Positions 1 through 64,000 of a DNA stretch of 64,000 nucleotides are shown here, one piece after another (position 1 is the stretch's first letter; every line of letters starts with the position of its first letter). The stretch lies in contig JAAILG010000883.1 in assembly GCA_012026655.1 (NCBI GenBank), positions 1 to 64,000 of the forward strand, in the 5' to 3' direction. The translations under genes and the position numbers were made by a program. The DNA is from Hydrolagus affinis. Lineage: Eukaryota. Under the pieces are notes generated by a model. It had not been told where the DNA came from and did no database searches. It saw only the letters and a list, made by a program, of their open reading frames with translations.

Positions 1-88
1 TCCCTCCCTGCCTGCCTGCCTCTCTCCCTCTCTCTTTCCCTCCCTCCCTGGCTGCCTGCCTGCCTCTCTCCCTCTCTCCCTCTCTGCC
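1..88. repeat. Low-complexity (CCTG/CT/CCCT)n pyrimidine microsatellite abutting an assembly gap
   Basis: Directly visible tccctccctgcctgcctgcctctctccc...; similar sequence resumes at 222-240 after the Ns. Confidence 0.95.
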
Positions 89-221
89 NNNNNNNNNNNN
101 NNNNNNNNNNNNNNNNNNNNNNNNNNNNNNNNNNNNNNNNNNNNNNNNNNNNNNNNNNNNNNNNNNNNNNNNNNNNNNNNNNNNNNNNNNNNNNNNNNNN
201 NNNNNNNNNNNNNNNNNNNNN
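89..221. other. Assembly gap (133 N)
   Basis: Run of N bases. Confidence 1.
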
Positions 222-240
222 TGCCTCCCTCCCTTCTGCC

Positions 241-342
241 GGCAATATCATCGAAAATGCTTCCTTTTTTTTCACCAAGAAAAGGTCAAAAGTGGGGAGT
301 GCGCCTTATACGCGAGTGAGCCTTATACGCAGGTATTTACGG
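241..342. mobile_element. Right end of a Tc1/mariner-superfamily (Tc2-like) non-autonomous DNA transposon
   Basis: Ends ...GTATTTACGG|TA (reverse complement TA|CCGTAAATAC), the CCGTA-type terminus with a TA target typical of Tc2-like elements. It has a 17-bp subterminal direct repeat gagtg(c/a)gccttatacgc at 297-313 and 314-330. The other end is not visible. Confidence 0.65.
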
Positions 343-391
343 TATCTATTGACAATTGCAAAGGTCCTTCAATGATCAAATGCTTATGTTG

Positions 392-771
392 CAGGGCCTT
401 GGCCCATCCAACCTCTGTGACCTCCTAACACCCAACCAGCCCTTCTGCTCCCTCTGCTCAGTGGGCTCTGGCCTGCTCCATGTCCCCCGATCCAGCTGTC
501 CCTTCATCAGTGGGCGAGCCTTCAGCTACTCTGCATCCAACCTTTGGATTTCCATCCCACAATCTCTCCGCCTCGTCCCCTCCCTAGCCTCCTTCAAGTC
601 CCGTCTCAAGACACTCCTCTTCAACTGTGCCATCGGTCACCCCATCTCCCCTCCGTTCCCTCCACCCTCCCCAGTCCAAACCCCAGCTCGGGTCTGAAAC
701 ATTGACTGTCCAGGGCCTTGGGACGTCCTCCTGAAGTGAAAGGCGGTATACAAATGCAGTTGTGTTGTTGT
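392..771 (+). mobile_element. L2-clade LINE, 5'-truncated 3' end (ORF2 C-terminus, 3' UTR, (TTG)n tail)
   Basis: ORF 356-697 reads GLGPSNLCDLL...GRAFSYSASNLWISIPQSLR...SFKSRLKTLLF, the L2 ORF2 C-terminal motif. It is followed by ccttgggacgtcc...gtgaaaggcggtatacaaatgcagttgtgttgttg. Confidence 0.9.
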
Positions 772-809
772 CCTGCCAGTGACCGAGTTGCCCAAGTTCG
801 AAGATTTTT

Positions 810-1255
810 TTAAACCAATCTTACCCCTCACCTGAAGGCATCACTCATGCTGGGTAGTTTGACAGGTGCTCTAATCCTCTCATGCCTTGATATGTCTTCA
901 AACATGAACCTGGATACTGAGCGGCCGTGAACTGCTCATCATTGGGAAGCTTCACAGCCAAACCTAAGCCTGCTCTTGCTCAACATCTGCCCCTGTGTGC
1001 TTTGCAGCAGGAATCACAGAGATCAAATTCTTTCCTTCTTTACGCAAGGCCAATTTTGTGTCGGGAGCAGGAATCGTAGCTGACCTGCTGTTCCTTGTTA
1101 ACTTTTTGTCTTTTTAGCTACTACAAATTTTCTCTGGTTGTCTCACAACCTGACTTTTTTTTCTTTGTATTGGAGTACGGCTGTCGTGATGAAAACCAAC
1201 AAACTCAATACAAATCTGGCTTCAAACATATGATTTTCCTGGTGTGTATGGCTGT
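810..1255 (-). mobile_element. Degraded copy of an old dispersed SINE-like family ('family X')
   Basis: The reverse complement shares blocks (ttcctgctcc, cctgctg..aaag, ggct..ggctgtga) with copies at 19270, 20400, 21095, 39250, 45890 and 52990. Boundaries are approximate. Confidence 0.6.
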
Positions 1256-2398
1256 TTGCTGATTAAGGCATCAATGAGATCCTGATGCTCTCAGATACTT
1301 ATGGCCACTTGTGATGATCTTGGCAGAAGCATTTGAACAGGTTGCCTCAATTGTTGAGCTGTACTTTAGTGGAAGCAGGAGAGATAACAAAATGGAGGGA
1401 GGCAGACAAATCTCATAAACCCTGTTATTAGATAGAACAAGATAATGTTTTACTCTTTATCTTGCTGAATAAACACAAGCTACATATGGTTTAGCACAGC
1501 AAATGACTTGACTGTTAGGAATTAATATGTCTAGAAATGTTGTTCATGCTACAGTAGGAAAGATTTTGTTGTCATAGAAAATTGGAATCAATTTACCATG
1601 AATCTAATTTGCATTTAGAAATGAATTTAATGTGCTAAACTGTAAAAAGGTAATCTTTGAAAATTATAATTTGGAAAAAAAAGTGAAGCATTCCCTTAAA
1701 AAGTGTATTGAGGTATAGAGTATTAATTAATTTCATTCGCTGCACTTAAAGTTAAATTTGTTATGCTTGAAAGCAAGACAAATAAGGATTTGGAAAAATA
1801 GACTAATGATTAGCACTGTTGAATTATTTATCCAAAGCTGTTCATCATGGTGGTCCCTGAAATAATTATAAATAGATGTGCAACAGTGTTTGGGTAGTTG
1901 CCCAGATAAAACTGTGATTTAAAAAATACATTCGAATTTATGCCATTAAATTTCAAACATTAGTGTATGTTTATTTTTCCAATATATACCAACCACTTTT
2001 CTTTGTATTCTGAAACAAATACGCTGCTGACTGCCATGTCAATATGTTTGCTTGTTCATTTAATCTCTGATGCAGAATTTCTGCGCAACTCTCCTTTTTG
2101 TCTTGTGAAACAAGTTGATGGCACACTATTTCAGTCCATATCCGCTCACACACCCAAATAACATTGTGTAGTGCTGTGAATAGAAGAATACGAGTAAATT
2201 AAAGAATATCTCCGTGCTGGTTCTGAAATGACCGGACATGAAAGGTCACATTCATTCATGCAATGTGAGGATAATTTGCTTTCGATTTTGTTTCTCACAC
2301 TGCTCCGTGCTGTGAGCTGCTGTTATAATCCAGCCTCAGAATTCGGGGTTGCACGTGGCTGGCTGGAGTAATTGACCACTGTTTATGCTGCTGAACAG

Positions 2399-2502
2399 AT
2401 AATAATAATAATAATCCTTGCATTTGACTCCGTCTATAAGAAATCTCAAAGCACTTCGCAAAAATAGGGTAAAGTGAATTGACTGTATATTTTGTGGGTG
2501 AA
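2399..2502 (-). mobile_element. 3' end of the (TTA)n-tailed SINE/L2-tail family
   Basis: aataataataatccttgcatttga...ctcaaagcacttc...aaagtgaattgactgtatattttgtggg matches the copies at 60143 and 38074. Confidence 0.85.
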
Positions 2503-3329
2503 TCCTAAATATAATTATCAGTTTGCCATTCTGAAATACTTTGTAAATAATCCAAAATAGATTGATATTAAGATACTAAAATACCATGAGTGGGAGCAAT
2601 GCTGCGATGACAACATTATCTGGGAGTATATATCATGAGTCTGGTTGACAAGAAGGTATCTTTTATATGTGAAGGTATCCAACAGTCTTGATCATTCCCA
2701 AGGTGAAAATATTCTCAAGGTGGGTCTCCTTGGCCCAGATGTTGATGTGAACACAAAACATTTGGATAGTTTCCAGTGGGAAATGAAAGTCAAATTTCAA
2801 CAGGAACCCAACCAATTTTTTCCATCATAAACCAGACCTCACAGAGTAAAAGTACCATCCCTACAAATGGCTTGGAGCCCTCCCCCAGCACTGGTTAATG
2901 CTCAGAATAAAGTTGCCTTATAGAATTTTGCTTTGCATTTTATGGATGTACAAGGAAGCCTTTGATTTGATAAATAGGGAAATAGTTTTGTGCTTGTTAG
3001 TGAATGTATTAATTCAGGGCTTAGTTCCGTTTGTTTACTGTGTTGGGTTCTAAAAGCCAGGAAAGTGCACTATGCACAGGTAATAAAATGATCTTCAGAT
3101 GGTGCTGATGTGTCATGGTTTGTGTCATATTTTAGTGTCTTAATATGAATCTATTCTGGATTATTTAAAACGTATTTCAGCATGGCAGACTGATAATAAA
3201 ATGTAGGATTCAAATTGCTTGAAACCCTTCTCATTGTGTCATTTTATACTGATAACCACTCAAGCTCAATCAATGGGACAATTCCAAACCTACTTCTTTG
3301 AACACACTTTGAACACACTTTAGCTGATT

Positions 3330-3620
3330 AATGCTGGGGTATCATTCACAGGCAACCTTACTCAATGGCCATTCTTTGTATTTGAACATTTCCATTATTT
3401 ACTATCGGAGTGGAGCTCAATCCTGCCTATCATCTTCGTATGATATTCACACAAGCATATTATCCAGCAGAAGCCATTGAATGAATAGTGATGAGGAGTA
3501 CAAATCATGGCTCATGTTTTTACCATCTCTGATAATTCTGAGACCAGTTCTCATACCCTAATGCTGCTCTGCATCAAATTTAAACTAGGCAGTGACCTTG
3601 AGAACTTTCACTTGGTCTGA
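3330..3620 (-). mobile_element. Degraded family-X SINE-like copy
   Basis: Blocks tgctggggta, tggccattctt, tccagcag and gatgaggag correspond to the reverse complement of the plus-strand copies. Confidence 0.5.
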
Positions 3621-5451
3621 TGCAAGACAGTAAATTTATCATTGAGCAGCTCTGCGTAATGTAATGGTTTTATTTGACTCCTTCATTGGAATCCAGTTCT
3701 TTCCTATTTATCACCCAAACATTGTTTTTGGCTCTGAGGCAAATTCAAGGTTCCCATGAATCTTATCTGTGAATTGTTTTGTCTTTAGCGCAATGTGAAG
3801 TCCCAAATTAATTCCAGAGTGACTAAAATTGTCAGCTTCACCATTTGTGGCATGTTCTTGCATTGGGAGCTCATCAGTTAGAATATGCTCAGTCAGGATG
3901 TGTAAAAGGAAAGCACACACCAGAGATTAGCAGTGCAGTCGGGTGAGGTGCAGAAAAAGGGGAAGATAAAGTTGAGGCGACGTTAAAAGACAAGACACCA
4001 TACTGAGAGATAAAGCTGGAACAAACTTTAATTGAACAGGCAACACCTAACAGAAAGGGCACTTTGGAAGTCAGCAGAATGTGCAGCTTTTACAATGGGG
4101 TCTTATGTGCAATAATCACAAATGGGATTTGAAGTGCTAATCGTGACTTATGTTTGCAAATATTGAAAGTCGTCTCATTTGTGCTCTTTGTAAAACATCA
4201 GCCACCGTTTTGTTCCCTGGCCTTTTCCAGCTTTTGGAATGCAATTAGCTGCTTTTCCAAACTGAGCCAATTCTCAAATCTTCAACATAGTGAGAACAGA
4301 GAGAAGGGAGAAGAGAGAGAGAGAGAGAATATTCTATAAGGCAACTCAGGGTGAGCTGCCAATTTAGTCAGCCTTGGAGAAATGGTTGGTGAGGGAAAAG
4401 AATCTTCAGTGGTTTTCCTGGAAACCAACATCATTTGGCAATTACATCTGGCACATTCAGCTCCTTCTGCAAATGAGGGCCAGAGAAAAATGCCCTCTGA
4501 TTCCAGACAAATTTAACAGGCGGGGTGCTGGAAAGGTTTTCCATCTGCTTAGTAACCTTTTAACCAGCCTACTGTGGATCCTTTGAGTATCTTGGTTACT
4601 GAGGAAAGATTTCTGGCAACAGGACAAAACTTGTCGAGATAAATCTCTCAGAAAAAGGAAATGCACAGCATAATTGATGCTCAAATAAAAGTGTGCCAAC
4701 ACTAGGAGAGAAGTGCTGACACGAAGTAACATTGCTTTTACACCTCCTCTCTGGAGAAATTCAGATTAGTAATTCCCCTTGTGTGGTCCTGACCGTGTAC
4801 TAAAAGTAAGCAAACTTTTGTCCAGGTGCCGATTTGCCATTGAATGCCAACAGAAAAGCCTAATAGCGTAGCGTGCATCAATTTGACTGTTTTTTGTGTG
4901 AAAGTTTTTTTATATAAACACCCTGAACTAAAACATACCAGTGTCATTCTACCACTTGTTTGAGGTCATTGTGAAGTAAGAGCCTTTCTTCCTCCTGAAA
5001 TGTTTTTTGTTGTCATATATTTATTCGTTGCTTTCTGGAGGGTGGGGGGTGGTGATGGTGAGGAGTGGTGGTGGGGGGATGTGGGTGGTGTTAGGGAAAG
5101 TTGAGCTCTATAAACTAATTATAAAAGTATACAGCTGAATTATCAAAACTATATATAGTAACGAGACCTTCAACAATCACTTATATGTTCCTGGGGTCAA
5201 GATCATTACAGTGTTAAATGTTCGGTGTGTGGAGCATGATGATATGAAACTCAAAACCAGCATCTAGGGGATTCAGTCACTGAAGAATTGACTCTAGACA
5301 GTAAGCAATACTGAATATGTTGCAGAAATCCTGTGCACCCTTCTGTCATTCCATTCAAATACACTGGTGCCTTGTTATAAAATGCTTCATTCAAATTTTT
5401 ATTTTCTTGACATTTACTCAAAATATCAGAACACATGTACCTGCTCTATCT

Positions 5452-5770
5452 CCCACAAAATACAGTAAAAGCCCGTTTGTCCGGCACCCTTAGGACCTGG
5501 CCAATGCCGGTTAAAGCGAGTGCCAGAAATTCGGCCGAAAACTGAAATTTTTTTTTTTTTAATGCATTTTTCCGGATAAATTCCGATTAATCGAATGCGG
5601 ACCTTTTCTTTGCGGTGCCGGTTATACAGAAGTTACGGTTGATCAGGTCATGGATAAGCAGGCTTTTACTGTATACAGTCTATTCGCGTTACAGTATATT
5701 CTGTGATGCGCTTTGAGACGTCTTGAAGATGTGATAAGGCGCTATAACACATGCAAGTATTATTATTATT
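5452..5770 (+). mobile_element. SINE 3' end interrupted by a MITE
   Basis: cccacaaaa-TA-[MITE]-TA-tacagtc...ctgtgatgcgctttgagacgtc...gataaggcgctata...tattattattatt. Removing the insert restores cccacaaaatatacagtc. Confidence 0.88.
5463..5671. mobile_element. 209-bp Tigger/pogo-like MITE with TA target-site duplication
   Basis: TIRs CAGTAAAAGCCCGTTTGTCCG and TGGATAAGCAGGCTTTTACTG (17/21 match, first 11 perfect). TA is present at 5461-5462 and 5672-5673. The interior is CpG-rich. Confidence 0.92.
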
Positions 5771-6189
5771 AATCTTATCACTGCTTCATCGCTTGTGCTC
5801 AGAAAGATCAGACGTCGGCTGACACGGCAAGCCAAAATGGTTGACTTGCAAAAACATCAGGTTGCTGCCGATATGACTCCTATGCATTGTGCATTTGTAG
5901 TGCACAGGAAGTAATACTGACAACCTGGTGACCTAGATGATGTCTCTTTTTGCTTACTCTGCTTCTTTCAATAAATTCTAGAACACTAACCATTGGTCAC
6001 TGGCGTGAATTTTTGGGATCCTAACTATTGTATTTATAAAGAGACTCCATGGAAGTAATGGATACAAATTGAAGGTTGTTAACCGAGGGAATTCATCTTA
6101 GTAGCCATTCGTGTCTCCAAGTGTATATGTTTGGGACAGTGATACTTGGGGTATCCTTCCGACATGAAGTATTCACCCATGCTCCATAT

Positions 6190-6498
6190 TGACCTGTCCA
6201 CTTCCTCCGCTAGGCAGGTTCTGGCCTGCTCCACGTCCATCAACGGTTACGGCTTCAGCTTCTCTGCCCCATCCTTTGGAACTCCATCCTGCAGTCCCTT
6301 CGTCTTGCTCCCTCCCTTGCCTCCTTCATGGCGCGTCTCAAGACCCTCTCTTTTCGACTGCCATTTTGGTTACTCTCCTACCCGTACTACCCAGCCCCCC
6401 GATCCCAATCCCGACCCCCGACTCGATTCTAAATCCCATATAGCATCTTGATATGCCCTCCCAATGAAAGACGCTACACATGTAATTTCTTGTTGTTG
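6190..6498 (+). mobile_element. L2-clade LINE 3' fragment
   Basis: ggcctgctccacgtcc...cttcagcttctctgccccatcctttggaactccatcc...cgtctcaagaccc, homologous to 392-771; ends ttgttgttg. Confidence 0.85.
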
Positions 6499-7329
6499 AG
6501 TTCCTTTGTAGACTAAACATCCCCTCAGAAGAGGAACAAGGAAAATACACAGTTAAATTGACAACAAAATGCAGTTATAATGGAAAGGCTCCTTTCATGT
6601 AGGACTGTACATTTGATTACATTGTTACTGTAACTTGTCTCCAGATTTGTTAGTTCTCAATTTTTCTATGTTCAGTTTTTATTGGGCTTTTATTTCAAAT
6701 TGTGCTTATTTGGCCTTACCAAATGTTAGGTTAGGTGTGTTTATTACCTAGTAAACTAAATTGCAAATCCTCAAAAATTAATAACAGACTAGATTTACAT
6801 CAGGCTTTAAAGGGTAGCACTTTAAGACCTCATACGAAATTGCTTGTTTTAAAACAGTTTCATTATGCCACGAAATCCCAGAAATTGATTTTTCCCACCA
6901 TATTGGTTGACAGGCTGGATCTAGAGCAACAATTTAATTGTATATTCATGTTCAAGGAACAATGTAATTTTTAGACTGATTATATTGAGGTCAACCATTT
7001 GTATTTTTACAACATAAACCATTTGGCTCACCCATATACAAACAATGTTCAAAACAGTTAATCGGTTGTTTCATTAAACATTTCCTGGACCTAAAGGGAC
7101 AACCTATGAGAGCTCTGCCAATCTCAAATCAGCTTTTCTATCCATATGGTTCAGCAGCTACATGAAGTAATAACAACATGTTTCTGTATGAAACTCTATA
7201 GAGTAGATTTATCTTTGAATCAGGATTTGGCAAGGCTATCCACTTATCCATCTGTCTATTTCTTTTGTTTTTTATTCAACCCAAGGGCTTGCACTCCACC
7301 AGTGTCCTCATGAGGAAGGACATCACCTC

Positions 7330-7700
7330 GTATAGCTAGGATATGCGTACCAGAATGTCACAGATTTAATTCTTGGTCTGTGATAGTTTTGCTGATCCCA
7401 GTATGGGTAGAAGTTTGTAATGCTACAATTTGTTGTGGAGACGATTAGTGAGAACAAGACTACACTCAATGTGATAGCCTCCATGGACACACACACAGAG
7501 TTTAGGATTGCATATGAATTGTCACTTAAATGAAGTAGCAGAGGCAGGAGCATTACCGCTGAAGACTTGGCCACCAATGGAATGGTGGTCAACTGAATGA
7601 AAAGAGTCTGCAGGAACTGGGGAATAGGGCTGGTGGCAGTGGTGCAGGGGGGAGAAGGATACCCTTTTTTTTTCGAGAATAAGACTTGCTCCTGAAATTC
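7330..7700 (+). mobile_element. Degraded family-X SINE-like copy
   Basis: ttggtctgtgatagttttgctgatcccag...gctacaatt...gtgagaacaagact...tgaattgtcactt match family-X blocks. Very diverged. Confidence 0.45.
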
Positions 7701-9267
7701 TTCCTTTTTGGCCTGCTGCAAACGTTTGAAATGTTATTATTTGGGTTCTTGTAAAGAATCATTTCACCTATTGCATAAAGATATCAGGAAATTCCCTTAA
7801 TAGCAACGGCAGTAATCTACTCCTTTAATCTTTCCCATTGCACCAGTTTAAAGGCAGGGTGACCCAAACAATACTGTTTCAAAGGTCTCTGAGCTAAGGA
7901 GCACCAGCTGCCTAACATTGGAAGCAAATGTGTGTTCAACTCATGCCAGAAATGGAAATCCTTGTGAATTGTCTCTACTTGCCACCATTATGAACTGTAT
8001 AATTATCCTTTGTACAAGTCATTTGGGACCAGGGGTAAAGCTTGACAAGGAAGGGTGTGAAACTAACAAGACAGTCTGTTCACTGAGTAACTGGTATTCA
8101 TTGGGAACAAGGAGGTGTGCTCTGTCAGGAACCCTGTTTCTGACCCTCCCTTCTCTTGCACTGCAATGAAATGTCAGCTAGCCAAGTTCTATGGGGGACT
8201 AATTAACTTAGATGAAATGTTTCTTTAAACTAAGGCTGTGGGGCACATAAGCGAAGGACCTACTGAACATTGAAAGCACAATTACCATCCTCTTTAAAAC
8301 CACATGATAGCTGAGACTGAATACACATGTTCCTCAGGTAAACCTGTTCAATCTCTGACTGTCAAAAGTAATTTACACTCTTCAGACTGGTAGGCTGTTG
8401 TGAAAAATTTGAAGGCATGTTAATGAAACCTCAGAAGAAAACATTTTAGTGCGCAACAAAAATCGAGAGCACATCTGTTTTAATGGGATCAGTTGTTGCA
8501 TAATTCGGACAGAATGCATTTAAAATCCTGTACTACAAAAAAGCAAAGCTACTCAACAGAGCACCATCTAATCACTTGGCTCCCTTCCAGTTTGTTCATT
8601 TTACACAGTTCAGTGAAAAATGAACTCTGTTAAATACTATATCATAAACTGTCATCTGAAGAAAACCACCACTGAACACAAGCCCGGCTGATCCACGGCA
8701 TCTGTCTTCTGATGAGTAAACATGGAGCTTTGGTGTTGGTCTTTAAATCTCAGGCCAGGCAGACTGTAAAGCATTGCCTAAACCACATGTAAAAATCTCA
8801 ACCAAACATCTCAGACCTCAAGGAATCTAGGACAGTCATGTGCTCATGTGACAACTCGGCATCCAGAAAATGACATGGGTCTTTACAAGCAGCTGCAAGC
8901 CTTGCTGTTGACAGCTGCAGCTCCTGACTATGGCTGCTGAAGGCACTCAGTGAAAGAAACAAATGAGGACGGCAGACACGACATCAAATGCAACCCAAAA
9001 AGGAAATTTAATTCACCTGCACAGTAATGATTTTCCACATTTGTGGTGTGCAAAGTGTGGTTGATTTATTGTAATCAATACAGCTCGGAGCATCTTGAAA
9101 AGGGGAACCAAAATGTTCAATATGGATATTGCTACTCTACATGAAGTGCACATCTGTGCTGCAATTTATGAGGCTTTTAAAAAAAAATCTGCAAAGACCC
9201 TCGTGGAAAGAGCTTCTCCGATTCCCCCCCTTTTGTTTAAAAAGGAAAACTTTCTGGGACTTAGATC

Positions 9268-9344
9268 AAGTGTTCTGAGACGCTGCCCCGCCTAGAGGGC
9301 ACTATATAAGTGCAAGTGGTGGTTGTAGTTGTTGCTGTTGTTGT
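9268..9344 (+). mobile_element. Very short L2-type 3' tail insertion with (GTT)n tail
   Basis: aagtgttctgagacg...agggcactatataagtgcaagtggtggttgtagttgttg. Confidence 0.7.
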
Positions 9345-10104
9345 CATAAGACACTCCCAATCCTCCAGGTCTAGCTTATATCCGAGAGCAAAGTTCTCCA
9401 ATTCCAGGTTTTGTTTTTTTCCATAAAATGACAAGACTGTCCAGTGAAGACCAGCTGAGAGTGGGAGGGCTGAATGAGTAAGACTGACTACCTGGATTAA
9501 TGCAGATTTTACAATGACAAGGGTAAATCCGGTGAAATATCCGACAAAAATGTAAACAAAAGGCCAATTGTCTAGTTATATTACTGGATTTACAAGGCCG
9601 ACTTCTGGGAAGGTGCATGTAGAAAGCAGCTGTCAGCATGGCTTCCCAGTGTGTTTTTTTTCCATGGGAAGCTCAAAGTTGTCAGGCAATCAGTATTTTC
9701 AAGCGAGCTACCCTAGTGAGAGCGCAGGAAACAAAACAGGAGATTCCTCTTCGAGTGTCACATTGTACAATTACTTCACAGTTTTTTACAGATCACTTGA
9801 ACTCTGAAATCTCCAGGGAGATCAGCTTTTGAGCTCTGAGGTTGCAGTGGTGGGGATGGGGGGTGTTTGCTAATTATTGGACAACTATTTGCACTTTCTC
9901 TTCCAGTGAGACTGTGTACACAGCATGTTTGTGTTTTGTTTTTGATAAAAAAAAGGTTAATTGTGATTTTGTCTCATTAATGTATAGAATCATAGAAATT
10001 AACATTACAGCACAATAGGAGTCCATTGCAACCGATGCAGCTGCCAACTCCTACACTGCTGCTAACTGATCTACATCTCTGATGAGGACAATTTGAAAAG
10101 GGGA

Positions 10105-10250
10105 CATCAACTCGGTGGATTACAGCATTGTTTCACTTGTAGGACTTTGGGTTCAACACCAGGCTAGATGCTCGCAGCCCTGTGTCACTAATTGGCAGCC
10201 TCTCTCTGAAAGGCCATGGTGATGGCTGGTATGGGAATTAGAAATGATTC
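10105..10250 (+). mobile_element. LF-SINE-like relic
   Basis: tttcacttgtagg...tgggttcaacaccag (B-box-like) and cactaattggcagcctctc...aggccatgg resemble the recalled LF-SINE head and body. Internally deleted. Confidence 0.4.
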
Positions 10251-11379
10251 AGGAGGAATACTTTGATGCTGATTTTAAAGCTCCAATGCTGTAAGCTATC
10301 TGTGTGCTTCTACGTGACACGGTGAATAGCCAGGTTTCTTGCGTGTAGAAGCAATCTTTGTTGCTTTTATATTTTGCCTTCCTGGAGCCTTGGGCGCAGT
10401 GAAATGTCTGAAAGTAATGCTTTTCTGAAACATTGACATCTGTGATGTGGAGCCAAGAGACAAATACAGAGCAGAGGTTAAAATAAAAGGTTGGCGTCAA
10501 TCAGAAAAATCATATTTTTGTGGAAAGGTACATTATGTGAAGGAGAGAGTGATTACCTTCGATTAGACTCGGTGAATGGGGAACATTCCATTCAGTGATT
10601 CGTTGATCTGCACCAGCCACCCGGCCCTGATAAAGATTTGTTTTCTCTGTACAGGCTTGTGACTAGAACATGATTAAGGAGAAGCATTACTGGATAACTC
10701 CTCATGGACCTGCAGAATCAACATAAATTCAGTCAAGCAACAAATGAGCTTTGTACATGAGAGGGTGCACATTTGGTGCTACTTTAATTGGTACAGAACT
10801 GGGATCTGCACTGGTATGGCCCCAGTACAAAGTGCACATTCTGACATTGATTATGGGATAGAATAGATCAGCGAAGAGAAATTGTAGAATTAAGTCTCAA
10901 AGTACAAATATCGATGGGGGGTAAAATGCGGTGTTTGATGTGCTAAATATTACATCACATGTTGCATCTTCCCCTCCTTGATTTTGTTAAATGCTTGAGG
11001 GAAAATAATATCAAAGGAGAGGGAAATGGGATTAGACTGGAAACCTAATGGCTAAACCTAATGGGCCAACTGACTTTCCTTGCTATAAAACATTCTCTGC
11101 CGGTTCCTCTAAAGGGTTACTTTTTTTTTCTTCTCTCTGAATAAACATTACCATGCTTGTGAATTGCCTAACTGGTCTGCTTTATAAAAAAAACCTCCTC
11201 TTTCAAGTTTCACATGCACTTTCAGAAGATCTTGTATTTTCTACACTGTAGCTCATCAATCTGTTATGCATTCGCAGAAAAAATAGGTTCTGCTAGCTGT
11301 TTGGATATGGTGTTGGTGTATCAATATGCCACAGATTGTTGGATATGGAAGCGACCTTTTGCAGCACAAATCAACTTAA

Positions 11380-11620
11380 GACATGTTCGCATGCCTTATA
11401 GCAACCAGTTACAGAACCTTATTGACAACAGGACATTTGTCACCCTCTTAGTCAAAGAATGGTGGAACGACTGGAGGAAGAGACTAACAGAGAAGAAACA
11501 ACGAATAGAGAGGCTTCTCCCTATTCTTACAAAACACATTTAAGAGGGAATCTTGAAAACAGAGTATGTGCATCATTCAATAAATGGCTCCTTCATGCTC
11601 TGTAAATATGAAGGTCACAG
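11380..11620 (+). mobile_element. Possible degraded RTE-clade LINE ORF C-terminus
   Basis: LIDNRTFVTLLVK...RLTEKKQRIER followed by a decayed C/H region resembles the RTE C-terminal pattern LAxDRxxWR...EKRxxRK...CxxC. Confidence 0.35.
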
Positions 11621-14600
11621 ACTCGGGTGTGTGTTCAAGGTCTGCTCTCTGCAGGTATTTCCATTAGACTCGGATACCTTTTCAAAAAATGACAAGTTTG
11701 CTGAGGCAATATTTAAAATTTCCACACAGAGAACGACAAAGAAAAGCTGCATTCAATGGCTTAGTGCATAGTTACCTAATTAAAAACGAAAGTGGCTATA
11801 ACCAAAAGGTTGAATCATTTGACTTGTTCAATTTGGCCATTATATGTGGTGAGGATTGAACTTTTGAGTTGCTTTGGGAACATTTAGTGGGATTTTCTTG
11901 TTCCCCCTGTTGTCCAGTGACTGGGTTTTAATTTCCCTCATCTATTGATGTGAAATTTTGCGACTAGATTTTGTCAGTGAAAAACCTGTGCAAGTGGTGA
12001 AGTAGCCTAAATCAGCTGTTTTTACGGAAAGGAAGCTTAGGCTTTCCAAAACACATTAAATGGGCAAAATCTCCGCAGTGTTTGCACTGGGCTTTCCTCT
12101 GAAAAGGCGAATTCTCTGCAGTATTTGGAGCAGGCTGATTAAAGTTGCAATTTACAAATAAAATGTGGAAGAACTTTACAGCTATTCCCAGGCCACACCT
12201 CCCAATTGTCCTGACGCAAATACTTCCTCTGTATCTTTCATTTCAGGAGCCATAAAAATTCATTTCTGCTTAATTAACTGTTTTGAGAAGCCCGACGGCT
12301 AATTAGGAATTTCTGTAAATGTAACTTTTGATGAGCCCTAAATTGGTGCTGAGGTGACCCCGTGAATTCATTCTGTCTGTCGGGAAGAGAGAGTTTGCCC
12401 TTAAATATTGAAGAGTTATTTAAATTACATTGCAACTCTGTCAGGGTGAAAGGTGTTATGCCCATTTCGTGCACAGTGACCAGGAGTCATTAAAATTGGA
12501 AAATGAATCTGGGTCTCTTTATTATAAGGAGCTAAAGCTTTGGGAATTAATATTGTATTTGTTATCAGGAAGTGCTTGTTATAAGCACTTCCTGGCTGTA
12601 CTGGGAATAATAACTGAGGAAGTTGTGAGATATTTCCCATTAAAGGGTGAGAAGGGGTTTGTTTTATAATCCTACAATAAGGCTATTTGCCATAAAACTG
12701 GCAAACAATCAATTTATTTTTGTGCTCAACTGGACTGTCTCTATCAAAGCAGATTCACTATCAATTTGTAATCTGGACCCACTTCTGTTGGAGTAGCTAT
12801 TTCCAGTTACAGTTCTGCAACTCCATTATAATATGAATGCAAAATGAACTGATCTCAGACATTGGCGGTATACCTGTATCGTACAAGAATGAAGCTAGTT
12901 TAACACCTGAATCAGGCTTACTCTTCCTTTGCTCTTTATGCAATTGAGCCAAAACTCAGAAGTGTTTGAGCTGTCTATATTTTTCAACCTTTTGACCCCA
13001 TAACATTTTGAAACCACAGAAGTGATTTTGATCTTGCACACAGGGATACTCACACCATGCACTCCGGTGCATGCACTGGCATGGACCCCAACCAACTAGT
13101 TCATTAGTAGGGAAAGGAGCAGCGTTCCCATTGGTGTCATGTTAATGATCGAATGGAGACCACCACCAACCCTTCCTCATACAGACAATCCCAATTTGTT
13201 TTCGCATTGAGCAGTCAGTCAAAGAACAAACGATCCATACTTGCCATTAGATCATTTAAGGTAGGATCTTCCAATGCTGGAGAAAGTGGACACGTTCTCA
13301 CCACTGAAGTGTGAGGGGAGGTGAATATAATCTCACCAGTGGCAAGAAACTGGACACATGTTTGCAACTGAACTGCTGGGAAACTATTTTGTCTCACTAC
13401 AACAACAACAACATCAGGTGGACGTCCTAAGGCGCTGAATTCACTAAGCATGAATTCACTAATTTTCTTTTCTGAAATAAACAAGCCAAAGGAAGACAAT
13501 TGAATTAATCATCAATAAACACAAGTGAATCAGTTCAGCCTTTTTTTCTATTGAGTATGATTCTGTTGCACAGTCCAAAGTCAAGCATTCCAATTTCATA
13601 CGCAAAGTGCGCTGTTTACAGCAAGTTGTGTTTTCACTTCATTAAAGTTGTGTCTTACAAATGCACTGTACAGACGCCTGCCTAAAGTGTTTTGCCTCAT
13701 GCAAGATTCAGCTGAAATTGAAGTCTGTTTGTGTGAATCTCGCAGTTTGCAGAAGTGCAGGGGTTTGTGTGTGTTTTGTTCTCGAAATATTGATCTCTCA
13801 CCAGCCTGTGCTAGGGCCAATGGTAAAGGCAGGCAGTGCAATATCCTAGAAATAGAGAGTTCGAAGTATCATTTTGTATTGATTTTTATGTCTTAATAAC
13901 TGTTCTGCAGTACATGTCTCTATGTGCTGCCATTGATCACATCAAAAATTCAACGCTTACAGAAACACTATAGGGCTAATTGGCAGTGGAACATTTATGT
14001 GACATTTTTAATCTGCTAAGTCAAGGAATGCTAAATGTACCTGGAAGCTTCTTCCATGGTGAGGCATGCCTGGACACAGAAGACATGACCAGGACAAATC
14101 GGGAGCTCTATTACTTTGCTATGGTTCATGTTTTGCTAATCCAGACATCCAGCACAGCGGGGTGAAAAACTGCTGCATCTAGTGAAACAAGACCATGAAT
14201 AATTAAAACTCTGTTATTAATGAACTTCCAGCCGTTATGTAAATGAAACTGATTTCAAGTCTAATTTGTCAGCTTGAATTTCTTTCTGTTTCCCTTTGTC
14301 AGAGACAAACGCTTGTCATAATGGACTTCTAAATGAAATACTGCCAGAGTTGCCATGTGCGTTGCTTGTCGGAGCCCAGGCTTACTGCGCAGATATCTGA
14401 TACTGTTTCTGTGGGAGCAAGTCTTCAAGACATTCCATCATACCGCTACATTTAGCCAACATTCTTTGTTAATACTGTGAGACTTTACTGTTCCTACACA
14501 AATTGCAATTTTATTTCACTGAAAGGATTTCTAAATTGAGGGATAATTCCGGTCCATGAATAATTAATTTATTTTAAACTTATGAACTTGGTCAAAGCAA

Positions 14601-14969
14601 TATTTTTCTTGATTAATTCATCAAGGGATAGTTTCACTAGGTATCTGTGTGTATGGGATGCCTTCCAGATGTGAAAGGTGGCATACAAATATAATTTTGT
14701 TTGTGTTGTATCAAACTCCATGGTAAGTTGTTTGTTGGTTTTAGAGAAATACTGAGTGTAGCTATGGGGTGTTGTGCGGAGTGTGTATAGTAGTGTGTTG
14801 TCAGGCTGTGTCGTATTTTTGGATTGATATTAGAAGTGGTGAGCTTATGTTTGTCTGTGATTTCCATTCTGATGCCAAAACCTTACTATTCAAGAAGCTG
14901 AATTCAAACTGTATGTTCAAACTGTTTGAAACTCTAGCACAGAAGATCTGTGGGCTTTAGCCTTCTATG

Positions 14970-15125
14970 CAAGGACATGACTGTAGCAGAGTCTGTAAGT
15001 TCATTTAACAAGGAGTAATGAATATGGAAAGCAAACGTAAATGGAATTAGACTCATGTGGCTCATGTGGAGAAAAAACACCAGACGTGATGGGTCAAATG
15101 GTCTCTGAATCTGCGATGCAACATT
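14970..15125 (+). mobile_element. CR1 LINE 3' end relic
   Basis: gtagcagag...tcatttaacaagg...aaatggaattag...caccagacgtgatgggtcaaatggtctc follows the CR1 3' UTR pattern (atgggccaaatggcct). Confidence 0.55.
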
Positions 15126-15723
15126 TTATAGCTAATATTCAAGCTGCCTCTTGAACATGTTTAGTTTTTCCCAACCTACAGATCAGCACTTTACTTTTCT
15201 GGGTGAGGGCGGCCGCTGATCACAGAAGTAGTTCAAGAGGGTAATGTCCAAACTGTATTGGTGGCCTGTGGAGTTGAACCTGCAGCCGAGTCCCTCTGCA
15301 GCCAGAGAACCTGGGATTCAGTGCATTCACAGGCTGCCCCATTTATGTTTGATGTCCCGGTCATTAGCAGGAAGAAGATGAGTATGTTCCAGTCTTTGCA
15401 GACGACCGTGTTGCCTCATGAGTCCTGCATTGCTATCTCCATAGGAAGTTGCTGGCATCGATGGCAGTCATATACTCTAGCTAACTAACCATGGTTGTTC
15501 AAAGCATTCCTGTTATGGGAGGATTTATCTCTCCGTTCGCAGTAATTGATCTGAAGTTTTGCAGCTCCAATTAAACCATGTGGTTTGAATGAAGCAACCC
15601 ATAAAACGTAAGATATGCCAGCATTTCACTTTAACCAAGCGAACAACCAGTGAGCATTCAGGGCTGTGTCTCGTGGAGAGATACACTGAGCAGAAACGTC
15701 ATCTCCTTAGACTTTACATAAAT

Positions 15724-15940
15724 TATAATAATAATCCTGGCATTTGAAATCACGCCATTCACCTCGGGTGGATATCTCAAAATGCTTTACGTTGTGTAGG
15801 TTGCAAGTGTGCAGTGACTGTGTAGGTTGTAGACGAACGTGGCTAGTGAAGGGCAGAGCTGCATTTCAACATCAACAATAACAACTTAACGTTTATGTCA
15901 CTCTTTCACATCAGAAGGACATCTCAAAGAGCCTCACAGT
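15724..15940 (-). mobile_element. Adjacent SINE 3' end (15724-15845) and short L2 tail (15868-15940)
   Basis: ataataataatcctggcatttga...tctcaaaatgcttt, then caacaataacaactt...ctttcacatcagaaggacatctcaaag. Confidence 0.7.
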
Positions 15941-17744
15941 GACTGGGAGGAGTGACTTTTTTGACCAATTTTGCAGGAGTGACTTTGCTCTCCGCGTTTA
16001 CCTTGTGGGTGTTTGTGAGATATTGTTCTGGAATAAAATGGGTGCCTCGTTTGGATATAAAAAGCTCTCTGCACACCAGTAAATGCTGCAAGGTGCTTTG
16101 AGCTATTTTAACACGATGAGACACGACAAAAATAACAAGCCCTTTAAAAATGCAACCTTTTCTGATTCCGTTCCCTAAATAACAACAGTTATTGTCAACT
16201 GTTAACGCCAAGTGTGTTCACTTGAACAATGTGATGAACGTCTCTGGTTAATTCTGGCCTTTCAGCCATTTGGAATGGTGGTTTCTGCCGGTGAAAGCAG
16301 AGGAAACGTCCAACGGTAAATTTAGTTCAGCTGCCAGTGTCTCCAAATACCCCAGTTTTTGTTTTGCCTCTGGTTAGGCCTGGGGGAGTGGCACTTGACA
16401 TGCAGATTGAGCCCAGCGTTCCAAATTACATTGAGAAACAGCTCCAGTACAGTGCTATTCAAGTAAGTTGCATTAGCTTTCCTCACCTTTTTGAATCAGC
16501 TGTTAACATATTCTGATGTTTTTGTGATGGGTCATTAATGAAGCATATTGCAGGACAAAGAAGGCAAAGTCCCTTAGGGTGCATTTATATTAGTGGTTTG
16601 CCACCAGCAGTATACTCTAGAGTGTATTGCTGCTGTAGGCAGCACAGACGCTCAATGTAGATGTTTTTCATACAAACCTTCAGCGGGGGTTTTCCTTCAA
16701 GCACAAGGAAAAATGCCCTTTACCAATATGAACTAGACAGTATATCCACGAGGGCCAGCAGTTGTCTATGCACCTCGCCTGGGACAGAAAATACTGCTGA
16801 TTTGTGCAGGTTTTCCTCAGCGATCGAAGTATCAAATCTGATATTAAAGCACATGCTGTCCCACACTACAACAAGCTTCACTCTATATCTAAGTCACACG
16901 TGAGATCTGATATGGGAATGCTTAAAATACATCGGGGCACATTTTATGTGAGACTGGGATGGGATGAAAGGAATGGCACTTTCAGAGAGCTGGTACTGCA
17001 CATGATTCACGGGTGAAATGGACAATACTCGTTCCTTCACAACTGCGACTGTCCATGACTTTTAAAAGCCCGTACGCAAGCATGAGGAACCCGGTTTAAA
17101 TATGCAATCCAAATATAAACAGGCTGGGTTATGCAGCAGCAGAAGAGGCATCTGGTATTCCTGAACCACTTCAGGAGGCTGTTTTCCAATAAAAATGCAG
17201 CATCGGATTAACAGGGATGAACAGCAACTGGGAAAATACTTGTGTGTCTTTGAGTGTGAAATTATGCATTATAAATTCATATTAAGTGAGACACCTGCTC
17301 ACCACAAACTACTGTTCTCTTTTCAGTAGTGTTGTCTTATCAGGAATTGACAGAGAAGTATAAGCACTACTATTATTCCTTTATTTGTTGTAGTGTCTCC
17401 AACTGTGTTAGAAGATTTTCTGCAACCCAAACATTTTCATACTGTTGTAGCTATTAAAAGACTGATAGATTGTTGAAATAACTGAAGTCTTTTAGCGCAA
17501 TATGCAGGAAGCCTTTGTGTAATCCGGTCTGTAAACATCTGCAGTTAAAGTTTCCAGTCCATTCAAATCATTCATTTATTGGAAATAGTCCAATTTGTAG
17601 TTTAAAGATAGAAAGTCAAAGTCTGCTCGCCTTTCTCAACAGAAAAATCTCTTCAACAGCAGTTATAAATAGTGACCCAGGGGACTAACGAATAGCCTTC
17701 CAAATTAAATGGTCTGTGTGTAAATTATTACATTATATTTTACA

Positions 17745-17930
17745 TTAGAGAAGAAGGTCATTTAGCCCATCATACATTAGCCAGCTCTCCAAGACATTTT
17801 CATCCCACTCTCATCTGAAATGTACCAAGCATCAATTTCAAGTTCCAGTATTCCCACCTCAGATTTAGCACATGCCTGAAATGCAGAGTGAAGCCTGTTG
17901 TAGTATTCCACAACTCTGTGCTTTCAGCCT
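17745..17930 (-). mobile_element. CR1 LINE 3' relic
   Basis: agaagaaggtcatttagcccatca...ccagctctc...gtattcccacaactctgtg, a decayed version of 30495-31035. Confidence 0.5.
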
Positions 17931-19269
17931 GTATTCAAAAGAGGAATCCTAATGCAGCACTGTCCCCTTTCTCTCTGTGTGTCACGTCACTGCTTGTAAA
18001 TGGTAATTTGTGCTGAGCAACAGGTCGATTTACTCAATGGACTTGTGTCCATTGGGGAACAAGGTTCAAACGGCCCAAACTCATTTGTGGCTGAGCCAAT
18101 GCATTGTACTCTACCTCACCACCTCGCTCCCTTTTTAAGTAGTCTTGTCACTGAGTACAGTCAAAATGAAGCAAAAGTTTAAAGCGTGATGTTGTTATTT
18201 CCGAAAAGATTATTTATAACATGGGAATTTGCATTCAGAAAATTCTCTCAATGTTTCGAGAGAACAAAGATATAGTGTATTAAATGTAAATCCTTCCAGA
18301 TTGTACATGGGCTAATACCAAGGTTTACCGCTTCCAGATACAGTTGATCTTTACTTGCCTAACTCTGCAAACCAGCCTGCATTATGTCATTTGGATTGTA
18401 AAGCTTGCAGTCAGCAAGCCCTGGTATCAGGTGACCTAGTAAAATCACTACTTTGACTCTAATGTATTGAACATAAAGCCTATGACTGATCTGAATAAAA
18501 TTGACTAACACCCATCTGGGCGTCTGTTGAACCTTTCCCTTGGTCTGACCTCTTGCTATATTAACTGGTTCTTCTGGAAAAAAATATTTTTTTCACATTC
18601 GACTGCAGATGCAGAGACTGTTTCCTCAAGCTCTGTTTTTTCAGACTTCATTCGATTAAAATAGACTCAAGCATGTCTCTCCTGCCTGAAATGTAAGCAG
18701 AAGATGCTGGTTGATGTGCTAACAAAAAAACTGTAAATAAAGAAGGATGTCAGGAATGTTACAGAAGATTTGGCCACATGTAACATATCATGCAACAATC
18801 TGTTTCTAGCAAATCGTCCTCAGAGGGTCATTCATCCTGATGTGTAGCCCGAATTCCTGCATGGAATAAATTCAGCTTCCTGAATACTCCCAAACTATTT
18901 GGGACCAAACAATAAATGTAGAATAATGAATTAATGATTATTAGTCATTATTATGACTGGAGGTGAGTTCCAAACACATGTGCAATCCCAAGATAAATTC
19001 CATTTTAGGATGTATGCCATTCAGCCTCCACACCAGTGAGGGACTGTATACATCTGTAATCCATCCCCTGACCACCTGTCCTTTTGGGTAATAAGTGGGA
19101 CCGCTGTGTCCCCATTATTGTTTGTGTGACGTATAGATACAACCAGCACGTGCTGATGGTATGAAAACACAGGGACAAACAATTTTTTTGTGCAAACTCC
19201 ACGATAAACTGATCTGAGCATTTTTGACAGAAATGTGATGGCTGATCACTCATTTTTGTTTAAGTCACA

Positions 19270-19540
19270 CAACCTGGTTTAGAAGTGAAGCTGAGAAGGT
19301 CCTGGGTTTGATCACTGTTCTGTGCTGCGACAAATGTTCTTTTCTGGATAGTCCAGATATGAGACTTGAGTGAGGACTGGATTGTACTTAACCTCAATGT
19401 TCCTCCACTCACACAGTTACAATCCCTTGCTAACATCCATTGTCAGGGTTTACATGTGAAGAATGGTGACTTGTGCAAGCTACAAGAGGAATCATAGCCT
19501 TCATGAGAAGCTTGGGGGAAGGAATGAAAGGGCTCAGAAA
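19270..19540 (+). mobile_element. Family-X SINE-like copy
   Basis: gaaggtcctgggtttgatcactgttctgtgctg (B-box-like head), then gagtgaggactggat...catgtgaagaatggtgactt. Confidence 0.6.
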
Positions 19541-20179
19541 AAGCAATGTTTATGAAAGATATTTTCCTAAAATGCAGAGCGATGAAGTACAAAGTAAGTT
19601 TGATCTCCCAAGTATTCTCCCATTCTCTTCCACAGTTATTGCAAGTTAAATTGCTAAAACTGAAGTTTGTTTCGAAAAAGAACAAATTAATTGCTACTGA
19701 TTGAAAAATGAACCAACCCTGTTAAACGGAATAAGTAAAGTCCCATCTTAATTCTAAGGCTGCTTTGGGTCTGACAATTTAACACAAAAATGCAAAGCAT
19801 GAAATGACAGTTACTTCTCTGTGGAAAAGTAATAGGTGGGATGACAGAATATTATGATGTACAGTGATCTCTAAAACCCATGGCAATTCTAATCTGTTTT
19901 TCATTAGTGTAGTAATCATAAACTCTCATATTCATGATATCTGTGATATATCATCAGGAAAAATGTTAATACAATAGTAATGGAATAAATTGTCTTTTAC
20001 CTGGACAAAAAATTAAGTTTTCTGGAAAATGTCAGGATTAATTGAATTCTGCAATATCATGATGGTCTATAGACTATCTAAGAATATAATTTCTGTCTAA
20101 ATCTATTGTGCATCAAAAAAAAGTCTGGGTGTCTCTTAAAGGCATTATTTGAAAAGAGAAGGAAGTTTCCTGGCTGACA

Positions 20180-20325
20180 CTGATGTAGGACACTGATGTG
20201 CACAATTTGGTGGCCACATTCACCCTCAAATATACAGTCACTTCGCTTGGCAGGAACCCCTGGGATGCTCTTTGAGATGTTTTGATGTGATGAGTGGTAT
20301 ATCAATTGCAAGGCTTATATTAATA
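20180..20325 (+). mobile_element. SINE 3' half ((TTA)n-tail family)
   Basis: ggacactgatgtgcacaatttggtggccacattcaccctcaaatatacagtcacttc...ctttgagatg...tatatcaattgcaagg. Confidence 0.8.
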
Positions 20326-20399
20326 AGGCATAGTTGGTAAAGGAATTATCTTGTGCAAAACTATCATATAGATTCTGAAAATACTAACCTCAATTTCTA

Positions 20400-20720
20400 G
20401 ATCCTTAGGTAGTTTGCTGATCTCAACAGTGGAAGCTGGACATTGTCTTCAATTGTCCTGCACCCCCCTGGGTTGGGGACCTTGATTTGTATTTGTCCCT
20501 ATATGCAACCCCTTGCTGGAAACTTAAGTGTACGAACATGAGGTGAGAACATCAGGCTCAGCCATGTTATCTCTTGTGATCAAGCCTGGCACTTGCTGTC
20601 TAACCACAAATTTGTATTGTGCCAACTAAGTGGGGGTTGAGGGTGTCTATCACTTGTGGAGTAGAACACTTTGATGAGTAGGTCATTCAGGGAAGGAGAG
20701 AAAATTGGTAGAGGATAAAT
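20400..20720 (+). mobile_element. Family-X SINE-like copy
   Basis: gtttgctgatctca...caattgtcctgcacccccctggg...cttgctggaaa...ggtgagaacatcaggctcagc. Confidence 0.55.
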
Positions 20721-21094
20721 TATAAAATACAATTACTGCTGTGAAAACTCAAATTCAAATGCTTACTATCCATTTCTGGAAAACAACAACAACAAAATTA
20801 CATTTATAGAACAGCTTTTCTTGTCGGTAGAAAAGGAAAGAGAACACAAGTATTCAAATTGTTTCTACCACTACCATTGTCTAATGAGGCCACCGTTATT
20901 CAACTATTGCCCAAGCCTCTACCCAATTGCTGCCAATGAATACACCATGTCCTTGTTATACTGTGGCATTATAAAGTAGGGTGAGTCACAGGGAATGCAG
21001 CACACAGTGAACGGATAGGAGCCGACATCTGCTAGCCTTGTAGTGTTTGTAAATGACAGCCTGATAAATAATGATGGTGGGAGGGATGGATTTG

Positions 21095-21430
21095 CAGGAT
21101 CACCTGAGTTTGATCCCTGGTTTGTGCTGAATTAGCTGATCTCAGTGAGGGAAGGACTTGGCCTTGGTGCCCCCCAGCAGGTTTTAAAAATATCAACCGA
21201 AGTTCCCGCTTCTGATCAGTCTAGTAAGCCGCGCTGGCAAGTCCGTGTATATAAAAGTTGATTTGAGCTCAATTCATCATACCCCATCCCCTTTGGTCAA
21301 ATAGCTGCAAACATTCAATGCCCAGGGTTCCCAGTCAACCACACAGGTGACATACTGAAAAAGACCCAGAGAACTGCCATCTCCTCCAGATGAGTACATG
21401 GATGGTGGAGAGGATGGAGGAGAAGCTAGA
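21095..21430 (+). mobile_element. Family-X SINE-like copy
   Basis: gagtttgatccctggtttgtgctgaattagctgatctcag...ttggccttggtgcccc...gttcccgcttctgatc...gctggcaagt. Confidence 0.65.
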
Positions 21431-21617
21431 CTGAATCAATTTAATAAAAATAATCAAACAAAACCTGCAATTGTACTCTTTATAAGAAAATGCCACTGCT
21501 GGTGCAATATCATCGGAAAGGAAAAATTGCAAAAATTCAACTCAGAAACACACTATTGCAGGAGCCATTCTATGAAAGACCTTCAGCAAGAGCTGAATTG
21601 TGCTTCTTTTCCACATT

Positions 21618-21735
21618 AATGATAATAATAATCCTTTCATTTGCTATAGTACCTTATCGCGTCGTTGAGACGTCTCAAAGCACTTCACAGAATATATTGT
21701 AAAGTGAATTGACTGTATTTTGTGGGCTAAACATT
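21618..21735 (-). mobile_element. SINE 3' end ((TTA)n-tail family)
   Basis: ataataataatcctttcatttgctatagtaccttatcgcgtcgttgagacgtctcaaagcacttcacagaatatattgtaaagtgaattgactgta. Confidence 0.9.
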
Positions 21736-24040
21736 CAGCAGCTTGAGTGATTTTATCATAAAATAGAAAACTTTCTTGACTTGTAGGTAGGCATTTGCTG
21801 AAGTCCATTTATGGGAGACCTGGACTGCTTTGAATGAATATGTAAAATGTAATCTTGTACAAGGAGCTGCCAATGATACCAGTAATCTGTTTTACTGCTT
21901 TTTAAAAAAAAGCAGAATAACCTATAAAAATGTTAATTGAGGATTTAAACTTCATTGCAAATCCATGGGGGGAGCGGTGTATGGAAGTGGACATATGGTC
22001 AGAGATAAAGGTGACAGAGCAGTGATTATTCACACCAACATTATGTGGCCAATGCCAAATGTGCATTGGGAGATAAGCATAAACCCTTGGTGGCAAGAAT
22101 TCAATGGAGGCCAGAAGACAAGTTTTCAGTGTGAAGTGCTACTCATCATCTAGCAATTAGCACCTCATCATCTTAGGCTTTGTGACATCCAGCTGGCTGA
22201 AGGTGGCACCTACTACTTTAATATGGCTTTTCACATTGGGAGGGGGAGGGGGGAAGAGAGAAGGGAGGAACCATTGGGAGATGCGCAATTTCTTTTTAAT
22301 GTGCAGCTGGTGTTAACACTTAAATTTTACATTTTGAAAAGCGTTGACTAAATAAGAGTGCTAAGAGTTTCCTTTGCCGGATTGCGCTTATGAATTTTGC
22401 AACCACAAATCAAACTTTCTAACAATAAGTATTTCAGCACTGGTGACCAAATAATACTAACACAATAATTTCCCATGATGTCAAAATACCCACAACACTT
22501 TTTAATACACATATACATTACCTGTTGAGAAGACTTAAACATTCTTGCAGATAGATATATATGTTTTAATTCTCTCGACTAAATAATATTTTATGACCTT
22601 CCAGGGTCATAGCTCACCGAATAGCTTGTAACCTACAAATATGCAGTCACTACACTTGGCAGCAACTCCCCATGAAGTGCTTTGTGTCTTTCAATGTTAT
22701 TGGAGCTATTTCAAAGCAAGGATTAATCATTCAAAGAGAACCAGTCCCATAGATTTTAGTTCAATTTAACCCTTTAAGCACCACAGTGCAACGTGGCTTG
22801 TTTGCAGCTTATTGTAAGATGGTAAGAAATGCTCAAAATAGAAACAAAAATACCAAAATGCACTGGAAATTATAATAATAATAATTCATAGTCAATTGAG
22901 CCACAATTGGAAATAAAAAATCCTTGTTTGATCGTTTGGTTTCAGACGTTAGATACATAATGAAAGGCCCATAATGATTTTGTCCCCCACTTTCTCTCTT
23001 TTTCCAATACAGATTGAGATGCCGTGGATGTTTAGTTCTGTGTTTTTACTTCTTGTAAATTATTTTGTGTTGCCAATTTTATAATTTCAGTTTCTTTCAT
23101 TGTAACTGGATGGGAAAAAAAGCTTACAGAATTCATGGAGAAAATTCTAGAAGTGTTCCTTTAGAAACCGAGGGATATGACCCCCCCACCACCCTCCACA
23201 GCAACCATACACACGTACACAAATGATTTATACCATTGTGCAGGCAACAGCATGAAACAGCACCAGGATTGTATGAAAATGTACTAGCCTTGGGCAATTT
23301 GGATTTCTGGTGTATTTTATGTACACTATACCGAACAGTGTTAAGATTTATCCCTTGTTGCGGCAATAAAACACACACGGCAATAATTTGAAAAATTATT
23401 CGGAGAGCTTGGTTTGAGGCCCACATTTCTTTTTCCTCCCTCACCTTTTCCTCACAGTAACTGAATATCTGGTTAACTTTAAACACATCAAGGAATAATA
23501 AAGATCACTGAAAGTGGTGTTAATAAATCCACATGACTAAGATTTTCTTTCTTCATGCAAAAACTCTTTTCAATGACTTAACACTGAATACCATCTCAAA
23601 AATTACATTGAAGCTGAAATATTTCTCCTTAATTGTTAGCTTTTGTGTGGGTGTAAATGACTACTATACTACTGTAATTTTCATGCAATAACTTGTTGAT
23701 TAAATGAATGATTTTGAAACATTTTGTGCCATTTTACGTAATGCCTTGGCAAATGTTAAGATTTTTATTTGCCTGTAAGTGGGTTAAATATCTTTCTGAT
23801 CACATTACATCATTTGAAAATAGATATTAAAATGAGTTTGGTGAATTTGCATAATATACATCCATTCTTTGAATTTATGACTCAAAATTTTTAGCTAACA
23901 AGTAATTCTGAATCTTCTGGTCATTCAATCATCTCTGAAACAAAGTAGAAAGCTTTGCTGTAATGTTTATCTTTCCCTCTGTCCTGTTCTGTTAATAGCT
24001 GACAATAACTTTATATATCTGACGTAAGGCCGCTAATCAC

Positions 24041-24272
24041 CTTTTAGGCACTTTTCTTTCAGGGTTTTATCTGTAGCAGTGGTCATCTGCTTCAGTTGGA
24101 ATAGGGTGGAGCCAGAAGTGATAGGCAAAGGCTTCTTATTAAAGATCTCAGAGAAATGTCTCTTGAATGCTGGTGGGAACAGTGGGAGGTGGAGGAGTGG
24201 ATGCTGTTTCAGGGCAGGGAGAGCACTTGGTCTGCTCAGCTGTGCTCTTCCACTGAGGTCATTGCTATTCAT
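24041..24272 (-). CDS. Candidate first coding exon of an unidentified protein (MNSNDLSGRAQLSRPSALPAL...KEKCLK)
   Basis: A 77-codon open stretch, GC-richer than its flanks. It has an acceptor cctctgttcag| before 24293 and a donor AAAG|GTGATT at 24041/24040. No homolog recognised. Confidence 0.25.
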
Positions 24273-24894
24273 GTCTAAGCTTCACTATTGAGTCTGAACA
24301 GAGGCCCATATTATCAAAGGGAAATTAAAACCCCAGTCAATAATGGCTGCCACTTTAGGTCTGGCGGAAAATAAAGTTTACAATTTGAAACTGGAGGCTT
24401 GAGGTTGATTGGTTGCCCTGCTCTGTCGGCACTGGTGTGAATAACATGACCAGTGCCTGTAATCATGACATCAAAAAAAATACAGCCTCTGAAGAAAGTT
24501 ATTTATTCTCCATACCACATGATGATTCTGTTCTGTCTCCCAACTTCTATTGTTATGTGGCTACTTAACACCAGAGTGAATGGAAAATAGAGATTGCATT
24601 TCTTTGCTGATGAAAAGGTCTGCCGACGGTTTCAGTTTGTAAACGGGATAAATGAATTATGTAATTAAACCGTTTTTCTGAGGCAGTATTGTGTTGGTTA
24701 ATATATCAGTAAATTCATGGTATTGCTGAGAATAATGACACTGACCCCAGGTAAATGTAATGACACTGAAACATATCATACCCTACGTTGCATTAATTCC
24801 ACTTGATTAAAAGTTACAACATAAATTGGGAGTATGATTTGGAGTCTGGAATCCATGGCACCTTATGCTTTTGCCAGGGAAACAGCTTTCTACT

Positions 24895-25335
24895 CAACAA
24901 CGACAAAATTACATTTGTACAGTGCCTTTCATGTCGGAAAGACACCCCAAGGTGCTGGACAGTCAGTGTTTAAGACTCGAGCTGGGCTCAGGATCAGCAA
25001 GAGTGGAGGGAAAGGAGGTGATTTGGGCTGACCGATGGGACTGTCGAAGAGGAGGGTCTTTAGGCGGGTCTTGAAGAAGGATTGGGAAGGGGGCGAGGTG
25101 GAGAGATTGCATAATTCCGGATGTTGGGGACAGAGTGGCTGAAGGCTTGCCCGCCGATGGTGGGGTGGGTTGGTCAGGGAACATGGAGCAGGCCGGAGCC
25201 CACAGAGCAGATGGAGTGGGCAGGTTGGTAGGTGGTTAGGAGGTTGCAGAGGTAGGGTGGGGCAAGGCCATGGAGGGCTTTAAATGTGAGGATCTTTTAG
25301 TGATTCCTCTGGGTGATGAGAAGCCAATGGAGTCA
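24895..25335 (-). mobile_element. L2-clade LINE 3' fragment
   Basis: caacaacgacaaaattacatttgtacagtgcctttcatgtcgg...gaagaggagggtctttaggcggg...gctgaaggcttgcccgccgatgg...gggcaaggccatggagggcttt; reverse-complement homolog of 392-771. Confidence 0.9.
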
Positions 25336-25570
25336 TCCTTGCATTTATATTGTGTGATTCACATAGGATAATGTCTCGAAGCTCTTCACGGTGGTGAACT
25401 CAGATGTCGAGCAAGGGAGAAGCAGGAGGTGACTATAGACAGAGTTGAAGAAATAGGTTGTGGAATTTAAAGACGGGTAAAGAGTGAGGAAGGCAGAGGG
25501 ATAGAGGCCGAGAGTTCCAGAGATTTGTGGGATATTGATTGAAGACTTGGCCCCAATGGTGAAGTTTAGT
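25336..25570 (-). mobile_element. Second, older L2-type 3' fragment in tandem
   Basis: tccttgcatttatattgtg...gtctcgaagctcttcac...gagagttccagagatttgtgg...tgaagacttggccccaatgg. Confidence 0.6.
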
Positions 25571-26824
25571 TGGCTGCAAAAGCACAGCAAGGCAGACTGG
25601 GTGGCCCTTTGGACTACCTTTTAAGCTTCATCATGTTATTGAGGAGCTGGTGACAAGGCCAAGTCTTTACCAACATTCAAAATTGAATTAATTGCTTTCT
25701 GTAAGCATAAGAGGAACTCTGCCCTTCCACTTAGTTGTTTGTCTGCTGAATTCTCTTCTGCTGGACTCTCTTCTGTAGAGTTGAATACAGCTTTAGTGGG
25801 GAAATTAAACAGAAGACTTTGCTTTGCTACTGAAAACAATTTCAGGTTGATGGGGCATTAGAGGTAGTGTGGTCTCACAGGTAGAGGACTCAGTTTTGAA
25901 CAGAACTGGAGAGGTCAGCATTCAGTTGCCTGAGCTCAGGCTGAGCACACATCAACCTCATTATTTTATCATTACTAATGTCAGACTTGGTTTGGTATAG
26001 ACATGGACTGGTGTTTAGACTGAATGAACTTCTTCCACATTATGTTGGCATCAGTTATTATCCGGGAGCTAACACACTGTGGGGGAAAAAAAGCTGTTCT
26101 TGAGAGTCTGATCAGTGACAACACTGAAATACTGAGTCAACTAGAGGAATTAAGATACCCTGTTATTACCATTAGTCTGGTGTTGAATCTATGCAGCAGT
26201 AGGTAAATATTTGGTGTCAAACTGCTGGTATAATCGTAGCATGATTAAAAAAAAAGCTAGGTCACCTCGCTGCAGGGAAAATATTATTTTGGATATTTAT
26301 CAACAGTTGGGGCTGCAAACAATCTGCCACCGTTGAAATGTTCCTTCAAATTGTTAGGTCAATTCTTCAAATCTCCCAACGAGGGCACAAGTAGCCAGTG
26401 ATATCATGGTGTACAGCGATGATTACAAAGCAAGTGAGCCTCATGGCAGATTGAAATTACAGATCTGCATCGAGTGGAAGCAGTTCTGTGATATACTGGT
26501 TTGCCGGTGCTGTAGAGATCAGAAGAAAAGCAAGAATGACAAAATGTCATTTGACCCACTAGAGCTCATCGGTTTACTGTATTAACATCCCCAGCACGGC
26601 ATGAAGCCGCATGTTGAATAACCCGATAGTTTGCTTCTCTTATCTTGCTTGGTAGATTCCTCTGAAACATACATCGCTCTTTACTCGTCCTTGTCTCATT
26701 GCAGGCAGATATGCACAGCACCTGCGGTGACAACTATACGTGCACATGAATGCACCTGAGCAGCTGTTTGCCAGTCGTGCGTCCAAGCTTTCATAGTGAC
26801 GGAGAAAGGTTCATAACCACTGCA

Positions 26825-27010
26825 GCAACAACTTGCGTTTATATAGCGTCCCTCACACAGGGTAGCATCTCAGAGGGCTTGACAGTGGCGGAGCACAACT
26901 CTGAGCCCGGGGAAGGTGACCATAGGCACGGTTGAATAGTAAGGTCTTCAGGCTCGACCTGAAAATGGGGAAGGAAGGGGCGAGGCAGAGGGTTAGAGGA
27001 AGAGTATTGG
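26825..27010 (-). mobile_element. L2-type 3' end
   Basis: gcaacaacttgcgtttatatagcgtccctcac...catctcagagggctt...gaatagtaaggtcttcagg. Confidence 0.7.
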
Positions 27011-30000
27011 GGTGTAGTGCTTGTACAGGTGGATGGGGCTCGTAGCCCGCCTAAACATGTGCAGAGAGGTGCCCTGGATTGTGTAATTAACCATTAATGG
27101 AAAGGATGACCTATAAACCATTTTCATTATTTCCTAACTCCATAAACGAACGAATGGTAGCTATTCCATCTGTGCACTTGCATTTGCACATGGTGTACAT
27201 TGCTCGCAAATTTAACCCCATTATAGAAACCCACTTCCTTAAAATGGCCATCTACCATAAGAAATGCAGTAAATGTCTTTCAATGTTTCTTCTCCTGACT
27301 CTTTCTGGACAGATGGTAGTTAGCCCTTTAAGATCAGAACTAATGCACAACTACTAGGTTGTGGCGTTATTTCGGTTGAAATTTGAAAAGCTACTCATGC
27401 AAGTCTTAACCAGATCATTTGTGTCATTTACCGCATAATGGCAGCTCTTCACTTAGGAGTGGGTTTTATGAGGAACCATCAATTAATAATATAAAAGTCA
27501 TTGGAGGACTGGAGGAAGAGAGAAGCACGTAGTTATGTATTTGTCAATTGTCACCTCATTCCTTTTTTTAAGGTCTGGAGCATGTGTATCTAATTTATTA
27601 TTCCTTTACTGCTGAATTTGTATGAAAGACCTGAAGAAAAGGCAGATGGATGGTGAGATGTAAGTGCTAAATCTCTCAGATTGCTTTCCACACAGTGGAA
27701 TAAAGATTTAATGAAAGTTAGTCATCACAAATGATGTCATTAGCATATTCCCAATAAGAGAGATTACATATAAATTCCCAGAGAAAATGCAATGAATGAC
27801 TACCTTAGGATTTGTGTGAAACTAACATTCAGCAATCTTTCTCCACCCTTCCTGAACAAAAACAGAGCATTTTACAGACTGTGGGAAAGGGGTCTTTGGG
27901 GGCATTATCCTGTAGGTGTCTTTATTTTGTTTTAGTGGGAATGCTGAGGTTTAAATGTTAAGATACCCTGGATTTTGCAAACTTATGTTGTTGGAGCAAA
28001 GGATGAGTGGTTTAAAATGACAAACTCTACAGATGGCATTATTGATTTGAGCCAGTGGGTGGCAGATGGTCAAGCAAAGTCTCCGAGGATAACAGCCACA
28101 ATTTTCTTTTATTATAATTTTGATGGGGAGAAATAATCAGTTGCATTCTTCTCCAATAACAGAGGCTTCTCTTTTTTCCAAGGGGAAAAAACCCCCACAG
28201 AGCTGAAGCATCCTGTTTATCTGGAAATTTCCCATGACTTGATTTACAAATGTTAGGATTCCTTTTGGTCTTCTTTATTCTTAGTAAAATGGTAGAAATC
28301 ATTAATTACATTTTCTGTCACAGACAAAGACACTTGTCATTGTCCTGATGTCTTGGCAATTTAATAGTATGTATTCACCTAGTTCCCACCTATTCTGTGA
28401 AAACTGAATAGAATTGCATTGCTCACTGTGACTACAAAGAGCCTCAATTCCCACACTAGAGATTGCACATATCTTGCGAGGGCAACAACTGAATATTTTG
28501 AGAAAGGGAAATATTATGAATATGTATAGAATGTGATTGCATCTTTCATCTTAATCAGAATACACTGAGAGCTTGCATTGTGAGCCAAGCTGAAGGGCTG
28601 CTCTGCTCTGCATTCTGAATCTGCACAGCACTGCTTCAGATCGCTTTCCAAGACGCCACTTTGTCAGTGCAGGCAAGAAAAGTGTTATTAAACAGACATC
28701 ACAATTTCATAAATTAAAATGGCAGTTTGGAGGCTGACTGAGCTGAAAAAGAAGTCTTTGAATGGAGTTTAGCCAAATTCTTTCCTGAACAGGGCTCGAG
28801 AATTTGAAATGTTCAGGTACGTGTGTGTGGCACTGACATGGTAATTACTAAAAGCTGTAATGTGTTATGTCTTGTCAAACCAGCATAGGGAATATCTGTG
28901 ATATTATAATTGACATCACCAGTGTGTTTAGTGGTTAAAGAAAAAGGTCTATGTCTTAAAATCTTAAATCTAATTGTTATTAACAACGAAGGAATAAATT
29001 ACTCTGGATCCTGTCTAAGAGGCTCACTTTGCTGGAATACAGAAAGCACACTACCAGCAAGGGATGTATATGTTATCGAGTGTTTTTTTTGTTGCGTGGT
29101 TTCTCTTTTAGACAGGGAGCCATAAGCCATGCATATTGCATGAGAGGTTGTAGCAAAGAGAAAGCATCATAGTGAAAGCCTTAGCTTTTAGCTGCTTATT
29201 CATTATCCATAAAGAAATGTGACTAATTGTAGATTAATGGTAAATAAATGAAATATTTCATAGAATCCTCACATAAACTCTGCAAATAGAAAAGGCTTTA
29301 ACCTTTTTACCTCTGCTAATAGCAAAGGCTTTACCCTTTTGAGTCAAATTAAGTGAATTCTTCTGTGTTTGTTCCAAACATAGAAATTAATTGTTATTAG
29401 CTTAAAGAGATGGTTCACAAATGGCCAGTGACCTGTGTATAAACATATACTTAACACAGCATAACCTGGGGTCCACATTGATTTTTAATTAAATCTCAAA
29501 GTAGCTTAAATCATTTTACTTCCATATTTAATACACTCGTACTTTTCCATTATTTGTACTGAATCGACAACACTATTATTATGAAATAGCCTTTAGCTGG
29601 ATAAATTTCAATGGGGCCAATTACATGACGATGTCAATGTTGCCAATTAGTAGTTTTGGAATGATTTTTGCCTAGTAATCTCGTGTGTCTATTAAATGAA
29701 CCTACACACCTGTGCATTTCACTCGCGTTGTGAGTTTTGTTCAAAAGCAGAAGAGCAAGAGTCATTGTAAATAGATAATGTCATACATTTTGGCTTATGT
29801 TCTCATTCTGTTTGTTTGTGGGTGTGTGTAATATTGTAAAATATTGATTAATTCTGAGTGGTGACCTACCTTCTCAAATTTCTCAAACTCAGGTAAAGGA
29901 ATAAAACTGAAGATTGTGTCATCCACCTCAACTCAAAATAAGGCATTATAGAGTTAAATAAATTCGGAACCTTTAAAAGTCAGTAACAGATTATAAACTG

Positions 30001-30494
30001 TGTCATTCACAAATGTCACTTTCAGCCACCTTGTTCTGGCACCAGGCTTTGATGCAATATTTATTTAATATTACTGTACCCATTTTTCTAGTTCTACTGC
30101 CAAGTCAATGAATACTTCATCCTTTGTCACAGGAAGGTTTTGCAAACTAAAATTCATCTGTACTGCTGGAAGCAAAGCAAAATCAATTTCAGCATAGAAT
30201 AACATGGAGCGGGAAACCCTATTCATACTTCCCTTCCTCTTTGCATTGTTCAGTGAGGTTAAGCACTTTTTGTAGTTTGATGAATATGCATAGCTCTGAA
30301 ATGGAGAGTTTGTTTTTAAAACAGCTTCAGGCAGGAGTAGAATATTCGTATATCATGTCCACCCATTTGACTGCCCCAAATATTCCTTTGTCATATCCGT
30401 TTCCTCGCTAAATGTATCTGAATCCTTTAATTTCCCAGAACTTCTTCAGTTCCTTTTGAAAACCTTTTAGATTCTAAAGTTGAAAAGGAGACAA

Positions 30495-31035
30495 TTAGAA
30501 CCATGGAAATCTACGGCACAGAAGATCATTCTGTCAGTCATGTCTGTGCCAGCTCTCTCAAGAGTAATCCTTTCAGTCCCATTTACCTGCCCTTTCCCAG
30601 TACCCCTGTAGCTGACTTTTTTTAAGCTATCTGTCTAATTCCCTCTTGAAGGCCAATATGGATTTTGCCTCAACCGATCACTCCTGACAGGGCATTCCAT
30701 ATCCTAACTCCTCTGTGGGTGAAAAAAATTCTCCTAACCGCCCCATTTGCTCAATTGCCAACAATTTAATTTGATGCCGTAAGGTTACTGACTCACCAAT
30801 CAGTGGAAATAGTTTCTTCTGATTTACTCTATCAAAACACCTCATAATTTTAAGGACTCATTAAAAGACCCTGGGTACCGATCAACCTGCTTTGTTCCAA
30901 TGGGAAAAAAAAGAATTCCTCCAATTCTCACTCATCCACAGTACCGTCAGTTAATCTTCTCTGACATCTAAAGCAGGATGACCAATACTGGACACAATAT
31001 TCTACCTGCAGTCTGACTAATGATTTATATAAGCA
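30495..31035 (-). mobile_element. CR1 LINE 3' fragment (ORF2 C-terminus and 3' UTR)
   Basis: tagaaccatggaaatctacggcacagaag...catgtctgtgccagctctc...ctaattccctcttgaag...gcattccatatcctaac...tctgtgggtgaaaaaaattctcct...tggaaatagtttc...ctcataattttaa...actggacacaatattc, the canonical antisense CR1 block order. Confidence 0.88.
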
Positions 31036-31479
31036 ATTTATATACTGCTTAACACTATCCATTCAACCAAGCATAGATCTTTGGGGAATAGTATTGGGCT
31101 TCATTCACACTTACATTGCAGTAATGTGAATCCAAGTGCTATCAAAACCACCTCTTCAAACTGATCTTGGCACGGCTGAAACCAGATTTGTACTTTTTTT
31201 CGGCAAATTGCCATTTGCCATGAAAAGTGCAGTTATTTATACAGGGTAAGTGTTAGAACAAAGAAAATTAAACTGCAGTTCGGCTCCAAGAAATATAGTT
31301 AGTTCCCAATTTTCTGTCAATGACACCTTTAATTGAATAATATTTTTGTACCAGTGGAAGTTTATCCATAAATTTCAATACGTACACCAAACAAAGTTTG
31401 TGGATCTCAACAATATAGTTCTGAAGTTGTGCATGAGTTGCATTGTAAATTATATTTTAAATCCTTTCTACACTTGTTT

Positions 31480-31712
31480 CTGTACTATTTCATCAGGGTG
31501 AAAAATTGTTTTGCCATCAGATTACAAAATTGGCAAGAGCACCAGATATCTTCAGTCTCTTGGAGATTATGTTTTCATTAATTTGTTCTCTGCTACATCT
31601 TGTATTTGATTTATGGGATAGAAATCCCTATGATCGTGTGTACATGGGAAGTTGGGTCCATTTGGGATCAATTTGACCCAAATTAGCTTGCTCCTGTTCT
31701 GATGTTCTTTCT
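31480..31712 (+). mobile_element. CR1 LINE 3' relic
   Basis: caagagcaccagatat...gttttcatta...gggatcaatttgacccaaattagcttgctcctgttctgatgttc. Confidence 0.45.
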
Positions 31713-33272
31713 TGTTCAAAACGGCTGAAGCCAGGTGTTATAAGGGAAGATGTTAATTTAGATCAATGACTAAATACATAGACAAACGCCACCAGTTACA
31801 TGGAAATGAGGAGCAGCCAGTGCCCGATGCTGGAGGAAAGCTAACAATAGATAAACGTATTAATATGGACATTATGCTCGTACATGTACCTTGTTCTGTA
31901 CATGTAACTTGTTCAGAGAGAATTAACGTGGAACATTGTGGAATGAGACTTTATGTAACTACAGTCCCTGGAACTAGAAAGCACCTTTATTTGATTGTAC
32001 CATTTAACTGCAGTTTGCCATTTACAAACTGAAGGAGTGGAACTTTGTTCGAATATTGTTATTTTTTGGGGCTTATACAGTATTGGATTTTTTTTCTCTC
32101 TCTGGATGTCGTTATTGCCCCTTGGGATGCCTTGCATTGGTATTTAAAAGGGAAGTCCCTTTACAATGCATTGGGAGGTGACCTCTTGACAGTACATTCA
32201 CCTGTTACTGCATTTTATGACTTCAGTTGCGGTGCAACACAGCTGAACAGTATGGAATAAATCACAGCTCCCAGGAACTAGGATTCGGGCGCACTTGAGC
32301 GTATTTTCCTATTTGTTGGGTCTCAGCAAGTAAGCACACATCTTTTAGGAAGATTTACAGCAGGTATTTTAATTTAAACTGCTGCATATATTTTGGACCT
32401 TCACTACGTATTGTCCTATGTTGATACACACACACACACAAATACAACCTGGACAACATTAAGCTATTTGGTAAAGTCTTGGTCATCTTTACACTGCAGA
32501 CAATAGTTGACATAACTTCACTGCAACGATGAATGTCAACATTGATGTACGTTCAGCCGCCACGTACTATCCTCTGCTGTTGGCATTAGGTTCTTTTTGT
32601 TGAGCCGTGTGTCTGTGTCTTGACACATGCAGGAACCTTTGCTTACAAGTATTCCAACCAAACGGAGAGTTCCAGGCGTCCCACCTAAACATGGAAATTC
32701 CAGAAATGTTTATTGGAATGTTATGTGCACTCTCTCCTTTTGCATTAGTTTAGCACCCAGGATGGCAGAGCACCACTAACAAAGGTATAATGTAATTGGG
32801 GGCATTTAGGCAGTATGTGTGATGTGTTCTTTTCATTCATGTTACTTAAATAGCAAAATCTTTGTATTGCAGCTCTTTGTGTCCTCTAACTGGGGGAGAT
32901 TTTCGGATAAAATCAATTACTAGAATAGCCAGTGTTTATACTTGAACTTTGCATTCTGTTGAAATTTGCCCACTGGACAGAGTCTGCAGCAGTGCAGGTT
33001 GTGAAGTGCATCCCAGCGCAAGTGATGTGTGAGATAATGAAATTATTTTGATGCTGAGGATGTCAACACTGTTTCTAATGTAGTGAATTGTCTTGTATGA
33101 TCAATTAAGGAAAATTTATGAGAAGGCTGCAGCAAACCACGTGTGGTTGTTTGCCATCATGGTGATGATAATGGACAGATTCTTTTTACTTAGACATTTC
33201 TGGTTCCTCAGCCTAATCTAACTGACAGTGGTTGCGTGGAACCATGCAATGGTTTAGGATGATTCAGCGAAT

Positions 33273-33345
33273 ACAACAAAATACAACAACAAAATTATAC
33301 TTGTATAGCGCCTCTCATGTCGAGAGGACGTCCCAAGGCGTTAGA
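33273..33345 (-). mobile_element. Very short L2 3' tail insertion
   Basis: acaacaacaaaattatacttgtatagcgcctctcatgtcgagaggacgtcccaaggcg. Confidence 0.85.
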
Positions 33346-34161
33346 TTACCAGCAGGATTTAAAGGGATACAATTTTCCCAATCTGGTTTGGAAAACCATT
33401 TTTATTTTTGATTAAGTGTCGGTGTTAAATGATATTAATTGGTTTTGAATAGACCGTTGAGTACACTTGTGTGCCATCAGAAGGCCTTTATCTGGCACAA
33501 AAATGTTATAGTTTCCATTAACAAATGAAACCTTCTGAAAAAATATTTTTGTGATTGCAACTACCGAAATAACAGACGACTTTTGCTTTCCTGGTTCTTC
33601 AGTTGCAATGACCGTTATTTCAGTTGCAATGATCTAGAAAATAAGGTTTAAAATAGGCCTAATGTATCTTGCGTCTTTACAACACTTACTCTAGCCCAAC
33701 ATCTATTCATTCTGGAGACTGAGATTCAGTGAGATTCAGGTAAGTAAGCACCAGGAAATCCAGCTACTTTTCCTTACGAGGTGTCTGCCTCTGCAACATG
33801 TCACATAAAAGGCAGATGATGTATTCAATTTCTCCTGTGTTAGCCCAGGGAAATAAAGTATTAGATACATGAGTATTTGCCAAGAAGTAAGGTTCTCTAA
33901 TGGCGTGCTTGAGAAGTGTAGCAATAAGTGTGTCTATGGAAAACTCCTTCCTCAACAAGTGCCTGTGGTTTAAATCATAAACGGATTTTCATAGTTAGTG
34001 CCAATATAAATTCAACATTCTTCAGACCTCACCAATGGAATATTTGGACTAAAATAACAATAACGAAAGATAAATTAGAGCTCGTGAAAATTTGTTAAGA
34101 GTTCAGTGCTGTTTCATCATTCAAGAAGATTTCATTAAATAAGTTGTCTTTTTGTGTGGTG

Positions 34162-34368
34162 ACAACAATAACAACAAAATTACACTTGTATAGCACCTTT
34201 CACATCAGGAGGATATCCTAAGGTGCTGGTCAGTCATTGCTTCAAACACAAGCTGGGGTCGGGGATGGGGAGGGTGGAGGGAAAGGGGGAGATTTGGGGT
34301 GACCGATGGGACCGTCGAAGAGGAGGGTCTTGAGGTGGGACTCGAAGGAGGCAAGAGAGGGGTGAGGC
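34162..34368 (-). mobile_element. L2-clade LINE 3' fragment
   Basis: The end of ORF 34242-34628 reads PSLASFESHLKTLLFDGPIGHP, matching ORF 356-697. The tail reads acaacaataacaacaaaattacacttgtatagcacctttcac. Confidence 0.9.
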
Positions 34369-35427
34369 AATAAACATTGACCAGTTGTTGCCACAATTTG
34401 ACTCCTTCTCACTCCGTCCCTGACAGCTTTGAGCAGATCGGCGAAGAGCTGAAATACTTGGGAGAAAACAGCAGAATCAGCACTCCTAACTGTATCTACA
34501 AGAGACAAGTTAGCATTATGACATTGGCAATGTCCCTGAATTATGTGTGAACGGTTTAGAAATGAACACCTTTTCTTAAATATAGTTAAAAAAATAAAGA
34601 ATATGTAATAGCCAAGAATTCCCTGCAAAGTGTAACATTAATACTGTAGTTACATTATTAACCTGATGATTGCAGTAAATATTACCACATTATCCTGATC
34701 ATTTCCAGACTTGCCAATTTATCACAGAAATCCTGGAATTTCTGGTAACCTCACCACTCTCTGAGGCTGAGACAGATTTAATGTGGCAGACTGTAATTTG
34801 TTGCCTGTTTACAATAGAAGAAAGATGTGTACTGAAATGTTCTCTCCTGACCTGACCGAAGCTGATGTTAAGGTGTGAGGAATGAAATCACGCCAACCAG
34901 TCTAGCTCCTTTTAAAATGTTTTTACGCAGAAGCTTCTTCTGCTACATACACGTGAGTTCATTCCATAAATGTAATTTTAGCATTGTTGTCCATTGAAGG
35001 GGAATTAATGCACTATTCTGCTCCATCGCTAAGTGTACTGACTTTGTCTTTATGTGCTTGGAAATAGCAATAACCCCATTTATATTTTTAAAGAACTACA
35101 ATGCAAATGTAAATTTTAATTTTAAATTTTAAATAGAACTATGTTTTTTAAATAAGCACCGAGGACTCACTAGCCGAACTGAACAGAATTGAATTGCGCT
35201 TAACAAATATCAACTACAAAGAGCATGTAGAAGAGAATAACCATTAAATGGAGGGAAGAGAGAGGCTGAGGGAATTAAACTTTCTTATTCGCCCTGAGAT
35301 TTGATATCTCTGGGTCGAATGCTATAGTTTGGCTTTATGTTGTAGTTTTTCAAGCCTCATGTGGGCTGATTTAAAAAAACAAGTTTGGTTTCCTTACCCT
35401 CACCCTAGCTCCCCACCCCCACCCCCT

Positions 35428-35446
35428 ACACACACACACACACACA
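35428..35446. repeat. (CA)n microsatellite
   Basis: acacacacacacacacaca. Confidence 0.9.
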
Positions 35447-35490
35447 GGGTATGACCAAATGTTGGTTGGCTTTTAAAAAGTTTCCCATGA

Positions 35491-35649
35491 GCTAAAATGG
35501 ACTTCAACATCTAAACTCCAAACTTACATTTATATAGCGCCTTTCACGTGGAGAGGACGTCCCAAGGCGCTGCTAAAATGGACTTCAACATCTAAACTCC
35601 AAACTTACATTTATATAGCGCCTTTCACGTGGAGAGGACGTCCCAAGGC
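35491..35649. repeat. Perfect tandem duplication, 78-bp unit with 81-bp period, containing a short antisense L2 tail
   Basis: 35491-35568 is identical to 35572-35649 (gctaaaatggacttc...ggacgtcccaaggc). Confidence 0.97.
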
Positions 35650-36269
35650 AGTAGGGACTTGTAATGACAGCTCCAGCACACAAACACTCACACACAGGCA
35701 GGTCCCAAATGTTATGTGTTATCCATGCAATGGGGATTTCTTTTCACAAATATGGGCCAAATTATATCACTGGGGCATTATTGGCCATTGGCTCCTTCCC
35801 ACATAAGTTTAAGCACTCCTCCTGCTGGGCTACTGAGGAGCAGCACTAAGGATACATGTGAAAGATGGCCTGAGGTAGGCGTCTTCCAAATGGGAGCATT
35901 AATTCTAACCCATATACAATCACTGCACTCTATACAAATTCAAAATGGTATCATGTCTAACCCAAAATAGAAAATGTGTTGCCTATCGCTTCAGGTTTGA
36001 GGCTGACGTGAAACTGCCCCATAGGTTGCAAACTCAACCCTACCTCTGAGAACAATTCCTGCAGCGCAACTTGAATTATTTCTTTTTAACAAAGAATTAT
36101 TGAAAGAATCGGAGGGAGTAGAACATGTTTGAAAGTAGAGTAGCTGCAGCCACTATACAGAGTGTGAGTTTGCCTGCAACAAACCATGCAGTGCCCCAAC
36201 TCGGATCAAAGGACTTCACCTGCCGAGTTAGTATCCAATACTACGTGTGGTGAGGAAGCAACGACAAAG

Positions 36270-36600
36270 GAATGTATTCTAATTTAAGAAAAAGATGCCA
36301 AGTTTAAGATAGGATTAAGGAGATGAATTTTCAATTAGGGTAACAGCATGCTGTGGAATGCAATGGGTGGTGGGTAGGTGCTTGTTATAATATTTTGCTC
36401 ACAAGGAGAGAATGATGCTTGGTAGGTATGATCCCTGGGTCTGGGATGCATTGACGACTTGGGAATGGCTCAACATGTTTTGCGGTTGGGGTGACATAGG
36501 ACTCAAAACACTTGAAATGAAGGGAATGATAGGGTGCAAGCAGGTCCAGGAAAGTTTAAATTATCCTGGGCCCAACTGGTTTGGATGCATACTTATTCTT
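36270..36600 (+). mobile_element. Degraded CR1 LINE 3' fragment
   Basis: caagtttaagat...taaggagatg...agggtaac...tgtggaatgc...gggcccaactggttt; CR1 C-terminal motif order. Confidence 0.45.
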
Positions 36601-37944
36601 CAGCATGCATACTGTGTTGTTGAGACCAACACTATCATTGCAGTGACTGTTCTATTAAAATGTCAGAAGTATTGTTTAATTGTTGTAATATTGGCCTGAC
36701 ACTACAAAAAGAATGCATTATTTTAATTGCACGACAAAAAAATGGTTTAGTTCCATTTGTCCTTTTTTTTTATCCCCTCTACTTTCTCTCGCTTGCTCTT
36801 ATTGTGAGTAAGTCTGTTTGTTCATATGTCACTGTTGTACGGCAACTGCTGATGTAATTCAGCTGTTGTAAATGAAAATTGTGAATGTGTTCTGATGGAG
36901 TTAACTTCGACGATTTCAGTAATGCAGAACCATATTGAACTATTGGTCCTTACTGGTTATGCTCTTATTTGTATAATGACACACTAGAGATATCGACAAG
37001 GCAAAACCCTTCCTCTGATTTTCTCCTCTCTTTTCCCGGAGAAGACGGCTCATTATGTGTTGCTGTTGCAGGGGTGTGGGGTAGTTTTCAACCGTTGCAA
37101 AATGACCATACTTTACGTGGGAGCTCAGTCAGTGAGAATTCAGAGTTAATTTCCTTCCGACATCTGTTTTCGTGTACTCATCTGCTATCTTTTCTCACAT
37201 CTTCTTGCATGTAGTTTTACAATTCACCTCTGCTCAGTCACTTTGGCCTTTCAAAACTATCAGCTGAATTAATTTTCGCTCGGCTATCTGGCTGAGCAGA
37301 ACGGCTTGACAGCATGTTGAAAATGTGTGTTGCTGCATCAATCTGGAAACATAAGTTATGTGACCTACACTCGAAATGCTTTTTCAAGCTTTTTTTTTCC
37401 AGGGTTTGGGGAACGCCAAAGATGGTGTCATGCCATGCGGGCATTTGTCCGTTGTCATTGCTAAAGATGTTTATGGGCCATGTACTGTCCACATTCTTTG
37501 AAGTTCGATGAATTCTTTCCCAGGCCATGTTTTAAAGGAAAACAAATTTCGAAACCTACATTCGAGGGTAATGGAAAAAAACAACAGTCATTTTCTAATG
37601 TTATTTGAATTGGAACATCGCCACACTTTTAATTTCCCCCAATGCCCATATCAGACACCACATTACTGTTATTTTGCCCTTTACCCTTATTAAAGAATTC
37701 TGGTGCAATCGATATAAAATATGCAACCTTTTTTCCGGGAATGATTATTGTGTTTCAAAAGTTAATTCCGTATTTCATGAAGTAAGACTTTAAACCGAGC
37801 TTGGGAGATTTTATTTTCAACATAATTATCATTGTAAAGTCTGATGTACTGATAGAGATTTGAGGATTCAGCTATCTCTCTGATCTTTATAATGCAGTAC
37901 TTCCTTTTTATTATTTTATAAATAAGTTTTCCACATCCGTTCCC

Positions 37945-38886
37945 TGACCAGGACCGTTCTTTTCCACATCCGTCACATTATCCGCCTCCATCCGTACCTC
38001 ACAACCAATGCAGCAGAAACCATCTTCCCCACTTTTGTTACTTCCCAGCTGAACTATTTAGCTGTACTATTTAGAAGTCCTATAGCTCAGTGCTTAGACC
38101 ACTCAACTTGCAAGTGAGTGACCTGGGTTCGAATCCAGGCAGGTCAAAACCTTGGTCAAGTTTCCTTACTCCACAAGCCTAATAATAATCTGTCAAAAAA
38201 ACAATAATAATTTGGTCACTCAATCCAAGACTGTTTGTGGACACTGCTGTGCGCAATTGGCTGTCACATTTGTTCCACAAATATACAGTCAAGTCACTGT
38301 ACAGTGTATTCTTTGAAGTGCTTTGAGACTTCTAGAAGACATGAAAAGTGCTATATCAAACGCAAGGATTATTATTACTATCGCTATTACAATGCCTTCC
38401 TTGCTGGTCTCCTCAGCACCAAACTACGCAAAATTTAATTAATTAAAAACTCCACCGTATAAAACTCTGTACCCCCGTCACACCAGTCCTTGTCAGGCTC
38501 CATTGGCTCCCAGTTACCAAACAGATCGATTTCAAGATCCTCTCACTCGTTTTCAAATCCCTTCATGCCCTTGCACCTTCCTACCTACCCAATCTGACTC
38601 CAGCATCTACTGGCGTACCTTCGGCTGGCTCTGGCCTCCTCTTTGTTCCTCGTCCCCTCTGCTACACTATCAGTGCCTTCAGCCACTGTGCACCAAAACT
38701 CTGGAACTCTCTCCCTCAATCCCTCCACCTTGTTGTCTCCCTCCACTCTTTCAAATCCCATTTAAAGACCTTCCTTTTTTGATTGTGGGAATGTTCACCT
38801 CTCGCTTCCCTCTCTCTCTGTCAGACTCTGCAACTGTCGACGTTGCCCCACATGAAGGGTACTATATAAATGCAAGTTGTTGTTGT
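37945..38886 (+). mobile_element. L2-clade LINE 3' region (~0.6 kb net) interrupted by a SINE
   Basis: Translates FHIRHIIRLHPYLTTNAAETIFPTFVTSQLNY | YNAFLAGL..TKLRKI, compared with the L2 motif FHLRNIARIRPYL..AAE.LVHAFVTSRLDYCN.LLAGL. LHWLPV..RSISR-like sequence follows, and the tail is aaatgcaagttgttgttgt. Confidence 0.9.
38074..38378 (+). mobile_element. Full-length tRNA-derived SINE (~305 bp), tRNA-Ala(TGC)-like head, L2-type (TTA)n tail
   Basis: A box TAGCTCAGTG at 38083, anticodon-like loop CTTGCAA, B box GGTTCGAATCC at 38126-38136. The body and tail are shared with about 10 truncated copies in the window. Confidence 0.92.
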
Positions 38887-39249
38887 AGGATGAAAACTTG
38901 AGTAACACAAGAATATTGTGTTCCTATGCCAATTTTTGATGGTTAAACTGAATTGTTATAAAAAAGTCTGTAAAGGAAACATTTTACCAACCCTTTATCT
39001 GAAGTTTAATGGAGGTCTGTTCTTTAATTTATGTTCAGCTAAGATGTTTTAAACTAAAGAGATAAGTTTAAAGCTTGCTCCTTCTCTCTCTCTTTTCCCC
39101 CCTCCCCTAACTCTGTTCCCCCACAATGAACACTAATTTTTTCCCCTAAAAGCTGCCTTGGCACAGTTTTGTAGTTGCCAATACGACTTAGGTGCCTCTC
39201 CCACATGTTCATTCTTCTGTGTGAGTGAGACAGTTAATGGGGGAGAATT

Positions 39250-39430
39250 TCAATTGAGTCTATACTGTCTTCACTCAACTTCTGTAATTTCCAGTAGTAA
39301 TCACTGGTTATTGACCAGGAGCAGAAGCTCTTATGCTTATTTCTCCCTTGTCCAGGGCTCTGGGGCAATAAATCCAATTTTGGGACCCCAAATAAGATTT
39401 ACCAACTCAGCACACAGTGAAATTTAGACC
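39250..39430 (-). mobile_element. Family-X SINE-like copy
   Basis: The reverse complement reads ctgtgtgctgagttgg...attgg...tgcccc...cttctgctcctggtc...ccagtga...ctggaaa...gagtgaagacag. Confidence 0.65.
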
Positions 39431-39436
39431 CAATAA

Positions 39437-39567
39437 GCAATTGGCCACAGTGTTTCGCCCACAAAATATAGAGTCAATTCACTTTACATTATAGTGTATT
39501 CTGTGAAGCGCTTGGAGATATCTCAAAGATGTGATAAGGCACTATCAAATGCAAGGATTATTATTAA
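39437..39567 (+). mobile_element. SINE 3' half
   Basis: gcaattggccacagtgtttcgcccacaaaatatagagtcaattcactttac...ctgtgaagcgc...gataaggcactatcaaatgcaaggattattatt. Confidence 0.9.
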
Positions 39568-42500
39568 TACTTACTGTGCTGACCTCTGCTTTACTGTTAC
39601 CTTAAAATAGGCTTCATTCTTCACATGTGTGTTGTATTATATGTTTTTTTTTAATCTTCAACCTGTGTTACTTTTAACCCAAACCTATTGAGAGAACAAT
39701 AGATTAAATGTGTCTGGCTGTTGCAGTTTGCTGCTGTAGCCAGGCGAAACAGTGAAAGATTCTCAGTTAGCTTTCTTTTAATTATACACCAGGATACCTT
39801 AGAGCTGTGTGGTCTGGAAAAGGTCACTTGCCTGTGAAAATATGCTTGATCTTGAATGTATGTAACCAGATTGTTTTAAGGGATTCAGTTTGTGTGTTAT
39901 GAGGCCTGACCTTTTATGTCATGAATTTTCAAATGAGTTTGGGGAAGGATTGTCACTGCTGGTATGTACACTCCGAATATCCGTGCAGAATGGAAAAAGC
40001 AGTGTAATCATGTCAATAATTCCATGAGGGATTGGCAGATGCGGATGACACCTTTTGCAGATACCTTGCACAACAGAGCCAAACTGCTGGCGTCAGATAG
40101 CATATGTATTTTACTAATGGGATTTCATCTTTTCAGTAGAAAATGAGGTTGGTTTGAAATTTTTTTTAACTTATGACTGACAGTGTTATACAGTTCTTTG
40201 GCAAGGCAAATGTGTTGAAACTTGATGCTGAATGTTACAATTCAATTTAATTCAAACTGTAGAGGTGTAGAGTTATTTGGTCAATCTTGGATATAAAGGA
40301 TTACGATGGAACATATACTTGCTGTTCGGGTGTTGAGATACATATCCACCCAAATAGGCTGCTTCAAGTTTTAACTCTGGTTCAGCAGAGTTCCGATGAC
40401 GGAACATTTCTCTTCCATTCTCCAGTTTTCTGAAAGTGTTGATGCATTACTTGGATATGTCCCGATAGTTTTAAAGTTCAAATTCATCCAGAATTTTGTG
40501 GAAACTTCCTCAATTTTGAAGCTAGTTTTCTTTTTTAAGAATTGAAGAAAACTTTCTTCAAAAATGTTATTTTTATTTGAGCAAATTTGAGAAAATAATA
40601 ATGATGAATAACAATATTATTAATAATAATAAACGGCTATTTGCAGTACTGGCTGCAATACGTTTTAACTCATGTGACAGACTGAGGGAGAGGACGATTC
40701 AGTCTTGTGTCCTTGTTTCTGTCCGAGTGCTTGTTAGAACAACATTTGTTGCTACCACACTGCCCAAATGGAGGAGGAGTCATTCTTATTTCCAAATTTC
40801 TTATTTTCTTGGTTATTACTTAAAATCCTGTGTTTTTTTAACTTGATATCTGAGGACCGATGTCATCCTTTGCGATGAAAAGGCTTGTCTGCTCTCTGAG
40901 CTTTATACAGTACTGCTGCTAGATCAATATTTTAGAAGACTTGTGCGAAAACGTGTGGTGTAAACCCCAGTGATCGTGTTCTGCTGCCTCATCAATTCTT
41001 GGCTGGAGATCACATTTTGAACAGGTATCCTATGAATGTAAATGGGACTGCTTACCTCAGACAACTGCGGAATCTGCAGAAGCCCAATTGGGTTCTATGG
41101 AATCACAAGGGATCAATAGGAGCACGCTTTCACACATGAAAACATAATTATGGGATGATCTGAATGTGACATTGCGTCAGAATTATTAAATGAACACATC
41201 CTAATATAAAACAGCAATGTTGGATGTGCATGGCAGCGGCATTGGTTCAGGAGGTTGGGTTTGCACGGAGCTGAAGAGAAACTGCATCCATTGCGATGTG
41301 CCTTAGATCTGGTGAGTAACTACAGCTAGTGCGCAATGAAGTGGACCAGTGGGGACTCTGAGAAAAGAGTTGAGTTGAAAGCGTTATAAATAAATGCAGC
41401 AAGATAATTCTGATCTCTTCCTGACTTCACTTTTGGTTTTGTTCTGTATTTTGTTGCTTATTTTGTGGGAGAAGGAAAATGAAAGATCTCAGTCCTGGGA
41501 ATGGAACAGTTCCCGTTTCCAATTATTTGAAAGCATTTATATGCAAACTGTGTGTTGATGGCTCCATCTAGTACTTTAATCTGTTTCCAGTTTATTCCCC
41601 ATTTTGTGGTAGATGCCCCTACGCTATAGTTTGAGTTTGTTTAATAATCCCCTGACAATGGTTTGACACCTGGGCAAACCTCTCTATTTCTAAATTTTGT
41701 TTTCATTTATGCTTTGTGCCTGTGTTATTTCAGCATCTTCTGTATAATTCCCTTTGAATGATCTGCTCTGGTGTATTAGTTCAGTGCTGTTCTGTTAGCA
41801 GCTTCCACTTTGGTATATTTCTCATAAAACTGTCACAAGTATATTGGAGATTTAATTTCGCTTGGAGTATTCTGAATGCTGCGATGAATGTTGTGAAACC
41901 GATGTGCAATCTTAGGACAACGAAAACAAGGGCGTGTTCGGATCACATCTCCACTGAATACCCTCAACTAGATTGATAATATAGAAACCCGTTTTGTACC
42001 ACTTATGTCCCTGTCATGAGTGCATTATTTGTAGCAACTTAATAGAGCTGCAGGTTCTTTTGCGTAATTACTTATATCTCCCCCTGCAGGATAAATTAAC
42101 ACTTGGGACCTGAATAATGCTTGGTAAGACAATTTCACTGGAATTTACTTAATCAGTCTCATCATTTCCCCAGGTAGCTGTCTTTACCTGGTACAGAATG
42201 TGTGATAATCAGCAATAAGTCATTCTTAACTGTTGAGGGTTAATTAGGCAGCCCTTGTTGTTGGAAGTATGTAGAAAAAGCCTGACCTTCATTCTAAGGC
42301 TATGCAAAATATAATGGCATGCTTCACTGATATTACCTCCTACTGGGAATGGTTCGTTTTTTGGAGACAAAGCAGTTGCATGTTCTACCTTGGAAAATAT
42401 GTTATTATTAGCATACAGCAGAGGAATCACAATTTTCTGATAGTCTGGCTTTTGTCTATTCACATCACATCTACTCACTGCAATAAAAGAAGCAGACTAT

Positions 42501-43007
42501 TCAATTATGGAGGGCATCCGTGTCGACACACGTACAAAGCACACCCATGTGTACAGATGCACACAAAACACACATGCACGTACATCAGATAAACACGATA
42601 TGTACAATCACAAGCTACACACTTAAGTTTTCTATCTGGATTCTCGTACGGGCGAATGGAAGTGGGTAGGTAATGCTCACTACCTTTGGAGAAAGTCGTA
42701 AACCATGGTGGGTCAAACAAATCTGTTGCCCCGAAATCTGTCCTGCAAGGTAAGGTTAGATTCCCTAACGCCATGTCACGCTAGGAAACATGAAAAGGTT
42801 CAAAAGTACCCTCGGTGATACTTGCTATAGATGCAGGGGTTGAGGCCTCTTGCATCTACCTTCTGTTGACAAAGGGGTGTTAAATATAACAACTTGTGTT
42901 TATATTGTACTTCCCTTGGGGTAATGTCTCAGAGCGCTTCACAACGCTGAGCAAGTGAGAAGGGGAAGAGGGTTGAGGGGAACGTGAGCGAGGATACAGT
43001 TCTAAGA

Positions 43008-43205
43008 CAAAAACAGAAATCGCTGGGAACAACCAGCAGGTCAGGCAGCATCCATAGAGAAAGGAAACGTTCTGACGAAGAGTCATGGACCCGAAACGTT
43101 AACTCACTTTTCCTTTCTCCATAGATGCTGCCTGACCTGCTGGTTATTTCTAGTCATTTCTGTGTTTGTTTCAGATTTCCAGCATCCGCAGTAGTTTGCA
43201 TTTCT
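43008..43205 (+). mobile_element. Short non-autonomous Penelope-like element: inverted (hairpin) pseudo-LTR fragment with 14-bp TSD
   Basis: 61-bp inverted arms at 43007-43067 and 43109-43169 (53/61 matches). TSD atacagt(t/g)ctaaga at 42994-43007 and 43206-43219. Confidence 0.8.
43069..43103 (+). ncRNA. Minimal type I hammerhead ribozyme motif
   Basis: gtt-CTGACGA-a-gagtc atg gaccc-GAAA-cgtt-aac. Both catalytic boxes are present. Stem II has 4/5 pairs, stem III is a palindromic ACGT, and stem I is 3 bp. Confidence 0.7.
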
Positions 43206-44091
43206 ATACAGTGCTAAGAGTTCATTTTTAGGCAAGATTAAAAACAGATAGTGGAGACAAGATAGCTGAAGATTTAGCCACTAATTGTGACTCATAGAGT
43301 GTTTAGAGGCACTCAAACAAAGCAAATAAAGCAATACAAACAATATTTGCAGAAAATCTAGTAGCCATAGATGTACATAGCATGTGTGGTCTTTAAATGT
43401 GGGGGACAATTACATTTTAATGTGTGATTTAGGGTTGATACAAATCCATACCCGTGACGTTCCCTACAAATCCCCCCACAGCAGTGAAGATACCAATTTT
43501 TTTTTGCTTGTCTGTAAATTTATCTAAAATCTGCAAGTGGAAATTTGCATTAAAATGGACGAGAGTGACATTGAAATGATTGGGTGAAAATCGAGATTTA
43601 AACATTTACATATAAAATATATTTGACATCTCCGTGACTGGCTTTTGAGTGGATTTTGACTGTATATTTTTGTTCACTGAATAGCCATGTATATCTTCTC
43701 TGGTGTGCGCACGGGGTCAATAAATGGGAGCAAAATCATGCACAGAGGGTTCTGGTATGAACCTGTGTTTAATATATGGTTCAGGTTGTACACAGCAAGT
43801 GCTATTTATGGGCCTATTTTACATAATTGAAATGGTAGTGCTTGCCTCTACATCAGCAGGTCTGCACGGGCACAAATGTAAGGAATCCCCCAGACAGGTA
43901 ACTGCTGTACCACTTTCTGAGTTGAAAGTTTGCAGATGAATGTAATATGCTGGAAAGTTGCCGTCAGTGGGCTGTGCTCTATTCAAAATGCCTGATTTTT
44001 CAACTGAGGTGGAACAAGCGCACATTGATTTGAATTGGTGACGTATCTCATTGGTCGACATTGCAGATACAGCAGGTCAGGGCGGTACGAT

Positions 44092-44159
44092 AACAACAAC
44101 AAAATCCCATTTGTAGAGCGCCTTTCACGTCGGGAGGACGTCCCAAGGCAGTGAACAGT
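44092..44159 (-). mobile_element. Very short L2 3' tail insertion
   Basis: aacaacaacaaaatcccatttgtagagcgcctttcacgtcgggaggacgtcccaaggc. Confidence 0.88.
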
Positions 44160-45889
44160 TTCAAATATCAAGGTGTAAACTTAATTTTTTTTCAGCCAAA
44201 TCAAAATACCTTTTCACATCTCTTGGGTACATGACTGCCCCTTCGGTCCAAAAATCCATCGGAAATCGTGCAGTGTGCATACCATTCTGAGAGTTCCATG
44301 TATGCCACCTGAACAGGTAAATTTTCGTTTGAATTGGAATGCTTGCTTTCACTCAAGGGACTCATCCCAGAGAGTATTAGGCACAGGTCAGTAAGATCAT
44401 GGCTTGACATCACAGTGTGTGCCTTGGGATATTGCTGGAATTTAACCAGCTAAAACCGCATCGCTTGCAATTGAATGCACTGTCTGGTGAGCTTTCTGCT
44501 GCTGGTCCAGCTAGGACCATCAAAGCCATTAGGGCTTTAATTTGCAGACTTAACAGGAACTGAGTGGAAAGAATCTCTTCCCCCAGTGACGAGTCTGCCG
44601 CTCCAAATCCTGCAGATGAGCGAGGCTGTGTGTGATGAGGAGACGTTCGGGTGAAGATAGCCCTTTGGTCCATTTGATCTGATACTTTGCAATGCTACAT
44701 TTGCATCACCATAGTAACCATAGTGATTTCAGCACAGAGAGCTGCTGAATGCAACTCATTTTCTTCAAAGTCTTCTGTAGTTTGCTTGGGTTAATATTTA
44801 TGGGAAGATTGACCACTCGCCAGATCTTGGGTTGCTGGAGTACGCAAATAGAATGTAAATGAGGATACCAGTTGAAACTCTTCAGTTTGATTTTTGACTG
44901 AGTCCTTGAAAAGTACTTCAGGGTCCACTGGGCAGTAAAGTAGCCGACTGTGGTTATCAGCCTTTACTCCAAAGTTTCTCTTCTCCTGATTCTTTGCAAG
45001 ACAGCTGGTTGCAGGGAACCTTTGGATGACTCATGCTGCTTACCAGTATGTGGGCAACACACCCGATCTGTATTGCTCATCGTCTGGAGCTGATAGTCAT
45101 GTACGCAATGGTCCGAAGGTCCAACTGTTGCTATTTCAAGAATGTATGTAATTAAATCCGGTTGAGTGCTCGGTGCTTTATGGGACAGCAACTGATCTAC
45201 GATTGTATTTGAATTCATTTGGGTGTTTTGTTTTAGTAAAAAAAAAGCACAATACATCTGCTTCCTTTGAGTTATCAAACCTTACCTACCACGTCTGCTA
45301 TTTTACACTTAGATCATCCATCAATATCTAGCTTTTACTACTGGTTATTACCTGTCATTTGAAAATCTATTTTACATTGTTCCTGCAGCCAAAGAGGGGC
45401 CATAATAATAGAATTCACTACCAGGTTTCATAAATTCTTAGCAAATCAATACTTTTTTCACTGAGAATATATCAGTGTTTCACAGCTATGCACCATTAAA
45501 CATTACCACTATTCTCATAGCCTCAGATTTGAGCTGATGGGTTAAGCTAATGCTGCTTGTTAATTGGAGTGTTCCATTTTAGAGAATGCATAGAGTCCAT
45601 TGTGCTGAGAGTTTCAATTGAAGTCTTGTTTGTGTTACCCATTTGATTACTGCTGCTTTTGGGGGCCAGTTCATGACTATTAACCTAGCCCTAAAATAGC
45701 AGTCGAAATTCAGCTGAATGAATGTGGCATCCATGAAATTTCTGGGGTGAGATTAGAGAGAAATAACTGGTGTATTTTAGTGTCAATCACTTGTCTCCTT
45801 TTAAGTTTTGTAACATCAAAATGCTAATGGAAACGCCTCTGAACTTTTAGTGGGTAAAGTGAATGTCTGGTTCAACAATAAGTTGCAGT

Positions 45890-46220
45890 TTGCATCCTGA
45901 GCGGGCATAGTTTTCTGAGCTGGGGACTGTTTCAGTGGCCTCTGTATCCTAGGTTCAGGAGGGGACAGTCAGGGTTCCTGCTCCTAATTTCTAGAAGGAG
46001 CACATGGTTGTATGTCAGGTGAGGATAGGCTTGGCTCGGCTGATGTCTGTGGTTAAATGGCCTGTGAACACTCAATGTCAAGACATGCATTTGAATAATA
46101 GCTGCATGGAGGACTTCCCACAGGGTAACCACTTCTTGCACCTCAGAAAAAAGATAAGGAAGTCAAAGGCCTTCAGAGCAGCAAGAGGGGAGAGTGTTGG
46201 AGGAGACAGAATTGGTAAAT
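45890..46220 (+). mobile_element. Family-X SINE-like copy
   Basis: cagtggcctctgtatcctagg...cagggttcctgctccta...tgtcaggtgaggataggcttggctcggctg...ggttaaatggcctg...acactcaatgtc. Confidence 0.7.
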
Positions 46221-46759
46221 AAAAAAATGATTCCAGTTTATTTCAGAATGAGAGAGCTGTTGAGCTGAGCTGTTTTAAACAGACAAGTGTCCTGTGTCAT
46301 TTATTCACAGCGGTCCTGCCATGGCTGGGCATGGTGCATTGGAGAGTTTGTATTTTGTGCTATCTTGCTACTCTTTCTTAATGCAATGAGCCAGTTATCA
46401 TTTACATCAAAAACAATTTTCAGTCACATGTGGTTGCTTTTTAACTCTCTGCTATTTAAATATCCCTGCTGTGCAGTTCAAAGATTGCATTTCAGATGAC
46501 ACAGGAGACCACCTCCAGAAATCATGCTGAAAGGATGTTCCAGTTAGGTGCATGTTTTATAGCAGGTACTTTGTATAATTTCCTTATTAATGAGGGATTA
46601 ATAGACAGCAGATGTCAAAGATTGTGATCTATCTGAGAATCTTATAATGAAAAGCTGAGGCACTGGGTTATGTCTAGATGCTACACTGTCTGCATTTTCT
46701 TTCCGCAGATTCACACCTTCGGCAATATTATAAGTATTGGTGGCGATTGCCAACAAATG

Positions 46760-46945
46760 GACAAAAGCAGAAAATATACTTTGAACCTAAATCCTGTATG
46801 ACTGGATTTAGGTTTGATGCTTTTAATTTTGGGGGGTTCTGAGCAGTTCCACCTAAAACTTCAATCTGTCTCTTTAGATAATACGGGACATTCTGGCATT
46901 TTCCGTTTCTATTTCAGATTTCCAGCATTCAGAGTCTTATCTTTC
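46760..46945 (+). mobile_element. Degraded copy of the Penelope-like hairpin element
   Basis: ttctggcattttccgtttctatttcagatttccagcattcagagt shares tttcagatttccagcat with 43169-43185. The hammerhead boxes are decayed (ttctgagca...cctaaaac). Confidence 0.6.
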
Positions 46946-47013
46946 TATCTCTCTATTCATTAATCATGTTATTTTCGACATATAAACTATACAGGATGCA
47001 GATGTGTACTTTT

Positions 47014-47075
47014 AATAATAATTCCCCTATTCGATGTTGTGCCTTATCACGTCTTCGAGATGTCTCAAAGTGCTG
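47014..47075 (-). mobile_element. Short SINE/L2 tail
   Basis: aataataattcc...gccttatcacgtcttcgagatgtctcaaagtgct. Confidence 0.8.
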
Positions 47076-48716
47076 AAATGACACCTAGTTTTTAGATGGT
47101 GAGACCTGTTTACCTTCAAATTTAAGATAGCTCAAAATTGTAGAAAATTCTTAAATCCAGTTTTAATTTGGAAGCCAGTCAGTCATCCATGATTCTTAAA
47201 AGAATTGTCTTCCTATTTAAGACTGAATTGAAGAATGCCCCACTAATCCACAAAGTGATGAATTCTAACACAGAATAATTTACAGGATAAAAATAGGTTA
47301 AATTTCAGGCTGCATGTGTACATTTTATACTCTTAAAATTAGTTTCTGTAGATCTTAAAATAATATTAAACACAATCTGTTAAGTCTTTTGTATTAATAG
47401 TCGAGTTAAATGTTCCTTACTGGACTTGAGCCAAATCTGAAAAAATAAGTCACCTAAAACAGTGTTGAAAAAAAATCAGCTTGAAACATTCGTCTTATGA
47501 GGCAACCTCACATCACAGCAGTTGTGCTGCAGTCCTTGTAGTAGTTTTAATTTGCATCAGATATTCTACGGAAAAAAACATTGCTGTAGTCCCACTACAG
47601 GCTCTGTTCTGTAAGATCCACAAGAGAAAATTGGAACACACAAGCTATTGTTTGAGGCTGTGCTTGACGTCTCATGTTGGGGTGATGGTGAGCTCTTTTT
47701 TTTGTTATTAATTGCTAATCCAATTGAGCTGCTGTTGATGTGGTTGCAGTGGTATGCTTTAAAGTAAACCCTCAATCTTTAAATGAGATATATTTCTGAA
47801 AGACTGCGGGGATTTTCTTAATCTTGGGTTGATTACTGGAGCTGGTATTTGTGGAGAATGAATGTGTCTAATCTAGTATAACGTATAGAGACAGGAAAGT
47901 TGTGTAAGCGGACCTGTCTACAGTTGATCTGAATGAAAGCGCAAAATTAGGAACAGAAGTAACTCATGATGGGTTGTAATCCAAAACAGATTTGCTTAGC
48001 AATGTTGAATGAAGAATTATTTTTGGAGCGATTCGCTTGCTTTCATAGTTAACCACTGTCGTCTGTTGTTGGTGTGCTGTCTGTGCAGTCAGACAATTTG
48101 AGGTCATTAACCTGGAGGAGGTAAGGCTGTCCAACATATTCTGCTTGTAGCAGATTGATAACATGCAGCACAAACATTTCAAACCGTTAATCAGTTTGTC
48201 AAGGAACAGAGACTATTTAAACAAGATTGGTACCATTTACTTATACAGAACGTCAGAACGTCAGGAAGAAGAAAGGAAAAAAGAAAATGAAGTAAAACTA
48301 CAAAACGCTTGATTTGCTCTTGTGGCTGAGTAATGTGGCAGCTGTACAATTCTTCTCAGAGTTATCCGCTCTATCTTTGTAAAAAAAATACCATACAGGG
48401 TGCGGAGTACTTATTTATTCAGAACAAAAAGAACCAACATTGAGACAATAAAATGTCTGAATGCCGCACACTAGATAAGAGGAATATTGGAAACCTAGGT
48501 AATGGAATGCAACAGTTTGAGTTATTACGTTTATTGAGCAAAGGTCAGTTATTATTCATATTCATTCATGGCTTATGACTGAATACAGTTTGTTTTATGA
48601 AGCTTGCGAGTGTTTCAGTGCAACTCTTGTCAAAACAAAGTATAATTAATGACTGGGGATGAAACTGGCGTCTTGACAGTGGAATATCTCTGTATTGCTG
48701 CAGATAACTGCAGTGA

Positions 48717-48777
48717 TTTGGGACGTCCTCCCGACGTGAAAGGCGCTATATAAATGTAATTTTATTGTTGTTGTTGT
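48717..48777 (+). mobile_element. Very short L2 3' tail insertion
   Basis: ttgggacgtcctcccgacgtgaaaggcgctatataaatgtaattttattgttgttgttg. Confidence 0.9.
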
Positions 48778-50534
48778 AGACCTAATGTGTATAATTCTAA
48801 TGGGAATTTTTACGACGGAGCATCACAATGCGTTTACGTTTGAAACTTGGTCACACTTCACACTTCTCCATTTTTGCAGCCCTCAGTCACAACCCTGAAT
48901 TTGAACATTTGTTTCCTCGACTGATGATGGAGCGCAGTACTTGTACAGTACTTTAGAATTTTGTACTGATGTGGCGTAACATGCCTGACTCATAAAAATG
49001 TTGTGGGATGGCTAAAAAAATACTAAAAAGGTGGGAGGGGGAGAGAGGGAAGCGAACAGCCTTCCCCCAAAATGCTGTGTTTATGAAGGAGCTTTAAACA
49101 CATTCCATAACCAAGACTAGACTTCAAAATCCAGTTCAAAGTCCGTTCAACAAAGCCCATGTTCCGCCATCATAACTTTGAACAAATAGTATCACCTTCC
49201 ACTTGCGGTAGATAAATTCTAATCTATTTTGCCAGCAATGCATGATACGTCGAGGTAGAATTGCAACCAAACTTTAATTCAATTTAACACGCTTTACATT
49301 TCACAGAAGTTTTTATTAAAAAAAAGTAATTTGAGGATGTCGCTGGGTTTATCTGATCCACTTGTTCTGAAAGGCTCATTCAGCCCGCAGGAACATCTGA
49401 GTATGTTTTTTTTCTAACTTTTGATTTACTGTCTTTCACAAGATATCTGTATCTCATTTTTGTGTACAAACAAATATCTTCTTAGGAATCTTTTCGGCTG
49501 GCTGTGTAAATGAAAAAAGTATTGATTTTCAGGGGAAAAAATAGTGCAACAGTAAAATGGACTATAGATCAAACACACACAGAACCAGAAAGGCTGTAGA
49601 TGATGAATGTTTCAATTCATGCAATGGGCTTCAAAGTTGTTGAAGAAAATATAGCAGCTCATTGAACAGCAAAGTTCAGGTCTTTTTTTGTAGATATAAA
49701 TGTTAGATTCTATTTTCTGAGGCTTTCCTGATGCTATAGAGCTGAAAATCTCACTTCGTAGATGTTTTCCTTTCTTCTACAGAAAGCATGTGGACATAGG
49801 ATGTAGGTTTGTATGCGTTTTTTGCTTGCTGATGACTTGTAATTTAAACAAACTGGAAAAAACGGCAAAGAACATTTTAAATGCTCTCAGAAAATCTTGC
49901 TGCTCTAAAATCAGGTGCATTCATATGTTTGCTTTGACCTAAGAGTGCCTCCTCTGGAATTAATCTGCTAAGACTTTCTATTGTATTTTCAGCATTGTAA
50001 TGTATGACACGAAATAACTAATAGACTAATTTCACCCTGAAGACCTGTATTCTCCCAACTAACCATAAGAGTCTTAGGTTCATGTTTCTTTTTACATGGC
50101 ATTTATTAGAAACCAGTCTCTTGAAGCACTGGGCATTTGTTCATTTAATTATATTTTTGCCTTTTTAATGTGTTTGAGATTTTTCCGATATGATTCTGCG
50201 TATAGTTTTTGGGTCAGAATACAATAGCATCATAATACAGCGGCAGTACCTTTGAAATCAAATTCTGATTTGACAAACATTTTGCCTTTTTATTATTTTA
50301 ATTAAAAATGTGTTTGAGATTCAGGCGGTAAGAAAGTCTGATATACATATTATCCCTCAACATCCCCCTCCCATGCATATGACAACACTTTGCGGGTAGA
50401 GCAATACTTTGTGGACCAACTTGCAAGCCTGGGTGTTTCACTGTCTGTCCTGTCAACTCGTATAGTGTGAATGAAGTGCACGGTTTACATGTCAATTTCC
50501 CACTTCCTGTGTCTTGTGTTGTATACGCATATCA

Positions 50535-51497
50535 CACGGAGCTCTGTCCTTGGTCCTCTCCTGTTTAATATTTACATGCTCAGTGATATCATTCATAGAC
50601 ATGGGTTACCTTCCATATGATTCCCATCTCCATCTCTCTGCCTCCACCTTCGGCTCCAGGAATACTGGTGTCCTCATGGATTGTCACCATAGTGGCGGTC
50701 AGGCTCTCATCTCCTGGTCCCCCTATTCTTTTCCTTTTCCGGAACCTTCCCCTCCTTTGAGCACCTTAGCCTCTTACCACCCCTCCAGTCTTTCCCTCAA
50801 AACCCTCCTCGACTACCATCTCACCAAACCTTCCCCCACCTTCCTCTTGGACACCTCCATCCTCCTATCTTCCATTTCACTCTTCTCCGAACGCCTCTTC
50901 TTGCTCTACTTCTGCTGACTTCTCCCTCAACCTCTCTCTCCACATCCACTCCATCACCCACGTCCATGCCACCCCCTTGACCTGATGATCACCTGGGGGC
51001 TCACTGTTTTGGACATCACCATCACCAATAAAGCCATTTTGCGCCACTACTTAATTTCCCCTTAAAACCTCCGTACGTACCCCTTCTCCCTCTACCATCA
51101 CCTATTACCCCTGTCAGAAATTAAATCCTGGATGAGAGCCAACTTACTCCAGTTGAATGTCGACAAGGTGGAGGTTTCCCTCCTTGGCTTCTGTCAGCAT
51201 CTTCTCACCTCGGGCATTGGCAGCATCATTATTGATGGATGTACATAAACCTTTCTTTCCCCACTCTCTGGAATTCCATTCCCAGAGTCCATCCTCCTCG
51301 CTCCCTCCCTTTGTCTCCTTTAAGGTCCGTCTCAAGACTTTCCTCTTTGAAAGTGCCTTTTGTCACCCTCCAACTGCCGCCACCTTTGCCCTCTTGGTTC
51401 CAAACCTCAGCTCAGGTGGAAACCTTTGACTGTCCAGCACCTTGGAACATTTTCCCAGTGTGAAAGATGCTATACCAATGGACTGTAATTTGTTGTT
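50535..51497 (+). mobile_element. Rearranged L2 LINE relic: RT fragment, endonuclease fragment (50686-51110), RT continuation, 3' tail
   Basis: RT motif SVLGPLLFNIYML.DIIHRHG...VLMDC | LSEIKSWMRANLLQLNVDKVE. The insert reads HSGGQALIS, SFEHL, YHLTK, ITHVHATPLDL, all APE-endonuclease-like. The tail includes FKVRLKTFLF and tgactgtccagcaccttgg. Confidence 0.85.
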
Positions 51498-52989
51498 TTT
51501 TCCTGTTTACTGTGTGTTCATAGGAACTCCACTCGCTGATATCACTTCAGAGGGTCATCCTATGCATGGGACACTTGTGTACAACTGTTATATACCTCAG
51601 CTGCTTATCAGGTGGAATGTAAGATCATTTAGGGAAGCCTTACAGTTGATACAGTACATTTGACAACTGAGTTTATCTATGGTATGTGTATATCACTTAT
51701 TGACATATATTGTATATATTTCACATTCTCCCACAAAATGTAATGTACATTGTCAAGTTGAAGGATTATTATGAAGAGACCTGTTTGGACATAGGTATCT
51801 AGCCTGTACTTAGTTTCACTTCACTGTCTGAGCTTAACCAATGCTACAGCTATTATAATGTATTACCTATATCATTAAAAGCAATCAAAAAATATAGCCC
51901 TTGCTATTTATCTTTGCATATCTTCTGAAGATGATTCTGTCATTGTTCCCAGTACAAAAGCTATGGCTTTCAAACCAACTGGGTTTCTTCCTAATGTCAT
52001 CACTTAGAAAATTGGATTGTTTTTAAATGTCATGTTTTTCATTTCATTTTGCTCTGTAAGGCTAAAATGCTGCAGTATTGATGATAGAGACAGGAAGGAT
52101 GAAGAGGAAACAAGTTGCTCTTGTTGTAAACTGTTGCCGTTGTTAGGGCGACCAACTTTGGCTGGTTGATAAGCCATTGCTCGATCCAGACGCACCAAGA
52201 CTGTCATGTGGATAACTCTCTCTTTATTAAACTTGCTTTTCAACAAGAAGGCAGAGTAGCCTCAGAGCATTTACTGATAATATCACCACTCAACCACTGT
52301 CTCTACGGTTTTGCACATTCAATGAATTCTGCGCAATAGAGGAACGTTTGCAGGAAATATAATGTTGATCAAATATATTTTATTATATAACGACGGTTCC
52401 TTTTCCTGTCAGCAAAATCTGAAAAACAGTCCGTGATTGTAAAGCAAATGCACCATTGACATTTATTTTGTTCCCTTTATATTGAAACAACAGCGTACAT
52501 TACAACCCAGTGTTTACGTCACCAGAGTAAAGTGCATCATCAATACAATAAATCAACCAGAAATAAGAATGGTTTGTAAGATTTGTTAAATCACATGTGT
52601 AAATGAATACAAATTTGGTGTAAAAATTAAGAACATAAAGATTATTCTTATAAATTTTGTTCGAGTGACACTGCAAAAACCACAAACGGGTGTAACATTG
52701 GAACCTATCTACCTTGTCCAGACTTGGTACAGTTGTGGATCTTACGCTGCTGTTAGTGTGGGAAGGACTGAGACTGGAGCATGGAATTGGCTTCAGCGCT
52801 GATCTCCGATAATTACAGTGTTCGTGCATAACACATTCCAGAAACTGTCCCTTTTGTTTTAGCTGAGGTTTTTTTTGGCCGTGTTCACATTCGTAGATTA
52901 ATTGCAGTTGGTTTTCAAAAATGAAAGTATGCTTGAAACACAAATGATTATCAAAACAACAATTATAAGCACAGTTGCTAAAGGCATTG

Positions 52990-53150
52990 CCCAGTATGGG
53001 GCTGAGTAATACAAATCAGGAATTTTACGGGTTTGATCCTTTGTCTGTTCTCAAATCCAGCCAGGATGGAATTTAGAGCACTACAATTGGCCTCGGTGCC
53101 CCTGGGCTACACAGAAGAAATATCAGCCAATTCTTGCTTCTTGCAATGCA
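52990..53150 (+). mobile_element. Family-X SINE-like 5' half
   Basis: ctgagtaatacaaatcagg...gggtttgatcctttgtctgt...cactacaattggcctcggtgcccctgggcta...atcagccaattcttgcttc. Confidence 0.7.
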
Positions 53151-53971
53151 ACCTTAACAAATTCAACGTGTCAGTACAGTACATTAATCAAGATACAAAT
53201 CACCCCTGAAGATACTTATCTTAGAGATGGATATCTGGAATTATCCATTATCAATATTGTAACAGTTGCGAGTCTAAAACTACCGTACCAATGGTTTCAG
53301 GCAAGTTCACTCGGAGCGATGAATAATGTACAGAGAGAGTATAGCGAAGCCTGCATAAAGAGACTACCAGCCCATAGAGACCACTTGTTTTCAGTCCCAC
53401 AATAAATGAATCACTTCACGATAACATAGCTTAGGAGACGGTTAGTCTATGGAGGCAAGGTAGATGCGCGCAATCTTAAATGTGAGAATTACAGGCAGTT
53501 TTCACTGTACCTCACTACCTTGTCCAGACTTGGTGTCTTGTTTGCAGACTTCATTTAGTCCATTATAAACACACGTGATGTAGCCTGGTGTAGAAAGTAA
53601 AAGTTTATTAAAAAGCTAGATTCCAGTCAGGGTTTACCTTTCATCTGTCTCGTAGCCACTACTGTTAATACTGGAAATCTGGATGAGTTGCGATTGGTTT
53701 TCCAAGAACAATGGTCCCTGCAGAGTAGAAGATACTCATTCCGCGGCAGATCACAGTCAGATTGCAATCAATCCTGTGATTGGCCCCCAGTGTTGTAAAC
53801 CATTCGCTATGCTCAGTCAGTCTGTGACATTGCAAACACAGTTTTTTAAATATATATCTGAGTTCTCAATTTAAAGGATCTGTTATGACTAAAGGTTACT
53901 CAAATCTCTTTTTTCAAAAAGAAACCGTAACCTGTATTTATATTTCCAGTTCAATCAGTTTACTTATACTG

Positions 53972-54335
53972 TTAATAATTATCCTTCACAGCGCTTCACA
54001 GGATTTATTGTATAGTGTGGTAACTATGTATTTTGTAGGCGAACGCAGCAGCCACTTTGTGCATATTAACATCCCACAGAATTAATGAATGACTTAAGTT
54101 TATCTGGAGGATTGTAGGCTTGGCCAAATGGTACAGTGGGGTCTTTAATGTTCACCTGAACAGGCAAATGGGACCTTATTTTAATATCTCACCCAAAGGC
54201 TGGCATTACTGATAATGGAGAATTCCCCCAGCTTGTACTGGAAAGGCAGCCTAGACTTTGAGTGCAGAGCCCTGACATGGGATTTGAAACTACAACTTTC
54301 TGACCCCTGGGTGAGAGTGCAAACCTACTCAGCGA
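53972..54335 (-). mobile_element. Deu-domain SINE (SacSINE1/AmnSINE-like), near full length
   Basis: Antisense Deu core ggggtctttaatgttcacctga...tttaatatctcacccaaagg...gtactggaa...cagcctaga, a tRNA-like head (gggatttgaa...caactttctgac...gagagtgc) and a 3' tail like that of the young SINE. Confidence 0.75.
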
Positions 54336-56765
54336 GTCTGTCATCCGATCACACTATCAATGTCCTGGCATTGACTTTTACTGAGGTGCAGATCCAAGTT
54401 CTTCAGGGGTAAAACTAGACAGTTAACGTTGAGAGGCTATTCAAACATCGAAGGCACCAAAATTAATCACTTCATATGCAGGTCACTGGATAGCAATTAC
54501 AAATGGGATTTCTAGAAGTTATGTTTTAACCCAGAGGCATTAAGGTCACTCATTGCACATCTCCCCAACTGAGACCATCTAAACTTATCAACATAGCTCA
54601 TTACCACACCACCTGATGCATTTACACACACAACCATCAGAGTAACTCCTGTGCCTCAGCCGAAACATGCTTTTTGGGTCGTTATTGCCTGAGCAATAAT
54701 CCTTGCAACGATCATATTGTCAAGTTGGAGGTTAACTGTACATTCGGTAGAATGCTGATTAAGTGCCACGTAATGAGAATGATGCTAAATGTGATGGCTT
54801 TGCAAATATCTTTCTTGTATTGTCGCGTGAACTTCACCAGTTTTTAAAAGCATTTGGGAGCCATCCCATCCTTTCTCTGCCCACTGGCTGACGAAGGTAA
54901 AATCTTGCAATCAGTTTTGTGAAATGCCGCTATCTTTCCCAAATGCTGAGTGCACGGTCTCCTTGTGGTGCTCTCGGCAAGCATCATCCTACAATCAAAT
55001 TGGCCATTCAAAATAGTTCTTCCCACCAACTGATCCTTCTGTGTTTCTCATTGACGGAATCAACCTGTGCATCTATTCATTTTGTGAAGAAATATTTCAC
55101 GGTTAAGCTGCTTTTAAAACATTTCTGCTCAGACCTTGACTATTCTTTTGTGTTCACATTGTTCATCTCTACAGCCTCTGCCATAACTGTTGAAGTGCCC
55201 TAGTCTTTAACTGCAGTTTCAGCTGTACAATGAAATAGAGTGGTCCGAGAATTAAGATGAATTGATATTAAGCCATTTTGGAGTTTTGCTATGGGCAGCA
55301 GCTGTACAATTTGGCAGGTCAGCCCCCTACCTGTGTGGGACCTTTTGCCCATTTGTGTGCTGCAATTCGTTGTTCTGAAATTGCTTGTTTTTTTTTACTG
55401 AAAAGCAGACTCTCGGTCCCAATTATGCTGTCAGTCACATCATTGCCTTTGAGAAGTTTGTGCAGCTACATTCAGGGGCTTGAAAAGGTAAAAGTGCATT
55501 TAGCAGATGGTGTGGTGGAGCTATTTCAGATTTGTCTCCATTATACTGTAGTAACTGCAGATATAACTGGAATTTGAGACTAATGCAGTTTCTCCAAATT
55601 GGGGGCATTGATAAACCTGTGCAGCTATGTTATTTTGGCACCATTTAAAGCAAGGATGAACTCTGGAGAACTAAATCAATTCCTCTTCTCCCTCTTCTGG
55701 AGGTGTTTTACAGTTTCCGCAGGGAGCCACATAGTTCCAGTTTTCAAAGGTTGGGTGGTATTCTTGTAATGCATGAGAAAGTGCTGGTGTTACATTTATT
55801 CTGACATGAGCAGCATTCATTTTATCTTTGCTGAAAGATGAGCTGTACTGATTTTATACACACGCAAAAAAATGAGTTTTTTTCACTGAAGAATTTCCAG
55901 GTATATTCTAGAACATATTCTGCAGGATAAAGTTAGGAGAGAGAGTAACTAATTTATATGTTTTTTTTCAAGATAAATGCTCCTTGGCAGCTCCACAATT
56001 AATTCTCTGCCACACCTATGTTGGGAATTGGAATGGAATGCAAATGACTTTTGCACGCATTATTATCTTAATTTGCATCGTGTTTCAATGATTAATCTTG
56101 GATCTTGGAGAACAAAGTGTTACGAAGCGTAGACAACTAATTCAGGCTCAGACATGCAGTTGAAAGTTAAATGGATGGATCTAATAACAGCTGGGCTATT
56201 GCAGTACCAGGTTCAGTACAATTCTTCGTTTTTCATCCAAGAGCTGTGGTGGGGGATTGTAGAACACCAACAGCTTAAAAAGTAGTTGGTGCTTTCCACA
56301 GACTCCACCACTCTCCCATCTCCTCGTAGATATCTCCTATATATGCCATTCAAATTCTAGGTGAAGGGTGATGTGTTCCTGATGTTGGTAATGTCCTGAG
56401 AACCTGATTGCTAAAAGACAGACACTGAGTGCTATTGGATTGAAAATCTTTCTTGTGCTTTTTGTCTGCTACTGATGGTAATGAAGCCATCAACAGCACC
56501 GCAGAAGGGTGTGATGTCCCTGGCTCCAAGGATGCAGACAGCCATGTCCTGACTTTATTTTCTGAGACCCTCTGAAGGCAGCAGCAATTTTCCTTCCTCT
56601 TTAAAATTTATTTTAAAAAAACAAGTAAAACGTGATCATGTGTCTCTTTGGTAGGGTAGAGTAGCTGCCACCTCTGCTTACATACAATGATTATATTATT
56701 AGGGTATGTCTGTTTTGAATGCAAAGTTAATTTTTTGTTATACATGACAGCCTAGCATGCTTTTA

Positions 56766-56840
56766 TAACAATACAACACCAAATTACATTTGTAGAGCGC
56801 CTTTCATGTCGGGAGCTCATCCCAAGGTGCTGGACGGTCA
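56766..56840 (-). mobile_element. Very short L2 3' tail insertion
   Basis: aacaatacaacaccaaattacatttgtagagcgcctttcatgtcggg...cccaaggtgctggacggtca. Confidence 0.85.
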
Positions 56841-56884
56841 GGGATATGGATTTAATTATCCATTAATTGCGATTCATAATGAAA

Positions 56885-57375
56885 GAGGTATAATACTTTC
56901 ACATAGCACCTTATCATGTCAAAAAGTTTATTTTCTCAGAATTTTTTGGTAAAGTTTAGTGACTCTTTATTTGTAGATTAACATGCAGTCATTTTGCACA
57001 CCGTAATGTCCTACAAACAGCTGTAAGGTAAATGATTTTAAAAATAAATCTGGGGATAAAAATCCTTTGCAACGCTTTGAGACGTCTCGCTGACATGATA
57101 TGAAATGGAAGGATTATTATTGTTAATGAGGACATCAGGCGGAACCTGCTTCACTTTTCCAATATTATCATGGGATCTTTAACATCAACCTTAACAGGCA
57201 GTCGAGACTTCAGTTTAACTGTCTAATCCAAAGGAAGGTATCTCTGACAACCCGGCACTCCCCCAGGACTACAGTGGATTGTCAGCCTAGACTAGCAGTT
57301 CAAATTCCTGATGAGGAGAGGGGTTGAACTCATAAACTTCTGACTAAGAGTGCTATAAAGTGAACCAGGGTGATA
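56885..57375 (-). mobile_element. Deu-domain SINE, near full length, with an opposite-strand short tail insert (~57065-57122)
   Basis: catgggatctttaacatc...cagtttaactgtctaatccaaagg...tctgacaac...gcactcccc...tgtcagcctaga...ttgaactcataaacttctgact. The nested insert reads gctttgagacgtctc...aaggattattatt. Confidence 0.78.
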
Positions 57376-60142
57376 CTGGAAAGGCTATTAAAACCAATGC
57401 ATCCAGCAGTTGTGTTGCATGGTCAGTTTTCACTTTTAACTTCCATCCATCTGTTATTTACAGTATACTCCTGCTCCTAATGCTACTAAACCCTTTCCCA
57501 TCACAGATCACTTTGAAGGTTGCTGTCTGAACAAGATTGTCTATTATATTGGGAAGAACAAAACTATCTCCTATTATGTAATGGCCTTTTCTTAACCTCC
57601 ACAAGTGTGCTGCTGTGTGCAAGCGAAAGCTCTCATTAAACAAAAGCAGAAATGGCACCTTTCTGTATTACTAGTTTGATCAAAATATAGAAATGGGCTG
57701 ATTTCATTCCACTACTCTAACAATTGCCTTTGTACTGTAACATACATAACTAACAAAATACTGTAGTATGTAACCCCTTAAAGGAAATTTGGGGCCGCTA
57801 AGCTACTCTGGCCTGTATTCATTTTACCGTTGAATTTATTTTTATAGGAAGTTCATAATGACCATAAGTATTTAGAAAGGTGCTTTTAATATCTCCCCCT
57901 TTCAAAAGGATTTATTACAAGGGTAAGAAATATTGATATAGTTATTGATAGAAATGTTCAATATGTTGTACAGAGGATCAAATGTTGAATTCTTCACCAT
58001 GAGGGGCTGTGCTATCTGTAGTTTAATTTTAGATCATTGGGTTGTCAACTCTGATAGATTGAATGTAAATTAAATGTAGCTGGGGTTTTTTTGTATTTTG
58101 GTTGTTCCTTCTGCTTCCGCACAAAGCCTTTGCCCATCACTGTTGTGGTTAGCTGACTGTTTTAAATTTAAATTCTATTTGAAAAGCATTTAGCTCTGTA
58201 GTCGGAGATTTAGACGGTTTAAAAAGTGCAATTTTAAAACCATAATTGCATTTTATTACAGTGAATAGGATGTGGGATCTGATGACAATAAAAAACTCAA
58301 AAGGTTTGTGTATATCGGATGATTTATCACACCAATGATTATTTCAACATTCCACTTTGTCTAGCGCTAGAAAAAAAAATCGTTGACATGCTTGTAAGAA
58401 AAAAATACAAATGTCCCCGAGTTCATTATTGCCTAATTAGCCTGTGAAGATTCCTCTGAGAAATGTTTCGAACTGCAAAGCTGTTAAAGCTCTTCTGCTG
58501 GTGGTGAGACTGGCTGAATTACAGTCATCGAGGCGTTCAGTACTGCATTTCATCTTTCACGAGGCACTCGTGGCTCAGGTCACTCAGTTAATATAGATCA
58601 GTGTGAAGGCCTGTCACATTAACACTTTAAGGAAAATTTGATCTTAATGTTTTAGGCACAATGTTACATTGTGAGCTGAAGAGTTGAGAATTCAGATGAC
58701 GACTGTATTGCTTATCAAATTCAATAGGAGTGCTCTATATTTCTTGCCAAAAAAAACTCTCCTTCGGCTTTTCTGTTAATTGGCGCTCCAAAATAGTTAA
58801 AAATTCCCTTAGACTCTAGTCTTGTGAGTACCAATTAAAACAACATGACCTGTCCCCTTACTCTACCCCTGATTAACAACCATCGTGATTATCCTTTGAA
58901 GGGTTAAATTTGCTTCACGGTTCAGGTAATAGAGTTGCTTTATTTAATATTGGCTTTTTCGCCCGCCCGCTCGCCCGTCCACCTTCTGCCAACTCTGACC
59001 TTTTATAATAGTGGTGAACATAAGTAGTTACAATAAGTTAATTAAATTTGTATTTTTAGAAACTAAGGACAGAGTCCATCTCTGAAGGTTAATTTCTGTC
59101 CCTCTTGGTCACGTACAATATGCATCAGGATGACCCAAACTGAATCCAATCCCTCTGGATTTTATATGACAAGTCCTCTCTCTCCACCCCCCCACCCCCC
59201 CCTTCCCTGTTGGTATTAAATTACTTGCCCCATGCATTTGTTGTCTTTTTGATTTGCAGCTGATAGGAATTTTGCATTAGCTGTTGATAGTGGCCTGATT
59301 CAGAGCTTCAACTTTACACTCAGGGCAACACCAGGAGTGTTTTGGTGTGAATTAAAACTCTGCTGGTTTCTCCCAGAGTTGCTTTAAACTATAACTCGGA
59401 CCAAGCAGACATTATAGATTTGCTCTTCACACAAATATTATATAAGAATCAGTTACTATTTGCACCCCTTGTCCTACCAGATCATTTGTGGACGATACTG
59501 TGGGGTGATAGACTTCAGTATGACCTGTTTTTAAATGAACTGATGAAGCTGTTGATTACTGTCTGCTGAAGGACATCATTGATGCTTATTGTTTTGATTT
59601 CATGTGAGGGGACATCTTATTTTTGTGGCCTGCCAGGCATCTGTGTACCAACTGACCCTGCCATTTCAGCTGCGGAAAGACTTATCTCTGAAATGAGGTC
59701 TGATATAAACACGATAAGCTTATTTGGCGGCCCATTTCTGGACGATGAATAAAACATTTGACAACATCATTTGAGCTGAGGGGCTTGCAATCTGCTTGCA
59801 ACAAGACCAGCTCGAGAGCTCACTTCTAGCAACCATCGCTGATGGCACTGCCGAGTGCCTCACTGAGAATGCAGAACTGTGAGAGATGTGGTTAACCTTA
59901 TGTATCTGCTCACCCTTTGGAATTGTTACGAAAAGTCCCAAGAATGAGCAGAGGAAGAGAGAATTTGTTCTTGATCAATATCTGTTGGTTCAGGTTGGTT
60001 CATTTTACATTTTATATGGAAAATCTATATTGTTGGACAGATATCCCATCGTAATCATTTTTAAAACGTGTAAATTATTACCCAGAAGATTTCATCTCCG
60101 TTAATTTGGCCTGGCCCGTTGCATTAATTGGACATCATATAA

Positions 60143-60260
60143 TAAAATAATAATAATAATCCTTGCATTTGATATAGCGCTTTTCACATCTTATCGACGT
60201 CCCAAAGCGCTTCACAGAATATACTGTAAAGTGAATTGACTGTATATATTTGTGGGTGAA
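60143..60260 (-). mobile_element. SINE 3' end, young
   Basis: aataataataataatccttgcatttgatatagcgcttttcacatc...gacgtcccaaagcgcttcacagaatatactgtaaagtgaattgactgtata. Confidence 0.92.
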
Positions 60261-60344
60261 AAGTCCACATCATGCAAAATATAAATTGACTAAAGTAGAA
60301 GATTGTACCATCAGGAGTTAAACCTTCACTATTGTACCAACCAT

Positions 60345-60497
60345 TATGTCTGTGTCTCTTGTTGTTTCTCTCTACCTCTCTTGTTCTCTCTCTCTCTGCC
60401 TCTTTCGCACTCTTTCCGCTACTCTCTCAGTGCCTATTTTTGTCTCTCTCGCTCTTCCAGTACCCCTCTCTCTCTCTGACTTTCTCTTTCTCTCTCG
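60345..60497. repeat. Degenerate (CT)n pyrimidine tract
   Basis: tctctcttgttctctctctctctgcctctttc...; explains ORFs 60332-60709 and 60346-60528. Confidence 0.85.
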
Positions 60498-62887
60498 TAG
60501 TGTGGATCACTCATGTATTATTGTATAAGCGTCTAATTTGCAATGTTTTAAAGAGATCTCTTTTTATAATGAAATCCAAATCACCCACATGGAGACAGCA
60601 TGGACCAACAAGAACCCAGCTTCATGGAATCTGTTTGGAATTCCAATTAAAAATCCTACAATTTAGAGAACCCATAAAACACCAGCTTTTGACCTATTTT
60701 CATCAATAATATTTTTTAAACCACATTACAGAATCAGTCTGTCGTTTTATTTGAAAATATTGAAATTACTCTTCATTAAAAATGACTGCAAGCTCACACT
60801 TGAATGTGTACACTGCATGACTAGGAATGTATTTAAAATAAAAATACCAAGAAAGGTAGGTGGATTTAAATTATATTTGAAATTAGAGTTAAATGTTTGA
60901 ATAATTATTAATTTAAGAGTTTTCCCATTTAAAAAAAAATCACAGTCAATTGAGAAATACTATCTGTTAGAGTTAGTTTTCATATCCTAACCAGTGACAA
61001 TTCTCTGCTGTTCAGTCTGCTTTGTCATAACGTTTTAGGAGAAAAATCAAATACTCGGGTACGTGTAAATCTCGGATAGGAAGAAGTGACCATTTTGCTA
61101 CACAAGGAAGTCTGGGGTTTGTGTTATCATCTTTGCTAGTCAGCCTTGAGTGAAGGATCCCCATGGTTTTAACAAAGCATCTGCTACAGAACTGGTCCAT
61201 CAGTCCATTAACTCGCTGACTGGAATGTGAGGGTGGACTGGCAGGTCATTTAAATACTGTACGCTATGGTGTTTGGGCTGTGTCCAGTGATCAATGCCTC
61301 AATAGCAGAAAAGTCCATAACTGTCCATGGGTATCGTACACAGTGAAGTAATTGAACATAGGTCAAAGCAAAAAAAACTTGCAAGGTAGCATGCATGTTT
61401 TATTAACCCTTTATGCTCTGTGCTACGTTTACAGTTTGGTTTTTGTGTAAGACGGTATGCAAGAGTGATGTTTGTGGAGCAAAAATGTGAATTTGGTGAC
61501 AATGTTGTCCAGTCAACTAGGGCTGGTTTGGATTTCTGTTAACTCTGTCACAGTACAGTTAAAGATGTATGTGCTGTGATGTGGGAGTCATAGATGTAGA
61601 AGCAACATGCAATAATGCAATATTGCAATAGTGCAATATATCTGCCCTATGTGGGACAAACAAGCACAGGGGTTTGCTTTGAATGCGCACAATGTAGATC
61701 ACCCATCCTTGTATGAGGATGATTGTAGACAGAGCTATGATGTCGCTCATGACCGATGCTTACTCTCTGTTTTTCGTAGACTTATACATAAAGAACAGCT
61801 TGGGTAAAACAGTTCACACGTCCTGTAGGATCTTGTAGCATGAATCTGTGGTTTCAAAGCAAATAAGCACTTGTTTGGAAAGGGGGCTAATGTAAATATA
61901 TAATTTACTCCTTGCCCATTTTTGACTTTTCCAAAAAATAGAAGTTTGCCACTGCAATGTTGTATTGTGTCCCTGTATCCTTCTCCAAATTGCACCTCAG
62001 ATTGGTACCTACGATTATCGGAGCTGGTTATCTGTGCAATATGCTGAAAGCTTTTCTACGAGCATCATGACAAGCAAATTGGCCCATCCCTGTGCTTTGT
62101 TACAAGCAGAGCCAGACTTACTGACTCTTCCGTGCATGCAAAGAGGAATGATGTATTAAAGACAGCACTCGGGATTGGATATTTCCTGCTTGCCTAGGTC
62201 AATCATAAGTGCCCTATATGCATCTGAACCTTGTACACCCAGGCAAGCTGCGCCGGCCGGTATAGATGTGAGAAAAAATTGCTCTGACATTTCCTATGGT
62301 TGGGGTGATGCTTGTTAGCTGAATAGCAATTCAGCAGATCTCAATTCTTTTTTTATGTCTTAACACGCATTCTGTAAGTTCATCAGCGGACAACTGTCAA
62401 CTTTTTCCTCAGATTGCACAAAATCGTGCAATGTGTAAAACTTAGTTTATTACCCCAGTTTGAATTTGATGTTTAAAAAAATGAACCTGTGGTTTGAGCC
62501 ACTTTTTGTTTGAGGTGGGGGGGAAAGTATCGATCTGTGCATTGTGTGTATCGGGCATGCAGAAAATTGATTGACTGTAATATTCAAATCTATGAAATCA
62601 AATGATTTAGGGATGAAGTTAGATTGGAGTATATGGAAGAAGTTTTGAAAGATATAGAGAGAGGGGAAGTGTAAATGCAGAACATTTTTATAGAAGAGCT
62701 GGGAGAAAATCAGCCTCAGTGAACAACCAGCAGGGAAGGATCAGCTTAATGAGGAATTATAGCGCAGACCGAATGAAAATCAGCAATGAATCTGGTGGAA
62801 TTGAGAAGACACTGCACAAACTACACACATAACCACAGTTATTGAAAGGGTAACATGAGATTAAGATTCATAGTTTTATAGTTTACG

Positions 62888-62995
62888 TCCACAAAATGCA
62901 CAGCCAAATTCACTTTACAGTACATTCTGTGAAACGCTTTGAGGCATCTCAAACATGATAAGGCACTATATCAAATGCAAGGATTATTATTATTA
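62888..62995 (+). mobile_element. SINE 3' end
   Basis: ccacaaaatgcacagccaaattcactttacagtacattctgtgaaacgctttgag...gataaggcactatatcaaatgcaaggattattattatt. Confidence 0.9.
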
Positions 62996-63449
62996 CATGT
63001 TTTTGCAGTCACAAATTTACAGACGGCAAACAGTATTTCCCACTCTCCCCAAAGTTAAATTACATGATTTTTTTTGTAATTTAAAAGACATTCCAGGACC
63101 AATTTCTGTGCTCGAATAAAACTGCAAGTAAGACTGGAACGTACAGCTCTTCAAGCATCTTTCTCCCCAATAGGAAGAACTGTAAATTTTGTATGTCACA
63201 ATGTTTTTCTCCTTTGGTTAAGGGTGGGATAGTCACACTAATTCCTCTCTTGGCCGCCAGAATGAGTGATGGATTGAGGATGTAACATGCTTTCCCTCCC
63301 CCACTCTTCCACTTCCTTGTCAAAAGATTATGGGGCAAAGTTATTTCTTGATGCTTTAAATAAAGTAAATAATCCCAATGGAAACATCAAGTGAAAGGTG
63401 GCTACATGGAAGGGAATTTCAGAGAAAGTATTCGGTCAACTGAGTATCT

Positions 63450-63612
63450 TGGCTCAACTTGTAGTTCTCTCTCACCTCTGAGACAGAGGGTTGTGGATCC
63501 CAGCCCTGTGATAGGACCCGAGCTTATTGTTTATAGACTGACATTTCAATTCAGTGCTGGGGGAGCAATGCATAGTCAGAGATACTGTACTTCAGATGAG
63601 ACATTGAACTGA
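63450..63612 (+). mobile_element. Deu-domain SINE 5' half
   Basis: tggctcaacttgtag...cacctctgagacagagggttgtggatcccagccc...tagactgacatt...cagtgctggggga...cttcagatgagacattgaactga. Confidence 0.75.
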
Positions 63613-64000
63613 ATATGTGAGCAGCTCAATCACAAACCATTAAATAGAAAAGAAAATTCCTTGCATCGAAATATCTTAGTTTGATCTGTCCATTTCCTCA
63701 ATGTTTATTGATTCAGAACTGAACGCAGATATGTGAAGTGAATATTTAAATATTCCCACTGCATTTTGCAAGACTTTAAAAAAAAACTGATTTAACATTA
63801 CGGTCCTTGTTACTTGCTTGGAAAGTTTGTGTTACAGATAATACATCCACCACAGCTCGTACTATTGTTTGGGTTTCTATTCAATTGGCTGAAGTTTGTG
63901 GCATCTCATATTGTGTTCCCCAAACAAATTATTATGAATCACCATAAACTGTAAGCCTTTGTGTGATTTCCTTTTTATACAACAGCAGGCGTGACCAGTG

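Follow-up and report, generated by a model that had tools for sequence, protein, structure and literature searches.

Penelope-like elements (PLEs) that encode an endonuclease (EN+ PLEs) insert as a unit composed of a pLTR and an adjacent inverted, 5'-truncated copy, with a tail of 30-40 bp at one end and a target site duplication, TSD (PMC3846280, PMC8557442; for the tail see also PMC11167929; these and the other publications are cited from the parts available to us). The terminal unit of rotifer elements has been described as shared between consecutive copies, closing one and opening the following one (PMC3846280), and a Zn-finger-like linker between the reverse transcriptase (RT) and the endonuclease (EN) is a mark of Neptune and Nematis (PMC8557442). 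How the inverted ends and tails come about is treated as an unsolved question in PMC8557442 and has been worked out in part in vitro: the protein of an anole PLE cuts a nick into each strand and extends from it, reverse transcription begins at two internal positions on either side of the tail, and the template is mainly RNA that has not been cut, ribozyme cleavage not being required (PMC11167929). The Penelope element of D. virilis has an internal promoter, and its transcription starts within the pLTR (PMC2377424).

We report that the window, i.e. the stretch of 64,000 nucleotides of Hydrolagus affinis DNA analysed here, carries a hairpin insertion of 198 bp (43008-43205) between 14-bp direct repeats. 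With a probability that we put at roughly 0.88, this hairpin results from one old event in which the end of an abundant Penelope-like element was inserted, likely by two-strand nicking and double RNA copying, with a ribozyme that is predicted to be inactive. The 14-bp TSD with one mismatch described in an earlier note on this DNA was recovered (left, 42994..43007; right, 43206..43219; features are on the + strand unless otherwise given), and it is the only such pair in the window when 14-mers with at most one mismatch at a spacing of 205-220 nt are compared (1 of 1,020,320 pairs). The forward copy (43069..43205, 137 nt; profile E 4.7e-42) consists of the pLTR head and the tail; it agrees with the family majority at 120 of 134 positions, is 85% identical to the 3' end of a copy that carries RT and EN (L159), and begins 3 nt before core C3 (position -3), which is a hot spot for 5' ends in the family. 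The left arm (43008..43067, - strand) is an inverted, tail-less and 5'-truncated second copy of the element end, as identified by profile, alignment and a GGTT subfamily marker present in both parts. When 43008-43068 is compared with 43108-43168 the arms match at 52 of 61 positions, and the hairpin folds at -99.9 kcal/mol (z -10.9; none of 200 shuffles as good). The arms of the earlier note are therefore real, while its lengths, 61 bp around a 41-nt loop, are inconsistent by one or two because a loop of 41 nt needs 60-bp arms and 61-bp arms leave 39 nt. The note had also passed over the diagnostic part of the insertion, an unpaired tail of 37 nt (43169..43205) that is present at one end only and, judging from the arm pairing, has no partner in the left arm. 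An ATG-started open frame of 27 codons (43125..43205) runs through this tail and, as read from the sequence, is possibly the start of the element's ORF. The unit also has two strong splice-acceptor-like motifs, a pyrimidine tract with TAG preceding the ATG (43104-43124) and TTTCAG at the start of the tail (43157-43174), and sense-strand intronic copies could therefore be exonised. Three decayed relatives had been suggested in the window; one of them is a separate, strongly decayed family fragment that covers the 3' part and has no ribozyme (46867..46935; profile E 3.5e-5, against E 2 for the best match in the reversed window), while 22830-23050 and 41640-41730 gave no match to the family profile at E<=5. 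A near-palindrome of 31 bp (46784-46814) is located just upstream of the fragment.

The forward copy opens with a minimal type I hammerhead motif (43069..43103), supported by sequence, family columns and a fold test. Stem I is 3 bp long (43069-71/43101-03), the core CTGACGA (43072-78) is followed by an extra A (43079), stem II has 5 bp (43080-84/43088-92) with an A-C mismatch where the family has G-C, and GAAA (43093-96) and the palindromic ACGT (43096-99) precede a GUU ending at 43100, with a predicted cut after U43100. The boxes, the extra A, stem II, ACGT and GUU are all located where the earlier note had placed them, and its assignment to the minimal type I class stands on the CUGANGA and GAAA boxes, the NUH site, the extra nucleotide at 9/10.1 and the palindromic 15.2-16.2, which the window copy shares with the family majority. 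An Rfam scan of the window gave no hammerhead match at E<=5, its MIR1507 and mir-3202 matches are hairpin look-alikes far below the gathering scores, and a search of both strands of the insertion found no second ribozyme core. In a folding test the hammerhead-competent fold of the window copy costs 6.8 kcal/mol and the stem I pairs have a probability below 0.5%, as calculated with energies that leave out tertiary contacts, dimers and help from protein. The doubt already raised about the activity of this damaged copy is borne out by the A-C mismatch and the predicted misfolding; on the folding model its ribozyme is predicted to be an inactive passenger motif. The anole ribozyme required protein (PMC11167929).

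In the family majority the hammerhead is complete, with a 5-bp stem II, the extra A, a palindromic ACGU and the GUU site. Among 62 family copies that were not picked on the core, the core is intact in 27 and accompanied by a full stem II in 16, and the decay is mostly by CpG transitions. The stem II pairs are retained by 52-56 of 61-62 copies, and their changes are again mostly CpG transitions. At the second pair we counted 25 double changes (15 Watson-Crick, 4 wobble and 6 unpaired). Of the Watson-Crick changes nine are A-U, an outcome of two transitions in any case, and five are U-A, at probably four distinct loci. The separate loci L267, L277, L278 and L279, with U-A in place of the second G-C, possibly represent a minor subfamily with a compensatory change, as far as can be told from their sequences.

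It is very improbable that a host function, namely the cutting or regulation of a pre-mRNA from the + strand, has preserved the ribozyme of the window copy. Both catalytic boxes are intact, as is the GUU site, and the insertion is old and shared, since both junctions are present in contigs of another sequencing run in which the flanks differ by 2-3%; the distance of 15% between the arms together with these flank differences also indicates an old insertion. However, stem II has lost one G-C pair, the arms differ at 9 of 61 positions and the TSD at 1 of 14, as under neutral decay, and an intact core is not unusual because 27 of the 62 unselected copies keep it. The active fold is moreover predicted to be disfavoured, single minimal hammerheads showed no cleavage in PMC4209133, and a Pfam scan of 20 of the 48 long open frames in the window identified no host gene. 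One candidate, a TPK_B1_binding (thiamin pyrophosphokinase B1-binding) match at 39137-39424, was sub-threshold (E 0.009) and is probably due to chance. Among the sequencing runs listed as containing the sequence there was no RNA run. Three RNA runs, all of one sample labelled as another organism, were uninformative for the locus: their reads, from either strand, covered repeats alone, the unique flanks had none, and ends did not pile up in the element. As to other repeats in the window, a tRNA-derived SINE-like repeat is present at 38076-38381 (Rfam tRNA 28 bits at 38076-38147, below threshold; no tRNA predicted there by ARAGORN), with partial copies at 2395-2502, 5672-5771, 21617-21733, 39437-39577, 60145-60261 and 62881-62996, and a dispersed repeat contains a perfect 78-bp tandem duplication (35491-35649).

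A DNA search of the species' own genome (1.11 Gb) returned 3,854 candidates, of which 40 were scored. For the intact ribozyme pattern of 32 nt we counted 515 exact matches, and for the ribozyme head of 15 nt 4,736, with none in the reversed controls, and after correction for per-base decay we estimate approximately 16,000 family heads. All samples of copies discussed here are the first-listed matches on long contigs and not random draws. Seventy copies were selected by the ribozyme. Some of them carry additional upstream sequence of various lengths, and in two this sequence goes as far as the end of a GIY-YIG frame, at a distance of about 270 nt; following pattern-picked copies upstream in this way uncovered the partner with RT and GIY-YIG that the earlier note had envisaged. 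When 30 loci were selected by their endonuclease DNA, 26 proved to carry the terminal unit on the same strand, at most 700 nt downstream, which ties it to the RT + GIY-YIG gene of an abundant Penelope-like element and upholds the link to Penelope drawn before. One copy (L159) has an inverted tail-less arm followed by a 5'-truncated RT-EN-ribozyme-tail copy, i.e. the anatomy of the window insertion with a long forward part. Its RT stretch has three matches to RVT_1-bearing proteins (best E 7e-31) and no score with Pfam alone; another copy (L160) scores for GIY-YIG above the Pfam cut-off. RT and GIY-YIG were thus seen in family copies and not in the window copy, and among the long copies examined none is intact and full-length, every ORF being broken.

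A C-x4-C-x2-C linker precedes the endonuclease in L161, is present in decayed form in L160 and was not found in L162 and L163; judged by its motif, this type of linker points to a place of the family in Neptune or Nematis. In L020, L010, L166 and L167 the unit and tail run on into ORF-proximal sequence (in L167 across a foreign insert). The unit follows EN and its tail continues toward the 5' part of the ORF, and it therefore ends one copy and starts the next. Short and long copies carry the same subfamily markers, and those with the GGTT marker of the window include long ones that extend from 139 to at least 373 nt upstream. A first GIY-YIG search had led to a different PLE family (L031-L054), in which the ribozyme unit was linked at 0 of 24 loci. 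This second family looks younger, with near-identical GIY-YIG frames (e.g. G000:C36220:3215-6305) and a Zn-finger-like linker, it often adjoins a short-period tandem repeat, and two of its members (L044 and L046) have a possible decayed CTGATGA...GAAA motif. Several loci (L055, L071, L012, L020, L243 and others) show an apparent insertion at the same TTCACTTTACAGT site of a common tRNA-derived SINE-like repeat, and this shared site suggests a possible target preference of the family.

The earlier note had left a choice between an independent non-autonomous hairpin unit and a single truncated-inverted insertion, and proposed that a recurring arm/loop junction would tell them apart. No recurrence at unrelated sites was found in the genome-wide check: the exact junction of the window is unique among 14 near-matches, and 54 two-part copies have 51 distinct end pairs. 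A match of about 80-87% over the full 198 nt is seen in many copies of the genome, and the forward start and the outer end of the arm are nearly invariant, as a 198-bp element moving as a unit with a fixed junction would predict; these matches were, however, selected for likeness to the window copy. The one junction that is shared (L002 and L003) comes with shared flanks, the inverted arm is present in only 64 of 140 pattern-picked copies, and the tail is on the inverted part in 17 of 37 insertions. Long copies with the GGTT marker likewise speak against an independent unit, which is already largely refuted and has in our opinion scarcely any chance of being correct, while the private junction, the TSD and the family membership agree on a single truncated-inverted insertion.

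TSDs were detected in 60 of 140 copies, as compared to 1.5% in mispaired controls, and went undetected in the other 80; they are 9-17 bp long, mostly 11-15. The 3' ends fall into two clusters approximately 35 nt apart, near +94 to +101 and +130 to +139, and every TSD-bounded two-part insertion (37/37) has exactly one tailed and one tail-less end, the tail being on the anchored copy in 20 and on its partner in 17. Scoring by profile ends alone gave an apparent tail at each end in 2 of 64 two-part copies, and the number was higher with a noisier profile. The markers of the two arms agree in 25 of 27 two-part copies, including that of the window. We suggest that the enzyme of the element would nick both DNA strands about 14 bp apart and copy one RNA twice. 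The first cDNA would start at the end of the tail and run off at the 5' end of the RNA, which would lie 3 nt ahead of the ribozyme core. The second would begin 37 nt further in and stop after about 60 nt, and the two would be joined head to head, with gap filling to yield the TSD. With both strands nicked and the same RNA copied twice, the hairpin would be a by-product of integration. The rule of one tailed and one tail-less end matches the two RT start sites of the lizard element (PMC11167929); this model of two-strand priming derives from a Poseidon element in vitro, and the family here has a Neptune-type linker. As an alternative, inverted junctions may arise through self-priming on an antisense template (PMC3846280).

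The 5' ends give a second regularity. Of 70 copies selected by a motif located downstream of the ribozyme, 30 have their 5' end at -8..+1 of core C3 against 2.5 expected from the rate elsewhere (p ~1e-22), and the inverted partners, which were unselected, begin there in 11 of 29 and 10 of 25 cases; local alignment ends are imprecise by a few bases. Around the cut site (after +28), at +26..+35, only 1 of the 70 copies begins, and RNA templates defined by cleavage were rejected on this basis. The piling up of 5' ends at the 5' edge of the ribozyme instead of the cut site suggests run-off of RT at the 5' end of uncut RNA. We give an even chance to the hot spot being such a run-off site, i.e. likely the point where the RNA of the element begins, a reading that takes the RNA end from genomic copies. 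At the start of the window copy, CCAGTTC fits the initiator consensus YYANWYY. An extra G precedes 11 of 22 copies that start with A (p 0.02; p 0.04 for 10 of 21 once an arm-derived case is left out); for copies that start with G the figure is 14 of 33 (p 0.11), and a cap-derived G is only weakly suggested.

A less probable explanation, although one to be taken seriously, is that RT stalls at the edge of the ribozyme or that the hot spot marks a 3' splice site (CCCCAG/TT) to which other exons are joined. The upstream sequence resembles a pyrimidine tract with CAG, and the letters at -5..-3 (C/G, A, G) look like exon ends when set against the exon-end consensus. An intron of D. virilis also ends at the 5' end of helix I (PMC4209133). 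Against this, no upstream exon is shared, the letters upstream of the head being down to background by -6 and outwards, and the TSD is at most 15 nt from the head in 17 of 22 solo hot-spot copies with a repeat scoring at least 10 (51 examined), which therefore leaves no room for captured exons. The capture of host exons through a splice acceptor is consequently unsupported, and a structural stall would be expected at the 3' side of the ribozyme.

Run-off at the RNA 5' end leads to a broader reading, to which we give slightly less than an even chance, namely that RT starting within the first 100-140 nt of a capped mRNA mass-produces some ten thousand mini-copies and that the tail rule records a dimeric enzyme. 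Most events would then copy only to the RNA 5' end because RT starts inside these first 100-140 nt. We consider it unlikely that the forward unit of about 140 nt was instead copied from short non-autonomous masters (SINE- or retrozyme-like), with the arm arising at integration. Such masters would fit the 74 of 103 ribozyme heads that stop within 4 templated bases of the head and the 4,736 exact heads as compared to 369 with nine more upstream bases, and animal retrozymes have been proposed as PLE derivatives (10.64898/2026.07.22.740005). Short and long copies have subfamily markers in common, however, including the GGTT of the window, the profile match lists showed, on inspection, no head-to-tail array made of the short unit, and there is no pile-up at the cut site such as a cleaved linear monomer would give. 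If RT does start inside the first part of the mRNA, the mini-copies would combine ribozyme and promoter with neither a non-autonomous master nor ribozyme cleavage, and the tail rule would be the trace of a dimeric enzyme that primes both strands by way of the two start sites.

The window locus is an ordinary dead insertion, and the end statistics of the family matter more. Its thousands of copies are an in vivo record of two fixed 3' ends, one of each per two-part insertion, of TSDs of about 14 bp, and of 5' ends at the edge of the ribozyme instead of the cut site. If the hot spot is indeed the transcript start, this would explain the abundance of lone minimal hammerheads in animal genomes, and the individual stubs could serve as scattered promoter seeds. 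In the PLE literature that we surveyed such a 5'-end hot spot is not described; Arkhipova 2006, Evgen'ev and Arkhipova 2005 and the supplements may bear on it.

Among known systems, the non-LTR retrozymes (PMC7229834, 10.64898/2026.07.22.740005) are alike in being short, non-coding and PLE-related with a type I hammerhead. They are tandem arrays with one ribozyme per unit, whereas the window insertion is single and head-to-head, has a TSD and contains one ribozyme; with no tandem units and no second core on either strand, identity with a retrozyme was rejected. With the minimal hammerheads of metazoan PLE pLTRs, as far as covered by the available text of PMC4209133, the motif has in common the conserved boxes, the extra nucleotide between 9 and 10.1, G10.1-C11.1, the palindromic 15.2-16.2 and a short helix I. 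Stem II has 5 bp here and 7-8 bp in the Schistosoma families of that study, and the window copy differs in its A-C mismatch and a stem I of only 3 bp. In Poseidon PAc of Anolis carolinensis (PMC11167929), as here, two RT starts bound the tail, a short distance after a hammerhead located where the ORF begins, and in neither case is there a sign of cleaved RNA as template in the material at hand. The two starts come from in vitro data for PAc and from genomic ends in our case; unlike PAc, the present family has the C-x4-C-x2-C linker, and the accessible text on PAc does not mention a 5'-end hot spot. The EN+ PLEs (PMC3846280, PMC8557442) are alike in having a head-to-head inverted truncated copy, a tail at one end only (37 nt here), a TSD, a pLTR and tail running into the ORF start, and RT followed by GIY-YIG. 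From the examples in these papers, as available to us, the present family differs in its TSDs, mostly 11-15 bp as compared to 8-10 bp in rotifer EN+ PLEs, and in that most of its copies are 100-140 nt long, with one start spot and an estimated 16,000 or so heads.
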